Origin: Roseibacillus sp.
GTDB lineage: Bacteria > Verrucomicrobiota > Verrucomicrobiia > Verrucomicrobiales > Akkermansiaceae
Assembly: GCA_965242925.1 (NCBI GenBank)
Contig: CBDEUM010000039.1
Coordinates: 64,001 to 128,000, forward strand
Length of the DNA stretch: 64,000 nt
Direction: 5' to 3'
Notes under the pieces: generated by a model
The model's input: the letters and a program-made list of their open reading frames with translations, nothing else
The model's database searches: none
What the model was told of the DNA's origin: nothing
Position numbers and translations under genes: made by a program
Part shown: piece by piece, positions 1 to 64,000 of the stretch
Layout: each line of letters begins with the position of its first letter
Numbering within the stretch: the stretch's first letter is position 1

Positions 1-199
1 CTGCTCCTCAACCATGGTCCCGAATCCCTGCTTCCTAAAGATATTCAAAATATTCATTATCGTTCAGGAATCCTCAAACTGATTAATGAATCCTGACCAG
101 ACGTAACGCCAAGCCACTAGTGAATCCATACCTTGTGTCAGAAAGCGGGATAGAGGCACCTCCTCACCCCGCCGGATCATCCGGAACCCTTGCCCGGGT

Positions 200-1885
200 C
201 TACTTCTTTGACCACGAGTCGCGCAGCCCGATGGTGCGGTTGTAAACAGCCCTTCCTCCGGCCTCGTGGTAACGGGAATCCGCACAGAAGTAGCCGAGGC
301 GTTCAAACTGGCAGACGAACCCGGCGGGCTCACTGGCCAGGCCCGGTTCCACCTTCGCACCGGTGACTAGCCTGAGGGAGTCCGGATTCAGGACCGAAAG
401 GAACCCCCCCTCCGCCGCATCAGGATTCTCGTGATGAAAGAGGCGGTCGTAGAGACGCACTTCGGCATCCTCGGCCTCAGCAACGCTCACCCAGTGAATG
501 GCCGCCTTGCATACCACCCCCTCGGGCGGCGACTGGCCGATCGTGCCCGGCAGATACTCACAGTGCACCTCGGTCAGTTCCCCGCTTTCAGGATCAGTGA
601 CGTGGTCAACGTATTGCACGATGTAGCCACCACGCAGCCGCACCGCCCGGCCCGGAGCGAGGCGGAAGTACTTCCTTGGAGCCTCCACCATGAAATCATC
701 GCGCTCGATCCAGAGCTCGCGTCCAAGGGGCAGCTTGCGCAGGCCGGCATTCCCGTCCCCGGGGTTGTTCTGCACTTCCACCTCCTCCTTGTGACCGGGC
801 TCCATGTTGACCAGGACCAGCTTGAGCGGTTCCAGGACCGCCATCCGCCGGGGCGCGGTGATATTGAGCACCTTCCGCACCTCGTTCTCGAGCCGGGCCA
901 CGTCGGTGATCCCCTTGAACTTGGTGATCCCGACTCCCTCGCAGAAGTTGCGGATGGCTTCGGGTGGAAACCCCCGCCGGCGCGCTCCGGAAAGAGTGGG
1001 CATGCGCGGGTCGTCCCAGGCATCAACCTTCCCCTCCTCCACCAGCTGCAGCAGCTTGCGCTTGCTCACGACAGTGTAGTTGAGCGTGAGGCGCGAAAAC
1101 TCAATCTGTCGGGGCACGGCCGGCACCGGGCAATTCTCAATGACCCAGTCATAGATCGGCCGGTGCACTTCGAACTCCAGAGTGCAGAGCGAATGGGTGA
1201 CGTGCTCGCAGGCATCCTCAAGGGGATGCGCGAAGTCGTACATCGGATAGATACACCACTTGTCTCCCGTGTTGTGATGATTTTCGTGCAACACACGATA
1301 GATGATGGGATCACGCATGTGCATGTTGGATGATGCCATGTCCACCCTGGCCCGCAGGACAGCCTCCCCGTCCTGAAAATCCCCCGCCCGCATCTTCTCG
1401 AAGAGTTCGAGATTCTCCTCGACGGGACGGTCGCGATAGGGCGACTCCATCCCGGGTTCCGACACCGTACCGTGGGCAACGCGGATTTCCTCTGCGCTCT
1501 GCTGATCCACGAAAGCCTTGCCCTCTCTGATGAGATGGACCGCGCAGTCGTAGAAAAACTCGAAGTAGTTGCTGGCGAAGTAGAGGTGCTCGCCCCAGTC
1601 GCAACCCAGCCACCTGATGTCCTCCTGAATGCTGTCGACGTATTCCTGCTCTTCCCTGGAGGGATTGGTGTCGTCGAAGCGCAGATGGAACTCCGCGCCG
1701 GCAGAGGCGTTTTCCCGCGCGATACCCCAGCTCAGGCAGATGGCCTTGGCATGCCCGATGTGCAGGTAGCCATTCGGCTCCGGCGGAAAACGGGTGACAA
1801 TCCTCGCATGTTTCCCGCTCGCCAGATCCTCCGCCACGATGTCACGGATGAAATCATGCTTGTCGGTTGCCTCGCTCTCGCTCAT
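200..1885 (-). CDS. glnS: Glutamine--tRNA ligase
   Basis: 561 aa; TRFPPEPNGYLHIGHAK (HIGH motif), LRFDDTNP, VVSKR (KMSKS-like), WDDPRMPTL, C-terminal QFERLGYF. Confidence 0.96.
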   Translation of the reverse strand: MSESEATDKHDFIRDIVAEDLASGKHARIVTRFPPEPNGYLHIGHAKAICLSWGIARENASAGAEFHLRFDDTNPSREEQEYVDSIQEDIRWLGCDWGEHLYFASNYFEFFYDCAVHLIREGKAFVDQQSAEEIRVAHGTVSEPGMESPYRDRPVEENLELFEKMRAGDFQDGEAVLRARVDMASSNMHMRDPIIYRVLHENHHNTGDKWCIYPMYDFAHPLEDACEHVTHSLCTLEFEVHRPIYDWVIENCPVPAVPRQIEFSRLTLNYTVVSKRKLLQLVEEGKVDAWDDPRMPTLSGARRRGFPPEAIRNFCEGVGITKFKGITDVARLENEVRKVLNITAPRRMAVLEPLKLVLVNMEPGHKEEVEVQNNPGDGNAGLRKLPLGRELWIERDDFMVEAPRKYFRLAPGRAVRLRGGYIVQYVDHVTDPESGELTEVHCEYLPGTIGQSPPEGVVCKAAIHWVSVAEAEDAEVRLYDRLFHHENPDAAEGGFLSVLNPDSLRLVTGAKVEPGLASEPAGFVCQFERLGYFCADSRYHEAGGRAVYNRTIGLRDSWSKK

Positions 1886-1893
1886 CGCGCCAA

Positions 1894-3228
1894 CTAAATA
1901 CCAGCGAGTTCTTCGAACAAGACCCGGTTCAAGCGAATCCCGCCCTCGAAGTTTTCCACCGTGAAATTCTCATTGGGCGAGTGAATCTGGCAGTCGGGCA
2001 GGGCCAGACCGAGAAGGAGGGTGTCCACCCCGAGCACTTCCTTGAAATCCTGGATGATGGGAATGCTGCCTCCCTCGCGGATGAGGACAGGATCGGCCCT
2101 AAAAGTCTTGCGCAGGGCTTCCTGGGCGGCCCTGCCGTGAGCGGAATGGGGATCTGAACGGTAGGCCTGCCCGTGATGCCCCCGCTCCACCTCCACGGTC
2201 ACACCTTCAGGGCAGTGTTTTTCTAGATGGGCCTGGACCTTGTCCATGATGTCGGAGGGATCCTGACCGGGGACGAGGCGGAAAGAGAGCTTTGCGAAGG
2301 ATTCGGCCGGGAGAACCGTCTTCGAGCCCTCGCCCTGGTAGCCCCCCCAGATTCCATTGACCTCGGCGGTGGGCCGGGCCCAGAGGCGTTCGGCGGAGGT
2401 GTAGCCGCTCTCCCCGAAGAGGGAAGGCGCTCCGGTCACCCCGAGGATATCTTCCTCACTCATGCCGGGCACGCTTCTCCACATCTCGCGTTCCCAGTCC
2501 TCCAGGGCTACCACGTCGTCGTAGAACCCATCGATGGCCACGCGTCCATTGTCATCATGCAGGCTGGCCACCAGGCGCGCCACTGCAGTGCCCGGGTTGG
2601 CCACCGCTCCACCATAGACACCGGAATGCAGGTCACGGGCCGGGCCCCTTATGGCAAACTCGCAGCAGGTGATCCCGCGCAGCCCATAACCGAGAGTAGG
2701 CACCCCCGGTGCCACCATTCCGGTATCGGAAACCACGATCACATCGCAGGCGAGTTCCCCGCGATGCGCTTCCAGAAAGGGGCGCAGGCTGGGGGACCCG
2801 ATCTCTTCCTCGCCCTCCAGCAACATGATGAGGTTCACGGGCAGTTTGCCATCCTCCTCGATGGTCTCGGCGATCCCACAGAGATGCGCAAAGAACTGCC
2901 CCTTGTTATCGGTCGACCCCCGGGCCCAGATTCTGCCGTCACGAATGACCGGATCGAAGGGATCACTCTCCCAGAGCTCAAGAGGATCGACGGGTTGCAC
3001 ATCGTAGTGCCCATAAACCAGCACGGTTGGCCGATCCGCTTCCTGCTCGTTGCGACCGATCACCACCGGATGTCCACCGGTGGGACAAACCTCGCTCTGC
3101 AATCCGGCCGCCGCCATGCGGGCTGCCAGCCAATCAGCACAGGCCTGCACATCCACCTTGTGCCCGGAGTCGGTCGAAATGCTTGCAAAGCGCAACAACT
3201 CGAAGAGTTCATCCATCCAACGGTTCAC
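1894..3228 (-). CDS. M20-family metallopeptidase (dipeptidase, ArgE/DapE-like)
   Basis: YGHYDVQP, ARGSTDNKG, EGEEEIGS and IHSPNE metal-binding motifs; GTG start; stop 8 bp upstream of glnS. Confidence 0.9.
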   Translation of the reverse strand: MNRWMDELFELLRFASISTDSGHKVDVQACADWLAARMAAAGLQSEVCPTGGHPVVIGRNEQEADRPTVLVYGHYDVQPVDPLELWESDPFDPVIRDGRIWARGSTDNKGQFFAHLCGIAETIEEDGKLPVNLIMLLEGEEEIGSPSLRPFLEAHRGELACDVIVVSDTGMVAPGVPTLGYGLRGITCCEFAIRGPARDLHSGVYGGAVANPGTAVARLVASLHDDNGRVAIDGFYDDVVALEDWEREMWRSVPGMSEEDILGVTGAPSLFGESGYTSAERLWARPTAEVNGIWGGYQGEGSKTVLPAESFAKLSFRLVPGQDPSDIMDKVQAHLEKHCPEGVTVEVERGHHGQAYRSDPHSAHGRAAQEALRKTFRADPVLIREGGSIPIIQDFKEVLGVDTLLLGLALPDCQIHSPNENFTVENFEGGIRLNRVLFEELAGI

Positions 3229-3294
3229 GATCTCAATAATTCTGGTTATATTTGTTCCTGCTGCCCGGCGGGATCCGTTCCCGCCGGTAATTCC

Positions 3295-3582
3295 CTACCG
3301 CAATCGTCCCCTGGCGTCCTTGTATTCCTTGATGATGCGGAGAAAGTCATAGAGTCCGAGCAGAAAGAGGAAGATTGAAAGAAAGGCGCAACCAGCCCAA
3401 TAGAAAAGAAAACGCCCGGGAATTTCCTCCAACCAGGAAGCCAGGGGCCAGTTCCCCAGCGCGAATACCACCAGAAGGGCAACGATGGTGTAGAAGATTA
3501 TCTTCCGCCGCGTCTCACGAAATTGCAGGAGGGCCCGCGCCGCCACCCGGGCAAACGAAAACCAGCTCATCTTCTCGGGCAT
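3295..3582 (-). CDS. Small membrane protein with two hydrophobic helices
   Basis: Two hydrophobic stretches (IIFYTIVALLVVFALG; FLFYWAGCAFLSIFLFLLGLY); fills the gap between co-oriented genes; ATG at 3582 chosen (3570 also possible). Confidence 0.65.
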   Translation of the reverse strand: MPEKMSWFSFARVAARALLQFRETRRKIIFYTIVALLVVFALGNWPLASWLEEIPGRFLFYWAGCAFLSIFLFLLGLYDFLRIIKEYKDARGRLR

Positions 3583-3690
3583 CGGCTCAAAGCATCTAAC
3601 GAGAAGCACCCAAGGTCAAATCCTGAGAGCGTAGTGAACCTGCCCCGTCATTCCCTCCCGGGCCTGCAGAATGAGCGCCCGTTTATCCGA

Positions 3691-5103
3691 TCACTCTTTT
3701 CGGGCCTGCTCGTAGGCGAATCCCAGGGCGAGCAACTTCGCTTCCGCGAAGGCCGGCCCGATGAACGACAAACCGACCGGCAGACCGTCGGCCAGACCCA
3801 TCGGAACCGTAAGGTGCGGATATCCTGCGACCGCCGGCAGCGTAGTGCATGCCCCTTCGAAGGCATCACCTCCATCGAGACGGATGGGGAAGGCTCTTCC
3901 AGTCGTCGGGGCGATCAGCGCGATGCAGTCGTGGTCGGCGAGCAGTCGATCAATCCCCTCGGGACCGGCCAGGCGCTTCGCCTCGTCAACAATATCCGGC
4001 AGCTCCGGATCTGCCCCTCCTTCGGTCGCCTCGGACTGTTCGAAGATCTCCTGCCCGAAATGTGGCATCACCTCTTCAGCATGCATCTTGTTGAAAGCGA
4101 TCAGATCGGCAAGTGTCCGCGTCTTCACCCCGGAGGGCGTCGTTGCCAGGTAGGAATTGAGGTCTCGCTTGAATTCCCGGAGAAGAAGAGCCCATTCAAG
4201 CTGACCGATTCGCTTCAAATCCGGAATTTCGCTGATTTCGACGAGGGTTGCCCCGGCCTCTTCGAGGGTTCGGCGGGCCGCAGAAAAAGTGGCGGAGACC
4301 GCATCGCCGTATTCCCCGGACAGGGGCAGAAGAACTCCAAGCCTGACTCCCCGGAGCGCGTCGACATCGAGTGCCGCCTCGTAGTCAGCAGCCTTCGCGC
4401 CGATCATCCCCCCAAGCGTGCGGGCAGCAAGTTTCACATTCCGGGTCATCGGACCGGCCGTGTCCTGACTGGCCGAGATCGGAACGATTCCTTCGCCGGA
4501 CAGCAGGCCCACTGTCGGCTTGAGTCCGACAATCCCGCACATTGCCGCCGGACAAGTGACCGAGCCATCCGTCTCCGTGCCGATGGCAACATCCACCAAC
4601 CCCGATCCCACCGCGGCTCCACTGCCCGAACTTGATCCGCAGGCACTGCGGGAAGGGTCATACGGGTTGGTCGTCAAACCGCCAACGCTGCTCCAGCCGC
4701 TGGTGGATGAAGTGGAACGGAAATTCGCCCATTCCGACAGGTTCGTCTTGCCGACGATGACAGCCCCGGCACGTTTCAGGTTGGCGATGATTGGCGCATC
4801 GGCTTCCGCCATGTTCTCGAGGAGAGCCAGCGACCCGGCCGTGGTGGGCATTCCCGCGACGTGGATATTGTCTTTCACGAGCACCGGAACGCCGTTCAAC
4901 GGTCCCCGTTGGGGATTGGAATCAAGAGCACGTGCCTGCTGCACCGCGTCCGGTGCAATAGCGAGAACCGCATTGCAACTTCCTTCCCTCTCAAGTCGCT
5001 GCAGGATCGCCTCGGCACGATCACCGATACCACGCTCCTGGCACGCGGCGAAAACCAGCGAAGAAAGGACCGGCAACAATCGACAGGCGCGATCCGTGAT
5101 CAT
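3691..5103 (-). CDS. Amidase-signature family enzyme, probable lipoprotein
   Basis: GVPVLVKDN, GKTNLSEWANFRS, CGSSSGS, GTETDGS; ATG at 5103 gives a signal peptide ending in a lipobox-like VFAAC. Confidence 0.88.
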   Translation of the reverse strand: MITDRACRLLPVLSSLVFAACQERGIGDRAEAILQRLEREGSCNAVLAIAPDAVQQARALDSNPQRGPLNGVPVLVKDNIHVAGMPTTAGSLALLENMAEADAPIIANLKRAGAVIVGKTNLSEWANFRSTSSTSGWSSVGGLTTNPYDPSRSACGSSSGSGAAVGSGLVDVAIGTETDGSVTCPAAMCGIVGLKPTVGLLSGEGIVPISASQDTAGPMTRNVKLAARTLGGMIGAKAADYEAALDVDALRGVRLGVLLPLSGEYGDAVSATFSAARRTLEEAGATLVEISEIPDLKRIGQLEWALLLREFKRDLNSYLATTPSGVKTRTLADLIAFNKMHAEEVMPHFGQEIFEQSEATEGGADPELPDIVDEAKRLAGPEGIDRLLADHDCIALIAPTTGRAFPIRLDGGDAFEGACTTLPAVAGYPHLTVPMGLADGLPVGLSFIGPAFAEAKLLALGFAYEQARKE

Positions 5104-5193
5104 GCGTAGAAACGGCGGCCGATGCCTTGAAAATTTGCAAATCGACGCACAGGAGGCATTGATTCCCTCCGCGAGACAACGCTCGGCCACGCC

Positions 5194-5553
5194 TTACTCG
5201 GCTGCGGGAGGCTCTTTTGCAGCGGAGGATTCCTTCCCGGGAGCCTCCTCTGCGGCCGGTTTTTCCTCAACAGCCTTCTTGGCAACCTTCTTGGCCGCCT
5301 TCTTTGCAGTCTTCTTAGCTGCCTTCTTGGCGGTCTTTTTCGCAGCCTTCTTGGCGGTTTTCTTGACGGTCTTTTTCGCAGCCTTCTTGGCGGTTTTCTT
5401 AGCCGCAGCCTTCTTGGCTGCCTTCTTGGCTGAAGCGCTCGTGCCCCCCGAGGACTTCTTCAGGGCGATGCTCGATTTAGTTTGCTCCCGCTTGCGTTTG
5501 AAATACTGCTTTCGGCGTCGACGCTTCTGGACCTTGTTGTACTGCTTACCCAT
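5194..5553 (-). CDS. Histone H1-like Lys/Ala-rich basic protein
   Basis: Basic N-terminus KRRRRKQYFKRKRE followed by about 13 KK(A/T/V)(A/V) repeats; the repeat codons vary synonymously, which supports coding. Confidence 0.8.
   Translation of the reverse strand: MGKQYNKVQKRRRRKQYFKRKREQTKSSIALKKSSGGTSASAKKAAKKAAAKKTAKKAAKKTVKKTAKKAAKKTAKKAAKKTAKKAAKKVAKKAVEEKPAAEEAPGKESSAAKEPPAAE
5272..5430 (-). repeat. Degenerate 12-bp coding tandem repeat (KKAA/KKTA)
   Basis: Repeated gccttcttg / gtcttctt / gttttctt units on the + strand inside the H1-like gene. Confidence 0.8.
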
Positions 5554-5621
5554 GAGGTGGGCACGGCCTAAGCCTCTGCACGCCAGCTTTCAAGACAAAT
5601 CGCCCCCCAATTCTCCTCCTT

Positions 5622-6782
5622 ATGCCCGGTCTCATCATCAAACCCCGCTCCAGAATCTTCCACGGACACGACTGGGTCTATGCCTCTGAAATCAAGAAAT
5701 CCTTCGGCAATCCCCAGCCCGGAGAGGTTATTTCTCTCAAGGATTTCAAGGACAAACCCCTTGGAAGCGCCATTTACAATCCCCGCTCCCAGATCGTCGC
5801 CCGCCGCTTTTCCCGGCGAAAACAGGATCTCGACCGGGCTTTTTTCCTCCGGCGCCTGCAACTCGCTTTCACCCTCCGGGAGCGCCTCCCCGTCGATCCC
5901 ACCCTCTGTCGTTTGGCATGGAGTGAGTCCGACGGGCTGCCAGGGCTCATCGTTGACCGCTACCGCAGCCACCTCGTGGTGCAGACTCTAACCCTTGCCA
6001 TGGATCAGAGGATCGACCTCATCACCGAGGTCCTGCAGGAGTTACTGTCTCCTGATTCCATCGTGGTTCGTAATGACTCCCCCATGCGCAAGGCAGAGGG
6101 GCTCGAACCAGCCAACCTCGTCGCCCACGGGGAGAATCCCGACCCCGTGACGCTGGAAACCGGAGGTCTGCACCTTGAGGCCACGCTCCTGGCCGGGCAG
6201 AAAACCGGACTCTATCTCGATCAACTGGACGCCTATGCCCGCATCGCTTCGCTCGCTCCGGGCAAACGCGTACTCGACTGCTTCAGTAATCAGGGCGGTT
6301 TCGGACTGGCCTGCGCCCGCGCCGGAGCCGCTTCCGTGACCTGTGTCGACATCTCGGCGGAAGCCATCGCGGCTGTCAGGCGCAATGCCGAACTGAACGA
6401 TCTCAAGACCGAGACGGTGGAGGCCAATGCCTTCGACTACCTCAAGAACTGCGATGAGCAATTCGATCTGATCATCCTCGATCCTCCCTCCTTCACGCGA
6501 AGCAAGAAAGCACTGAGAGATGCCATGCGCGGCTACAAGGAAATTCACCTTCGGGCGCTCAAACTCCTCGACCATGACGGCTACCTGGCCACCTTCTCCT
6601 GTTCCCACCATGTCAGCCGGGAACTCTTCCTCAACAATGTGCGCGATGCCGCGGTCGATACCCGCCGGACTCTTCGCCTCGTGGAGTCCTTCACCCAACG
6701 CGCTGACCATCCCATTCTCCCCACAATCCCCGAGACCGAGTATCTGAAGGGGTTTTGCTTTCAACTACTTCCCGGTCGATGA
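5622..6782 (+). CDS. RlmI/RlmK-like class I SAM-dependent rRNA methyltransferase
   Basis: N-terminal PUA-like GHDWVY; SESDGLPGLIVDRY, GQKTGLYLDQ, VLDCFSNQGGF, IILDPPSF, PETEYLK. Confidence 0.9.
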   Translation: MPGLIIKPRSRIFHGHDWVYASEIKKSFGNPQPGEVISLKDFKDKPLGSAIYNPRSQIVARRFSRRKQDLDRAFFLRRLQLAFTLRERLPVDPTLCRLAWSESDGLPGLIVDRYRSHLVVQTLTLAMDQRIDLITEVLQELLSPDSIVVRNDSPMRKAEGLEPANLVAHGENPDPVTLETGGLHLEATLLAGQKTGLYLDQLDAYARIASLAPGKRVLDCFSNQGGFGLACARAGAASVTCVDISAEAIAAVRRNAELNDLKTETVEANAFDYLKNCDEQFDLIILDPPSFTRSKKALRDAMRGYKEIHLRALKLLDHDGYLATFSCSHHVSRELFLNNVRDAAVDTRRTLRLVESFTQRADHPILPTIPETEYLKGFCFQLLPGR

Positions 6783-7264
6783 AGACCGGGCTCAAGCTTC
6801 TGCTCTTTCTGGTCCCCGCGGTAGCCGCTACCCTCTACGTGCTCTGGATATTCTCCCCTGAGCAGACTGTCATCCGGCGTGCAGAAGTCCTCTTCACCTG
6901 CCTGGAGAAGAGCACGCTCAGCACCGGCACTCCCTCTGAAAAGGCCGAACGCTTCCAGGCAGTGCTTTCCCCTGCCCTTGAAATCCGGGCCCCCCACCCC
7001 GTGGAATCGGGAGCGATCGGTCCCGCCCAAGCAGGGCGGATGCTCAAGGACTTCCAACAGAGCATCACCTCCTGCAAAATCAGCTGCGAGGAAGAATCCG
7101 TGGACTTCCCGGCTGAGGACCACGCCGTTTATCAGGTTGCCATCTTTGCTGAAATCGCTCAGGGCCCCGGCCGCAAATACCACATGCGCTACCATTGCCG
7201 CATCGAGTTCAAACGCTCAGGTCGCGACTGGCTGGCGGAGGCTATTACCCTGACCCCTGTTTGA
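6779..7264 (+). CDS. Hypothetical protein with N-terminal membrane anchor (possibly NTF2/SnoaL-like fold)
   Basis: ATGA overlap with the methyltransferase stop (6779-6782); hydrophobic N-terminus; the fold is inferred from a helix-then-strands pattern ending in ...FKRSGRDWL. Confidence 0.65.
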   Translation: MKTGLKLLLFLVPAVAATLYVLWIFSPEQTVIRRAEVLFTCLEKSTLSTGTPSEKAERFQAVLSPALEIRAPHPVESGAIGPAQAGRMLKDFQQSITSCKISCEEESVDFPAEDHAVYQVAIFAEIAQGPGRKYHMRYHCRIEFKRSGRDWLAEAITLTPV

Positions 7265-7408
7265 TCCCGGCCACCCATCCGTCACGGGATCCCTGACTCC
7301 AAAAGGCTCAATTGCAGGCTTTGTGGCCCTTTAACGGCTTTCCGGCCAAAATTCCTTGGCAAACCGGGGGAATTCCTCCAAGTTCCGCCGCCCCACGCTC
7401 CACAGCAC

Positions 7409-7669
7409 ATGGTAGTTCTTCGACTCACACGCAAAGGCACCAAGGATCGCCCCTACTACAAAATTGTAGCGGTCGATCGCCGCAAACGCCGGGACGGCCG
7501 CTATATCGAACAAATCGGCACCTATGATCCCCTGCAGAGCGGCATGAACTACACTCTCGATCTCGAGAAGGCCGATGGCTGGGTCAGCAAGGGTGCCAAA
7601 CCGTCCGAGACGGTGGCCAGCATCATCAAGAAGGCTCGCCAGATCAAAGAAGCTGCCACCGAGGCTTAG
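7409..7669 (+). CDS. rpsP: 30S ribosomal protein S16
   Basis: [41 protein letters not shown]...GAKPSETV. Confidence 0.98.
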
Positions 7670-7713
7670 CCCCGGTAAAAGGAAAACCCGTTCGGCATCC
7701 CTGCTGAAGGCCG

Positions 7714-8223
7714 TCACAGCACCGCCCGCAGGAACTGCTCGATCTGCTCCAGCGACTCCGCCTGCGCTACACCCTGGGCCGCTCCTCCCCCTCCAAGGCC
7801 GATGACCGGCTTCCGGAACCGCTGGGCAAGCCCCGCCTCGGAAGCCGTTCCTTCCCCTCCCGGCAGAATGATCACTGCGTCCGCTGTCGCAATATTGATC
7901 GCGTTGCGGGAACGTTCGGTCCCTCCTTCTGCCCCCCGACCAGGAAGATGGGTCCGGATGACGAGTTCCACATGCTCGTTGGGATATCCCGGAGGCGACT
8001 CCGGGGCCTCTTCCCCTGTCAGGCCGGGTAGAATCCCGAGAGTGAGGCCAGGGCGTCGCCCCACGGACCGGAACCCCTTCGACACCGATCTCATGACCCC
8101 TGATCCGCCTCCAGTAAGGAGATGCACACCCAGGCGGGCCAGCATTTCGCCCAGGGCCAGGGAGAGGTTCTCATGCTCCTGCCGGCCGGAACCCATCACT
8201 CCCACAATCTTCAATCTCTTCAT
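7714..8223 (-). CDS. LOG/SLOG-family (molybdenum-cofactor-carrier-like) nucleotide-binding protein
   Basis: VGVMGSG, LLTGGGSGVM, RNAINIATADAVIILPGGEGTASE. Confidence 0.8.
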   Translation of the reverse strand: MKRLKIVGVMGSGRQEHENLSLALGEMLARLGVHLLTGGGSGVMRSVSKGFRSVGRRPGLTLGILPGLTGEEAPESPPGYPNEHVELVIRTHLPGRGAEGGTERSRNAINIATADAVIILPGGEGTASEAGLAQRFRKPVIGLGGGGAAQGVAQAESLEQIEQFLRAVL

Positions 8224-8333
8224 TTTTCTCCCCGTCTCACACCACGTTTCAAGAGAGAGTAGCGAGAGCTCTCAACAAATCACTTCCAGCAGAATACCGG
8301 ACTCTCGTCCCGCACCCATTCCCGGAGACCCGT

Positions 8334-9077
8334 CTACCAGTAAAGCGTCAACCCCGGCCGACCAAATCGCCGCCGCACCTGGGTGCCTTGGCGCCACTCA
8401 ACGTGACCATCCATGAACCCAAGGTGCGCGCCCTTGAACTTCTCATCCTCCTGGTAGTTGCCGATCTGCCGGTTGTTCCAGACCACAGCCAGATCAACCC
8501 AGAGAATGGGATAGGCGACCGTCTCACCAGTTCGCGTCGGGGTCCAACGATACGTTTCGTCATCCTCGTTGAAGACGTCATCGCGAATACGCTCCCACTC
8601 CTTCGCCTCCGGTGGCACGAACTCCCCGTTATCCGTCCAAACTGGATCGTCGATCACGCAGGCATAGGAGAATAGCGAGGAGGAACCCTCATCCACTCCT
8701 CCATAATTCCAGAGATCCATGTTGCTCTGACAGCTGTCCTTGCCGTCAGTCGTCCAACACTCATTGGAAGCATTGTAGGCCAGGTCCCGGGTGATCTTGT
8801 TATCCTCCCGCCACTCCCAACTGAACCAGAATGGAGCCCCACCGTTTTCAGTGACAAAATGCACCCTGGGGAAAATCCCGTTGTTGTCTCCTGCTCCTGC
8901 AAGCGAAATGGCGGACAGCTGCTTGATGTCCGAGATTGAACCGGTCTTGTGTGCAGCGGCAGTGATCTTGCCCACTCCCACGAAGGTCATGGCTGCAAGA
9001 GTGAGAATGATCGCCACAACCACCAGAACTTCAATCAGGGTGAAGCCGCTTCTCGAGGCAGAGGTTTCTAGTCTCAT
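8334..9077 (-). CDS. Prepilin-type N-terminal cleavage/methylation protein (PVC pseudopilin-like, H-X9-DG-type C-terminus)
   Basis: G|FTLIEVLVVVAIILTLAA after a short leader from ATG 9077; C-terminal GAHLGFMDGHVEWR. Confidence 0.85.
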   Translation of the reverse strand: MRLETSASRSGFTLIEVLVVVAIILTLAAMTFVGVGKITAAAHKTGSISDIKQLSAISLAGAGDNNGIFPRVHFVTENGGAPFWFSWEWREDNKITRDLAYNASNECWTTDGKDSCQSNMDLWNYGGVDEGSSSLFSYACVIDDPVWTDNGEFVPPEAKEWERIRDDVFNEDDETYRWTPTRTGETVAYPILWVDLAVVWNNRQIGNYQEDEKFKGAHLGFMDGHVEWRQGTQVRRRFGRPGLTLYW

Positions 9078-9317
9078 GGAATTACCGCTATCAGGTAGAG
9101 GCCCCCGACCCGATGTCAATTCCAACAACATTTTAATCCTCTTCAGATCATGAAAAGTGAAAAATTGCACGGTCAAGGCATTCCAGGAGGAAGAACACTG
9201 TTCTCCCTTCCAAAAACTGCGTTTTTGCGCTATCCGGCTCCATCCATTGCTGGATTCGGGAACTGACCCGACGCCCACGGTTTACAAACATCCTCTGGAG
9301 CGCTAGACGAAGCGATC

Positions 9318-10496
9318 ATGACTGCACGCGCCATAGGACTCGCTCTCGCCGTTACCCTCAGCGGATGTGACAACGGCGATCCCAAGACCGGAAAGAATCC
9401 CGAGTCTACACCTCCCGCGGCCGGGGTCATAGCCCGACACCAGCAAAACGATCCCCCGCTCCAGTCTCAACTCCCGGGTCCTCGTCAGCTTATCGGTTTG
9501 TGCTGGTTGGAACCGCCCTGCAATCCCTACCCTCCCCGACAACATGAAAACACAATTCTCATTGGCAGGTTCAATACACCTCCCGCGGCACGGGGCGGAA
9601 AAAACCCCCGAGCCCACGCCCCCCGAGCCCACGCCCCCCGAGGCCGATGCATTGCGCACGGAGATGTTTGCCGAAATGGCCCCCGAGCCCATTCCCTCGC
9701 ATGTCCCACCGTCAAAACCGATGCGGCCGAGGACGCTCACCGTGGAAATCACCGCCAGAATCGGGGTCTATCATCATCGGGGAAGACAAGCTCTGGCTCC
9801 CTGGGGGTGATGAGATCTCTCCCTGGTCCCACAATGAGGCCGCCTTCGCGCAAGGTGGTCCTCAGCCTCGACCTGCCCGAGGGGCCCGTCGAAGAACCGG
9901 CCACCGAGAAAGCCCCCACCGCCGGGGCCGAAACCAAAGCCAGGGTCACCCTGGAGACTTCCCACGGCACCATCATTCTTGAGCTCGATCCGGCCAAGGC
10001 TCCCCTCACCACCGGGAACTTCCTGAACTACGTGAACGAAGGATTCTATGACGGACTCATCTTTCACCGTGTGATCGACGGCTTTATGATCCAGGGAGGA
10101 GGATTTGCACTCGTCGAGGGCAAGGGGACGGAGAAGGAGACCAAGGCTCCCATCAGGAACGAGGGGAAGAACGGCCTCAGGAACATGCGGGGTACAATCT
10201 CAATGGCTCGCACCGACGCACCTGACAGTGCCACATCCCAGTTCTTCATCAATGTAGCAGACAACCCCAGCCTCGATCCGAAGAGCGCGGCGAACCCCCA
10301 GGGATTCAGTCCGGATGGCTATGCTGTCTTCGGCAAGGTGGTGGAAGGCATGGATGTGGTGGACAAGATCAAACAGGTCGACACCGGCGTGAAGCGCCTC
10401 CAGGCGCGCGACCGGGCCGGCCAACTTGTCGAGCAACCCATGGAGGACGTTCCGCTGCAGGATGTTGTGATCAAGAAAGCTACTGCAGGCCAATAG
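9318..10496 (+). CDS. Cyclophilin-type peptidyl-prolyl isomerase, probable lipoprotein; linker carries two anomalous insertions
   Basis: Lipobox LSGC; cyclophilin domain from about 9940 ([49 protein letters not shown]). Confidence 0.88.
9407..9595. repeat. Direct repeat tacacctcccgcggc(a)cgggg at 9407 and 9575
   Basis: 15-bp exact match at 9407-9421 and 9575-9589, extending to about 20 bp with one indel. Confidence 0.8.
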
Positions 10497-10559
10497 GCTG
10501 CCAACCGCACCCGGCTCGTTCCCGTTCCGGGAGGGTCCCCGGCAACCAGGCCCTCCATC

Positions 10560-11339
10560 ATGCCCTGGCTCTTTCCAATTCTCGCTTACCTCGTCGGTTC
10601 CATTCCCTTCGGGGTTCTTATCGCAAGGTCCAGGGGAGTCGACATCCGGCAGCATGGATCGGGCAATGTGGGGGCTACCAATGTCTTCAGGGTGATCGGA
10701 AGGAGCTTCGGCATTTTCTGCCTCCTGCTCGATTTCCTCAAGGGGTTCCTGCCGGTTGTCCTCGCCACCAACCTCCTGCGGGTCGCCGGGGAGACCCCGG
10801 CCGTGCCCCTCCCCTTCCTCTGGGACTTCACCGGGGAGCTCCCAGCCGACCGGCAACTCTACGTTCACAGCATCCAGGTGCTCACCGCGCTCGCCGCCAT
10901 CATGGGCCACAACTACTCAATCTTTCTGCGCGGAAAGGGAGGCAAGGGTATCGCCACCTCCGCCGGGGTCCTGATGGCCCTCATGCCTCTGATCCTCCTC
11001 GGCACGTTCCTCGTCTTCTCAGCCACCTTCTACTTCAGCGGCTACGTCAGCCTGGGAAGCATGGCAGGGGCTCTCAGCATCCCCATCCTGCGTCATCTGG
11101 CAGACCATCTCCACCATATCGGCGGCGACAAATCTCAACCTTCACTCTGGGAAGCGGGAACCTGGAACAAACCGCTCATGGTTTTCGCTCTCATCGCCGC
11201 CGCCCTTGCAGTCTGGCGACACCGCTCTAACATCCAACGCATCCTGGCCGGAACCGAGGACCGCCTCTCAAGCCGGATACAAAAGACTTCCCGAACCGGG
11301 CGAAATCCTGAACAGAAAGGAAGCGACCATGAATCCTGA
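10560..11339 (+). CDS. plsY: Glycerol-3-phosphate 1-O-acyltransferase
   Basis: AYLVGSIPFG, DIRQHGSGNVGATNVFR, GHNYSIFLRGKGGKGIAT, RHRSNIQRILAGTE. Confidence 0.95.
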   Translation: MPWLFPILAYLVGSIPFGVLIARSRGVDIRQHGSGNVGATNVFRVIGRSFGIFCLLLDFLKGFLPVVLATNLLRVAGETPAVPLPFLWDFTGELPADRQLYVHSIQVLTALAAIMGHNYSIFLRGKGGKGIATSAGVLMALMPLILLGTFLVFSATFYFSGYVSLGSMAGALSIPILRHLADHLHHIGGDKSQPSLWEAGTWNKPLMVFALIAAALAVWRHRSNIQRILAGTEDRLSSRIQKTSRTGRNPEQKGSDHES

Positions 11340-12354
11340 TACCTTTCCTTCTTCCCCCCGGGTGGTCATTGTCGGATGCGGATCGTGGGGAACCGCACTG
11401 GCCACCGTCCTCTCCCACACTGCCTCCCGGGTCACCCTCATCGGGCGCAATGCCGAGGTCATCGAGGACATCAATTCAAACCATCGCAACGAGCGTTATC
11501 TTTCCGGGGGGCTGCTCGCTACGTCCATCACGGCCAGCGATGACCTCGCAGTCGCCTGCGACGCGGACCTCATCCTCTTTGTCGTTCCAAGCTCCGCCAC
11601 CAGGACTATCGCCGGGCAACTGGCTACCCTCGAACTCAAACCCCAGGCCATCCTGATGGCCTGCTCCAAGGGTATCGAACGAGGTACGGGGCAACGCATG
11701 TCCGAGATCATCGGCGAACTCCTTCCCACCCACCCACTCTCCGTCCTCTCCGGCCCCAACCACGCCGAAGAAGTCTGCAAGGGATTGGCCACCGCCACCG
11801 TGATTGGATCACAGGACGATGAAACAAGATCCTGCCTGCAGCACCTCTTTACCACGCCCACCTTCCGCTCCTATACCTGCAACGACCTCGCCGGCATGGA
11901 GTGGGGCGGTGCCATCAAGAACGTCTTTGCCATCGCCTCCGGCATCGCCTCCGGCATCGGCCTCGGCGACAACGCCACCGCCGCCCTCATCACCCGTGGC
12001 CTCGCCGAAATGATCCGCCTCGGCACCACCCTTGGCGGACAATCCGACACCTTTATCGGCCTCTCCGGGGTGGGCGATCTCATCGCCACCTGCTACTCAC
12101 ACCACTCGCGTAATTTCCGTGCCGGAATCTCCATCGGAAAGGGCAACACCGTCCAGCAGACGCTCGATGCCGAGGGAATGGTGGTAGAAGGCATCCCCAA
12201 TTGTCAGTCCATTCATGAGGTCGCCCGCCGTAGTGGCGTACGCACTCCCCTCATCGACTCGGTTTACAGCATCCTCTACCAGGACAAACCCGCTGCCGAG
12301 GCACTGCAGGAACTCCTCACCCGCGCACCACGCTCGGAGGCCGAGAACTGCTGA
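11329..12354 (+). CDS. gpsA: NAD(P)H-dependent glycerol-3-phosphate dehydrogenase
   Basis: GCGSWGTALA, SKGIE, LSGPNHAEE, GGAIKNVFAIASG, GLSGVGDLIATC, SRN; ATG 11329 follows AAGGAAG and overlaps the plsY end. Confidence 0.95.
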   Translation: MNPDTFPSSPRVVIVGCGSWGTALATVLSHTASRVTLIGRNAEVIEDINSNHRNERYLSGGLLATSITASDDLAVACDADLILFVVPSSATRTIAGQLATLELKPQAILMACSKGIERGTGQRMSEIIGELLPTHPLSVLSGPNHAEEVCKGLATATVIGSQDDETRSCLQHLFTTPTFRSYTCNDLAGMEWGGAIKNVFAIASGIASGIGLGDNATAALITRGLAEMIRLGTTLGGQSDTFIGLSGVGDLIATCYSHHSRNFRAGISIGKGNTVQQTLDAEGMVVEGIPNCQSIHEVARRSGVRTPLIDSVYSILYQDKPAAEALQELLTRAPRSEAENC

Positions 12355-12489
12355 TCGTCCCTCTTTGCCCGCCTCTTCTCCTTCTCCCTGTCCAGGGCAG
12401 CCGCCATTCAAGCCCCTGCTCTACTCCTCGCCAGTGGCGCACATCTCCCTAGCGTTACCCGGATTTATGGGTTACTAATCCCCGTTCCC

Positions 12490-13842
12490 ATGAGTGACCA
12501 GGAATCGAGCGCAGCCCAGTGGCGTCGCCTAGCCCGCCATGTCTCCGCCAAGATCAATATGGCCTGGTGGTTCGACAAGCTGGCGGTACCCCTGCTGGTC
12601 AGCAGCCTGATCGGCTCCTGCCTCATTCTGATGGCACGCCGTGAGCTGGTGCAATTCCCGTGGACAAAGACCGTGATTATCGGTCTGGTGCTGCTGCTTG
12701 GAATGGGGCTCATGGCCTGGTGGCGGGCCCGCAGCCATTTCGAATCTCCCGCTCGTGCCCTGGTCCGGATCGAAGCCAGCATGAGAATGCGCAACTCCCT
12801 CAGTGCGGCCAAGCAGGGCGTCACCCCCTGGCCGAGTCTCCCCGAGACCATCGATGACGGCACCCGCTGGCGCTGGTCCCGTCTCCTCGCTCCCTTGCTT
12901 GCCGCCGTCCTCTTTCTCGGCACCAGCCTTTTCCTTCCGGTATCGGCCAGGACCGACTCCGGCGAAGGTCCGCTCGACGAACCCCAGCCCTGGAAGGATC
13001 TGCAGGCTGACATCGAGGCTCTCGGAGAGGACAACACCGTCCAGGAAGAGTACCTCAAGGAGTTGGAGAATCGTCTCGATCAACTGCGCAGACAGAAAGA
13101 GCAGGAGTGGTACAGCCACTCCAGCGTGGAAGCCACCGATGCTCTCCGGAAAATGCACGGCAGTGAACTGGAACGCATGGAGCGCAACCTTCGCAAAGCC
13201 GAGCGAGCTCTCAACAACCTGCAGAAGGCTGATGGCAAAATGAGCGATGCAGGCAAGCAGCGCATGCTCAACGAATTTGAAAAAGCCCTGCAGGGGCTGG
13301 ACCAGGGCAAGATGAAACCCAACCAGGAACTGCTCGACCAGTTGAAGGAACTCGATCCCGGAAATCTGGAACAACTCAGCGGGGAAAAGCTCGACCAACT
13401 CCGCGAAAACATGAAACAGCATGCGAAGAACTGTCAGCAGTGCCAGGGAGGCGGTGAACCGGGAGGTCAGGGCCAGGGTGACGGCGAGGACTGGCTGGAC
13501 GACCTCCTCAATGAAGGGCCGGGAAATGGTGGACCGCAGGAGGAACAACCGGGAGGAAACGGCGGACGCAACCGCGGACCGGGCCCTGCTCCCGGCGTGC
13601 TCGGACAAATCTCTCCCGACGTGAACTCCGGTGACTTGGAAGGCCTGGAATCAAAGGATCTGAGCAAGTCGCTGCCAGGTGATCTCCTCGAACTCAACGA
13701 CGGTGAACACGAGGTAGACAGGAGCAAGGTCGGGCTCCGCACCGGCGGAAACGTGGGGGGTGAGGCCAAAGGCGGTGCCCGGGTGTGGAAAGATTCTCTT
13801 CTTCCCTCCGAGAAGAGCGCTCTCAAGGAGTTCTTCAAGTAA
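12490..13842 (+). CDS. Membrane-anchored coiled-coil protein with Gly-rich tail (MoxR-cluster accessory)
   Basis: Three hydrophobic helices, long E/K/Q/L coiled coil, Gly/Pro-rich segment, C-terminal LPSEKSALKEFFK; lies upstream of MoxR. Confidence 0.75.
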   Translation: MSDQESSAAQWRRLARHVSAKINMAWWFDKLAVPLLVSSLIGSCLILMARRELVQFPWTKTVIIGLVLLLGMGLMAWWRARSHFESPARALVRIEASMRMRNSLSAAKQGVTPWPSLPETIDDGTRWRWSRLLAPLLAAVLFLGTSLFLPVSARTDSGEGPLDEPQPWKDLQADIEALGEDNTVQEEYLKELENRLDQLRRQKEQEWYSHSSVEATDALRKMHGSELERMERNLRKAERALNNLQKADGKMSDAGKQRMLNEFEKALQGLDQGKMKPNQELLDQLKELDPGNLEQLSGEKLDQLRENMKQHAKNCQQCQGGGEPGGQGQGDGEDWLDDLLNEGPGNGGPQEEQPGGNGGRNRGPGPAPGVLGQISPDVNSGDLEGLESKDLSKSLPGDLLELNDGEHEVDRSKVGLRTGGNVGGEAKGGARVWKDSLLPSEKSALKEFFK

Positions 13843-14065
13843 TCCAGCACCCCCCCCCAGATGACCGACAGTGGGGCTGCAGACGTGCAATCGGATGTCA
13901 CCCGGCATTCCCTCCGGTCAGGGGACGCGGGGATTGATACTTTACTGCCCACGGCGATGACCGTCTACTGCCTGCCCTCCAGTTTGCCCCCGTCCGCTCC
14001 CTCCCCGATCCCCGTCCCTGATTCTTCAACCGCTGACCACCGACAGTCCACCGCCCCCTGATTCC

Positions 14066-15082
14066 ATGGAGCACGCCTCGGAAACCGAAGTCACCGATGC
14101 CGGCAAGCACGTCCGGTCCCTTGCCAATGCCCTGCACCAGGTTCTCTTTGGTCAGGAAGAACTCATCCAGCTGGTCCTCACCGGCATTCTTTCGCGTGGC
14201 CACATTCTTCTCGAAGGTCTTCCCGGCCTGGGGAAAACAGAACTCGTTAAGGGGCTCTCCCGAATCCTCCATCTGGACACCAAGCGCATCCAGTTCACTC
14301 CCGATCTCCTGCCGGGAGATATCACGGGAAATCCCGTCCTTCAGGAAGTGGATGGCCAGCGCAAGTTCATCTTCCAGCCCGGCCCGCTCTTCACCAACAT
14401 TGTCCTCGCTGACGAGATCAACCGGGCCTCTCCCAAGACCCAGTCCGCCCTGCTTGAGGCCATGCAGGAACGCCGGGTCACTGTCCTGGGACAAACCCAC
14501 CAGCTTCCCTCCCCCTTCTTTGTCCTCGCCACCCAGAACCCGATCGAACTGGAGGGCACCTACCCGCTCCCGGAAGCACAGCTCGACCGCTTCCTGTTCA
14601 AACTGGAAGTCACTCGCAATGACGTCGCCACCCTTGAACGCATCGTGAATGACCGCGAACTCGGCACCGAACCCGAGGTGAAGGCCATCATGGACGAAAC
14701 TACGCTGGAGGAGGTACTTTCACTGGTCCGTCGTATTTTCCTCCCGGAAGTGGTCGGCAACTATATCGCCCGCCTGGTGGACGCCACCCACCCCGGCCAG
14801 TCAAATGCCGCCCGCAACATCAAATACGGCTCCAGTCCGCGGGCCGCTCTTTCCCTTGCCGCCTCCGCAAGGGCGCACGCACTCATGAGCGAGCGCACTC
14901 ACGCCAGCTTCGAGGATGTCAAGTTCGTGGCTCCCTCCGTCCTTCGCCATCGTGTCATCCTTGATTACAACGCGCGGGTGGAGGGCCTCACCGCCAATGA
15001 AGTCATCGCCTCCCTCCTGGAAGAGATTCCCTTCCAGGCGGGCACCACTCCCAGGACCCTGCATCAAACCTCCTCCACCTGA
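14066..15082 (+). CDS. MoxR-family AAA+ ATPase
   Basis: GHILLEGLPGLGKT, RIQFTPDLLPGDITG, LADEINRASPKTQSALLEAMQE, ATQNPIELEGTYPLPEAQLDRF. Confidence 0.96.
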   Translation: MEHASETEVTDAGKHVRSLANALHQVLFGQEELIQLVLTGILSRGHILLEGLPGLGKTELVKGLSRILHLDTKRIQFTPDLLPGDITGNPVLQEVDGQRKFIFQPGPLFTNIVLADEINRASPKTQSALLEAMQERRVTVLGQTHQLPSPFFVLATQNPIELEGTYPLPEAQLDRFLFKLEVTRNDVATLERIVNDRELGTEPEVKAIMDETTLEEVLSLVRRIFLPEVVGNYIARLVDATHPGQSNAARNIKYGSSPRAALSLAASARAHALMSERTHASFEDVKFVAPSVLRHRVILDYNARVEGLTANEVIASLLEEIPFQAGTTPRTLHQTSST

Positions 15083-15093
15083 TTCTCTTACGC

Positions 15094-16935
15094 ATGAGGA
15101 ATCGGATACTCATCCTCCTCGCCCTCGCCGCACTGAATGCCCCGCTTCAGGTCGCAAACGCCCAGGCTTCGCAAGCCCTCATCAGGGAGACCTACAACGC
15201 CAAGGGAAAACCGGCAATCTCCCTGGAAGTCACTCCCCTCCTCACCCAGCTCCCCTCCTCCGGCTACTTCCCACTTCGCGTCAAGATCACCAATGACAGC
15301 AAGGCCAGCCGCACGTGGATGTTCGGGTTCACTTCGCGCGACTTCAATCCCGGTGGAGAGGGAAACGAACTCAAGTCCGAGTTTTCCGTGAAGTGCGATT
15401 CGCAGGCCGTAGCCGAAGTCGACCTGCTGGTCCCCCTGATAAGCGTCTTTCTGGAAAAAGGCTCCATCGAACTCGACATTGAGGTGAGCGCACCCGCTCC
15501 CTTCCCGGGCTCGAGGGAAACGATCTCAACGGAGTCCCATCATGACTGGCCCTCCGTAATGTGCAGCGAGACCATTCACAGCCGCAACGGGAACAAACTC
15601 GACAACGCGGTAGATTCCTCCCTCGGGGCCGCGCCCCATCCCGGTGTTTTCACCGGATCGGGGGGCTATGTCGGCATGGGCCTTGAGTTCGGAGCCAGCT
15701 TCAGCCCCAGGACCATGCCGGACGACTGGCGCGCCTACAGCGGCTACGACGCCTGTCTCCTGACCGACGGCGACTGGAACGACCTCCCGGTGGGAGCCAG
15801 GAGCGCCCTGCGCAAGTGGAATCGCCTGGGAGGAGTCCTCCTCGTCTACACCACCAACCCCGCAACCGATCTCAACAGCCTGGGCCTGGAGAAGGGTGCG
15901 GCGGGAGCTTCCCGTGCCGATTTCGGCTGGGGCACCGTGCGCCTCCAGAGCTTCCCCGACAGCGGTCTTCTTGAGGCCGAAGAGACAGTCAAACTCGTGC
16001 GCGACACCATCAGTCACACCGGCGGGCATCGTGCTCGAAACCTGCGGAGCAACTTCCACCCCCACTGGCCCCTTCAGGTAGCCTTCGGGGAAAAAACCTT
16101 CCATATCGCCTTTTTCATCCTCGTTCTCATCATCTTCGGGATTCTGGTCGGACCGGTGAATCTCTTCGTCTTTGCGCGGGCCGGACACCGGCACAAACTC
16201 TTCGTCACCACCCCTCTTATCTCACTTGGTGCAAGCACCATCCTGGTGGTGCTCATCCTCTTCCAGGATGGATTCGGGGGACGTGGCCAGCGTCTCGTCC
16301 TCCACGAGGTCGGCCCCGACAACACGGCTTACATTTCGCAGGAGCAGATCGCCCGCACCGGAGTCCTCCTGAAGACCGACTTCACCACCAGCGAACACGG
16401 TTACCTCAGCCCCGTCATACTCGCCAATTCACGCTGGGCCCGCATCACCGAGGAAAACAGTGGCGGCAACAGCCGTTACAATGTCGCCCTTGACGAGTCG
16501 GGTCTCAAGGCCACCGGCGACTGGTTCCAGAGTCGCAGCGAACACGGACACCTCTTCGAAACCATCCGTCCCTCCCGCGGCCGCCTGAATCTCGTCCGCA
16601 GTCCGGCAGCACCCACCATCAACTCGACATTCGAATTTCCCCTCGACGAGATCTTCTACCGTGACGGCAACGGCGGGATCTGGCGGGGCAGCGACGTTCA
16701 ACAGGGCCGCAATGTCTCACTCACGCCCTCTGACAAACAGGAGTTCGCTGACTGGTTCCGCCAGCAACGGGACCGCTTCGCCCGCCGCAACCAGGCGCGC
16801 CTTGATCTGTGCCGTAACCGACGGGGCCATTTCTTCGCCGTCTCCACCAGGGCCGAGGGGGTGAGCACCCTGAAGACCCTCGACTGGGAGGACACCTACA
16901 CCTTTCTCACCGGCCAGGTCCCCACTGGGAATTGA
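15094..16935 (+). CDS. Exported/membrane protein of unknown function (MoxR cluster)
   Basis: Signal peptide, large N-terminal domain, two TM helices (IAFFILVLIIFGILVGPVNLF; PLISLGASTILVVLILF), C-terminal domain; 11 bp after MoxR. Confidence 0.8.
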   Translation: MRNRILILLALAALNAPLQVANAQASQALIRETYNAKGKPAISLEVTPLLTQLPSSGYFPLRVKITNDSKASRTWMFGFTSRDFNPGGEGNELKSEFSVKCDSQAVAEVDLLVPLISVFLEKGSIELDIEVSAPAPFPGSRETISTESHHDWPSVMCSETIHSRNGNKLDNAVDSSLGAAPHPGVFTGSGGYVGMGLEFGASFSPRTMPDDWRAYSGYDACLLTDGDWNDLPVGARSALRKWNRLGGVLLVYTTNPATDLNSLGLEKGAAGASRADFGWGTVRLQSFPDSGLLEAEETVKLVRDTISHTGGHRARNLRSNFHPHWPLQVAFGEKTFHIAFFILVLIIFGILVGPVNLFVFARAGHRHKLFVTTPLISLGASTILVVLILFQDGFGGRGQRLVLHEVGPDNTAYISQEQIARTGVLLKTDFTTSEHGYLSPVILANSRWARITEENSGGNSRYNVALDESGLKATGDWFQSRSEHGHLFETIRPSRGRLNLVRSPAAPTINSTFEFPLDEIFYRDGNGGIWRGSDVQQGRNVSLTPSDKQEFADWFRQQRDRFARRNQARLDLCRNRRGHFFAVSTRAEGVSTLKTLDWEDTYTFLTGQVPTGN

Positions 16936-16962
16936 GCCACGTTCCAAAATCCGAGAGCTTCC

Positions 16963-18006
16963 ATGTCCGTCGCCATTTCCGTCCGCAACCTCTTCCGCTA
17001 CTTCGGCCCCCTCAAGGCCGTCGACGGAGTGTCCTTCGACATTCCGCACGGCTCGGTGTGCGGGTTTGTGGGTGCAAATGGAGCGGGCAAGACCACGACC
17101 ATGCGCATGCTCGCCACCCTCGATTATCCCACCATGGGTTCTGCCGAGATCTGTGGCATCAACGTGGTCAACCACCCCGACAAGGTGCGCTCCCTCATCG
17201 GATGGATGCCAGATCATTTCGGGAACTACGAGCACATGACAGTGCTCGAATATCTCGATTTTTACGCCCGCGCGCTCGGCTACACCGGCGACGAACGCCG
17301 CAGCCGCCTCGAGGAGGTGATGGCATTCGCAGACCTCGTAGCCCTGGCTGACCGTCTCTCCAACAAGCTCTCCAAGGGCATGACCCAGCGTCTCTGCCTT
17401 GGCCGGGCCCTCCTGCATGACCCGCAGGTCCTCATCATGGACGAACCCGCCGCCGGCCTCGACCCCCGGGCCCGGGTGGAACTCAAGCACCTCATCCGCA
17501 TTCTGGCGGAGGAAGGAAAAACCATCTTCATCTCCTCTCACATCCTCTCCGAACTCGGTGAGATGTGTGACTCGTTGCTCTTCATCAATGCCGGCCGCAT
17601 CGTGCACCATGGCGATGCGGAGTCCCTTAAGCGGGGATCGGATACCTCCGGCGGCGTTTACTACGATGTCCAGGTCGACGGCAACCCGGAGTCCGTTTCC
17701 GACTGGGCCGTCCTCAACACCGACGTCGAGATCATGGAAGCCCGCAAGCGCGGTGCACGCATCCGGATTCCCTCCGCCGAGTCCGCCAGAGCCGCCGAGA
17801 TTCTCAGCCGCATGGTTCGGGAAGGTGTTCGCGTGATTGAATTCCACCGGGAAGAGCGCAATCTTGAGGACGCCTTTATCGACATCCTGGGAAAGATCGA
17901 AGAAGGAGAACCCGGGCTGACCCCGCCCCCCCAGCCAACCACTCCGGCTGGGAGTCCGCCGGACGATCCCGTCCCACCCGCCGAACCTCCTCCCCCTGTC
18001 GTCTAA
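16963..18006 (+). CDS. ABC transporter ATP-binding protein (ABC-2 exporter type)
   Basis: Walker A GANGAGKTT, signature LSKGM, Walker B LIMDEP, SSH switch; Pro-rich tail. Confidence 0.93.
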   Translation: MSVAISVRNLFRYFGPLKAVDGVSFDIPHGSVCGFVGANGAGKTTTMRMLATLDYPTMGSAEICGINVVNHPDKVRSLIGWMPDHFGNYEHMTVLEYLDFYARALGYTGDERRSRLEEVMAFADLVALADRLSNKLSKGMTQRLCLGRALLHDPQVLIMDEPAAGLDPRARVELKHLIRILAEEGKTIFISSHILSELGEMCDSLLFINAGRIVHHGDAESLKRGSDTSGGVYYDVQVDGNPESVSDWAVLNTDVEIMEARKRGARIRIPSAESARAAEILSRMVREGVRVIEFHREERNLEDAFIDILGKIEEGEPGLTPPPQPTTPAGSPPDDPVPPAEPPPPVV

Positions 18007-18027
18007 CTCCTCTTTCCCTCTACCGGC

Positions 18028-19533
18028 ATGGCGGAAACCAGCCCCAGTGCAACCACTCCTCCCAAGTTGCCCCCTCTTCCCCTCGAGCGTGTCAACGATT
18101 TCCCGGACCGGCTCAGCCCCATGCTGGTCAAGGAACTGCGCCAGGGACTCCGAACCAGCACCTTCGTCATTCTCTTCCTCGTGCTGCAGGGACTCCTCGC
18201 CATCGTCCTCCTGATCGCCACTCCCCTCGCCATTGCTGAGGGCAGCGTCTCCGGCACGATCGGCGAGGTCGTCTCCAAGATCGTCTTCTGCATCTATGCT
18301 CTGGGAATCCTCGTGGTGCAACCGCTGCGGGGAATCTCGGCGGTGACGACCGAAATCAGACAGAACACAATCGACCTGATGGTCCTTACCCGCCTCAGTG
18401 CCTGGCGCATTGTATATGGCAAGTGGCTTTCGATCGTGAGTCAGTCCGCCCTCATTGCCCTTGCCATTCTTCCCTACCTCATCCTCCGTTACTCCTTCGG
18501 TGGCATGCAACTCTTCTCGGAGCTCGCTCTCATGGCCTACCTCTTCTTCATCTCGGGGACGCTGACGGCCTTCACGGTGGGCCTGTCCGCCACCGGCTCC
18601 GCCCTCCTGCGCGGACTGGTGGTGGTGGGAGGCTCCGCAATCATGATGGGCTACATCTTCTTCAGCCTCCACCGCCAGATCCCGGAATTCGTTGAGATTC
18701 TCAGCTTCACCCGGAGTGACCAATCTCTGACCGCCCTCGCCATCCTCGCCATCGCGATCTACGCCAGCTATTTCTTCCTTGAAATCGGCACCACGGCCAT
18801 CGCTCCCACTTCCGAGAACCGGGCCACCCGTAAGCGCCTCATCGGCCTGGTCATCATGGCGGGGAGCTATCTCCTCCTCCATGCCGTCGATCCCGCCCTG
18901 GCTCTCCTCACCGCGCTCATCATTACCGGCTGCATCTCCCTCGATCTCTTCAGTGAGCGGGCCAGGTTTTCCTCCGTGATCTGTCGACGCTTCCTGCGGA
19001 TGGGACCGCTCGGTCGCGCAAGCGGCCGACTCCTCTATCCCGGCTGGGCCACCGGTTCGCTCTTTTTCCTCACCCTGGGCTTGGTTCTCTTTCTCCTGAT
19101 CTTCCTCACCAACCCCGATCCCCGGAGCTACACCTACGCCGCAATTGGCCTTGGCACCCTTGCCTTTCCCGCCGCCCTGATCCAGCTCTTCGCACGCGAC
19201 TCCTCCAACCGCTTCAGCCTCTACCTCACTCTCCTCCTCCTCTGTTTTGTCCTGAGCGCCATCCTCTCTGAGCTTTACGGGGTCGTCCCCGAGAAACTAC
19301 TCCTCTGGGTCTTCAGTTTCATCCCCGCGGTGCTCCTGCCCGTCGCCGGTCAATCTGCCTCCTCCCCGGACCAATCCACCGTCCTCCTTGTCTCCTCCAT
19401 CGTCACCGGCATTTATCTCCTCATCATTCTTGGTGGGTCCCTTCCCCACGTGGTAGGCCTCTCCAGACTCGAAGCCGAAGCCCTCGAGGACCTCGACGCC
19501 CAGGACCTCGCAGAGGTGAGCCCCGACCACTGA
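18028..19533 (+). CDS. ABC-2-type permease-like polytopic membrane protein
   Basis: SPMLVKELRQGLR, ISAVTTEIRQNTIDLMVLTRLSAWRIVYGK (typical ABC-2 loop), about 12 hydrophobic segments. Confidence 0.8.
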   Translation: MAETSPSATTPPKLPPLPLERVNDFPDRLSPMLVKELRQGLRTSTFVILFLVLQGLLAIVLLIATPLAIAEGSVSGTIGEVVSKIVFCIYALGILVVQPLRGISAVTTEIRQNTIDLMVLTRLSAWRIVYGKWLSIVSQSALIALAILPYLILRYSFGGMQLFSELALMAYLFFISGTLTAFTVGLSATGSALLRGLVVVGGSAIMMGYIFFSLHRQIPEFVEILSFTRSDQSLTALAILAIAIYASYFFLEIGTTAIAPTSENRATRKRLIGLVIMAGSYLLLHAVDPALALLTALIITGCISLDLFSERARFSSVICRRFLRMGPLGRASGRLLYPGWATGSLFFLTLGLVLFLLIFLTNPDPRSYTYAAIGLGTLAFPAALIQLFARDSSNRFSLYLTLLLLCFVLSAILSELYGVVPEKLLLWVFSFIPAVLLPVAGQSASSPDQSTVLLVSSIVTGIYLLIILGGSLPHVVGLSRLEAEALEDLDAQDLAEVSPDH

Positions 19534-19552
19534 CACCCGAACCCTGCAACCC

Positions 19553-20434
19553 TTGGACCGCGACCTTCTCAAGACCACTTCTACCTCGGCCTCGGTCTGT
19601 GCCGAGAAACTCCGACTCCCCCTGCGCTCCCGCGTCTGGAAGGGACAGGCCGGCGAGTTCCTCGGTGCCGGGGTCGGTTCCTCCCTCGATTTCCAGGATC
19701 ACCGGTCCTACGCCCCCGGCGATGACCCGCGCCATATCAACTGGCAGGCCTACGCCCGCACCGGCCACTACACCATGAAACTCTACCGCGAGGAGGTGCG
19801 CCCGGTCGTTGACCTCGTCTTCGATGTTTCCGAGTCGATGTTCTTCGAACCGGCCAAGGCCCGCCGCTCCTGCGAACTCTTCTACTTCCTCGTCGAGAGC
19901 GCCGCACGCACGGGAGCCTCTCTCCACATCCACCTCGTGGTGGGTGAACACATTCGTCCCATCCCCCGGGAAGCGGTCCACACCCACCATTGGCTCCAGA
20001 CAGCCCGGACGCTCCAGGAGGCGGATCCGGACCAACCACCCGATCTCTCCTCCATTCCCTTTCGGGCCAACGCTTTCCGCGTCTTCCTCTCCGACCTCCT
20101 CTTCTCCGGTGATCCCGTCCCTCTCATCGGTTTGCTCGGCCAGCGCCAGGGAAGCCCGGTCGTCTTTGTCCCCTTCTCCCGGGCCGAGTCCGATCCCAAC
20201 TGGCACGGCAACTATGAGTTCATCGAAGCCGAACGGAAGACCCGCCACCCTCACCGCATCGAACCCTCCATCCTGTCGCGCTACAGGAAAACCTACGCCA
20301 ACCACTTCGAGATCTGGAAGACTGTCAGCCGCCGTTACAATGCCATCCTCGCCCGCGTTGGCGCCGACACCAACCTTGAATCGGCTCTCCATGTCGAGGC
20401 CGTCCCCGCCGGCGCCCTGGAAGTGACCAACTGA
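19553..20434 (+). CDS. DUF58 domain protein (vWA-like MoxR partner)
   Basis: GSSLDFQDHRSYAPGDDPRHINWQAYART, DVSESM MIDAS-like motif; TTG start is uncertain. Confidence 0.92.
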   Translation: MDRDLLKTTSTSASVCAEKLRLPLRSRVWKGQAGEFLGAGVGSSLDFQDHRSYAPGDDPRHINWQAYARTGHYTMKLYREEVRPVVDLVFDVSESMFFEPAKARRSCELFYFLVESAARTGASLHIHLVVGEHIRPIPREAVHTHHWLQTARTLQEADPDQPPDLSSIPFRANAFRVFLSDLLFSGDPVPLIGLLGQRQGSPVVFVPFSRAESDPNWHGNYEFIEAERKTRHPHRIEPSILSRYRKTYANHFEIWKTVSRRYNAILARVGADTNLESALHVEAVPAGALEVTN

Positions 20435-20525
20435 GGGAGAAGCCCCCCCTTCCTCTCTGCAGGCAAATCCGATTTCGACCGCCTTGAGCATTGCAACTTG
20501 ACGTCCGAATGGTGAACGTCTCCAC

Positions 20526-21203
20526 ATGAGACTCCTTTTGTCCGCTCTCGGAGCTGCCACACTCGCCCTGCCCTCCTCCGCCCAGGAGGGCGCGCCGGAC
20601 AAGAAAAGCAGCCCGGACTTCCTCAACCGCCGCGGAACCGAGCACTTCTTCGCTGGTCGCATAGCGGAATCGCTGCAGGACTGGGACCGTGTGGTCAAGA
20701 TGGTGCCCCGGCAGGCACCCCACCACTGGCAACGTGGGATCGCGCTCTATTACGCCGGGCGATACGAGGATGGGGTGGCACAGTTCAAAATTCACCAGAC
20801 CGTCAACGGCACCGACGTGGAGAATGCCGTCTGGCACTTCATCTGCGCCGTGCGTGCAAAGGGGGGCACGGTCAGGAACGCCCGCGAAAAGATGTACCCC
20901 TACGCCGGTGACCGCCGTATTCCCCTCAGGGAAGTCCACGCCCTTTTCAAAGGTACCGGCTCGACCGAAAAGGTTCTCGCTGCCGCCGGCCGGGACCAGT
21001 CGGACAAACTGAAACTGCGCAATCATCTCTGCTACGCCCACCTCTACCTCGGTCTCTATTACGAAGCCCTCGGTGAGTCCGGGAAGGCCGCCGAACACAT
21101 GAAGAGAGCGGCGGTCGACTACAAGATGGACCACTACATGGGAAAGGTGGCCCAGATCCACCACAACCTGCGCACGGGAAAGAAGCAGGCTGGCCAGAAA
21201 TAA
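20526..21203 (+). CDS. Exported TPR protein (NlpI-like)
   Basis: Signal peptide; TPR-like units RGTEHFFAGRIAESLQDWDR, WQRGIALYYAGRYEDG, YAHLYLGLYYEALG. Confidence 0.82.
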   Translation: MRLLLSALGAATLALPSSAQEGAPDKKSSPDFLNRRGTEHFFAGRIAESLQDWDRVVKMVPRQAPHHWQRGIALYYAGRYEDGVAQFKIHQTVNGTDVENAVWHFICAVRAKGGTVRNAREKMYPYAGDRRIPLREVHALFKGTGSTEKVLAAAGRDQSDKLKLRNHLCYAHLYLGLYYEALGESGKAAEHMKRAAVDYKMDHYMGKVAQIHHNLRTGKKQAGQK

Positions 21204-21272
21204 GGGAGCTCTCTCCCAGGGCGCTCCCTCCAGACGCAGGCTGCGGCCGGACACCCTTCTCCGGATCCGCTC

Positions 21273-22679
21273 TTACACCATCGGCATCAACCGGGAGGCA
21301 ATCCAGACCACCCCGAAACCGGATATGCCCATCAGGGTCAGCATGACCGAGAATGTCTTGAGGGTTTCCCCCTCGGTCATCCCCGACATCCTGGAAATAA
21401 CCCAGAACCCGCTGTCATTCATCCAGGGACCAGGCTTGGACCCGCAGCCGATGGCCAGCGCGAGATAGACGGGGTGGAAGGCCAGGTCCACGTTCTCCAG
21501 CAGGGACGCCATCAGGGCCCCACAGGTGATCATGGACACCGTGGCGGAACCCTGGGCGATCCTTACCAGCGCGGTGCACAGAAAAGCGACGAGGAGAATC
21601 ATGTGCCCGGAACCGCTGAAAACATCCTTCAAGGTGTCCGCGATTCCGGTCTCCTTCATGATCGACCCAAAGGCCGAACCTGCCGCCGTGATCAGGATGA
21701 TCGTACCCCCACCCGCCAGGGCTGACTGCAAAACCCGGGGAAGGGCCAGTCCCGGGGGACGATGCTTTACCAGGATGAGAATCGCGATGAGAGCCCCCAC
21801 TCCCAGAGCCATATTCTTGTTCCCCAGCAGGAGGGCGATCTGCCCTCCCAGAGCATAGTCGGCATCCGCCGCTTTCCCATGCAGCGAGACGATAATCGTC
21901 CCGGCCATGATGAGCGCGAAAGGAACCACAACGGGCAGCAGCGAAATTCCCAGCGAGGGGAGCTGCCGCCCGGGATCGGGCTCGAATTCTTCATCCAGGG
22001 AGAGGGCGGTTTCCCGCATCTCAATCCTGAAAGTGTTGTTCGCCCAGCGAGCATAAAGGTATCCCACCGTCATGGTGATAACGCCCAGAAGCAGTCCTCC
22101 GAGGATCATGACACTGAGATCAAGTCCGGGACGTCCCTGATCCCTGAGAGCTTCATCAATTTCAGAAACCACCAGGAGCGGACCGGGCGTGGGCGGAACG
22201 AGGGAGTGAGCCATGCTCCCCCCTGCCACCACCGCGAGGAGGGCCAGAATGAATTTCTCCGGGTTGGCCTTCGCGAAGGTCCGCACCAGCGGAACCATGA
22301 GGTAGAACACTGTGTCGAAGAAAACCGGGATACCGAGGAGAAATCCACTGCTCAGGAATCCCAGGGGAGCACGCTTTACTCCAAAAAGACTCAGGAATCC
22401 TCTCACGATCCGCTCGGCCGCTCCGCTTGCAAGAAGACACTGGCCGATGACTGCCGCCATCGCGATGACCAGGCCCACCTTGCCGCAACCGCTGCCAAAA
22501 GCCGTTCCAAGCCTCTTTCCGACCAGAGCCAACGGTTCCTCCCCGGGAGCCAGCACGGCCACCACCACCGCTCCCAGCATCAACGCCAGGAACGGATGCA
22601 GGCGGAACTTCAGGATGGTTCCTACCACCACCGCCATTCCAATCAGACAAATGACGATCGGGCTCATCGTGCACACCAT
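21273..22679 (-). CDS. GntP-family gluconate/sugar-acid:H+ symporter
   Basis: RLHPFLAL, GIPVFFD, HSLVPPTPGP, RIAQGSATV, WMNDSGFW. Confidence 0.92.
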   Translation of the reverse strand: MVCTMSPIVICLIGMAVVVGTILKFRLHPFLALMLGAVVVAVLAPGEEPLALVGKRLGTAFGSGCGKVGLVIAMAAVIGQCLLASGAAERIVRGFLSLFGVKRAPLGFLSSGFLLGIPVFFDTVFYLMVPLVRTFAKANPEKFILALLAVVAGGSMAHSLVPPTPGPLLVVSEIDEALRDQGRPGLDLSVMILGGLLLGVITMTVGYLYARWANNTFRIEMRETALSLDEEFEPDPGRQLPSLGISLLPVVVPFALIMAGTIIVSLHGKAADADYALGGQIALLLGNKNMALGVGALIAILILVKHRPPGLALPRVLQSALAGGGTIILITAAGSAFGSIMKETGIADTLKDVFSGSGHMILLVAFLCTALVRIAQGSATVSMITCGALMASLLENVDLAFHPVYLALAIGCGSKPGPWMNDSGFWVISRMSGMTEGETLKTFSVMLTLMGISGFGVVWIASRLMPMV

Positions 22680-22748
22680 CCTTCCATGCGCGAAAAGCCT
22701 TCAAAAGAACCGCCCCGGATGTAAAGAGAGTTCGTCACCAATATCCAT

Positions 22749-24488
22749 ATGCCTGATCCGCGCCCACGCAGGAAGCCCAAAGACCTTCGCAGCCACCGCT
22801 TCTTCGCACCCGACACCCAGAGGGGCTTCGGTCACCGCTCCCGCCACAAACAGCTCGGCCTCAACGATGACGAGTTCATGGGCAAACCAGTCATCGCGAT
22901 CCTCAATACCTGGAACGATTTCATTTCCTGTCATGCGCACTTCCGTCAGCGCGCCGAGGAAATCAAGCGAGGTGTCTGGCAGGCCGGCGGATCACCTGTC
23001 GAAGTTCCCGTTCTGGGTTTGAGCGAAACCTTCATGAAGCCAACCTCCATGAGCTATCGCAACCTGCTGGCCATGGAGACCGAGGAGGTGCTGCGTGCTC
23101 ACCCCATCGACGCCGCCGTCCTCATGGGCGGTTGCGACAAGACCACGCCAGGCCTACTCATGGGCGCCCTCATGGTGGACATTCCCGTCCTTTTCATGCC
23201 GGGCGGGCCCATGATGCGCGGAAGCTGGCGCGGCGAAGAGGTCGCTTCCGGAACCGATCTCTGGAAGTACTGGGCCGAGCGCGGGGCGGGCTGCCTCTCC
23301 TGCGACGCCTGGAACGACCTGGAAGACCACATCGCGCCCAGCCCGGGTCACTGCATGACCATGGGGACAGCCTCCACCATGACCTCCATCACCGAGGCGC
23401 TTGGCCTCGCCCTTCCCGGTTCCTCCTCCATCCCCGCCGTGCACTCCGCGCACTCGCGCATGGCCGCTCGTTGCGGGAAACGCATCGTCGAAATGGCCTG
23501 GGAGGATCTCAAGCCGAGCGACCTCCTCAGCGAAAAGTCCTTTCACAACGCCATCACCACCGACATGGCTATCGGCGGGAGCACCAACGCCATCATTCAT
23601 CTCATCGCCCTCGCCCGGCGGGCCGGCATTGATCTCCCTCTCGAGCGTTTCGACGAGATTGCCGCACGCACGCCGGTCCTCGCCAATCTCAAACCGAGCG
23701 GCGCCTACGTCATGGGTGACTTCTACGATGCCGGCGGACTACCCGCACTGCTTCAGCGTATCCACGATCTTCTCCACCTGGACTGCCCCACCGCAGCCGG
23801 GATCACCCTGGGCGAAGCGATCAAGGATGCGGAGGTCTTCAACGAAGATGTAATCCGGCCCCTCGACAATCCTCTCACTTCCGAGGGAGGCACCGCCATT
23901 CTGCGTGGCAATCTTGCCCCGGAGGGAGCCGTCATCAAGCCGGCAGCAGCCGATCCCAAACTGCTCACTCACCGGGGACCAGCCGTCGTGTTCGAAAATC
24001 TGGCGGACATCAGGGCCCGCATTCACGATCCTGCCCTGGGCATTACCCCCAACCATGTCATCGTGATGCAGAGCGGCGGCCCACTTGGCGCACCCGGCAT
24101 GCCCGAATCAGGAATGCTCCCTCTCCCGAACTATCTCCTTGAGCAGGGCGTGCGCGACATGGTGCGACTTTCCGACGCCAGGATGAGCGGAACCAGCTAC
24201 GGCACCTGCGTTCTCCACATCGCTCCCGAGTCACACCTCGGAGGACCACTCGCACTGGTTCAGGACGGGGACATGATCGAACTCAATGTCGCCGAGCGCC
24301 GGCTCCATCTCGATGTTGAAGAAGAAGAACTGGTCCGTCGCCGGGAGCAATGGACCGCCCATCCCCCACGCTTCAGCCGCGGATACGGCAAACTCTTTGA
24401 AGACGAAGTCACGCAGGCCCACGAGGGCTGCGACTTTCGATTTCTCGAGAACGACGGATCCAGCACCCCCGATCCCGAGATTCACTAA
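22749..24488 (+). CDS. IlvD/Edd-family sugar-acid dehydratase (L-arabinonate/D-xylonate dehydratase-like)
   Basis: GGCDKTTPG, GHCMTMGTASTM, GGSTNA, GPLGAPGMPE, SDARMSGTSYG; context of GntP plus a DHDPS-family lyase. Confidence 0.88.
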   Translation: MPDPRPRRKPKDLRSHRFFAPDTQRGFGHRSRHKQLGLNDDEFMGKPVIAILNTWNDFISCHAHFRQRAEEIKRGVWQAGGSPVEVPVLGLSETFMKPTSMSYRNLLAMETEEVLRAHPIDAAVLMGGCDKTTPGLLMGALMVDIPVLFMPGGPMMRGSWRGEEVASGTDLWKYWAERGAGCLSCDAWNDLEDHIAPSPGHCMTMGTASTMTSITEALGLALPGSSSIPAVHSAHSRMAARCGKRIVEMAWEDLKPSDLLSEKSFHNAITTDMAIGGSTNAIIHLIALARRAGIDLPLERFDEIAARTPVLANLKPSGAYVMGDFYDAGGLPALLQRIHDLLHLDCPTAAGITLGEAIKDAEVFNEDVIRPLDNPLTSEGGTAILRGNLAPEGAVIKPAAADPKLLTHRGPAVVFENLADIRARIHDPALGITPNHVIVMQSGGPLGAPGMPESGMLPLPNYLLEQGVRDMVRLSDARMSGTSYGTCVLHIAPESHLGGPLALVQDGDMIELNVAERRLHLDVEEEELVRRREQWTAHPPRFSRGYGKLFEDEVTQAHEGCDFRFLENDGSSTPDPEIH

Positions 24489-24508
24489 CGTCCTGTGTGC
24501 CAAGCACC

Positions 24509-25426
24509 ATGAGAACCAACCCCGTCACGCCCGGTCTCCTCCGTGCCTCCGTGATTGCCGTGCCCCCGCTCGCCCGCGCGGACGACTATTCCATTTCGGT
24601 CGACGAGAATCGAAAGATCATCGAGCACATCGAAGAGGGAGGAGTGAGCACCCTCCTCTATGGCGGCAATGCCAACCTCTATCACATACGACCGGCCGAG
24701 TACGGTTGTCTCCTCCAGGTTGTTGCCGAGGCGGCAGGCGAGGAGACCCTGGTCATCCCGGCCGTGGGCCCGGCCTACGGCACCATGATGAACCAGGCTC
24801 CATCCCTCGCCGAATCCGGGTTCCCCACGGCCATGGTACTGCCTATGCAGGGCCCCACTACCAGCGAAGGAGTGGTGGAAGGACTCAGCCACTTTGCCCG
24901 GGCCTTCGGACGCCCTATCGTCCTCTATATCAAGAATCCCGGTTATATCGAACCTGAGGATGCCGCCCGCCTGGTCGAGTCCGGCCACGTCAGCTTTATC
25001 AAATACGCCATCGTGCGCGATGATCCCGCTGAAGACCCCTACCTCGCCCGTCTGGTGGAAGTGGTTGATCCCGCCATCATCGTTAGCGGTATCGGCGAGC
25101 AACCGGCCATCATCCACCGCGAGGAGTTCCGCCTCACCGGTTTCACCTCCGGTTGCGTCTGCGTGAATCCATCCCTCTCGCAGGCAATGCTGGAAGCTCT
25201 CAATTCGGGCGATCTCGCAAGGTCCGAGACCATCCGCAGTTTATTCCTGCCTCTCGAAGATCTCCGCAATTCCATCCACCCCGTCCGTGTTCTTCACGAG
25301 GCCATCGAACTCACGGGAATCGCTCATTCCGGACCACACCTCCCCCTCCTCAGCCGGTTGGAAGATACCGAGCGGGCAACTGTCGGAGAGGCGGCCCGGA
25401 ATCTCCTGCAACTCAGCCTGCCCTGA
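24509..25426 (+). CDS. DHDPS/NAL-family lyase (2-keto-3-deoxy sugar-acid dehydratase/aldolase-like)
   Basis: IAVPPLAR, LLYGGNANLY, IVLYIK, Schiff-base Lys region FIKYA; 20 bp after the dehydratase. Confidence 0.82.
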   Translation: MRTNPVTPGLLRASVIAVPPLARADDYSISVDENRKIIEHIEEGGVSTLLYGGNANLYHIRPAEYGCLLQVVAEAAGEETLVIPAVGPAYGTMMNQAPSLAESGFPTAMVLPMQGPTTSEGVVEGLSHFARAFGRPIVLYIKNPGYIEPEDAARLVESGHVSFIKYAIVRDDPAEDPYLARLVEVVDPAIIVSGIGEQPAIIHREEFRLTGFTSGCVCVNPSLSQAMLEALNSGDLARSETIRSLFLPLEDLRNSIHPVRVLHEAIELTGIAHSGPHLPLLSRLEDTERATVGEAARNLLQLSLP

Positions 25427-25433
25427 ATGACCG

Positions 25434-25476
25434 CCTTGCGGACCCTCCCCGAAGCGGGAATTCCGGTCCGCCAAGG
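25434..25476 (+). terminator. GC-rich hairpin after the lyase gene
   Basis: ccttgcggacc ... ggtccgccaagg imperfect inverted repeat; no clear U-tract. Confidence 0.35.
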
Positions 25477-25531
25477 TTGATCGCCCACGGATCTTGGCCT
25501 AGTTGTCTTCCTGAGCGCCCGGAGACCCTGC

Positions 25532-27394
25532 ATGAATATTGTCCTGACCAATCCCGCCGGTTTTTTCGCGCTCCTTGGCATACCGGCTGTCATCCTCATT
25601 CACTTCCTCCAGCGTCAGGCCAGGGTCATTCCGATCAGCACCCTCTTTCTTCTGGCCCATACTCAGCGCGAATCCTTGAGCGGCCGCCGCTTTGACCGGT
25701 TCACCAACTCCGTTCCGCTCTGGCTGCAGCTCCTGATGGTTCTCCTCCTGACCTGGCTCCTGGTGCTCCCGCGTTATGTCAGGCCCGCCTCCACCCAGCA
25801 GGTGGCGATCGTTCTCGACAGCTCGGCATCGATGAGTGTTTTCAAGGACAAACTGGTAATCAGCCTGCGCGAGAAACTTCCCCCGCTGCAGGGAAACGCG
25901 TCCCGCCTCCAGCTCTATCTCTTTGAGAGCGCCGCGGAAAAACCGGTCATCTACGCCGGCAACGATCTTGAGGAGGCCCTCACCTCCCTGGAAGACTGGA
26001 ACCCCTCCGCCGGTTCGACCGATCCCGACAACTCCCTGCGACTGGCCCGCAGCCGGGTCAGTCGCGAAGGCATCCTGATCTATGTCAGTGACACTCCCGG
26101 GGCCGATCTGCCCTTCGATGCACAATCGCTCTCCATTGGAGAACCCAGAACCAACGTTGGATTTACCGGGGTGGCCTTCGAAAATGAAGGTGACGCCGTC
26201 AGGTGGAATGCCCTGCTCCGGAATTACTCCGACAGCCCTCAGACCCGCAGCTGGCAGGTCGTCTTTACTGACGGCAGCAGGAGCCAGCCGCAACCGGTCA
26301 CCCTCAAGAAGAATTCCATGACCACGATAAGTTCGGCCTTCCCGGCCGGAAGCAACCGCCTGCGCGTGGTGCTCACCTCGGATAACTTCAGTCTCGACGA
26401 CGAACTGCCGATCGTCCTGCCCCGTCCCAAGAGCCTCAAATACTACCTCCAAGTCTCGGAAAAGCACGGCAACATCGCCAGAAAGTTCGGCCGCTTCCGC
26501 AAGCTCGAAGAGGTCAGTGATCCCATTCAGGCCGATCTCTCGCTGGTCTCCTACGATCCGCTTCTACCTGCCCTGCCTGGGGGAAACAGCATCGTCATGG
26601 TTGATGAGACGACCCAGAGTCGCAAGTACCTGCGCGGTGGTATCGTGGCGGAAAAACACCCGCTCATGGATGGGATCAACTGGCAATCTCTGCTCGTTCG
26701 TGAGTCCATCCAGATCCAGCTCAACAAGACTGATGAAGTCCTCCTCTGGCAGGGAAACCGCCCTCTCATTGCCCTGCGCACTTCCGTCCTCCTCGAAACA
26801 CCAGAAGATGCCGAACCCCGGGGCGTGCGTCAGCTGATCTTCAATTTCGACCTCACCCTCTCCAATGCCGAGCAACTCGAATCAACCGCTCTCCTCCTCC
26901 ACCGTTTCAGCCAGGGACTGCGCAACCGGAAGGTGGCCCTGGAAGTTCTCAACACCGAGACCGGCCAACCTCTCAGGATTGCCACCCGGGGCAGCGCCCA
27001 GGCTGCCCCCCTGAGCCTCACCCGCTTCGGGGCAGATGGGCGCGCCCTGGAGGGCGGAACCGAGGTGATCAAACTCACACAGGCCCGGTTCCTGCAGGCC
27101 CCTTCCCAGCCCGGCTTCTTCGAAATCAGACAGGGAGACGAACTACTTCTTGAGTCAGGATGTCACTTTGCTGACACCCGCGAAGCCGACCTGCGAGCCT
27201 GCCGATCTGATGATCAGATCGCGGAATTGAGCGGGAAGGCCGTGGAACGCAACACCCGGGAGGATCATCTCTGGCGCCTCTGGGTGATCATCATTCTGGT
27301 TTCCCTTCTCCTCGCCTGGCACTTCACCAGAGATCGCCCCAGGGACGAAGAAGAACACCCTGCCGATCCCTTACCCGTTGCCGGCAACCCATAG
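25532..27394 (+). CDS. BatA-type N-terminal double-TM / vWA domain protein
   Basis: NPAGFFALLGIPAVILIHFL...LWLQLLMVLLL (BatA-like), VLDSSASM MIDAS motif, C-terminal TM. Confidence 0.88.
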   Translation: MNIVLTNPAGFFALLGIPAVILIHFLQRQARVIPISTLFLLAHTQRESLSGRRFDRFTNSVPLWLQLLMVLLLTWLLVLPRYVRPASTQQVAIVLDSSASMSVFKDKLVISLREKLPPLQGNASRLQLYLFESAAEKPVIYAGNDLEEALTSLEDWNPSAGSTDPDNSLRLARSRVSREGILIYVSDTPGADLPFDAQSLSIGEPRTNVGFTGVAFENEGDAVRWNALLRNYSDSPQTRSWQVVFTDGSRSQPQPVTLKKNSMTTISSAFPAGSNRLRVVLTSDNFSLDDELPIVLPRPKSLKYYLQVSEKHGNIARKFGRFRKLEEVSDPIQADLSLVSYDPLLPALPGGNSIVMVDETTQSRKYLRGGIVAEKHPLMDGINWQSLLVRESIQIQLNKTDEVLLWQGNRPLIALRTSVLLETPEDAEPRGVRQLIFNFDLTLSNAEQLESTALLLHRFSQGLRNRKVALEVLNTETGQPLRIATRGSAQAAPLSLTRFGADGRALEGGTEVIKLTQARFLQAPSQPGFFEIRQGDELLLESGCHFADTREADLRACRSDDQIAELSGKAVERNTREDHLWRLWVIIILVSLLLAWHFTRDRPRDEEEHPADPLPVAGNP

Positions 27395-27496
27395 CGCACA
27401 AGCGGTGGCTCGTATCCGGCCGCGAATCGCCCCTCCCTCACCCTCGTAAACCGCCCCTCTTCCCAGCCCATACCCCTCCGTCCGCTTCCTCCTGAA

Positions 27497-30268
27497 ATGT
27501 TCTTCGAAACTCCAGAGTGGTTCTTCCTCCCCGGGGCCTTCCTTTTCGCGGGGTGGTTCTGGCCCCACCTCCAGCTCTGGCGACCACTGCGGGCCATCGC
27601 CCTTCTAACCCTGGCACTCCTCCTCGCCGACCCCAGGCTTGAAAAGGCGGAAGACAGCCTTGACCTCTGGATTCTCCTCGACCGTTCCGAGTCGACTGAG
27701 GACCTTATCGATACCGGCCTTCCGGAATGGCGTGAACTTCTGCTCCGGTCAAAACCCACCCGCAGGGACCAGCTCCTGTTCGTGGACTATGCCGCCGAGG
27801 TCCTGGAACAGGGCAGGGGTGACTCCGCCGTTTTCACCGGCAACCGCAAACTCACCCGCACCAACCTTGCGATCCAGAACGTCCTCGCCCTTGCCAATAC
27901 CGAGCGACCCACCCGGGTCCTTGCCTTCACCGACGGCTACGCCACCGAGCCTCTGGTGGAGGCCGCCACCAAGCTGAAAGCCCGCGGCATTCCCCTCGAC
28001 TTCCGGCTTGTGCGTGAGGAAACCACCAACGATTTCAGTATCGCGCGAATCCATACTCCCGTGCGGGCGCAGCTGAACGAACCCTTCGTCCTCGGCATCA
28101 CCGTGCGGGGCTTTGAGGATATCGACGTTCCCCTGCACATTCTGCGTGACGGCCACCCCATCGCGGAAAACATCAGGGTTTCTCTCAAGAACGGCACCGG
28201 CAAGATCGAGTTCACTGATCGCATCCCCGCCGTCGGATCCTACAGGTACAGCGCCCGCATTGCGCCACCTGACGATGCTCATCCGGGCAACAACACCGCA
28301 GAACGCTGGATCGAGGTGACAGGTGGCCCGCGCATCCTCCTGGTCACCAAATACTCCGACGATCCGGTTGCACGGATCCTCCGTCAGCAGGGGTTCACCG
28401 TAGAGGTCGTCACCAACTCCCTGGGACTGCAGGTTGGACAACTCTCCGGAACGCGCGCAGTCATCATCAACAATGTTCCCGCCTTCGAGATGCCGGGAGA
28501 CTTCCTGGCCGCGCTGAACTTCTTCGTCCACGAACAGGGCGGCGGTTTCCTGATGGCCGGCGGCAAACAGTCCTTTGGCTCGGGCGGTTATTTTGAATCG
28601 GCGGTCGATCCCCTTCTTCCCGTTTCCATGGAACTCAAGACCGAACACCGGAAACTGGCTGTGGCGATGGCCATCGTAATGGATCGCTCCGGATCGATGG
28701 GGATGACTGTGGCCCAGGGCGGAAAGCAGGTCACCAAGATGCAACTCGCCAACACCGGTGCCGCGAAGGCGATCGAACTGCTTGGAGCCCAGGACAAGAT
28801 CGCCATTTACGCGGTGGACAGCGAACCGCATACCGTCATCAGGCTCAGCGACGTAGGTAATAAGAAGAAGCAGTGGATGACCGCGGCCCGCAAGGTGCGC
28901 TCGCGGGGAGGCGGGATCTTCGTCTACCGCGGTCTCAAGGCCGCCTGGGACGACCTCAGGAAAACTGACTTGGGAACGCGCCACATCATCCTCTTTTCCG
29001 ATGCGGCGGACTCGGAACAACCAGGCGACTACAAGCAGCTCCTCAATGAGATCACCAGCAACAGCGGCACGGTCTCCGTCATCGGGCTCGGGACGCGCTC
29101 CGATCCGGATGCGGACCTCCTTGAGGACATCGCGAGGCTCGGCAACGGAAGGGTCTTCTTCACCAACAAGCCCCTGGAGATTCCCAAGCTCTTTGCCCAG
29201 GAAACCGTCACCGTGGCGCGTTCGGCCTTCATCAAGGATCCGGTCGCCACCCGTAGTACCGGGCACTGGTCCGAGATCTCTCCAAGGCCGTTCGAATTCC
29301 TGTCCGAAGTAGATGGCTATAACCTCTCCTATCCCAGGGAATTTGCCACCACCTCGCTGGTTGCACAGGACGACTACCTCGGGCCTCTCATCACCCACTG
29401 GAACCGTGGGATCGGCCGCTGCATGGCGGTTTCCTTCCCGCTGGGCGGGGAGCACTCGGAAAAGGCCCGGGCATGGGAGAGCTACGGTGACTTTGTCCAG
29501 ACCATTACCCGGTGGCTCATGGGATCTGAAATGCCCCCCGGACTCGGCCTTCGGCATCGCCTGGAGGGAACGCGCCTCACCATCGATCTTTTCCACGAAA
29601 CCGACGAATGGGCCCGGCGCTTTGCCCAGACCCCTCCACGCATCAAGCTCCTTGAGGGCGAAGGAGGCGGCACGCCCTATGAGATCGCCTGGAAGCGCGT
29701 CGCACCTGGTCACTTCTCGGTCACCCGCGAAATGGGAGAAGGCCAGATTATCCGCGGAGCGGTGCAGGCAGGATCGCATGCCCTCGCCTTCGGTCCGGTG
29801 GTGGTGGGAAGTTCCGCGGAGTGGTCCTTCGACCCCGAGCGCCTGGCAGAACTCCGCGAAGTCTCCCGCCTGAGCGGTGGCCGCGAACTGCTTGATCTCT
29901 CCCAAGCCTGGATCCGTCCTCCTGCCATCCACGCCACCAACCTGCGCATCCCGCTCCTCCTCCTCGCTCTCTTCGTCATACTGTTTGACGCACTCGTGAC
30001 ACGCATGGGATGGCGCCTTCCCATCCTGGTCCCCGCCGGTGCCAAATTACGAACGGAGCGTCGCCGGGCAAAGGCCAGGGGCCGCAGAATGAAGAAGGGC
30101 GAAGCTCCTCCTTCTCCCGACCTCGAACCAGGGAAGGAAAGGCCCCGGGGGGACGACGAACCGGACCTGCCCACCCAATCGACGCCCTCCCCCAGGCCCG
30201 TCACCACTACCAGCGAAGATCCAGACCGTCGCAGTTCACGATTCGACCGGGCCAAACGACGAAAGTGA
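27497..30268 (+). CDS. vWA-domain membrane protein with glutamine-amidotransferase-like segment
   Basis: Two MIDAS motifs (LLDRSES; VMDRSGSM), FVHEQGGGFLMAGGKQSFGSGGY, N- and C-terminal TMs. Confidence 0.88.
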   Translation: MFFETPEWFFLPGAFLFAGWFWPHLQLWRPLRAIALLTLALLLADPRLEKAEDSLDLWILLDRSESTEDLIDTGLPEWRELLLRSKPTRRDQLLFVDYAAEVLEQGRGDSAVFTGNRKLTRTNLAIQNVLALANTERPTRVLAFTDGYATEPLVEAATKLKARGIPLDFRLVREETTNDFSIARIHTPVRAQLNEPFVLGITVRGFEDIDVPLHILRDGHPIAENIRVSLKNGTGKIEFTDRIPAVGSYRYSARIAPPDDAHPGNNTAERWIEVTGGPRILLVTKYSDDPVARILRQQGFTVEVVTNSLGLQVGQLSGTRAVIINNVPAFEMPGDFLAALNFFVHEQGGGFLMAGGKQSFGSGGYFESAVDPLLPVSMELKTEHRKLAVAMAIVMDRSGSMGMTVAQGGKQVTKMQLANTGAAKAIELLGAQDKIAIYAVDSEPHTVIRLSDVGNKKKQWMTAARKVRSRGGGIFVYRGLKAAWDDLRKTDLGTRHIILFSDAADSEQPGDYKQLLNEITSNSGTVSVIGLGTRSDPDADLLEDIARLGNGRVFFTNKPLEIPKLFAQETVTVARSAFIKDPVATRSTGHWSEISPRPFEFLSEVDGYNLSYPREFATTSLVAQDDYLGPLITHWNRGIGRCMAVSFPLGGEHSEKARAWESYGDFVQTITRWLMGSEMPPGLGLRHRLEGTRLTIDLFHETDEWARRFAQTPPRIKLLEGEGGGTPYEIAWKRVAPGHFSVTREMGEGQIIRGAVQAGSHALAFGPVVVGSSAEWSFDPERLAELREVSRLSGGRELLDLSQAWIRPPAIHATNLRIPLLLLALFVILFDALVTRMGWRLPILVPAGAKLRTERRRAKARGRRMKKGEAPPSPDLEPGKERPRGDDEPDLPTQSTPSPRPVTTTSEDPDRRSSRFDRAKRRK

Positions 30269-30301
30269 ATAATCGCGTCCGCGGCAGGCTTCAGCTCCGC
30301 G

Positions 30302-31162
30302 TCAAAGGCCCGACGACTTCAAGCTTTCGCCCACTTCCAGGCTCTGATCCATGGCAAGGGCAGGACTCTCTTCCTTGCTGGAACCCACGATCTCGGCGGG
30401 CACTCCGGCCACCGTCGTGTGGGGGGGGACGTCATCAAGAACCACGCTGCCGGCTCCAATCTTGGCTCCCTGGCCAATCTCAACGCGCCCGAGGATCTTG
30501 GCTCCCGCTCCGATCAGGACTCCAGAGCGTACAATTGGATGGCGGGCTCCACTTTCGTTGCCAGTGCCTCCCAGGGTAACCTCGTGCAGGATCGAAACGT
30601 TGTCCTCGATAATGGCCGTCTCCCCCACCACGAAACTGGTGGCATGATCGAGCAGGATCCCGCAACCAATCCGGGATGCCGGGTGGATGTCCACGCCAAA
30701 GACCTCGCTGGCCAGACTCTGGAAGTAGAGCGCCATCGGGCGGCGCCCGTTATTCCAGAGATGGTGCGACACCCGGTAAGTCATGATGGCGAGAAATCCC
30801 TTGTAGTAGAGCAGAGGCTCAAGCGCCGAAGTGCAGGCCGGATCCCGCTCGAGGATCGCATCCAGGTCGGCAACAGCACTGTTCACCAGTGCCGGATGGT
30901 CGCGCAGCAATCCGCCGAGCAGGGGCACCAGTTCCTCACAGGGCATGTCCTGACGCGCCAGCTTGCGCGCCAGGCGCACCCCAAGGGCCGAACCCAGGCA
31001 GGGTTGACTCTGGATCACTTCCGCAAGAAGAGAACTGAGGGCGGGCTCTGCCGCCGCGATTTCACCGGCCTGGCTACGCAGACCCTCCCAGAGGCGACCA
31101 ATGCGCTCCCTGGATTGTTCGCAAAGATCTGCAGATTGCGAACTGGTGCCGGTATCAGACAT
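30302..31162 (-). CDS. cysE: Serine O-acetyltransferase
   Basis: ERDPAC, LYYKGF, GVDIHPA, LDHAT, VTLGGTG, RHP, hexapeptide repeats, VAGVPA. Confidence 0.96.
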   Translation of the reverse strand: MSDTGTSSQSADLCEQSRERIGRLWEGLRSQAGEIAAAEPALSSLLAEVIQSQPCLGSALGVRLARKLARQDMPCEELVPLLGGLLRDHPALVNSAVADLDAILERDPACTSALEPLLYYKGFLAIMTYRVSHHLWNNGRRPMALYFQSLASEVFGVDIHPASRIGCGILLDHATSFVVGETAIIEDNVSILHEVTLGGTGNESGARHPIVRSGVLIGAGAKILGRVEIGQGAKIGAGSVVLDDVPPHTTVAGVPAEIVGSSKEESPALAMDQSLEVGESLKSSGL

Positions 31163-31179
31163 GTGCTTTTATACTATGG
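31163..31179. promoter_or_regulatory. Candidate overlapping divergent -10 elements (bidirectional promoter)
   Basis: Only 17 bp separate the divergent starts; TATACT (+, 31170-31175) overlaps TAGTAT (-, 31176-31171). Confidence 0.5.
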
Positions 31180-31593
31180 GTGAGGGTTTCCCAGAAACTG
31201 GAGTATGCCTGCCGGGCGGCGGTCTGCCTTGCCAGGCATTATGATGGTAGCACGGTGGTAAAGCTCGAAGACATTGCCCAGCGGGAAGAAATCTCCTCCA
31301 GCTTTCTCGTCCAGATCCTGAACGAACTCAAGCGATCTGACATCGTGACCAGTAAACGGGGCAAGGCTGGCGGATATATCCTCACCCGACCCCCCACCAA
31401 GATCTCCCTCCGCGAAGTGATCCAGGCGGTGGAACCCGGACTCCTGACCACTCCGGAAAACAGCTCGGGAGCCTCCGGCCCCGCCCTTAGCAACGTCTGG
31501 CACGACCTCTCGAACACCGTCTCCGAACGCCTCGGAGCCATCACCCTCGAGGTGATGGCATCTGAAGCGGGCGCCCCCATGTATTTCATCTGA
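31180..31593 (+). CDS. Rrf2-family transcriptional regulator, CymR-like
   Basis: EDIAQREEISSSFLVQILNELKRSDIVTSKRGKAGGYIL; lacks the IscR Fe-S Cys triad; C-terminal PMYFI; embedded among cys genes. Confidence 0.9.
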   Translation: MRVSQKLEYACRAAVCLARHYDGSTVVKLEDIAQREEISSSFLVQILNELKRSDIVTSKRGKAGGYILTRPPTKISLREVIQAVEPGLLTTPENSSGASGPALSNVWHDLSNTVSERLGAITLEVMASEAGAPMYFI

Positions 31594-31597
31594 CGCC

Positions 31598-32560
<963 letters not shown>

Positions 32561-32625
32561 TGATCTAGTTTTGATGTCTTATAGCAAGACGACCTCTACC
32601 TGCTGGCAGCAGGGTCATCAATGAA

Positions 32626-33363
32626 TTATATCTGAAAATCCTGCTGTCTCGAATCGAGATGCAGTCCGCACTCATACTTCTCTCCGTTGAAACGCGTCGA
32701 CTCCTTTGACCCCTTGCTCCCGGGCCTGGTCGAATGCCAGTCCCCCATGGTGACATAGCCTGCCTCCACAAGAGGATGGCGGGGCAGCCCATGGTCCCGG
32801 ATGAAGCATTCCACTTTCTCGTCATCCCAATCGATAATGGGGTAACCCTTCAACGTCCTTGATTGTTTTTCAGCGAATCCGCGTTGAGAACGCGCACTCG
32901 ATTGCGAATGGCGCAAGCCGCTGATCCAGACATCCGCTCCCAATTCCTGGAGGGCGCGGTTCATGGGTTCGATCTTGTGGACCCGGGCGTAGTCCGTCAT
33001 CTCTTCCGGTCCCCCTTCCCATTGTTTACCATAGAGCGCCTCCTGCCGCGCAGCCGTCACGGCGGGGGAATAAATCTGAACTTTAAATCCCAGTTCCTCC
33101 TGCAGGTGGGCTGCATAGCGATAGGTTTCCGGAAAAAGATATCCGGTATCGATGAAGACAATCGGGATCCCTGGAGCACGGTCCTTGAGCAACTTCAGCA
33201 TCACTGCAGCCTGCAGACCGAAACTGGTGGTCGCCAGGATGCGGCCTGAGAATTGCTCCGCCAGAAACTCAATACGCTCTCCTGCCTCCAGCGACTGGAG
33301 TCGAGCATTAAGAGAGCCCACATCCTCCCTCGGATCCTGTTTCAAGTTCGTGTCCGTTTTCAT
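32626..33363 (-). CDS. cysH: Phosphoadenylyl-sulfate (PAPS) reductase
   Basis: TTSFG, FIDTGYLFPETY, KIEPMNRAL, ECGLH; lacks the CC...CxxC Fe-S ligands of APS reductases. Confidence 0.93.
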   Translation of the reverse strand: MKTDTNLKQDPREDVGSLNARLQSLEAGERIEFLAEQFSGRILATTSFGLQAAVMLKLLKDRAPGIPIVFIDTGYLFPETYRYAAHLQEELGFKVQIYSPAVTAARQEALYGKQWEGGPEEMTDYARVHKIEPMNRALQELGADVWISGLRHSQSSARSQRGFAEKQSRTLKGYPIIDWDDEKVECFIRDHGLPRHPLVEAGYVTMGDWHSTRPGSKGSKESTRFNGEKYECGLHLDSRQQDFQI

Positions 33364-33382
33364 CGTTCCGTCAGGGGATCAA

Positions 33383-35098
33383 TCATTCCGGGAGAACGAC
33401 GTCGCGATGAAAATCTAGCCCGTTGCTGGTGGACTTCACGTAGCACCGGCGGATGACGAAGTCGCCAAAGCGTTCGCCTTCCTCGCGATTCCCGGCATAG
33501 TCCTCGATCACCGGCTTGAGCAGGTCAAGAATCTCCTCACTTCTTACGCTGGCACGGTAGAGCTTGTTCAATCGTTGTCCAAAAAATCCACCGCCCAGGT
33601 AGACGTTGTACTTGCCGGGAGCCCGGCCCACGAAGGCGATCTCCGCGATGTAGGGCCGCGCACAGCCGTTCGGGCAACCGGTCATCCGGATCGTGATCGC
33701 ATCGTGACGCAGGCCACACTCCTCGATGACCTCTTCCAGTTCCGTGACAACGTCCGGCAGATGCCGTTCCGCTTCCGCCAACGCCAGTCCGCAGGTGGGC
33801 AGGGCCACACAGGCCAGCGAGTGAAGCCGCAGGGCGGTATGCCGCTCGTGCACGTCGAGCCTGTAATCCGCGATCAACCTCTCCACCTCGGAACGCTGCT
33901 CCTCGCTCACCCGGGCCACCACCAGGTTCTGGTTGCCGGTCAGGCGGAACTCCCCCTGCAGGATTTTCGCAATTTCCAGGAACCCGCTCCGCCACCGGCA
34001 GTCTTCATTGTCGCCAATCCGTCCCCCCGGCACATAGAAGGTGTAGTTGAAGGTGCCGTCCTGGTTCTCCGACCAGCCATAGCGATCGCCATTTTCAGTA
34101 AACTCGTAAGGACGCTCCTTCTCCAGTTCAAACCCCAGTCGCTCCTCCACCAGCCCGCGGAAGGCATCTACCCCGTGATCATCCAGGGTATACTTCAGGC
34201 GGGCATGCCTGCGGTCGATCCGATCCCCATGATCGCGCTGCACCAACATCACCTTCTCGGCCACCTCCACAACCTTGTCGGCGGGAACGAAACCTATCAC
34301 GTCCGCAACCCGCGGATAGGTCTTCTCCTTGCCGTGGCTCATTCCCATGCCCCCCCCCACCGCAACATTGAATCCCTCCAGACCATTTCCGCTGACAATC
34401 GCAATGAAGGAAAGATCGTTGGCGTAGACATCCACGTCGTTGTTGGGCGGTAGAGCCACCGCAATCTTGAACTTCCGGGGGAGATAATGCTTCCCGTAGA
34501 TCGGTTCCTCCTCATCCTTGCTCGACCTCACCTTTTCGCCATCGAGCCAGATCTCATGATAGGCCCCCGTGGATGGAGTCAGGTGGGTGCTGATAGCCCG
34601 GGCCGCCTCAAGCACTTCGGCGTGCAGGACAGAGGCATCGGGATTTGCGTTGCACATCACGTTGCGGTTCACATCCCCGCAGGCCGCGATGGTGTCCAGC
34701 GCAGTCTCGTTGATCTCCCTGACGGTGCGCTTCAGATTGCTCTTGATCACTCCATGCAGCTGAAAGGCTTGCCGGGTGGTCAATTTGATTGTGTCGTTGC
34801 CATACTCCGTAGCCAGCCGATCGATCTCCATCCACTGCTCCGGGGTGGAAACCCCACCCGGCACCCTGATGCGGATCATGAAAGAAAAGGCCTTCTCCAG
34901 TTTTTGTTTGCGCCGGGCGGATCGCAGATCCCGGTCGTCCTGCTGGTAGGATCCGTGGAACTTGATAAGTTGTTGATCGTCCGCCGAGAGGTCCCCGGTG
35001 GACGAATCCTGCAACCCTTCCGCGATGGTCCCGCGCAGATAGTTGCTGCGCTCCTTGATCCCCTCGTTGGCCGATGGTTTTCCGTCCTTCTTGCTCAT
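33383..35098 (-). CDS. cysI: Sulfite reductase hemoprotein subunit
   Basis: KFHGSYQQDDRD, TTRQAFQLHG, ACGDVNRN, YLPRKFK, siroheme/4Fe-4S ligands CVALPTC and TGCPNGCAR; ATG 35098 chosen. Confidence 0.94.
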   Translation of the reverse strand: MSKKDGKPSANEGIKERSNYLRGTIAEGLQDSSTGDLSADDQQLIKFHGSYQQDDRDLRSARRKQKLEKAFSFMIRIRVPGGVSTPEQWMEIDRLATEYGNDTIKLTTRQAFQLHGVIKSNLKRTVREINETALDTIAACGDVNRNVMCNANPDASVLHAEVLEAARAISTHLTPSTGAYHEIWLDGEKVRSSKDEEEPIYGKHYLPRKFKIAVALPPNNDVDVYANDLSFIAIVSGNGLEGFNVAVGGGMGMSHGKEKTYPRVADVIGFVPADKVVEVAEKVMLVQRDHGDRIDRRHARLKYTLDDHGVDAFRGLVEERLGFELEKERPYEFTENGDRYGWSENQDGTFNYTFYVPGGRIGDNEDCRWRSGFLEIAKILQGEFRLTGNQNLVVARVSEEQRSEVERLIADYRLDVHERHTALRLHSLACVALPTCGLALAEAERHLPDVVTELEEVIEECGLRHDAITIRMTGCPNGCARPYIAEIAFVGRAPGKYNVYLGGGFFGQRLNKLYRASVRSEEILDLLKPVIEDYAGNREEGERFGDFVIRRCYVKSTSNGLDFHRDVVLPE

Positions 35099-35200
35099 GC
35101 CTATTCTGAAATGGGGCCTTGGTAGACGTCCCGTTGCTCCCCCCAACCTATCTTGAGAGGGCTCCACGCTGCGCATCGTCGAAGGCGATGTGCCCGACGA

Positions 35201-35233
35201 TACTAATCATTAGTAACTTGATCAAGTAAGTTA
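35201..35233. promoter_or_regulatory. AT-rich palindromic operator candidates upstream of cysI
   Basis: Perfect TACTAAT-C-ATTAGTA (35201-35215) abutting perfect ACTTGATCAAGT (35216-35227), in an AT-rich patch about 100 bp upstream of cysI. Confidence 0.6.
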
Positions 35234-35339
35234 TGTTAATAAGTGTCGGGTATTTTAGCCCGAATGCAATCTGAAAGAGACTATTTCTTGCCTCTCTTCC
35301 GGGATGAAGTGGATCAGAATCCCACAAAATCTCGCTCTC

Positions 35340-35392
35340 ATCTCTCCGGAACTGGAACGGCCGTTCCCTCTCTTCGCTCCGGATGGGGAGGG
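35340..35392 (-). terminator. Hairpin downstream of the OsmC gene
   Basis: Perfect ggaacgg/ccgttcc palindrome (35354-35367) nested between two tccgga sites, just past the stop at 35393. Confidence 0.3.
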
Positions 35393-35800
35393 CTATTTCC
35401 AGCGCCAGGTCAGGAGCACTTCAATCTCAGGGTGGATACTGTGATGAACCGGACAGCTCAGAGCGGCAGCGTGAAGGGCCTCGCGTCCAGGGTGATCCTC
35501 GGGAATCGGCATATCGACTTCCACTTCCAGCTTGGAGATCCGGCGGGGGGAATCCTCAGACATGTGCTTGCGCACGCCAAGTTTCATGCCTTCGAGGGAA
35601 ATCTCCCTCTGCCGGGCCACAATCCCCATCACGGTGGCCATGCAGGTTCCGAGAGAAGTGGCCACCAGGTCGGTGGGAGAAAAGGTCTCTCCGCGTCCAT
35701 TGTTGTCCACTGGAGCGTCGGTGGCGAGAGAATCGCCAGAGGGACCATGAGTGGCTGAGCAACGGAGTTGGCCCTGGTAGTCGATGCTGATCTCTATCAT
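35393..35800 (-). CDS. OsmC/Ohr-family protein
   Basis: TDAPVDNNGRGETFSPTDLVATSLGTC ... CPVHHS (two conserved Cys); ATGA overlap with the kinase stop. Confidence 0.92.
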   Translation of the reverse strand: MIEISIDYQGQLRCSATHGPSGDSLATDAPVDNNGRGETFSPTDLVATSLGTCMATVMGIVARQREISLEGMKLGVRKHMSEDSPRRISKLEVEVDMPIPEDHPGREALHAAALSCPVHHSIHPEIEVLLTWRWK

Positions 35801-38565
35801 TTCTCAGGCGCGTCTTCCGGCGCGATCTCGTTTTCGTTCTCTTTTTCGGCAATGACCGGAACCTTGGCAAGGACAACCCGGAAACCGTAGAGACCGGAAG
35901 TATCGGCATTGCCCCCGCCCAGGGAGGGTTTGCGTACGGGTCGTCGCACCGAGGCCTTGAGGTGATTGTCCACGAAGCTCTTCCAGCAGGCCCCCCGCGC
36001 GACGTCATACTCGCCGAAGGAACTGTAATCACTCCCCACCCACTCCAGCACGTTACCCCCGAGATCATACATCATGTGATCACCCAGCAGCCGGCCAGCA
36101 TAGCTGCCCACCGATGACGTGTAGGCCACTCCATCATCGTAGTCCGCAATATGTTCGCCGGCCTCCACGACATCGGCACCCACCAGACTCAAGTCCGCAA
36201 AGTTTCCACTGCGCTCCGACGGCGGCATCTTCGCTCCCCAGAAGAACCTGTCAGCTCGGCCATGCTTCTCCATCGGCCACACCCCGATTTCACCATCCAG
36301 ACCCACGAAGATACTCCACTCCACATCGGTGGGCAGACGATAGTGGTGTCCCACTCCGATCTCACCCTTCTTGCGCTCGTAATAGGTGAGCCACAGGCAA
36401 AACAACTCCGCATCCTCCCGCGTGACATTCACCACCGGATGGTCGGGACCACGGGCCTGCGGATCCTCCCGCGCAAATTCCGGTTGCACCGAAGGGAGAA
36501 CCTTGTCCTTCTGCTGGCTGACGAATCGGGCATAATCCGCCGCTGCGGTCTTGTCATTCCGCTTGGGCACAGGGAGCTTTTCCGCCATGCTTCTGATGAA
36601 AAGGTCATAATCACGCTGTCGGGTTTCCCAGATGCTGGCCAGCAGTTCCAGATCCTCCCGGACGGGTATCAACTGCATGGCCAGGCTGTTTTCGAGTGGT
36701 TCACGCGGATAGGCAAAGAGGTTCTCACGCTGAAGGGGAATGACCATGCCCTCCAGGATCTGGTCCGTGCGCAGATAGAGGGGTTGCTCGTGTCGCCGGA
36801 ACATGGGCAATTCCACGATCAGTTTGAGTTCCCCCTGCCCTTTTGGATTCAGCTCCACCCGCGCTCCCCGCTTTTCCTCGCCTGTTCCTTCGAGAGGAGT
36901 CTGACCCAGGGCCTGCGAGTAGACCTGCCCCTTGTGTGTCCGCTGGATGTACACTTCGGCCCCGGCAGGTCTGCTGGTCAGTTTGAGATAGGCATAGGCC
37001 GTCGTACGCACCATCGCGTAAAAGGGATGGATCTTCCGTTTCTGGGGATCTTCCGGACTGAGCCCGGGAATGAGCCGGTTGTAGTCCAGCTTGAACTCAA
37101 GCCACTGATCTTCTTCCAGGTGAGTCTCCCGGCACTGTTTCTCCAGCCACTTGACGTACTCCCGAGCCCCTTTCTCATTGACCAGGACAACCTCGTTCTC
37201 GATCCCGTTCTCGGTCAGGGTCCTCACCAGTCCCACCTTCCGATCGGTCTCCTGCCGGTAGTAATCCCAGGCCTCCGCGGTCACGTAATACTGGCTGATA
37301 TGATAGTCCTCCTCGGGCTGGTAACGCGTCCCGAAGACATCCACCCAGGGCTCAAGCTCAAGGGGCGGGTTGAATTCCACCAGAGACGGTCCGATTACCG
37401 CCCCCTTCTCGCCAACCTTCTCCGTCACGGTCTGCTCCCGATAACCTTTCAGTTTGAGCGTGAAGGTCACGGTACTCCCCTCGGGATAATCGATCGGATC
37501 CAGAGGCGTGAGCCCCAGGGACTCCCCCTCCTCGCTGTAAACCACTGCCCCCGGGGGATCGCTGAGGATGGTCACACCCCGCATCTGCAATGGCGGCGGC
37601 TCCAGGGCCTCCGCACTGGAGGGGATCTCAAGCGGCTTGAGGGCAATCAGCTGAGCTGCCGTAGCCATACCAATCACGGCGGCGAGCACGCCAGCCACTA
37701 CGCCAGCCCGCACGCGAATGGGCCGCGGTTGACCCTGCTCCAGACGGTGCAGTTCACGGGCCAGTTCCCCCGCCGATCTGATTTTCCGCCGCGAAATCTT
37801 CGGCTCGCAAATATCGCAAATGGTCAGGTTGAGTGCGCGCCAGCGTTTGAGCTTGGAACCCTTCGGCAGATGGTCAGGCAATTCCGGAAAATCAAGACGA
37901 TCCTTCCCGGTCGCCATTTCATAAAGCACCTTACCGAGGCTGTAGACATCGGCCTGGGCCGAACCTGGTCCTTCCGGGGGCACGAATCCTTCCGTACCCA
38001 CGAACGTCTGCTGACCCCGCAGAGCCACCAGCCCGATATCAGCCAACTTGGCCTTCCCGTCGACGAAGATGACATTGGAGGGCTTCACGTCGCGGTGGGC
38101 CAGTCCATGCTCATGGAGATGTTCCAGAGCCTCCGCCAGGGTTCGCCCGCAGGTGATGCAGTCCTCCACTCCAATCGCATCGCCTTCCGCCTCCCTCATG
38201 TCGCTGCGCAGGGTACGCGGCTCATACTCCACGGGATTGAGGTTCCGCCCCATCGTGATGTCATCGCCCAGCTCCATCACGTAATAGTAAAAGGGTTCGT
38301 CCTCCACCTCGGCACGTCCCACGTGCAGGATGTTTACCAGTCCCGGGTGATCCCGGGAGATGGGCTCGTATTTCAGAATCCCCTCGAATTCGCGCTCAAA
38401 TCCCCGTTCATCCTCAAAATCGTTATGCCAGACAGTCTTCACTGCCCGCAGCGCACCAGTCACCCCGCGAGCGAGCCACACCTCACCGTAGGAGCCGCCG
38501 CCGATCTTCCTCAGAACCTCATGATCTGGGATCGTCGGTTCCGGGCGAACCTTATTGTTTTGCAT
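35797..38565 (-). CDS. Membrane Ser/Thr protein kinase with PEGA-like and FGE/SUMF1-like extracytoplasmic domains
   Basis: IGGGSYGEVW, AVK, HRDVKPSN, LADIGL, GTEGFVPPE, DVYSLG; one TM; SDPPGA and SRPAGAEVY (PEGA-like); HPVVNVT, YRLPTDVEW, YDLGGNVLEW, YGFRVVL (FGE-like). Confidence 0.92.
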   Translation of the reverse strand: MQNNKVRPEPTIPDHEVLRKIGGGSYGEVWLARGVTGALRAVKTVWHNDFEDERGFEREFEGILKYEPISRDHPGLVNILHVGRAEVEDEPFYYYVMELGDDITMGRNLNPVEYEPRTLRSDMREAEGDAIGVEDCITCGRTLAEALEHLHEHGLAHRDVKPSNVIFVDGKAKLADIGLVALRGQQTFVGTEGFVPPEGPGSAQADVYSLGKVLYEMATGKDRLDFPELPDHLPKGSKLKRWRALNLTICDICEPKISRRKIRSAGELARELHRLEQGQPRPIRVRAGVVAGVLAAVIGMATAAQLIALKPLEIPSSAEALEPPPLQMRGVTILSDPPGAVVYSEEGESLGLTPLDPIDYPEGSTVTFTLKLKGYREQTVTEKVGEKGAVIGPSLVEFNPPLELEPWVDVFGTRYQPEEDYHISQYYVTAEAWDYYRQETDRKVGLVRTLTENGIENEVVLVNEKGAREYVKWLEKQCRETHLEEDQWLEFKLDYNRLIPGLSPEDPQKRKIHPFYAMVRTTAYAYLKLTSRPAGAEVYIQRTHKGQVYSQALGQTPLEGTGEEKRGARVELNPKGQGELKLIVELPMFRRHEQPLYLRTDQILEGMVIPLQRENLFAYPREPLENSLAMQLIPVREDLELLASIWETRQRDYDLFIRSMAEKLPVPKRNDKTAAADYARFVSQQKDKVLPSVQPEFAREDPQARGPDHPVVNVTREDAELFCLWLTYYERKKGEIGVGHHYRLPTDVEWSIFVGLDGEIGVWPMEKHGRADRFFWGAKMPPSERSGNFADLSLVGADVVEAGEHIADYDDGVAYTSSVGSYAGRLLGDHMMYDLGGNVLEWVGSDYSSFGEYDVARGACWKSFVDNHLKASVRRPVRKPSLGGGNADTSGLYGFRVVLAKVPVIAEKENENEIAPEDAPEK

Positions 38566-39235
38566 GCTTTTCGAATTTGGCCAGCTCCCGCTTCAGCACA
38601 GCGCCCACCCGGTGCTTGGCAAGATAGACTTGAGCCATGCTGACGCCAAGGTGCGCCTGCACCTTCTTGGCTTCCCACTGTTTCACGACGTAGTAATCAA
38701 AAATCTGGTATTGCTTCGGTGAAACCTGGGCCTTGACCCGCGCGAGCGCCGCATCCACCAGATTTTTCTTCCACTCCACATCCCACATACGCTCCAGAAG
38801 GTCCCCCTTGGGATCTTCAAACCGGTCAATCACCGCGGTCTTGCGGTCATTATCCCATTCGCCCCCCGCCATCGCAGTGTCCTTCTTGCGCTTGCGGAAC
38901 TGGTCGTTGATCCGCCAGCGCGTCATGTTCATGAGCCATGTCTTGAAGGAACCCTGCCCCGGATCGTAAAGGCGCTTCTTGCTCTGCTTGGCAATCGAGA
39001 GGATTGTTTCCTGGACCACGTCGAAGGCTTCGTCAGAACGCAGACCGGCCTTCAACCCCACCGAGTAGATGAGCCGCCAGTAAGTCTGGTAAAACTCGTC
39101 CCAGGTTCTTTGGTCATCCCAGTTCTCCAGGCGAGCAATGAGACTTTTGCGAGTCCTTGCATAGGCTTTCTCAATACCCTTCTTCCGCGTATCGGCTGCG
39201 GCCTCGACATCTTTTCGCTGGATCTCTTCGGGCAT
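38552..39235 (-). CDS. ECF-type sigma-70 factor
   Basis: TRKSLIARL...WDEFYQTYWRLIY, EAFDVVQET, GSFKTWL, region 4 VQAHLGVSMAQVYLAKHRV; ATG 39235 chosen; overlaps the kinase start by 14 bp. Confidence 0.92.
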   Translation of the reverse strand: MPEEIQRKDVEAAADTRKKGIEKAYARTRKSLIARLENWDDQRTWDEFYQTYWRLIYSVGLKAGLRSDEAFDVVQETILSIAKQSKKRLYDPGQGSFKTWLMNMTRWRINDQFRKRKKDTAMAGGEWDNDRKTAVIDRFEDPKGDLLERMWDVEWKKNLVDAALARVKAQVSPKQYQIFDYYVVKQWEAKKVQAHLGVSMAQVYLAKHRVGAVLKRELAKFEKHAKQ

Positions 39236-39269
39236 TAAATGAAATGGGTTCCTACTATAAAGCGCCAGA

Positions 39270-39287
39270 GAGGTCGCTGGCGACCTC
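39270..39287. promoter_or_regulatory. Perfect 8-bp inverted repeat upstream of the ECF gene
   Basis: GAGGTCGC-TG-GCGACCTC, lying 11-28 bp upstream of a minus-strand TATAGT (39259-39254). Confidence 0.45.
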
Positions 39288-39513
39288 AGATTTATTGTCA
39301 CAGCCTAAATTTCATAGAGCTCAAACTTTCCTTAATCTCATTGCGTGCACCCGCGGTCCCAGGATCTGGTCCGAGTTTCTCTTACCCATTCCGGGTATTC
39401 ACGGTCTCCGCTCCCGTCGGACCTCCTCTCTTCCTCTCTCGAATCGAGGCATGGAGTTACAAAAAGAATTGCCCCCTCCGCTCCGTATCCCTAAGCGTCT
39501 AGTAACCATAGTC

Positions 39514-40527
39514 ATGAACACCGAATCCTCTCCAGATTGCACCTCCGACGGCACCTCCTCCACCAGTCGCCGTACCTTCCTCCGCACTTCCACCGGTGCC
39601 GCCGCCGGAATTGGGGCTGCCGGTTTTGTCCCTGCCCTCGCCGCCAGGAAGAAAGAGGCCAAGGGCACTCCCGAAACCCTGGTGAAGACCTTTTACGACA
39701 CCCTGAGTGAAGAGCAGCAGAAGGTAATGTGTTTCCCCTTCGATCACAAGCTGCGCCTCAAGGTGGACAACAACTGGCAGATCACCAAGGCCAAGGTGGA
39801 GAGCTTCACCAAGGACCAGCAAGCCATGATCAAGGATATCTTCATGGGAATCCACAGCGAGGAGTATGCCGAGAAAGTCTTTGACCAGGTCGAGTGGGAC
39901 AGCGGAATCGACGGCTTCGAGGGAGGCTCCTCGATCGGCATCTTCGGCAAGCCCGGAACCGGCAAGTTTGAGTTTGTCCTGACCGGCCGCCACTGCACCC
40001 GCCGCTGCGACGGTGACTCGGTGGAAGGCGCCGCCTTCGGGGGGCCCATCTTCTACGGCCACGCCGGCAAGGGCTTCAACGAAGGTCCCAAGCACGAAGA
40101 AAATGCCTACTGGTACCAGGCCGTCACCGCCAACGAGGTCTACCAGATGCTCGATGGCAAACAGCGCAAGACCGCCCTGCTCGGCAAGAGTCGGGGCGAA
40201 AAGGGCAACAAGACGGTCGCGTTAACCGGCAAGAAGACCGGCCTGGAGGGAATCCGGGCAGGGGACCTCAGCGCGGACCAGAAGGATCACCTCATGAAGG
40301 TGGTGGGGGATCTCCTTGCTCCCTTCCGCAAGCAGGACTCCCAGGAAGCCCTCAAATACATCAAGGCGGGCGGAGTCGACAACCTGCACCTCGCCTTCTA
40401 CAAGGACGAGAATATCGGCAAGGATGAGGTCTGGGATGTCTGGCAACTGGAGGGGCCGAATATGATCTCCTACTTCCGTGGCAAACCCCACGTCCACGCC
40501 TGGCTGCACGTCCGCAAGCCCGCCTGA
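39514..40527 (+). CDS. Tat-exported DUF3500-like protein
   Basis: Twin-arginine SRRTFL plus hydrophobic stretch; FEFVLTGRHCT, AAFGGPIFYGH, YFRGKPHVHAW. Confidence 0.75.
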   Translation: MNTESSPDCTSDGTSSTSRRTFLRTSTGAAAGIGAAGFVPALAARKKEAKGTPETLVKTFYDTLSEEQQKVMCFPFDHKLRLKVDNNWQITKAKVESFTKDQQAMIKDIFMGIHSEEYAEKVFDQVEWDSGIDGFEGGSSIGIFGKPGTGKFEFVLTGRHCTRRCDGDSVEGAAFGGPIFYGHAGKGFNEGPKHEENAYWYQAVTANEVYQMLDGKQRKTALLGKSRGEKGNKTVALTGKKTGLEGIRAGDLSADQKDHLMKVVGDLLAPFRKQDSQEALKYIKAGGVDNLHLAFYKDENIGKDEVWDVWQLEGPNMISYFRGKPHVHAWLHVRKPA

Positions 40528-40556
40528 GAATGCAGCGGGTTTCATAAGGGCCGGCC

Positions 40557-41069
40557 TTACAGGCCCGCTGCCTTCCACTCCTTCCAACCGCCCTTGTAGA
40601 CAGCGGTCGAGTAGCCGAGTCCGGACAACTCGTCCGCCATGCGGAGGCCATCGGGACATTGCTCGTTGGTGCAATAGAGCACGACGACCCTGCCGCCTTC
40701 CAGAGCGGCATCAAATTGCGACTGGAGGCCGGGAAACTCTGAGTCGAATTTCTTCAGCGGCAGGCTGATTGCGCCGGGAATATGCCCCAGCTTGAAAAAG
40801 AATGCCGGGCGAACATCAACCAGGAAGACCCGCCCTTCTTCCCGCAGCTGGAACAAGCTGCCGATATCCACCTGACTGATCTTCCCTTTTCTTCCGGGCT
40901 CCTCCCCCTGCACTACCCTGGGCCGAGCAGGTTCCTCATCCTGTCCCGGCAGCGTCCCCGGCAGCAGGATTTCCTCTTCATGAGTGATCCCGATGCACGA
41001 TACCAGCAGCGCAGCCACCACCAGCACAGGCATATGAAGCCAGATTCTGGTAATCATGGTCCTCTTCAT
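40557..41069 (-). CDS. Rhodanese-like domain lipoprotein
   Basis: Lipobox LVSC; LVDVRP, GHIPGAISLP, VVLYC, YKGGWKEW. Confidence 0.87.
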   Translation of the reverse strand: MKRTMITRIWLHMPVLVVAALLVSCIGITHEEEILLPGTLPGQDEEPARPRVVQGEEPGRKGKISQVDIGSLFQLREEGRVFLVDVRPAFFFKLGHIPGAISLPLKKFDSEFPGLQSQFDAALEGGRVVVLYCTNEQCPDGLRMADELSGLGYSTAVYKGGWKEWKAAGL

Positions 41070-41185
41070 TAAATCAGTTCAATACCACCCTGGATCTTCC
41101 CGGGGTCCTGCCAGAAAATATCCCGGAACATCATCTCGTCCGGGCTCATGCAGCAATCGGGCGCAAAAAAACAGCCTGCCTTTCC

Positions 41186-42472
41186 CTACTTTGCCCCGAA
41201 GCAGTAGAGATTACGACGCCCCCGGATAAAAAGGTGGCTCCCGATCGCAACCGGCGAGGCATAGAGATTGTCCTCCAGCTTATTTTCCGTGAGGCCGGTC
41301 AACCCCTTGCCTTCCACGTTCCCGCAATAGACGACCCCATCCACCCGGGCAAGATAGAGCTTGTTGCCAGCCAGGAGAGGCGAAGCATAGAATTTCTGCG
41401 CCGCCTTGGGCAGTTGCTCCTCCCAGATCGTCTTCCCGTTCGCCGCATCGAGGCAGGAAACCAGCCCACGGGGCTTTTCCGAGTCATTGAGCACGATAAA
41501 GGTTCCCGTGCCCTCGTCCGCAACCGGGGAAACCGCATCCGCACCGATGCCCTCCCGCTTCCACTCCCAGGCATCCTTGGTGATGTCTCCCGTTCCCCCT
41601 ACCCGAATTCCACCGGTTAACTTCCCGCGGGCGTAGGACACGGCCACGATCCCCTTGGCCGAGGCCGGAGAGGCGATCACGCGCCAGAACTTGTTCTTCC
41701 CCGGGTTGAATCCCCCGCAGGTCCAGAGCAGTTTGCCGTTTGACGGATCGTGTCCGGTCAAGTGGTCTGCTCCCCAGGTCACGAGGGTCTCCTGCCCGTC
41801 GATCTCCATCACCAGGGGTGTGGTGTAGGAGTCCCCCGATTCCGGACCCACCTCAAAGTTGCGCTCAACCTTCCAGGCCACCTTGCCCGTATTCTTCTTG
41901 AGACCGATCATGTAGGATCCCCCCTCGGTCTGCATGACTGCCACCACGAGGAACCCCCCCGCGATCACCGGGGAAGTGCCCTCGTCCCACCACAGGGTGT
42001 CCCTGCCATACTTGTCCTGCAGGTTGAACTCCCACACCTTCTTGCCTCCCATCGTAAGGGCCGCCACCCGCCCCGACTTGAAATAGGCAAAGATCCCCCG
42101 TCCATCCGTCACGATCGAGGAATTGGCTCCCGTTCCCTTCTGCTTGTTATCCCCCTTGCCCGGGGTCTCACTGCCAAAGGTGGTCCGCCAAAGCTCCTTG
42201 CCGGACAGGCTGTAGGCTACCACGGCGTCATTCCCATCGATCCCACAGGTCACCAGGATCCTGTCGTTGCTGATGATTGGGGTTGAATTACCAGGGCCCG
42301 GGAGATGGACCTTCCAGAGAAGATTCTCCTTCTCGGAAAACTTGGAGACGGTCGTGGCCTCGGGAGCAACCCCGCTTCCATGCGTGTCCCCCCGCCAGCT
42401 TTTCCATTCCTTGGCCTGCACGGACAGGCTTGCTGCCATGATTGCTGCGGTAATAAGGGTCCGGGTGTTCAT
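41186..42472 (-). CDS. Exported PQQ-binding-like beta-propeller protein
   Basis: Signal peptide, WKSWRG, WKVHLPGPGNSTP, repeated G..(L/V)W blades, YASP, LYCFG. Confidence 0.88.
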   Translation of the reverse strand: MNTRTLITAAIMAASLSVQAKEWKSWRGDTHGSGVAPEATTVSKFSEKENLLWKVHLPGPGNSTPIISNDRILVTCGIDGNDAVVAYSLSGKELWRTTFGSETPGKGDNKQKGTGANSSIVTDGRGIFAYFKSGRVAALTMGGKKVWEFNLQDKYGRDTLWWDEGTSPVIAGGFLVVAVMQTEGGSYMIGLKKNTGKVAWKVERNFEVGPESGDSYTTPLVMEIDGQETLVTWGADHLTGHDPSNGKLLWTCGGFNPGKNKFWRVIASPASAKGIVAVSYARGKLTGGIRVGGTGDITKDAWEWKREGIGADAVSPVADEGTGTFIVLNDSEKPRGLVSCLDAANGKTIWEEQLPKAAQKFYASPLLAGNKLYLARVDGVVYCGNVEGKGLTGLTENKLEDNLYASPVAIGSHLFIRGRRNLYCFGAK

Positions 42473-42699
42473 GAATGAATTCTACGCAGGCCAGTGTGCC
42501 GTCTCCCCACAACATGTAAAGACCGCGCAGGCAGAAGGAGTGGATCATCCCTTCGTGTGTCGGGTTCCCCGCCTTTCTACCCGGTCTCTGGTCCTCCCCT
42601 TCTGACCCTGCTTGAGAATCGGATCGCATTTGGAAATTGGCTTGTGGGGTAATCACCGCAAACTTCCTCATCCAACCTCACCAACCGACTGCCCTCCTG

Positions 42700-44245
42700 A
42701 TGCGCTTTCTTCTCCCGATCCTCCTGCTCACCTGCCCGCCCGCCCTCGCCGCCGCTCCCAACATCGTTTTCATCCTCGCTGATGACCTCGGGGTCCGGGA
42801 CCTGTCCATTGAAGGCAGCACCTACTACGAAACCCCCCACATCGATCGCATCGCAAGGGAGGGCGTGCGCTTCACCCACGGCTATGCCACCTGCCAGGTG
42901 TGCTCGCCCTCCCGCGCCAGCATCATGACCGGGAAATATCCCGCCCGCCATGGCGTCACCGACTGGATCGGGGCCGCCACTGGCCTGAACTGGAAACGCA
43001 ACAACAGGATCCTGCCCTCTGAATACGTCCGCCATCTTCCTCACGAGGACACCAGCCTGGCCGAGGCCCTCAAAAAGGGTGGCTACCGGACCTTCTTCGC
43101 CGGCAAGTGGCATCTTGGCGGCGAGGGCTCGTTCCCGGAGGACCACGGCTTTGACCAGAACATCGGCGGACACCACCGGGGCAGCCCCCCCGGGGGCTTC
43201 TTCTCCCCCTTCCGTAACCCCAGGATGAAGGACGGCCCCAAGGGCCAGTCCCTCCCGCTGCGCCTCGCCAACGACACTGCCGCCTTCATCAAGGGCAAGA
43301 CCGACACCCCCTTCTTCGCCTTTCTCTCCTTTTACTCGGTCCACGGCCCCATCCAGACCACGCCGGATCTCTGGAAGAAATACCGGGACAAGGCTGGCAA
43401 GTCCCCCCACGAGGGCAACCGCTTCCTCATCGATCGCACCCTGCCCGTGCGACAGGTCCAGGACTGTCCCATCTATGCCGGTATGATGGAAACCATGGAT
43501 GACGCGGTCGGCATCGTCCTCCAAGCCCTCGATGAAGCAGGAGTTGCAGACAACACCATCGTGATCTTCACCTCCGACAACGGTGGAGTCTCCTCGGGTG
43601 ATGCCTTCGCCACCTCCAACCTCCCCTACCGCGGGGGCAAGGGGCGCCAGTGGGAGGGCGGGATCCGGGAACCCTACTACATCAAGGCCCCGGGAGTCGC
43701 CCGGACCGGGGGCAATCTGCGAGACCCCGGTGACCGGAACGGATTTCTATCCCACCCTCCTCGAACTGGCAGGCCTTGACCCCCTCCCCGCCCAGCACGT
43801 CGACGGCGTGAGCCTCGTCCCCCTCCTCAAGGGAGAAAAGATTCCCTCAAGGGACCTCTTCTGGCACTACCCGCACTATGGAAACCAAGGTGGTGAGCCA
43901 AGTGCCATCATCCGCCGCGGGGACTGGAAGCTCATTCACTACTACGAGGATGGCAGGGACGAACTCTACAACCTCGCCCGGGATATCGGGGAGCAGACCG
44001 ACCTCGCCGCCGGGGAAGGACCACGGGTGAAAACACTCCGCGCCGCCCTCGACGCCTGGCTCGCCGGGACGGGAGCCCGCATCCCCAAGAAGGATGCCCG
44101 CTTCGATGCCGCCCGACGGGCCCAGCAGGATGCCACCATCAAAACGCAGCGTCTTCCCCGGCTCGAGAAGCAGCATGCCAACTTCCTCGCTCCCGGATTC
44201 CAGCCCAATGCAACCTGGTGGGGCAGCAAGGTGACCAGGGACTAA
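42700..44245 (+). CDS. Cys-type sulfatase with one +1 frameshift near 43705-43712
   Basis: PNIVFILADDLG, CSPSRASIMTG, GKWHLG, FTSDNGG, EGGIREP in the first frame; TDFYPTLLELAG, DGVSL, ELYNL continue in the 43583..44245 frame. Confidence 0.85.
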
Positions 44246-44312
44246 GCCCAATCACGCCCGGAACCGGAGCTGCGCTCTTGCTCCCGGGCAACCACATCAC
44301 CATCCTCCCACC

Positions 44313-45774
44313 ATGCGTTCACTCCTCCCCTGGCTCCTCGCCGCCTCTCTCTTCCCGGCCTTCGCCGCCGCCAAGCCGCCCAACATCATCTTCATTCTCA
44401 GCGACGACCATCGTTACGACCTCATGGGCTTCCATCCCGATGCCCCCGAGTGGCTGGAAACCCCCGCCCTCGACCGGCTCGCCAAGGAAGGGGCTCACCT
44501 CGCCAACGCCTTCGTCAGCACCTCCCTCTGTTCCCCCAGCCGGGCCTCCGTCCTGACCGGCCAGTACATGCACCACCACCGCGTGGTCGACAACCAGCGC
44601 CCCGTCCCCAAGGGAACCGTCTTCTTCCCCCAGCACCTCCAGAAAGCCGGTTACCGCACCGCCTACGTGGGCAAGTGGCATATGGGCCACGACAACGACG
44701 AACCGCGTCCCGGCTTCCACCACTGGGTCAGCTTCAAGGGCCAGGGCACCTACTTCGATCCGGAGCTCAACATCAACGGCAGACGCCAGGCCTTCAAGGG
44801 CTACAATGCGGACATCCTGACCGCCCAGGCCATCAAGTGGCTCAAGGAACGGCCCGCCGACCAACCCTTCCTCCTCTATCTCGGCTATAAGGCCGTCCAC
44901 TACCCCTTCACGCCCGCCCCCCGCCATGCCACCCGCTACGAGGGCAAAAAAATCCCCTACCCCGCCACCATGGCCAATACCGAGGAGAACTACGCCACCC
45001 AGCCCCGCTGGGTCCGCGAACGCCGTTTCGGCATCCACGGGATCGACCACATGCAGACCGGCCCCCTCGACCACGACCCGGTCCCTGACTTCGACGAACT
45101 CTACTACAACTTCTGCGAAACCATCCACGGCCTCGACGAAAACATCGGTCGCCTCCTCACCCACCTTGACCAGAGCGAACTCACCAAGGACACCCTCGTG
45201 GTCTACATGGGAGACAACGGCTTCGCCCTCGGGAGAGCACGGCTTCTACGACAAGCGCGATGCCTTCGAGGAAAGCATCCGCGTGCCCCTCCTCGCCCGG
45301 GGACCGGGCATCAAGCCCGGCACCGTGGTTGAGGAGATGGTCCAGAACATCGACATCGCCCCCACCCTCCTTGAGGCTGCCGGCACCAAGGCCCCTGCCA
45401 ACGCCCCGGAGTTTGACGGACGCTCCTTCCTCTCCCTCCTCAAGGGCCTCAAACCTCCCACCCCATGGCGCAACCACATCCTCTACGAGTACCACTGGGA
45501 GTGGAACTTTCCCGCCCAGCCCACCACTCTTGCCATTCGCACCGACCGCTGGAAATACGTCTACACCCATGGCCACTGGGACATCAATGGCCTCTACGAC
45601 CTTGAGACCGATCCCCACGAGCGCCACAACCTGATCAGGGTCCCTGCCTTCCGGGAAAAAGCCGACTCCCTCCGCACCCAACTCTTCAGAGAACTCGGTG
45701 AGTCCGGCGGGCTCCTCATGCCCATTCGCCCCCCCGCTGGCGACCCCTACCACGACCGGAAACTGAAGAGATAG
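44313..45774 (+). CDS. Cys-type sulfatase with one +1 frameshift at about 45231-45233
   Basis: PNIIFILSDDHR, CSPSRASVLTG, GKWHMG, GDNGFALG; then EHGFYDKR, SIRVPLL, NIDIAPT, LYDLETDPHE in the 44926..45774 frame. Confidence 0.85.
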
Positions 45775-45782
45775 CCGGCACC

Positions 45783-46313
45783 ATGGCCCGCAATGTCGAA
45801 ATCAAGGCCCGCCTGTCCGACTACGAAAACACCGCCCGGCGGGCCCGGGAATTGTCCCCCTCCGAACCGGTTGTCATCGCGCAGGAAGATGTCTTCTTCC
45901 CGTGCCCCTCCGGCCGCCTCAAGCTCCGCATCCTCAGCCCCGGGCGGGGTGAACTCATTTTCTACCAGCGCCCGGACCAGGAGGGACCCAAGACCTCCCA
46001 CTACTCCCTTGCCCCCACTTCCGATCCCACCGGAATGCGCCATGTCCTCGCTACCGCCTACGGGGAAAAGGCCGTGGTCCGGAAAGTCCGCCATCTCTAC
46101 CTCGTCGGCCGGACCCGTATCCATCTCGACCGGGTCGAGGAACTCGGGGACTTCCTGGAACTCGAGGTCGTCCTCGCCGAGGGGGATTCCATAGGGGATG
46201 GCGAGGCCGAGGCACACCAGCTCATGCGCTCCCTGGGGGTGACTCCTGAAGATCTCGTTCCCGACGCCTACGTTGATTTACTGGAGAGAAGCCATGGGCC
46301 CGGGGCCCCCTGA
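45783..46313 (+). CDS. CYTH-domain protein (class IV adenylate cyclase-like)
   Basis: NVEIKAR (ExExK-type), QEDVFF, RLKLR, VRKVR, HLDRVEELGDFLELE. Confidence 0.88.
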   Translation: MARNVEIKARLSDYENTARRARELSPSEPVVIAQEDVFFPCPSGRLKLRILSPGRGELIFYQRPDQEGPKTSHYSLAPTSDPTGMRHVLATAYGEKAVVRKVRHLYLVGRTRIHLDRVEELGDFLELEVVLAEGDSIGDGEAEAHQLMRSLGVTPEDLVPDAYVDLLERSHGPGAP

Positions 46314-46352
46314 CGGGAGGCTCATCCAACGCCCCATCAGCGATCTCCCGCG

Positions 46353-49149
46353 CTAGCGCGTTTTGCGGCTGCGTGAGTTCTTGGCCGCCTCCCGCCGGAC
46401 CGCCTCCGTCTTCTGCCGGCGCGCCGCCGCCTGGGCCTCCGCCCGCGACTTGGCTTCTCCCCGCGCTCTCGCCTCCGCGGCCGCCCGCTGGGCATCTGCC
46501 TGGCGCCGGGCTTGCACGGCTGCGGCCTTCCGTTGCGCGTCCAGTTCGGCACGGCGTTGGGCATCCGCCCGCGCACGGACTGCTTCCGCCCGCCGCTGGG
46601 CGTCGATCTGGGCCTTGCGCCGGGCGTCCAGTTCAGCCCGCCTGCGGGATTCCTCCACCTTTTGACGGGCGAGGGCCTGCCCTCTGGCGTCCTCGGCCTG
46701 CTGACGCGCCATCGCCTGGCGCTTGGCTTCCGTCAACTTCTGTTCGGCCAGGGCCCGGCGTCTGGCATCCTCGGTCTTCTGCTGGGCAAGGGCACGACGC
46801 TTCGCCTCTTCGGCCTGCTGGCGGGCCAGCGCCTGCTTCCTGGCATCGGCCTCCGCCTGCTCACGGGCCAGTTCCGCTCGCTTCGCTTCAGCCTGCTTCC
46901 GCTCGGCCAGAACCCGGCGCTTGGCCTCTTCCGCCTTCCCATGAGCCAGAGCCCGCCTTCCCATGAGCCAAGGCCTGACGCGCCATTTCCTCGCGCTTTC
47001 ATCTGCCTCTGCCTGCTTCTGCTCGACCAAGGCCGAGGGCCCGGCGCTTCACCTGTGCAAGAGCCCGGCGCTTCCGCCTTCTGCTCGACCAAGAGCACGA
47101 CGCTTCACCTCCTCGGAACGCTGACGCGCCATTTCCTCGCGCTTGGCTTCCGACAGTTTCTGCTCCGCAAGAGCCCGGCGTTTGCCTCCTCAGCCTGCTT
47201 CCTCGACCAAGGCACGACGCTTCACCTCTTCCGCTTTCTGCTTCTGCTCGGCAAGAGCACGCCGCTTCCCCTCCTCATCTTTCTGCTCCGCAACGCCTCC
47301 TCAGCCTGCTTCTGCTCGACCAAGGCACGACGCTTCACCTCTCCGCTTTCTGTTCGGCAAGAGCACGCCGCTTCCCCTCCTCATCTTTCTGCTCCGCAAG
47401 AGCCCGGCGCTTGGCCTCCTCAGCCTGCTTCTGCTCGACCAAGGCACGACGCTTCACCTCTTCCCCCTTCTCACGGGCCAAGGCCTGACGTTTTCTTTCA
47501 TCTGCCTCCACCTGCTGCTGGGCCAACGCCCGGCGCTTCGCTTCCCCCGCTTTCTCTTCGTCAGCGTTCCGCCGGCGGCCCTCCCGGAGAGCAGTTGCGT
47601 TTTCACCCCCGCCAGGCCCAGGTCCCACAACTGGCCCCCGCCTTCTCAGCGATTCGCGCACCGCTGCCACTTCCTTCCCGGCCTTCTCGATCATCCGTTG
47701 TGCCTCCGCACGCTCCTTGGGCTGCAATTTCCGGTCCTGCATGCGGCGTTCCGCGGCCACCACCGCTTCGCTGGCAGCACGCAGGCTCTCCTCCGCTTTT
47801 GCCCTCCGCCGCTGCCTGTCCTCCAGGGGATTCTCCTCCTGCTGTTCTCCCGCGGTCCTCCGCCGTTGCAGATTGTTGCGCAGGGCCGCCTGGCATTCCG
47901 TCGTCGCGATGGCTTCCCGCGCGCCCTCATGTCTCCGCACCGAGGCCTCATGATGCCGGTGCCTGAGATCCCGTTTGATTTCCCTCTTGCCGGCCCGCAC
48001 GATATCGACCCGACCGAGGTCACCCGCTACCCGGCTGGGACAGACTGCGGCATTCCAGGGTGCATCGACCCGCGGAGCGAAGACGTGCAACCTGTCCTCG
48101 TGCAGACGATGATGCTGACGGTGGGCGAAGTGGTCGCGGCCGCCCCCGAAGTCGAGCTGGCAGCGACGCCCGGGCCGCCGCGCGTGCCGATTGACCCAGG
48201 CGAAGTCCGGACCCCCGCAATGCACGTGGTTTCCCCGCATCGAAAAGCGCGTTACGTTGCGGGTGTTGATGATGATGGTGATCACCGTCACCCGCGGCAC
48301 GCAGTGCGGCTGCACCGGCTCGTAGAAGTGGTCCACCGGGACAAAGTTGTAGTAGTCGGGAGACACATCGTAGGCCAGGTCGATTCCCGGATCGTAATCG
48401 TATACCTCGTCATAGAGGGTCTCGGGCGGCAGGGGTGCCCATCCCAGATAGTCGTCATTCTGGCGCCATGACACCCAGGCCGGGGCCCAGTCATCCCCCG
48501 GCACCCACACCCAGCCGTGCTCGGCGAGGAGAACCCAGCGACCGTAGTGATAGACCGCCCAGCCAAAGGGCTCGTCCGAGAGCCAGGTCCAGCCCTGGTC
48601 GGAATTCACCCAGCGGCCCCGGGTGTAGGGCCTCCAGGCCGGATCTGTCTGCAAGGTCGATGGCTGCCAAACGAATCCGTAGTCCCGGGTCTCAAACCAC
48701 TCCCCGAACCTCGAGAGCTCCGCAAAGAAGATCTGATGGTCCCCGGTATCGAGCAGCACGGCCGGGACTGTCGCCTCAATTGCCACCGCCTTTTCCTCCT
48801 CCGGAAGAAGTTCCCCATTCCGGGGTGCTTCCTCCACTACGATAGCCCGGGGCACATTCGTGAAATCCGCCGCATCGCCGGGTTCGGCCTCAATGATCCC
48901 GGCATCATCCGGCGCCCCGTCCACATCGGGATCCTCCCCTTCCAGGGCGGTGAGCGCGATCTCCAGCTGGCGACGTGCCTCCTCCAACTCCGCATCGAGG
49001 GCGGCATCCTCGCGCTCCTTCTCGAGCTGCGCGACCTTCTCCTTCAGTTTCCTTGATTCGATATCTGCCGAGAACTTCGCGAAATCACAGGCAGGTAAAA
49101 CACACCCACCAACAAGAGCCAGGGAAAGGAACAGGAAACGCTTCATCAT
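46353..49149 (-). CDS. DUF6600-like lipoprotein with a long TolA-like charged helical repeat tail; frameshifted in the repeat
   Basis: Signal peptide with Cys; Trp-rich domain LSRFGEW...YGFVWQP...WRPYTRGRW...EPFGWAVYHYGRW...GWVWVPG..WAPAWVSWR; EEAKRRALAEQK repeats span ORFs 47335..49149 and 46353..47030. Confidence 0.72.
46640..47545 (-). repeat. Degenerate 39-42-bp coding tandem repeat with about 120-bp higher-order periodicity
   Basis: gcctgcttctgctcgaccaaggcacgacgcttcacctct recurs near 47010, 47193, 47304 and 47423; ggcaagagcacgccgcttcccctcctcatctttctgctccgcaa recurs near 47250 and 47356. Confidence 0.85.
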
Positions 49150-49291
49150 AATACAAATGGATTCGGTCCATTCGACGGCGATGGCACCCTGTCCTATTCA
49201 CCGAATTCTCCCTATAATTCCCCCTTTCCTTCCCCATTGCCCTATTTGGAGCTTCAGCAAGCCCTCCAATCCATGCAAACTGCTCTACCCC

Positions 49292-50677
49292 ATGGCTGAA
49301 AACCCGTATCGCCTCACCGAGGATGACATCCTCGAGCCCCCCACCACCTTCTCGGGCAAACTTCGCTTTCTCGGACCCGGGTTTATCCTCTCGGCCTCCA
49401 TCGTGGGTTCCGGGGAACTCTTTGCCACCACCCTCCTCGGGGCCAAGGCCGGCTTCGTCTGCCTCTGGGTCATCATTTTCTCCTGCCTCGTCAAGGTCGC
49501 CCTCCAGCTCGAGTTCGGCAAACACGCCATCTACACCGGTCGGACCACCATGCAGGCCCTCAACGACCTGCCCGGGCCCCGCCTCGGCAGGGGACACCTC
49601 TCGATCTGGATCTGGCTCCTCATCATGTCCTTCAAGTTCCTGCAGGTCGGCGGGATCGTGGGAGGAGTGGCCCTCATTTTCATGCAGATCCCGGCCCTGG
49701 CCGACTTTGGCCTGATCTGGTGGACTCTCTTCACCGCCCTCGTCGTGGCAGTCATCGTCTCGGTCGGGCGCTACGGCTTTCTCGAAAAGCTCTCCCTCAT
49801 AATGATCGGGCTCTTCACCATCTTCACTTTGGTCTCGGTGATTGCCCTGCAGTGGACCGACAATGCGTTCAGCGGAGCGGAGATCCTCTCCGGCCTGAGC
49901 TTCCAGTTGCCCACCGCCGCGGTCATCATCGCGGTGGGAGCCTTCGGCATCACCGGGGTGGGGGGAGACGAAATCATGGCCTACAACTACTGGCTGCTGG
50001 AAAAAGGCTACGCCGCCCACACCGGACCCCGCCCGGGCTGGACCAGCGGGGAAGCACACGACATCTGGCTCCGGCGCGCGCGCGGCTGGATCAGGGTCAT
50101 GACCCTGGACGCCATGGCCGCCATGGTCTGCTACACCCTCGTCACAGTGCTCTTCTACATTCTGGGGGCCGCCATTCTTCATCGAAATGGCCTCGTCCCG
50201 GCCAAGACTGAAATGATCTCGCAGCTGGGCACGATCTACACCGAGTCTCTCGGTCCCTGGGCCTTCGGAATCTTCCTTGGCGGGGCGCTGGTGGTGCTCT
50301 TTTCCACCCTCCTCTCCGCCCTCGCAGCCTGGGCCCGGCTCTTCAGCGATGCCTTCAGCCAACTGGGCTGGGGGAACTTCCAGGATCCCGAGAGCCGCAA
50401 AAAATCCGTGGGGACCTGTGCCTTTGTCTTTCCGGCCATCTGGGCTATTCTCTTTCTCCAGTTCCAGGCCCCGGGACTCATGGTCATTATCGGAGGGGTC
50501 GCCAGCGCCTTCATCCTCCTCATCGTGGTCTATGCCGCGGTCATCATGCACCGCAAGTGGGCACCCAGGGAGCTTGAGGGCGGACAGTTCTACAAGACGG
50601 CCTTCCTCCTGAGTTCGGTCGCCATCGTTGCGGTGGCCGTCATCTCATCCGCCAAGGCCCTCAAGTTGATCGGCTGA
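49292..50677 (+). CDS. Nramp/APC-superfamily (YcsG-like) transporter
   Basis: LGPGFILSASIVGSGEL, GAFGITGVG, about 11 TMs; lacks the DPGN motif of MntH; ATG 49292 chosen. Confidence 0.82.
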   Translation: MAENPYRLTEDDILEPPTTFSGKLRFLGPGFILSASIVGSGELFATTLLGAKAGFVCLWVIIFSCLVKVALQLEFGKHAIYTGRTTMQALNDLPGPRLGRGHLSIWIWLLIMSFKFLQVGGIVGGVALIFMQIPALADFGLIWWTLFTALVVAVIVSVGRYGFLEKLSLIMIGLFTIFTLVSVIALQWTDNAFSGAEILSGLSFQLPTAAVIIAVGAFGITGVGGDEIMAYNYWLLEKGYAAHTGPRPGWTSGEAHDIWLRRARGWIRVMTLDAMAAMVCYTLVTVLFYILGAAILHRNGLVPAKTEMISQLGTIYTESLGPWAFGIFLGGALVVLFSTLLSALAAWARLFSDAFSQLGWGNFQDPESRKKSVGTCAFVFPAIWAILFLQFQAPGLMVIIGGVASAFILLIVVYAAVIMHRKWAPRELEGGQFYKTAFLLSSVAIVAVAVISSAKALKLIG

Positions 50678-50692
50678 ACCGCAACGGCCGGG

Positions 50693-51955
50693 TCACCAGA
50701 GGCAGACCAGATGCCTGTCACCGCGGATGAGCACCCTGCCATCCACCACTAGCGGGGAGGCTATCACACCCTCCCCAATGTTGATTTCCTCCAGGTTCTC
50801 GATCCCCTCCGCTGTCAACCTAGCGGTGAAGACAGCCCCGTCCCGGCGCGCGCCGTAGAAGTGTCTGCCCGCCACCACCGGGGAGGCGCAGAAGGTGTGA
50901 ACAGACTTCGGCAGGCTCTCCTGCCAGGCCTTCTCCCCAGTTGCTGCATTCACCATCGTCAGGGTTCCCCGCGTCTTCCCGGTATCGGTGAGCATGAGGG
51001 CCCGGTTCCCGTGCACGGCGGGGGTGCAGGTGTCCGAGCCCCAGCCCCGGGCGCTCCAAAGCCAGGCTGCGCTGGTGATATCTCCCTTGCCTCCCAGCTT
51101 GATCCCCGCCACCCGGTCTTCCCGTCCATAGGGAACGATCGCCACCCCGTCCGTCCCGGAGGGAGAGGCGATGGTCCGCCACACCCGCTCCGGCTTGGGG
51201 TTGAACCCACCGCAGAACCACAGCTGCTTCCCGGTCCCCGCGTCATGCCCGGTCAGGTGATCTCCTCCCCAGGTCACGATTGTCTCCACTCCGTCGACCT
51301 CCGCCACGAAGGGCGACGAGTAGCTGTCCCCGTTTTCCCCAACCGTCCTGAAAAGACGCTCCGTCATCCAGACACGTTTCCCGTTCTCCTTGTTAAGCGC
51401 AGCGAGATAGGAGGTTCCCGCCTGCTGCATGACAGCGATCACGAGATGACCGCCTGCAAAAATGGGCGAAGTGCCCCGGTCCCAGAGAATCTTGTCCGGA
51501 TGGGTCACTTCATCCAGGCTGGTCCTCCACTCCACCTTTCCCTGCAGCGTGAGGGAGGCCACCGTGCCCGACTTGAAATAGACGAAGAGATGCCTGCCGT
51601 CGGTGAGCGGGGACGAATTCGCGCTGCTGCCGATACGCTGCGTCCGTCCCAGCCGGGCCGCTCCGAGCTCCTTGCGCCAGAGTTCCTTCCCACTCTTGAG
51701 ATCGAAGGCCTGGACCGCGTCCTTTTCACCGATCAAACCGGTCACGAACACCTTGCCCTCCCACACCACGGGAGTCGAACAGGCCCGGCCCTCCAGTTTG
51801 ACCTTCCACATGCGATCCGCGGCGAAGCTGGTGGGGCCCTCACGGTCCGGCACCACCCCGTTGCCGTGCGGCCCCCGCCACGCGGGCCAGTTTTCCGCCC
51901 TTGCCCCGGCTCCCACCCAGAGCATCCCCAGTAACAGGATCATTCGCAAATTCAT
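50693..51955 (-). CDS. Exported PQQ-binding-like beta-propeller protein (close paralog of 41186..42472)
   Basis: Signal peptide, NWPAWRGP, STPVVW, FVYFKSG, TWGGDHLTGHD, IASP. Confidence 0.88.
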   Translation of the reverse strand: MNLRMILLLGMLWVGAGARAENWPAWRGPHGNGVVPDREGPTSFAADRMWKVKLEGRACSTPVVWEGKVFVTGLIGEKDAVQAFDLKSGKELWRKELGAARLGRTQRIGSSANSSPLTDGRHLFVYFKSGTVASLTLQGKVEWRTSLDEVTHPDKILWDRGTSPIFAGGHLVIAVMQQAGTSYLAALNKENGKRVWMTERLFRTVGENGDSYSSPFVAEVDGVETIVTWGGDHLTGHDAGTGKQLWFCGGFNPKPERVWRTIASPSGTDGVAIVPYGREDRVAGIKLGGKGDITSAAWLWSARGWGSDTCTPAVHGNRALMLTDTGKTRGTLTMVNAATGEKAWQESLPKSVHTFCASPVVAGRHFYGARRDGAVFTARLTAEGIENLEEINIGEGVIASPLVVDGRVLIRGDRHLVCLW

Positions 51956-52094
51956 GGCCCTACTACAGCAAGGCAGCCTCTCCCCTCTCAACAAGAATCG
52001 TAAACCCTCCTCCTGATTACCAATAACAGATAACTAATATCCCCACCGCGATCCTTGACCAACGCCTCCCACTCTGGACACTCCTGCCTGCATC

Positions 52095-53108
52095 ATGGCT
52101 GACATCATCAACAAGACCGACATTGAACTCGGGGTCGTCGCCACCCACTCCGGATGGGTGGGGGGAATCGTTCCCGATGACGACGGGAATGTCCCACGCA
52201 CCAGCGAGGGGGAACTGGTCGTTCTCGCCGAGATGAAAAAGCTCCAGGAGCTCAGTCGTGTCAAACTCGACGGCGTGCAGGTTCCCGTCATCCCCGGCAC
52301 CAGGGGTGAGGATTTCGACGAGATCTGCAACGGATTCAAGGATCTCGACCTCAAACTCTACTTCGTCCTGATGGTGGGCGGCGCCGATCCCATGAACCCC
52401 GAGGACGAGTCCGCGGTGGCGGATCAGCTCCTCCTCGGCCTGGAAGCGGCCAAGACCCACGGCGTCACTATTGTCTCTTCCACCTCCATCGAGGAGTGGA
52501 TGAGCGGCTCGCCACGCAAGGATGGCACTGACTTTGAGGCCGCCGTTGAGCAGAACGCCAGGCTCCACCACCGCTGCTACACCGAGGCCGGTCTTGCCGA
52601 TTCCTGCGTCAGTTCGTGGCACGTCGAGTTCCTGCGTCCCGGCGAGTTCGCCACCTTCACCGACCTTGGCCGCCTCTGGAAGTTCCTCCAGGCCGCCAAT
52701 TCCCTCGTCGGCAGTGATGACAAGTTCTTCAAGTCCCTCACCGATGCCGCCCACTGCGGGGACTCCACCCTCACTATTCCGGAGAACGAGGACCTCATCG
52801 CGCAGATGGGTGCGGCGGGCGAACTCGGCTGCTTCCACGCTTCCGCCATGACCACCCGGGGGTGCCTGTCCACCGACGATGGCTGGATCGGCTCCCTCCT
52901 CACCGCAGTGGCCAAGACAGGCACCCTGGAACATGTCTTCGTCGAACTCTTCCGGCACGATGACGCCGCCCTCCAGGCCCTCCGGGACCTCGATCCCGGG
53001 CATGGCATCGATACCACCGACGGACGGGACTACAACGAGTGCACTGCCGACGGTCTTGAAGACATCGCCCACCGCCTCAACAACCTCAAGGCCCGCGGCA
53101 TCCTCTAG
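52095..53108 (+). CDS. Divergent xylose-isomerase-like TIM barrel (sugar epimerase/isomerase-like)
   Basis: Metal-ligand-like pattern HVEFLR..E, DAAH, FHASA..RG, VELF reminiscent of ketose 3-epimerases. Confidence 0.6.
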   Translation: MADIINKTDIELGVVATHSGWVGGIVPDDDGNVPRTSEGELVVLAEMKKLQELSRVKLDGVQVPVIPGTRGEDFDEICNGFKDLDLKLYFVLMVGGADPMNPEDESAVADQLLLGLEAAKTHGVTIVSSTSIEEWMSGSPRKDGTDFEAAVEQNARLHHRCYTEAGLADSCVSSWHVEFLRPGEFATFTDLGRLWKFLQAANSLVGSDDKFFKSLTDAAHCGDSTLTIPENEDLIAQMGAAGELGCFHASAMTTRGCLSTDDGWIGSLLTAVAKTGTLEHVFVELFRHDDAALQALRDLDPGHGIDTTDGRDYNECTADGLEDIAHRLNNLKARGIL

Positions 53109-53138
53109 CGGGAGTCGCAATCCACGGCTCGCCGGCCG

Positions 53139-54365
53139 CTAGTTCGAACCGATACAGAACAGGTGCTCCGCTCCCCGGAGGATCCACTGGCCCTGCGTGA
53201 TCACGGGAGAAGCGTGCATCTCCTCGCCCAGTGTATTACGGGCCACCTCCACGAATTCCTCACCGGGCCTGATCACAGTCATGACGCCGCTTTCTGAAAC
53301 AAAGCAGACATGCCCCTGTACCGTGACCGCGGAAGCACCGTGCTCGCGCCCAATCCGTTTGTTCCATGCCAGTCTCCCGGTCCTGGCCTCCAGGCAACTC
53401 GCCTTCCCGCTGTCCGAGACCACCACGAAATACTTCCCGATGCTGGCGGGACTGGGCACGTAGGAAGGATCCTTCCGGGTGCGCCACCTGACGTGTGTCC
53501 TGGTCACATTCCCCGAGCCCCGCGGATCGATTGCCAGCATATGCCGCTGCGGAAATCCGCAGGTCATGAAGAGCAGGTCTCCATTGTAGACCAGGGAAGC
53601 CACGAACTGGTCAGTGGGGCCGTCGATCACCCAGTGTCGTTTCCCGGTATCGGGATCGTAGCTGGCCACCGTCTTGTCCCCCGCGAGAACCATCTGGTTA
53701 CGCCCCTCGATGGTCCAGATCACCGGGGTGCAGTAACTGCGGGTTCGGTTGGCCCGCCTGGTCTTCCAGACTTCCTTCCCACTCTTCTTCTCCAGGGCCA
53801 CGAGATAGGACTCCCCATCGTGATCCCCATTGATGATCACCTTGTCCTTCCAGAGGATGGGACTCGAGCAGTAGCCGTGAACACTCGAGAATACACCCGG
53901 GCGTTTCTCCCACCGTCTCTTGCCCGTCAGGCTGTAGGCCACCACGCACATGTCCTGTCCATCCAGGAAACTCACGTAAACCTGCTCTCCGTCCGTCGCA
54001 GGAGTGGAAGAGGCCAGGCTGTTGCGCCGGTGAATGCGTTCCTGCGGAGAGGTCAATACCGTCTCGGACCACTTCACCTTCCCGCTCCGGCGGTCCAGGC
54101 AGAGTAGTTGTCGCCTGTCCTCCACCGCGGTTACGACAAAGACGTCGTCCCTCCACACGATGGGCGAGGCGTGCCCCTTCCCCGGCAGGGGTGTCTTCCA
54201 GACCGTGTTCTTCTCCACGCTCCATTTCAAGGGCACCACCTTGTCCGGACTGGATCCGTCACCCCGGAGACCCCGCCACGACGGCCAGACATCCTCTGCC
54301 CCCGCAGGCAGGGTTGGTCCGAAAACCACGATGACAAGGGAAAGAATGAGCAGGGCCATCTTCAT
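53139..54365 (-). CDS. Exported PQQ-binding-like beta-propeller protein
   Basis: Signal peptide, WPSWRG, WKTPLPGKGHASP, ASSTPATDG, YVPSP, HLFCIG. Confidence 0.88.
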   Translation of the reverse strand: MKMALLILSLVIVVFGPTLPAGAEDVWPSWRGLRGDGSSPDKVVPLKWSVEKNTVWKTPLPGKGHASPIVWRDDVFVVTAVEDRRQLLCLDRRSGKVKWSETVLTSPQERIHRRNSLASSTPATDGEQVYVSFLDGQDMCVVAYSLTGKRRWEKRPGVFSSVHGYCSSPILWKDKVIINGDHDGESYLVALEKKSGKEVWKTRRANRTRSYCTPVIWTIEGRNQMVLAGDKTVASYDPDTGKRHWVIDGPTDQFVASLVYNGDLLFMTCGFPQRHMLAIDPRGSGNVTRTHVRWRTRKDPSYVPSPASIGKYFVVVSDSGKASCLEARTGRLAWNKRIGREHGASAVTVQGHVCFVSESGVMTVIRPGEEFVEVARNTLGEEMHASPVITQGQWILRGAEHLFCIGSN

Positions 54366-54448
54366 GGACTCATCCTACACTCTTACCCACGGCAGCTATC
54401 AAGCATCCCCGCCCCGGATTGGAAAAAAACTACCCTGCTGTCATTCCT

Positions 54449-57400
54449 CTACCCCAGCAGCCTCCCAAGTTCCTTCCCGGCCTCCTCCACCCAGGCGTTT
54501 CCAGGCAGGGCATAGGGCCGGAAGGTCTCCAGGGAGCCTTCGTGCTCATTATAGAAGAGAGCGCGGTGCATGCCGAGGTTGCTTGCCGCCGGACTGTCCA
54601 CCAGGGCGGCCGAATCGTTCTGGCTCATCTGGAAAATAACCCGCATCTCGAATTCGCTCAGCGCCTTCCGGCTCAGGAAACGGTTCACATTGTTGGAGGT
54701 ATCAACCGTTGCCATCACGTGCAGCCCGTACCCCGTCCCCTCCGTCACGATTTCGTTGAGCTGCGCCCCCGGGTTGGGACCCGCATCGTCGCTGTCGAAC
54801 GAAAAATCGAAGTCATCCTCGTGCTTGAGATTCTTGAACTTCTGCAGGTTGTGGATCAGCAGGAAGACCGGCGGGTCATTGGCGGCGATCTCCTCGTCCG
54901 CCGCCCTCCGTTTCATTTCCTCGCCCAGCTCGCCCATCACACGTGGCAGATCGTTGTTTTTGACGACCTCCACCTGGTGTGGCACCGCTTCCACCACTCT
55001 CTGCAGGAACGCGGACTCGGACGACCCGGGGGTGGTTCCGTCACATACAATGAACCGGATCCCACCCTTCGCAGACTGGGCGGAAAGGGAGACCAGCGAA
55101 ACGGCCAGCATGGCCAGGGCCGCCTCCTCCCGCTGGCCGATCACGATCAGGTTGTTCCCACTCTGGCGATGGAAGGTTGCCTCCGTTGGACCCTTGATGG
55201 AGTTGGGAGAACCCAGCCAGGACCGCTTGGAGAAAGAAGATTCGACCGCCTCGGCGTGCAGGAGTCCGTGGAGTAACCCGTTCTCGCCAACATCAGCCGG
55301 AGAGTTCCCCTCGAAGACAATGGGAGTGGAACAGTCATACGAGTTCTCCTCCGCGATCTTGAGGACATGCTGAAGAGACTGATCCCGCTCTTCATCCGGC
55401 AGCCAGACCACCTGGAACGGGCTGTTGGCTTCCAGGGCACCGGCGCTGTCGTTGTAGATCCCCTCCCCCGGGCGTGTCAGCATGCGTGGGGCAGGGTTGG
55501 AGTCATCCATGATGAGATAGGCATCCGACTCATTGCACTGAAGCGCCACCCGGATGACCATCTGACCCATCGTGGTACGGGCCATGCTGTAGGCGCCGCC
55601 CAGTGTCTGTGACCCAAGCAGCACATGAATGCCGAAGGCACGGCCCTGGCGCACAATGCGATCCAGAAGGACCGAGGCATCCTGTGCGATGCGATCGTCT
55701 TCCACGAAGAGTTCCTGGAACTCGTCGATAATCAGGAGGGATCGCGGCACCGACTCGCTCCCGCCCGCCCTCTTATAGCCAGCCACGTCCTGCACCCCCA
55801 GCTTGCGGAACATGTCCCCCCGCCGCTTCAATTCCTCGTCCACCCTCTTGAGCACGCTCAGGCCGAACTCCCGGTCACTCTCGATCGCCACCACCCGCGC
55901 GTGCGGCAGACGCGCCGCCGCGTAGCATTTGAATTCCACCCCCTTCTTGAAATCCACCAGGTAGAACTCCACCTGGTCGGGGTTGCACCAGAGCGAGAGA
56001 TTCGAAATGATCACATGAAAGAGCGTCGACTTACCCGATCCCGTTTTCCCCGCAAATAGAGCGTGCTGCCGGGTTCCCTTCCCGATCGCAAGATACTGCA
56101 GCTTGGTCGCTCCAGTTCTCCCGATGGGCACTCTCAACTCATTGGTGGTGTCGCTGCTCCAGAATTCACCCTCCTTCGGAATGACGTGCTGGAAAGGCAC
56201 TTCCACCCGGTTCGCATCGACGCTGCTGGCGCCGATCTTGTGAATGAACTCGATCGCAATCTCGGGATCGGGTGCGGGGTCGAACTCCAGCGGCGTCCCG
56301 TTCTGATCGTTCGTGCCCACCAGGAAGCGATCGCCCTCGCAGCGGATGCGGATGCTGTTCTCGCGGAGAACCTCCGGCATCATCTCAGCCGGACCGCCGG
56401 TCTGCTGGTGATCCCAGTGCATCAGGGTGTAAATCCCGCAACGGGGTCCGCTCATCGCGATGCTCTGCAGGCGCTTGGCCGCCGTCTCGCTGAAGCCCGA
56501 GGGAAAGTCCGCAATGACGAGGAAGTGATACTTCTCCGCAATATTGCCCGCCTGCTCGTTGTAGTCCGTAATGGTATCGTACTCATTGCGGAGATACATC
56601 TGGATCACTTTCTCGATATGCTCGTTGAGCTCACCCAGCTTCTCCTCGATCTGCCCCCGCTGCGTCCAGATCCTCCCGTTGATCACACTGTCCTCGTAGT
56701 CAGCCAGATGCATGATCCCCGCGAAGTTTTCCCCCAGCCCAACCGGATCGATAATGGTGAAGTTCAGCTTGCCCGGCGGGGTGGTGGCCAGCAGGCGCAG
56801 GATGATGTTGTTGAGCGCCTCAAGCGCCGTTTCACGTCCAAACCCGTCAGTCTCGAAAAGCAGCGATCCGTCGTGGGGCAGTTGCAGGGCCATGGGAACC
56901 TCGATCGCTCTCGCATCCGGAAGGCTCAGGTTGAGCTCCTCTGCCAGCGTATCCCCGGCCACGGAAACCCGGCCGAAGCGCGCCACATCGTGCAATTCGG
57001 CGGAGGGCTGCCACCGCTCAAGATAACTCTGCTCCCACGGCGGGGTGAGGGGCGCCAGCGACTCCGCTATCACTCCCGCCTCCTGGTAGATCGACTGCAC
57101 CCGCGCGGTCCACTCCGCCTCCATTTCATTTCGAGCCTCCTCGTAGGTCTCTTCTGCTTCCCCCACCTCCTCATCGTGTTCCGCCTGCAGGCTGGCGATA
57201 CGGTCAGCGGCTCCCTGCTGCAATTCCTCCAGACGCCCTTCGTGGAGGGAATTTAACGGACCCACGATGCGATCGCGCATCTCATCATTCCTGGCCCGGG
57301 CGCGCTGGTATTTTTCTTCGATCCTGCCTCCGCCCTCTTCCCGCAGTTTGCTTGCAGCCTCATCGGCCTGCACCCAACGGTTCTCCCCCGCTGCTTCCTC

Positions 57401-58333
57401 GGCAGCCAGTTGCTCCTCCTCCTCCTGGAAGCGCTGGGAAATCCGCTCCGAACAGACAGCCCAGGCCCGCCTTGTCCTCTCAATCTGCTCCGCCACCGCC
57501 CCAGCCGCCGGCTCTGCTCCTCCGCCGGTGGCCAATTGCAGCAGGAAAATGAGAAGGACGGTACCCCCGGCCACCCAACCCGCAAGCGACCAGACCGCTT
57601 CTCCTCCCTCCCAGAAGTTGGAGAGGTAAACAGCGGCACCCCATCCCAGAACCAATAAAAGCCACCAGGGGAAAACGCTCAGCAATCGCGCCAGGCCGTT
57701 TTTCCTGAAGACGGCCAGCTTCTCTTCTCCCTCCGCAATCCCCTTCCGCACACGTTCCAGGAAGTCCGGTGTCTGTCCGGAGGTGTCCAACTCACCCAGC
57801 TCGAGGGATTCTCCATAGGCCGGGTTGAGCTTCTTCTGGAAACGCGGATAGCCGCGCATCGCACCACTGCTCTTCCGCTGTAACTTGTGAAGGTTCTGTT
57901 TTTCCTGCTCCAGCTCGGCATGCAACCCCTGGTACATCCCGGTCAGCTTTTCCAGAGACTGTTGCCGCGTGACCTTGTCGGTCACGGACCGGACCTGCAG
58001 CTCGGAGGCCGTCTTGCCCTTCAGTTCTTCCGCCCGCCGGGACAACAGACGCTTGCTGGCTGGAAGCGCGAGCTCAATCCACTCCACCCTCGCTGCATGA
58101 CGGGTTTCGGCGTGTTCCTTCTCGTCAGCCGAACGAGCCTCCGCCGTCGTGATGGCTGTCTCCAGCAGTTCCTTTTCCTTCTCCCCTCCCTGCTCAAAGG
58201 CCCGCTTGGCGGCAAAGCTCCTGGTCCGCCGCAGCTTGGCAGCCGCCTCCTCGCGCTCCGAAAACTCCCCGATCGCCCCCGCCAGTCCATTGGCGAGTTC
58301 CAATCCTCTACTGACTCCAAGTCTAGTCCTCAC
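54449..58333 (-). CDS. Membrane-anchored FtsK/SpoIIIE-family ATPase, EssC/EccC-like
   Basis: Coiled coil, two TMs (about aa 216-268), coiled coil, then three RecA-like units; the middle one has Walker A GKTGSGKST (56050-56024), YLVDFKKGVEF, Walker B LLIIDEFQ and RQGRAFGIHVLLGSQ. Confidence 0.9.
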   Translation of the reverse strand: MRTRLGVSRGLELANGLAGAIGEFSEREEAAAKLRRTRSFAAKRAFEQGGEKEKELLETAITTAEARSADEKEHAETRHAARVEWIELALPASKRLLSRRAEELKGKTASELQVRSVTDKVTRQQSLEKLTGMYQGLHAELEQEKQNLHKLQRKSSGAMRGYPRFQKKLNPAYGESLELGELDTSGQTPDFLERVRKGIAEGEEKLAVFRKNGLARLLSVFPWWLLLVLGWGAAVYLSNFWEGGEAVWSLAGWVAGGTVLLIFLLQLATGGGAEPAAGAVAEQIERTRRAWAVCSERISQRFQEEEEQLAAEEAAGENRWVQADEAASKLREEGGGRIEEKYQRARARNDEMRDRIVGPLNSLHEGRLEELQQGAADRIASLQAEHDEEVGEAEETYEEARNEMEAEWTARVQSIYQEAGVIAESLAPLTPPWEQSYLERWQPSAELHDVARFGRVSVAGDTLAEELNLSLPDARAIEVPMALQLPHDGSLLFETDGFGRETALEALNNIILRLLATTPPGKLNFTIIDPVGLGENFAGIMHLADYEDSVINGRIWTQRGQIEEKLGELNEHIEKVIQMYLRNEYDTITDYNEQAGNIAEKYHFLVIADFPSGFSETAAKRLQSIAMSGPRCGIYTLMHWDHQQTGGPAEMMPEVLRENSIRIRCEGDRFLVGTNDQNGTPLEFDPAPDPEIAIEFIHKIGASSVDANRVEVPFQHVIPKEGEFWSSDTTNELRVPIGRTGATKLQYLAIGKGTRQHALFAGKTGSGKSTLFHVIISNLSLWCNPDQVEFYLVDFKKGVEFKCYAAARLPHARVVAIESDREFGLSVLKRVDEELKRRGDMFRKLGVQDVAGYKRAGGSESVPRSLLIIDEFQELFVEDDRIAQDASVLLDRIVRQGRAFGIHVLLGSQTLGGAYSMARTTMGQMVIRVALQCNESDAYLIMDDSNPAPRMLTRPGEGIYNDSAGALEANSPFQVVWLPDEERDQSLQHVLKIAEENSYDCSTPIVFEGNSPADVGENGLLHGLLHAEAVESSFSKRSWLGSPNSIKGPTEATFHRQSGNNLIVIGQREEAALAMLAVSLVSLSAQSAKGGIRFIVCDGTTPGSSESAFLQRVVEAVPHQVEVVKNNDLPRVMGELGEEMKRRAADEEIAANDPPVFLLIHNLQKFKNLKHEDDFDFSFDSDDAGPNPGAQLNEIVTEGTGYGLHVMATVDTSNNVNRFLSRKALSEFEMRVIFQMSQNDSAALVDSPAASNLGMHRALFYNEHEGSLETFRPYALPGNAWVEEAGKELGRLLG

Positions 58334-58538
58334 AATCGCGCCGGGCTCTGGTTACAATCTTGTCGATCTCCTCGATCACCCGGATGGCTGCCGAGATATC
58401 GTCGGGAAGCGTTTCAATAAAGTCCTTTTCGAACTCTCTCTGCCTGCTGTCACGCCAATGGGCCTTCACCTGGTCCCAGCTCTGCAGGATGGCCTTGGTG
58501 GACTTGGTCAGTTTCACCGCACTCGCTCTCGCGCTCAT
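58323..58538 (-). CDS. 71-aa WXG100-like helical protein (W-R-D)
   Basis: HWRDSRQREFEKDF aligns by eye with TWKDQENQKFAEEF of the 59130 protein; ATGA-coupled to the upstream gene and overlaps the ATPase start by 11 bp. Confidence 0.78.
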   Translation of the reverse strand: MSARASAVKLTKSTKAILQSWDQVKAHWRDSRQREFEKDFIETLPDDISAAIRVIEEIDKIVTRARRDCED

Positions 58539-59104
58539 GCCGCCCCCCCTTCCTCTGCAGCGGACCCCTTCTCCGCCCTCTCCTCTTCCTTCTCTGCCCC
58601 CGCGTCCGGTCCATCGCTCCCTCCGCCCTCCGACGCGATGCGGGTGTAATCGTCGAGGGTCCGCTCCGCCTGCGCAAGGGAGGAGACCGCCTTGGGCAGA
58701 TCATGGGACGCAAAGTGCTGCATGCCATCCAGCTTCTTGATCAGAGGCTCGACCAGACTATCGTAATTGCGAATCCACTTCTGCAGCGCCTTGGCCCGCT
58801 CCTCGGTCTCCCTGACCATCCGCCGGAGCCGCGTAACCGCCATCTGCCGTGCCGCACTGTGGCTTGTCATGGCGCTGAGACGCGAGGTGAACAACTCGGC
58901 CTCCGCCTGCTCCAGTTGCTTGCGCAGACGTTTGAGCTGCCCACCCCAGTAGGCCCGTTGATCCACCTGCAGCCACGTCCGCATGCGGCGCACTTCGTCA
59001 CGCACCTCGTCCAGGGCATTCCCCACCGAGCCCATGTAGATGATAAGGCTCGAGCGGAATGAAGTGAGTGCGTCAACTGATGTGACCTTGGCCTGCCGGT
59101 CCAT
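58535..59104 (-). CDS. 189-aa all-helical protein, WXG100-associated
   Basis: Amphipathic heptads, YWGG turn, C-terminal LAQAERTLDDY resembling LRKAQRIEEY of the WXG100 protein, acidic tail; coupled within the operon. Confidence 0.78.
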   Translation of the reverse strand: MDRQAKVTSVDALTSFRSSLIIYMGSVGNALDEVRDEVRRMRTWLQVDQRAYWGGQLKRLRKQLEQAEAELFTSRLSAMTSHSAARQMAVTRLRRMVRETEERAKALQKWIRNYDSLVEPLIKKLDGMQHFASHDLPKAVSSLAQAERTLDDYTRIASEGGGSDGPDAGAEKEEERAEKGSAAEEGGAA

Positions 59105-59129
59105 GCAAAAACGGGGGGTGACAATCTGC

Positions 59130-59402
59130 CTAGCGCTGGTCGAGGTATTCCTCGATCCGCTGCGCCTTGCGCAACAGGAAGGGTGTATGTTTCTCGGAGA
59201 TCTCGATAAACTTCTTCAGTGCCTTCATCGTTCCGACAAACTCTTCCGCGAATTTCTGGTTCTCCTGGTCCTTCCAGGTATCCCCCAGGGCAGTGAACCG
59301 GGACTGCAGGGACGATGCCTTCACCTGGAGTTCGTCATTGAATCGTTTCAGTTCCTTGGCGAACCGCCGGACTTCATCCGGATCCATTATTGCCTGGGAC
59401 AT
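59130..59402 (-). CDS. WXG100-family (ESAT-6-like) protein, W-K-D variant
   Basis: 90 aa from ATG 59402: MDPDEVRRFAKEL N-terminus, central TWKD turn followed by F..EF, helix-turn-helix length, C-terminal LRKAQRIEEY; upstream of an FtsK ATPase. Confidence 0.88.
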   Translation of the reverse strand: MSQAIMDPDEVRRFAKELKRFNDELQVKASSLQSRFTALGDTWKDQENQKFAEEFVGTMKALKKFIEISEKHTPFLLRKAQRIEEYLDQR

Positions 59403-59544
59403 AGCTGTGATCGAGTGCGGGAGGTGTTTGAAGTCTGGGATCACCGCCTGCGACCGGCAAGGACAGATCTCTACGTATATCAGTGAAACCCTGCTCCAGA
59501 GAGAAAGTTTCCTTAAAGATGCCCCTCCCCGGCAGGGCACAGAG

Positions 59545-62307
59545 TCACTGCCCGTCAGCTGCAAGGTAGGCCAGCAGGTTGGCCATCTCCTGCAGACTCA
59601 GTCCACTCTCAAGCCCGGTCGGCATGAGGGAACGATTCAGATTCACCAGTCTCGCGATCTCCTTCCGCGCGACCTTGCGTGAGGTGCCGTCAGCGAACCA
59701 GAGGGTCAACTCCCTGGCATCCTCCTCCGAGATCACACCCGCCAGCATTGCGCCATCCTGCAGGTGGACTTCCCACAGGGAATACTGCGGAGCAACTTCG
59801 CGGTCCGGGGCAAGCAGGTTTTCCAGCAGCATGGGGGCACCCTTGTTGCGAAGAGTCGCAAGATCCGGTCCCGCTCCATTCTGTCCGCTCTTGTGACAAA
59901 GGGCACAACGCTGCCCGAAGAGAACCTTCCCCTCCCTGCCGTCACCCTCCAGCCTGAGAGCCGGACGGTAATGCGCCGTGGCCTCATCCCGTGTCAGGAC
60001 TCTCTCCTCCCCGAAAATCGCTACCGCCCGCCCGCTCAATTTCTGATCGAGGTGGGAACGCAGACCCTGCTGTTGCTGGAACCCGACCTCGCTCGCTGCC
60101 ACCCGCTTCTCTTCGATGGCGGAGAGAACTGTCGCTGCCGACATCCTGGTCAGCAGACTCCCCCTCGCCCGCACCGGAATCTTTTCCCACTGGTCCAGGG
60201 CCTCCCCCTCCCACTCACTGGCTGGTCGGCGCAACAGCGCCGGGAAAGCGGAATTCTCCCCTTCACCCTCCACCACCCACGCCAACAGATTCCCCGCCCC
60301 GGTCTCAGGATGATTTGCCAGCACCCACCGGGCAGCGTCCCGTTGTTCCCCCGGCGGTTCTCCCTTGCCCATTTTCTCCCGCGCCTGGACAACCAACGCC
60401 CGGGCCATGGGATGATCACTGGCAACCCCGGCATCCCGCAGGAGCTTCACTGCCCGGGAAAAGTCATCCTGCCTGCCAACCAGTTCCGCCAGGACTCCAT
60501 GAATCCTGGCGGCAGCCAGAGTCACCCCTCTCATCCAGGGATCTTCCCGGGCCGCCTCCAGAAATCGCCCGAGCACTCCCACGGTCACCTCTTCCCCGGG
60601 ATCGAGCGTTCGCAGGACCGCTTCGAAGCGCACACCGTGATCAGCATCCCGCGACCAGGCCTCCAGGCGATCGGCGTCCACCTCCATCCACATCCGCACC
60701 AGCTGCTGGCGCACTTCGGGACTGGATTCACCCTCCCACAACTGAAGGGCCTCCTCTTCCGTCAGTGGCCGGAGCCGTGCCAGGAGCCGGAGCGCCTGCG
60801 TCCGCGCCCGCGGGTCCCGCATCCGGTCCCGTGCCAGCCCGGCCACCAAGTCCGCCGCGCCTTGTTCTTTCCGTTCCAGCAGGAGACGCATGGCCGTGTC
60901 GCGCTCCCAGCCGTTGCCGCTTTCCAGCAACTTCACCAGGCCGGCTACCGTCAACCGGGACCGCTCCGCAGGGGCCGTGGTCCTGAAGTCTTCCGGAACC
61001 ACCCGCCAGATCCGTCCCCGGTCCGTCCCGCTGTAGAGATCGAGGTGTTTCTTGATGGACTCCGGAATCGACCAGGGATGCTCGATGGTCTCACGGTACA
61101 TATCCACCACGTAGAGTGCCCCATCCGGACCATTGGCACACTGCACCGGGCGGAACCAGTTGTCACTGGAAGCCAGGAATTCCGACCTTTTCAGCAGATC
61201 CGGTCTCCGTGCCACCGGCTGCACCCGGTCCTTCGGAAACTCAATCAACTTCTGGTGCACCAGGTTGCTTCCCACGTCCCCTACGAAAACAGTCCCCTGC
61301 TGGTCCCTGTCGAAGGCATCTCCACGATAAACCGTCAATCCGCTCGCGGAGGTAAAGTATCCAGCCGCCCGACCTCCTCCCTCCACCGGCCCCATCACCC
61401 TGCCCTGCACCCGCCACCGGGTCCGCACCACCCGCCACGGTTCCACTCCGCTGATGCGGAAGACCTCCGCCGCCCCCCCGTCGACCGGAATCTCCACCAG
61501 GGGATGAGGCAACCCACCCATCCGATTCCAGGGCCACGAGTAGATCACCGCCATGAGATGCCGGCTGTTGCTGCAGACATAGCGTCGCCCGAAGTCATCG
61601 AAGGTCAGTCCGAACTGCGCCGTTCCCGACTCCGGGCGCAGGATGAGCGACTCCGGGTCGAAGGAAAAATCCGATCCGCGGAGATCCAGTCCCCCGCTCT
61701 TTTCCGACTCCATTCTTACAGTCCCCGCGTTCGAGGAGGTGGAGCCGTAAATCCGCCCGTCCGGTCCCCATTGCAGGTTGTTGACCAGGGCCTGCATGTT
61801 GAGGGGATCCTGGCCAGCGCCGAATCCGGTGAAGACGGTCCTGCGTTCCTCGGCCACTCCGTCCCCGTCATGGTCGCCAAGATAAAGAATGTCTGGCGAG
61901 GCCGTGACGAAGACGCCCCCCTTCCAGCAGACCACCCCGGTGGGCCACTTCAGATTGTCTGCAAATACAGTGGCATGTTCGTAGCGGCCATCCCGGTCAC
62001 GGTCCTCAAGAAGCCGGATCCGACCCAGTGCCTGCTCCCGGCGTTCGGGGTAACCCCGCATCTCAGTAACGAAGAGCCGCCCATCTTCATCGAAGGCGAT
62101 CGCCACCGGATCGACCACCTGCGGTTCGCAGGCAGCAACTTCAATCCGGAAGCCCGATGCGAGTTGGAATGAAGCAGCCGCAGCCGCTGGATCCAGAGGG
62201 GCAATACGCGGTAATTCGGCGGGGTCGGGCTCGGGTTCACCCGCGTCCACAACCCTGCCCGCAAGAAGCACAACCAGAACGAGAGAGGACCAGAATTTCG
62301 TGAGCAT
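59545..62307 (-). CDS. PVC-type membrane-bound dehydrogenase-like beta-propeller / HEAT-like / cytochrome c protein
   Basis: Signal peptide; EPQVVDPVAIAFDEDGRLFV, DNWFRPV..GPDGALYVVDMYR, GRIWRV; C-terminal CALCH haem motif, SLMPTGLE. Confidence 0.88.
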   Translation of the reverse strand: MLTKFWSSLVLVVLLAGRVVDAGEPEPDPAELPRIAPLDPAAAAASFQLASGFRIEVAACEPQVVDPVAIAFDEDGRLFVTEMRGYPERREQALGRIRLLEDRDRDGRYEHATVFADNLKWPTGVVCWKGGVFVTASPDILYLGDHDGDGVAEERRTVFTGFGAGQDPLNMQALVNNLQWGPDGRIYGSTSSNAGTVRMESEKSGGLDLRGSDFSFDPESLILRPESGTAQFGLTFDDFGRRYVCSNSRHLMAVIYSWPWNRMGGLPHPLVEIPVDGGAAEVFRISGVEPWRVVRTRWRVQGRVMGPVEGGGRAAGYFTSASGLTVYRGDAFDRDQQGTVFVGDVGSNLVHQKLIEFPKDRVQPVARRPDLLKRSEFLASSDNWFRPVQCANGPDGALYVVDMYRETIEHPWSIPESIKKHLDLYSGTDRGRIWRVVPEDFRTTAPAERSRLTVAGLVKLLESGNGWERDTAMRLLLERKEQGAADLVAGLARDRMRDPRARTQALRLLARLRPLTEEEALQLWEGESSPEVRQQLVRMWMEVDADRLEAWSRDADHGVRFEAVLRTLDPGEEVTVGVLGRFLEAAREDPWMRGVTLAAARIHGVLAELVGRQDDFSRAVKLLRDAGVASDHPMARALVVQAREKMGKGEPPGEQRDAARWVLANHPETGAGNLLAWVVEGEGENSAFPALLRRPASEWEGEALDQWEKIPVRARGSLLTRMSAATVLSAIEEKRVAASEVGFQQQQGLRSHLDQKLSGRAVAIFGEERVLTRDEATAHYRPALRLEGDGREGKVLFGQRCALCHKSGQNGAGPDLATLRNKGAPMLLENLLAPDREVAPQYSLWEVHLQDGAMLAGVISEEDARELTLWFADGTSRKVARKEIARLVNLNRSLMPTGLESGLSLQEMANLLAYLAADGQ

Positions 62308-62527
62308 TGGGAGTCTCCTTCCCGGACGGGGCAACAGGAGCACGAATTACAGCCCTTGACTACCATTATCACGCTTCCCTGCCACCCAGGACACCTCCTT
62401 CGGAAAGGATTCCAGACCCCGCACCGGCATGACTGTCTATCATCCGTCCCGAACATCCTGAAGCAAGTCCCCCTCTTCTCTGGGCCTTTGACTTTCCCGC
62501 CTGCGATCTCTAGAGCTACCACTGCCC

Positions 62528-63214
62528 ATGCACAAACCCACCGTCCAGATTTCCCTCGATCTCATCGACCTCGATGAAGCAATCGATACCGCCGCCATGG
62601 CCCTGCGGGCGGGAGTGGATTGGCTGGAAGCGGGCACCCCACTTCTTCTCGCCCATGGACTGCACTCCGTCAGCGCGCTCCGCGAGAACTTCCCCCAGGC
62701 TCCTATCGTGGCCGACCTGAAAACGATGGACGGAGGGTACCTGGAAGCCGAGATGATGGCCAAGGCTGGCGCCACTCACGTGGTGGTCATGGCCCGGTCC
62801 CACGAAGAAACGGTCAAGTGTGTGGTTCAGTGCGGGATGGACTACGGGGTGGGGATCATGGGTGACAACCTGGGTTGCCCCGACATGGTCGAGGGTGCCC
62901 GGAAACTGGAGGATCTCGGCTGCGGCTACATTGTTCACCACATCGGCTACGACGAACGCCGCGGTATTGCCGCTGCCGGCAACCGCATGCCCAGCCCGCT
63001 AGACCAGTTGGAAGAGGTGGTCGGAGCCGTTTCCGTGCCCGTCCAGGCGGTGGGCGGATTGTCCCTCGAGCAGGCCGTGGCCTGTCCCTCCTACGGCGCA
63101 CCCCTCGTCGTCCTGGGAGCACCCCTCACCATCGACGCCGACTCCTTCCAGACCGCCTCCGGGGATGTGGAAGCTTCCCTGAAAATGATCTGTGATCAGG
63201 TGCACAGCACCTGA
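62528..63214 (+). CDS. HUMPS/OMP-decarboxylase-superfamily enzyme (3-hexulose-6-phosphate synthase / 3-keto-L-gulonate-6-P decarboxylase-like)
   Basis: VQISLD, WLEAGTPL, IVADLKTMDGGYLEA (DxKxxD), AVGGL. Confidence 0.85.
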   Translation: MHKPTVQISLDLIDLDEAIDTAAMALRAGVDWLEAGTPLLLAHGLHSVSALRENFPQAPIVADLKTMDGGYLEAEMMAKAGATHVVVMARSHEETVKCVVQCGMDYGVGIMGDNLGCPDMVEGARKLEDLGCGYIVHHIGYDERRGIAAAGNRMPSPLDQLEEVVGAVSVPVQAVGGLSLEQAVACPSYGAPLVVLGAPLTIDADSFQTASGDVEASLKMICDQVHST

Positions 63215-63236
63215 ATTCGTTATCCAGCAACTCACC

Positions 63237-64000
63237 ATGCGGCTGAAAGACAAACGCATCCTCGTCACCGGTTCCACCACCGGAATCGGAAAGGCCATCG
63301 CCCAGCGTTTCGTGCAGGAGGGCGCCCGCGTTCTCATTCACGGCCTGGAGGAAGACCTGGCCCGGGAAACCGCAGCCGAACTGGATGGAGCCCCCTACCA
63401 TGTCTCGGACCTGTCCGATCCGGCCGTCCCGGCCCAGTTGGTGGAGGCCGCGATCGGGGAACTGGGAGGACTGGACGGTCTCGTCAACAATGCCGGGGTC
63501 GTCACGCGGCGCCAGCCTGCCGACATGACCCTTGAGATCTGGGACTGGACTTACGCCATCAACGTGCGTGCTCCCTTCCTCCTCATCCAGGCCTCCCTTG
63601 AGGAACTCTCCAGCAACAAGGGACGGGTCCTGAATATCGGATCGGTGAATGCCCACGGTGGCGAATCATACTTCGCCGCCTACGCCAGCTCCAAGGGAGC
63701 CCTCATGGCCCTGACCCGCAATCTCGGCGACACCCTCCACCGGGACTATGGTGTGGTTGTCAACCAGATCAATCCCGGCTGGGTCCTCACCGAAAACGAA
63801 TCAGCCCGCAAGCAGGAAGATGGTCTCGACCCGGACTGGCACACCAAACTTCCCAGGATCTATGCCCCCGCCGGCCGCATCCTCAGGTCCGGAGAAATCG
63901 CCGCCGGGGCCGTCTACTGGCTCGACGACGCCACGGGCCCGGTCAGTGGCTGTGTGGTGGAACTTGAGCAGTATCCCGCTCACGGGCGAAACCCGGACAA
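63237..64000 (+). CDS. SDR-family oxidoreductase (3' end beyond the window; absent from the ORF track)
   Basis: Hand translation from ATG 63237: MRLKDKRILVTGSTTGIGKAIA (TGxxxGIG), LVNNAG, NIGS, YASSK (YxxxK), INPGWV; no stop before 64000. Confidence 0.92.
   Translation, partial: MRLKDKRILVTGSTTGIGKAIAQRFVQEGARVLIHGLEEDLARETAAELDGAPYHVSDLSDPAVPAQLVEAAIGELGGLDGLVNNAGVVTRRQPADMTLEIWDWTYAINVRAPFLLIQASLEELSSNKGRVLNIGSVNAHGGESYFAAYASSKGALMALTRNLGDTLHRDYGVVVNQINPGWVLTENESARKQEDGLDPDWHTKLPRIYAPAGRILRSGEIAAGAVYWLDDATGPVSGCVVELEQYPAHGRNPD

Follow-up and report, generated by a model that had tools for sequence, protein, structure and literature searches.

An apparently membrane-anchored, effector-free form of a described WXG100/FtsK-type ATPase module in a Roseibacillus-like bacterium

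Introduction

The WXG100 family is known chiefly for its export substrates. Every accepted subtype of type VII secretion systems (T7SS) has further components, with a minimum of five in T7SSd (in the part of PMC11217815 used here). EssC requires all four of its ATPase domains, and D1 is the module required for export (PMC13355648, cited in part). In T7SSb, the exported rod consists of a long helical domain and two small hairpins, according to the passages of PMC10801868 drawn on here. Toxin export in T7SSb depends on that of EsxA. According to a 2023 review, no experiment demonstrates export by a Gram-negative WXG/FtsK module, and it is still unconfirmed that such pairs are true secretion systems (PMC10765036).

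The closest described group is that of Zhang et al. 2012, where one table note (PMC3482391, Table 1 note 6) lists a solo WXG gene with a three-module, middle-active ATPase for verrucomicrobia and planctomycetes. An EssC-like module without transmembrane (TM) helices has moreover been tied to TerY-P / type III-A CoCoNuT and type IV restriction loci (Bell et al. 2024; PMC11090510, in the sections compared here). We found no functional study of the module in PVC bacteria in the literature searched. Here we analysed a window of 64,000 nucleotides (the whole stretch of DNA examined) in which an initial annotation had described a minimal T7SS-like operon and implied its novelty. That implication was not supported: the module, including the three-domain, middle-active ATPase in verrucomicrobia and planctomycetes, was already reported in the cited note of Zhang et al. 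2012, and the locus itself is therefore no surprise.

Results

The four-gene cassette was confirmed, and its coordinates and junctions (a 25-bp gap between A and B, an ATGA overlap between B and C, an 11-bp overlap between C and D) were reproduced as first described:

A: 59402-59130, minus strand, 90 aa
B: 59104-58535, minus strand, 189 aa; two predicted helices of about 75-80 residues each, forming one long hairpin, then a low-complexity tail of about 30 aa
C: 58538-58323, minus strand, 71 aa; a putative shortened helical protein resembling WXG100, bearing WxD (W28-R-D30) and a Cys close to its end
D: 58333-54449, minus strand, 1294 aa, GTG start; a predicted helical N-region of about 210 aa, a predicted TM hairpin (about 217-268), a predicted helical stalk of about 155 aa and three ATPase modules
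D module 1: degenerate, D0/DUF-like
D module 2: catalytic, D1-like; Walker A at 762, Walker B LLIIDE
D module 3: degenerate, D2-like
One flank: PVC-type heme CxxCH protein (TIGR02604/TIGR02603 above cut-off)
Other flank: PQQ-type propeller

A gene-order survey, which the initial annotation had proposed, recovered A-B-C-D in 66 of the 77 related loci fetched, the other 11 being interrupted by contig ends. All four genes are under purifying selection: against five relatives, dN/dS was 0.015-0.043 for A, 0.08-0.28 for B, 0.05-0.38 for C and 0.09-0.19 for D. Given this recurring order and the low dN/dS, the cassette is not a chance arrangement. The observation that no toxin or immunity gene is adjacent also stood, the flanks being the heme CxxCH protein and the propeller. 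Of the "three WXG100-like genes" announced, A is one and C is weakly so, while B, twice the WXG100 length and without a family match, is not. A, B and C have no hydrophobic segment fit for a signal peptide or TM helix (maximum hydropathy 0.36-0.92). A promoter/terminator scan of the cassette gave an outcome near chance. Marine RNA runs from four studies, one run apiece, yielded contigs over parts of the cassette, A-B included; however, one of these runs spans all 30 bins, so that DNA carry-over is suspected, and contigs give no ranking of expression. The RNA coverage does not count as evidence here.

By its sequence, A is assigned to the WXG100 helical hairpins of the HP0062 type. It scores 39.1 bits against PF06013 (cut-off 27.3, E 9e-10) and 30.5 against TIGR03930, below the cut-off of 44.85, and its closest solved relative is HP0062 (3fx7, E 1e-7). 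WxD (W43-K-D45) takes the place of WxG, and is kept in 90 of 90 A homologues at the loci matched. The family has a mean column identity of 81%, with I83, E84, Y86, L87 and Q89 conserved. The C-terminal end contains IEEYL and A ends RKAQRIEEYLDQR; the printed EsxB alignment halts before the hydrophobic-xxx-D/E export motif.

D is predicted to be a two-TM EccC/EssC-like ATPase of three modules, the middle one alone catalytic, and the initial reading of a multi-domain, EssC-like FtsK-family ATPase with two TMs was upheld. Its two hydrophobic segments lie near residues 217-235 and 247-268, a TM call made by hydropathy only; two TMs separated by a short loop are likewise predicted in 54 of 65 near relatives and among the planctomycete-sample ATPases in 13 of 14. 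Mutual information over the first ~470 residues (182 sequences) revealed no antiparallel pattern around the hairpin. D matches PF01580, and GKTGSGKS at 762 is the sole Walker A within an ATPase module; together with IDEFQE it is near-invariant across 56 D sequences. The top Foldseek match is EccC (4nh0, E 3e-31), and scores against TIGR03924/3925/3928 are far under the cut-offs. The likeness to EccC/EssC does not extend to all four modules, since the structure model, made of the last 870 residues, contains three. Module 1, which found no solved relative by sequence when searched by itself, aligns to the DUF of EccC3/EccC5 (Z 15-16), module 2 scores best against D1 of EccC/EccC5 and module 3 matches D2 weakly. 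As the YukB DUF chain 9qks aligned structurally to module 3 and not to module 1, the naming D0-D1-D2 is likely but not certain.

The AlphaFold2 model of B (pLDDT 86.7, helices 4-76 and 81-160) is a plain two-helix hairpin. As a test of an LXG-like fold, fold searches yielded generic coiled coils: Foldseek returned nothing at E<=0.001, and the best VIA match had Z 11.3, all being generic coiled coils, with LXG/PPE chains absent among the matches listed, an absence that does not speak against such a fold. B has no effector domain, and neither B nor 54 of its homologues matched a Pfam family. At E<=0.001 there are 2713 representative homologues, and the best 150 of these 2713 measure 112-265 aa; Y153 is invariant and L150 almost invariant in the family. 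In three planctomycete-sample genomes, B is spanned by extremely long frames, which turned out to be overlapping frames and not fusions.

W21, W28, D30 and C69 are invariant in 58 members of the C family, seven of which match PF06013 weakly (best E 9e-4), and a Cys lies within the last four residues of C in 85 of 92 loci. Profile comparisons were not significant between A and C (E 0.03, probability 1.7%) or between A and B (E 0.12). A complex prediction of A + C + B(1-160), with B as partner, scored 0.79 and a control with A replaced scored 0.78; the predicted A/B/C complex thus counts neither for nor against binding.

The presumption of a diderm PVC host was borne out: LpxC and Omp85 are present and the nearest related loci are from Roseibacillus/Verrucomicrobiales, which places the host as an LPS diderm PVC bacterium close to marine Roseibacillus. 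In this 89.9% complete genome, a suggested search for EssB/YukC, EsaB/YukD, EsaA, EccB and EccD found no match, the positive controls being detected in B. subtilis or C. glutamicum. The LXG domain PF04740 was likewise not found in the genome, nor in the 54 B homologues, in agreement with the idea of a stand-alone cassette without LXG. The cassette is single-copy, with no paralogue of A, B or C in the genome, which also encodes a separate single-module FtsK-type protein.

In two genera, the cassette is carried by 16 of 18 and by 21 of 24 genomes, respectively. Its GC3 resembles that of neighbour genes, and its flanks are conserved within the genus; across lineages they are varied housekeeping genes, none of them conserved. 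In eight of eight genomes with a split cassette, A and D are retained elsewhere. Thus, the PVC form looks chromosomally domesticated and genus-stable. Cassette-type matches were found in 10 of 301 Verrucomicrobiota genomes, a patchy occurrence that points to a dispensable role, and the cassette tree departs in part from family ranks. B was detected in 30 of 251 genomes, with one match each. A 420-aa downstream gene clustering with D was rejected: it is a halogenase-like flavoprotein joined through one read-through ORF.

Discussion

The sequence comparison places the cassette in the solo WXG plus three-module YueA-like ATPase group, as outlined in Table 1 note 6 of Zhang et al. 2012. Common to both are a solo WXG next to the ATPase and three HerA/FtsK domains of which the middle one alone is active, and the host belongs to one of the diderm lineages named there (verrucomicrobia). 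That text calls the group "mobile versions of T7SS", whereas the PVC form looks genus-stable and domesticated; its stability within genera, native GC3 and genus-conserved flanks stand beside a patchy presence in the phylum and a partly incongruent tree. The note itself (PMC3482391) does not mention a TM hairpin, B or C. What this analysis adds is that the PVC form is apparently membrane-anchored, effector-free and domesticated in appearance, with a distant TM-less sister, situated in TerY-P islands, bearing a nuclease in the B slot; the gene order or the TM-bearing form may be present already in the supplements to Zhang 2012 and to Bell 2024.

The cassette is not a canonical T7SSa or T7SSb, beside which PMC11217815 distinguishes the subtypes T7SSc-j. 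Like them, it combines a WXG100 protein with a predicted two-TM FtsK-family motor of inactive D0, active D1 and degenerate D2, and long helical B with two small helical partners recalls the LXG-Lap-Lap arrangement of T7SSb. However, D has three ATPase modules and EccC/EssC four (D0-D3), about 365 residues of predicted helical arms surround its TM hairpin without FHA, none of five accessory proteins was found, A carries WxD and not WxG, and the host is an LPS diderm. Unlike T7SSb LXG-Lap substrates, the cassette has no LXG match, toxin or immunity gene; a C-terminal toxin with adjacent immunity gene of the LXG toxin-Lap type is absent for B at the locus. The H. pylori HP0062 cluster is similar in WRD/WKD rather than WxG, in its LPS diderm host and in a linked FtsK-type ATPase (HP0066, likened by description), but its reported members include an HNH-type nuclease and a homologue of DnaK.

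As far as the compared sections of PMC11090510 go, the TM-less sister system (examples L079 and L080) has in common with the cassette an ATPase of three modules with a long coiled coil at its N-terminus, a pair of WXG100-type proteins and the same gene order (WXG, long hairpin, short hairpin, ATPase). Its ATPase has no TM (no hydropathy >1.4 in L079/L080), whereas D has two; its long hairpin carries a fused D...ExK nuclease, whereas B ends in a short low-complexity tail; a small acidic DNA-mimic-like gene follows its hairpin-nuclease, whereas C comes directly after B; and it sits between vWA genes, whereas the window has a heme protein and a propeller in place of vWA/kinase flanks. Profile comparison gave no significant match for B against the L079 hairpin-nuclease (E 0.046, probability 1.2%) or for C against the gene in the corresponding position (E 0.33), so that any homology of B and C with genes of the sister would have to be argued from their position, their helicity and a short motif at the end. 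That the three-module motor of the sister has no TM suggests that this family can work without a membrane pore.

Our preferred reading, which we consider evenly balanced, is that D exports the A/B/C helical bundle itself into the periplasm for an envelope role. By family resemblance, D would form a ring anchored in the inner membrane by the TM hairpin; both helical arms and all three ATPase modules would lie on the cytoplasmic side, ATP being hydrolysed by the middle module alone, as by EssC D1. By analogy, the folded substrates might be an A dimer and a rod in which the long hairpin B is joined by the short hairpins C and A, recognised through their WxD turns and a shared C-terminal L/I-x-x-Y helix motif and pushed through the inner membrane to the periplasm. 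Most speculatively, as no cargo, immunity gene or outer-membrane channel accompanies the cassette, the bundle would itself be the product and could bind membranes or form a periplasmic polymer in the envelope rather than kill neighbours. In favour of export are a motor that is EccC/EssC-like by sequence and fold with Walker motifs intact solely in its D1-like module, a predicted TM hairpin shared by most relatives, the lack of signal peptides and TM segments in A, B and C, parts that stay together genetically (66/77; 8/8), domestication (single copy, genus-stable, native GC3) and the T7SSb rod precedent (in the cited portion of PMC10801868). Against it are three modules instead of four, none of the five accessory proteins sought, WxD, a B without LXG match, the TM-less sister motor, the lack of a Gram-negative precedent and the patchy 10/301 occurrence.

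Alternatively, A, B and C might form a polymer on the cytoplasmic face that repairs or remodels the inner membrane like PspA/ESCRT-III, D being a tethered ATPase that assembles or strips it without export. The long amphipathic-type hairpin B without cargo, the effector-free, single-copy and strongly conserved cassette and a sister motor acting without a pore would all suit such a role. We consider it unlikely, given that ESCRT-III chains approach B at Z 9.7-10.5 only, equal to unrelated coiled coils, and that A is a true WXG100 protein, from a family known chiefly for export substrates.

The patchy distribution would also be compatible with an anti-phage or stress-triggered defence in which a module descended from the TerY-P/CoCoNuT-linked version damages the membrane and so kills the cell or brings it to arrest. 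Two of nine non-self Verrucomicrobiota matches are the TM-less hairpin-nuclease form, one TM-less locus being surrounded by genes for vWA, PP2C, kinase and SF1-helicase proteins and preceded upstream by a methyltransferase, and PMC11090510, in the part cited, ties that form to type IV restriction loci. The PVC form, however, has no nuclease, is about 10 substitutions per site away and is genus-stable, not strain-variable. Among 84 hand-picked neighbour proteins (42 + 42) of the TM-bearing form, no recognised defence gene was seen, the sole exception being an apparent toxin-antitoxin pair in L081, judged by eye. PADLOC was silent on A, B and C and matched D with generic FtsK-type models alone, over the middle module. 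We hold a defence role to be quite unlikely.

Very unlikely in our view is full secretion, in which the A/B/C rod would carry or pilot unlinked cargo such as toxins or enzymes and the route would be completed by a partner in the outer membrane that is likewise unlinked. Its appeal lies in the sister's B slot (a hairpin fused to a D...ExK nuclease, then a small acidic protein), in the dependence of T7SSb toxins on EsxA export and, as a lead only, in a 353-aa Atlas cluster with B-like features and an Imm33-like domain in 64% of its members (score 0.82). But the host genome has no A/B/C paralogue, each of the 30 positive genomes among 251 has a single B match, no longer B fusion occurs in 8000 candidates (a weak test) or in the best 150 of 2713 homologues, and no flanking gene is conserved across lineages. 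That D is an FtsK/coupling-protein-like DNA translocase with A/B/C as accessory factors is barely plausible: taken singly, D modules reach Z 23-24 against FtsK and TcpA, level with EccC, but the three-module chain, unlike a single motor, fits EccC/EssC far better (Foldseek E 3e-31 vs 1e-10), D has no FtsK gamma, alpha or 4TM Pfam match, the host has its separate FtsK-type protein and the scanned flanks hold no relaxase or T4SS genes.

Periplasmic export of the bundle can be extended to a broader scenario, possible but doubtful, in which the PVC form would be the smallest type VII translocase that works and would have a lineage-core envelope role. One membrane protein without accessory subunits would pump a folded A/B/C rod, addressed by WxD and L/I-x-x-Y, across the inner membrane of an LPS diderm. 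The PVC form would have arisen from, or be ancestral to, the TM-less nuclease-bearing defence form, the TM hairpin and the cargo having been gained or lost on the way, and the conserved terminal Cys of C might be oxidised or serve as an anchor after export.

To conclude, the cassette is the cleanest test case for Gram-negative WXG100/FtsK secretion: it is single-copy, lacks paralogues and accessory genes, and is found whole in the majority of genomes from two genera. Export by the cassette would mean that a single ATPase is enough for type VII translocation and that LPS diderms have type VII export; otherwise, the WXG100/EssC pair would have a second, non-secretory job.

Results

Anatomy of the locus and of its host

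The lengths and junctions of the four open reading frames, checked in the window, agree with the initial annotation. The cassette and its immediate neighbours are as follows:

59130..59402 (-): A, 90 aa, WXG100 protein
58535..59104 (-): B, 189 aa, predicted helical hairpin
58323..58538 (-): C, 71 aa, truncated WXG-like protein
54449..58333 (-): D, 1294 aa, three-module ATPase
upstream of the cassette: PVC-type heme-binding CxxCH protein
downstream of the cassette: PQQ-type propeller

GC and GC3 of the cassette are like those of neighbouring genes. A 604-aa lipoprotein-like ORF of the window (47335-49149, -), with a Trp/Pro-rich centre and a charged, repetitive C-terminal helix, shows up as an anomaly in GC and skew at 44-48 kb. 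An acidic 337-aa ORF (52095-53108, +), with no match in Pfam or NCBIfam, stays close to the cassette in about 13 loci of the Roseibacillus type.

The host genome (4.58 Mb, 89.9% complete) encodes LpxC and Omp85, and the host is therefore an LPS diderm, as had been presumed. EssB, EsaA, EccB and EccD, which the initial annotation had not recognised at the locus, were not found genome-wide either: a search of this 89.9% complete genome for YukC/EssB, YukD/EsaB, EccB, EsaA, EccD and LXG gave no match, and the positive controls were detected. Family HMMs revealed no second copy of A, B or C in the genome, and the single notable relative of D is a single-module FtsK-type frame.

The small proteins

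A scores above the Pfam cut-off for WXG100 and, among solved structures, is closest to H. pylori HP0062. The protein shows WxD in 90/90 loci, and its dN/dS of 0.015-0.043 reflects very strong conservation. C, a WXG-like protein of truncated length, also carries a WxD, and in 85/92 loci a Cys lies close to its C terminus. B has no family match; it is confidently predicted to form a single long hairpin (helices 4-76 and 81-160) followed by a disordered tail, of median length 29 residues in 93 loci and enriched in A, P, E, G and S. The description of three WXG100-like genes holds for A, applies only weakly to C and does not extend to B. The last helix ends in L/I-x-x-Y in both A (89/90 loci) and B (93/94), counts taken from loci related by descent and, for B, with a permissive pattern scored without a shuffled control. 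In the alignments, neither Y86 of A nor Y153 of B varies.

The ATPase

From its N terminus, D comprises a helical region, a pair of hydrophobic segments joined by a short loop, a helical stalk and, last, three modules of the RecA type. Among 65 relatives, 54 have two hydrophobic segments, 10 have one and one has none. EccC is the top Foldseek match of D (E 3e-31). Module 1 aligns with the DUF of EccC3/EccC5 (Z 15-16), although the YukB DUF was aligned to module 3 instead; the Walker motifs of module 2 are intact, its highest score is against D1, and module 3 weakly resembles D2. From these matches, D is most simply an EccC/EssC protein without its last module. In EssC, export is reported to need Walker motifs in D1 only, although the protein cannot do without any of its four domains (PMC13355648).

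Gene order and distribution

The four-gene order is conserved: among the best 77 of at least 526 relatives, 66 loci have A-B-C-D in order on one strand, and the remaining 11 begin at a contig end inside the cassette. The closest of these loci carry the labels Roseibacillus, Akkermansiaceae or Verrucomicrobiales (D identity 75-93%), and the D tree places the window's protein inside this clade. Which genes flank the cassette depends on the lineage; in a scan of 84 hand-picked neighbours, most had metabolic or housekeeping roles. In one locus, D is directly followed by what looks by eye like an addiction-module antitoxin paired with a ParE-like toxin (L081:11783-12327). D reads in one frame into a downstream halogenase-like gene in L059:2314-7464 and is in two frames in L053:7000-10899 and L025; these anomalies are either assembly errors or real breaks.

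In even samples, A occurs in 10/301 Verrucomicrobiota genomes and in 44/201 genomes of the host's family (Akkermansiaceae), with 16/18, 21/24, 5/24 and 1/1 in four genera and none in 14 others. D is present in 26/31 genomes of the second of these genera. In the phylum sampled around one locus with a planctomycete label, B was found in 30/251 genomes, with one match each; 20 of these 30 loci were fetched, of which 14 have the full order and six are split. The split loci (L095, L098, L099, L100, L105, L106, L084 and L086) retain B by itself, B with C, or A-B-C but not D. A genome-wide lookup covering A and D located both elsewhere in all eight genomes, namely these six and two verrucomicrobial ones. 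A Ser/Thr kinase gene immediately follows C in three split loci (L086:1619-2683, L098:7173-8459 and L106:7785-9041), being Pfam-confirmed in the first two and similar to that of L098 in the third.

The D tree, a quick search with SH-aLRT only and long-branch warnings, runs from planctomycetes through a lentisphaera to verrucomicrobia; it leaves the host family's two genera unjoined, and sequences from Chthoniobacterales fall near Roseibacillus. In three of five computable pairs, dS of D is close to that of the flanking propeller, and it is about twice as high in the other two. Together with the genus-level spread, these sequence comparisons indicate inheritance that is largely vertical inside a genus, and loss or old transfer at higher ranks. 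Nine records filed under Bifidobacteriaceae, Chitinophaga or Akkermansia muciniphila (L022, L051, L057, L059, L063, L069, L073, L041 and L056) have ATPases that fall inside the verrucomicrobial group, and in most of them the flanking genes are of verrucomicrobial type as well (HemN-like upstream, halogenase-like downstream); they are probably mislabelled assemblies and not monoderm hosts.

A sister form without transmembrane segments

Two of the nine non-self Verrucomicrobiota hits differ from the TM-bearing cassette:

L079:4713-17502: sister cassette, behind vWA genes
L080:5272-12013: sister cassette, behind vWA genes

Their order is vWA, WXG, hairpin-nuclease, acidic protein (110-132 aa), short helical protein and TM-less ATPase, and the hairpin (436-442 aa) is fused to a D...EVK nuclease-like domain. 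L079 continues with vWA-like, PP2C and kinase genes and an SF1 helicase (1168 aa) matching PADLOC MkoA models, and has an Eco57I-type methyltransferase upstream. The L080 contig ends soon past the ATPase; transposase-like genes were seen by eye upstream. This form matches a module described by Bell et al. 2024 (PMC11090510) and is separated from the TM-bearing clade by about 10 substitutions per site in the D tree. Its hairpin ends in L-x-x-Y immediately before the nuclease, as does the last helix of B, but profile comparison of the two was not significant; we infer that B is its cargo-free counterpart. An ESM Atlas cluster (353 aa, 433 members, mostly Planctomycetota) scores 0.82 for B-like features, and 64% of its members contain an Imm33-like domain; it may represent a B-type fusion and is to be taken as a lead only.

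Discussion

The cassette is real, well conserved and belongs to an already described group of putative systems. Zhang et al. 2012 (PMC3482391) describe solo WXG proteins in planctomycetes, verrucomicrobia and other diderm lineages, accompanied by a distinct YueA-like ATPase of three domains of which the middle one is active, and call such solo-WXG systems mobile T7SS versions. WxG plus FtsK in H. pylori was regarded as a minimal T7SS set (Uchiyama et al. 2016, PMC4978471), and Boardman et al. 2023 (PMC10765036) treat Gram-negative WXG/FtsK pairs as unconfirmed secretion systems. Garrett et al. 2024 (PMC11217815) list T7SSc-j for Gram-positive phyla only, and T7SS is absent from LPS diderms according to PMC3796261. 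In its anatomy, the cassette resembles a type VII motor; it falls outside T7SSa/b in domain number, accessory parts and motif.

The analysis shows its anatomy, selection on its genes and their joint retention, and no accessory parts or cargo were found. By comparison with its family, D would assemble as an inner-membrane ring driven by the middle module. By analogy with LXG-Lap-Lap rods (PMC10801868), A (about 40 residues per helix) and C (30-40) could stack along the 76-residue helices of B to make the substrate. Since the cassette is linked to neither a toxin nor an immunity gene nor an outer-membrane partner, we favor a reading in which the A/B/C bundle is exported to the periplasm and serves the envelope there, to which we give an even chance. 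Against it, D has three modules and not four, no accessory proteins were found, WxG is absent, and the TM-less sister shows that the motor does not have to act as a pore. Remodelling of the membrane from the cytoplasmic side is unlikely, and a defence function slightly more so. That A/B/C would be a carrier for unlinked cargo is improbable, and DNA translocation by D very improbable.

Other papers or supplements may already describe the split between a domesticated, cargo-free, TM-bearing PVC form and a TM-less nuclease form, of which we found no account in the literature searched.
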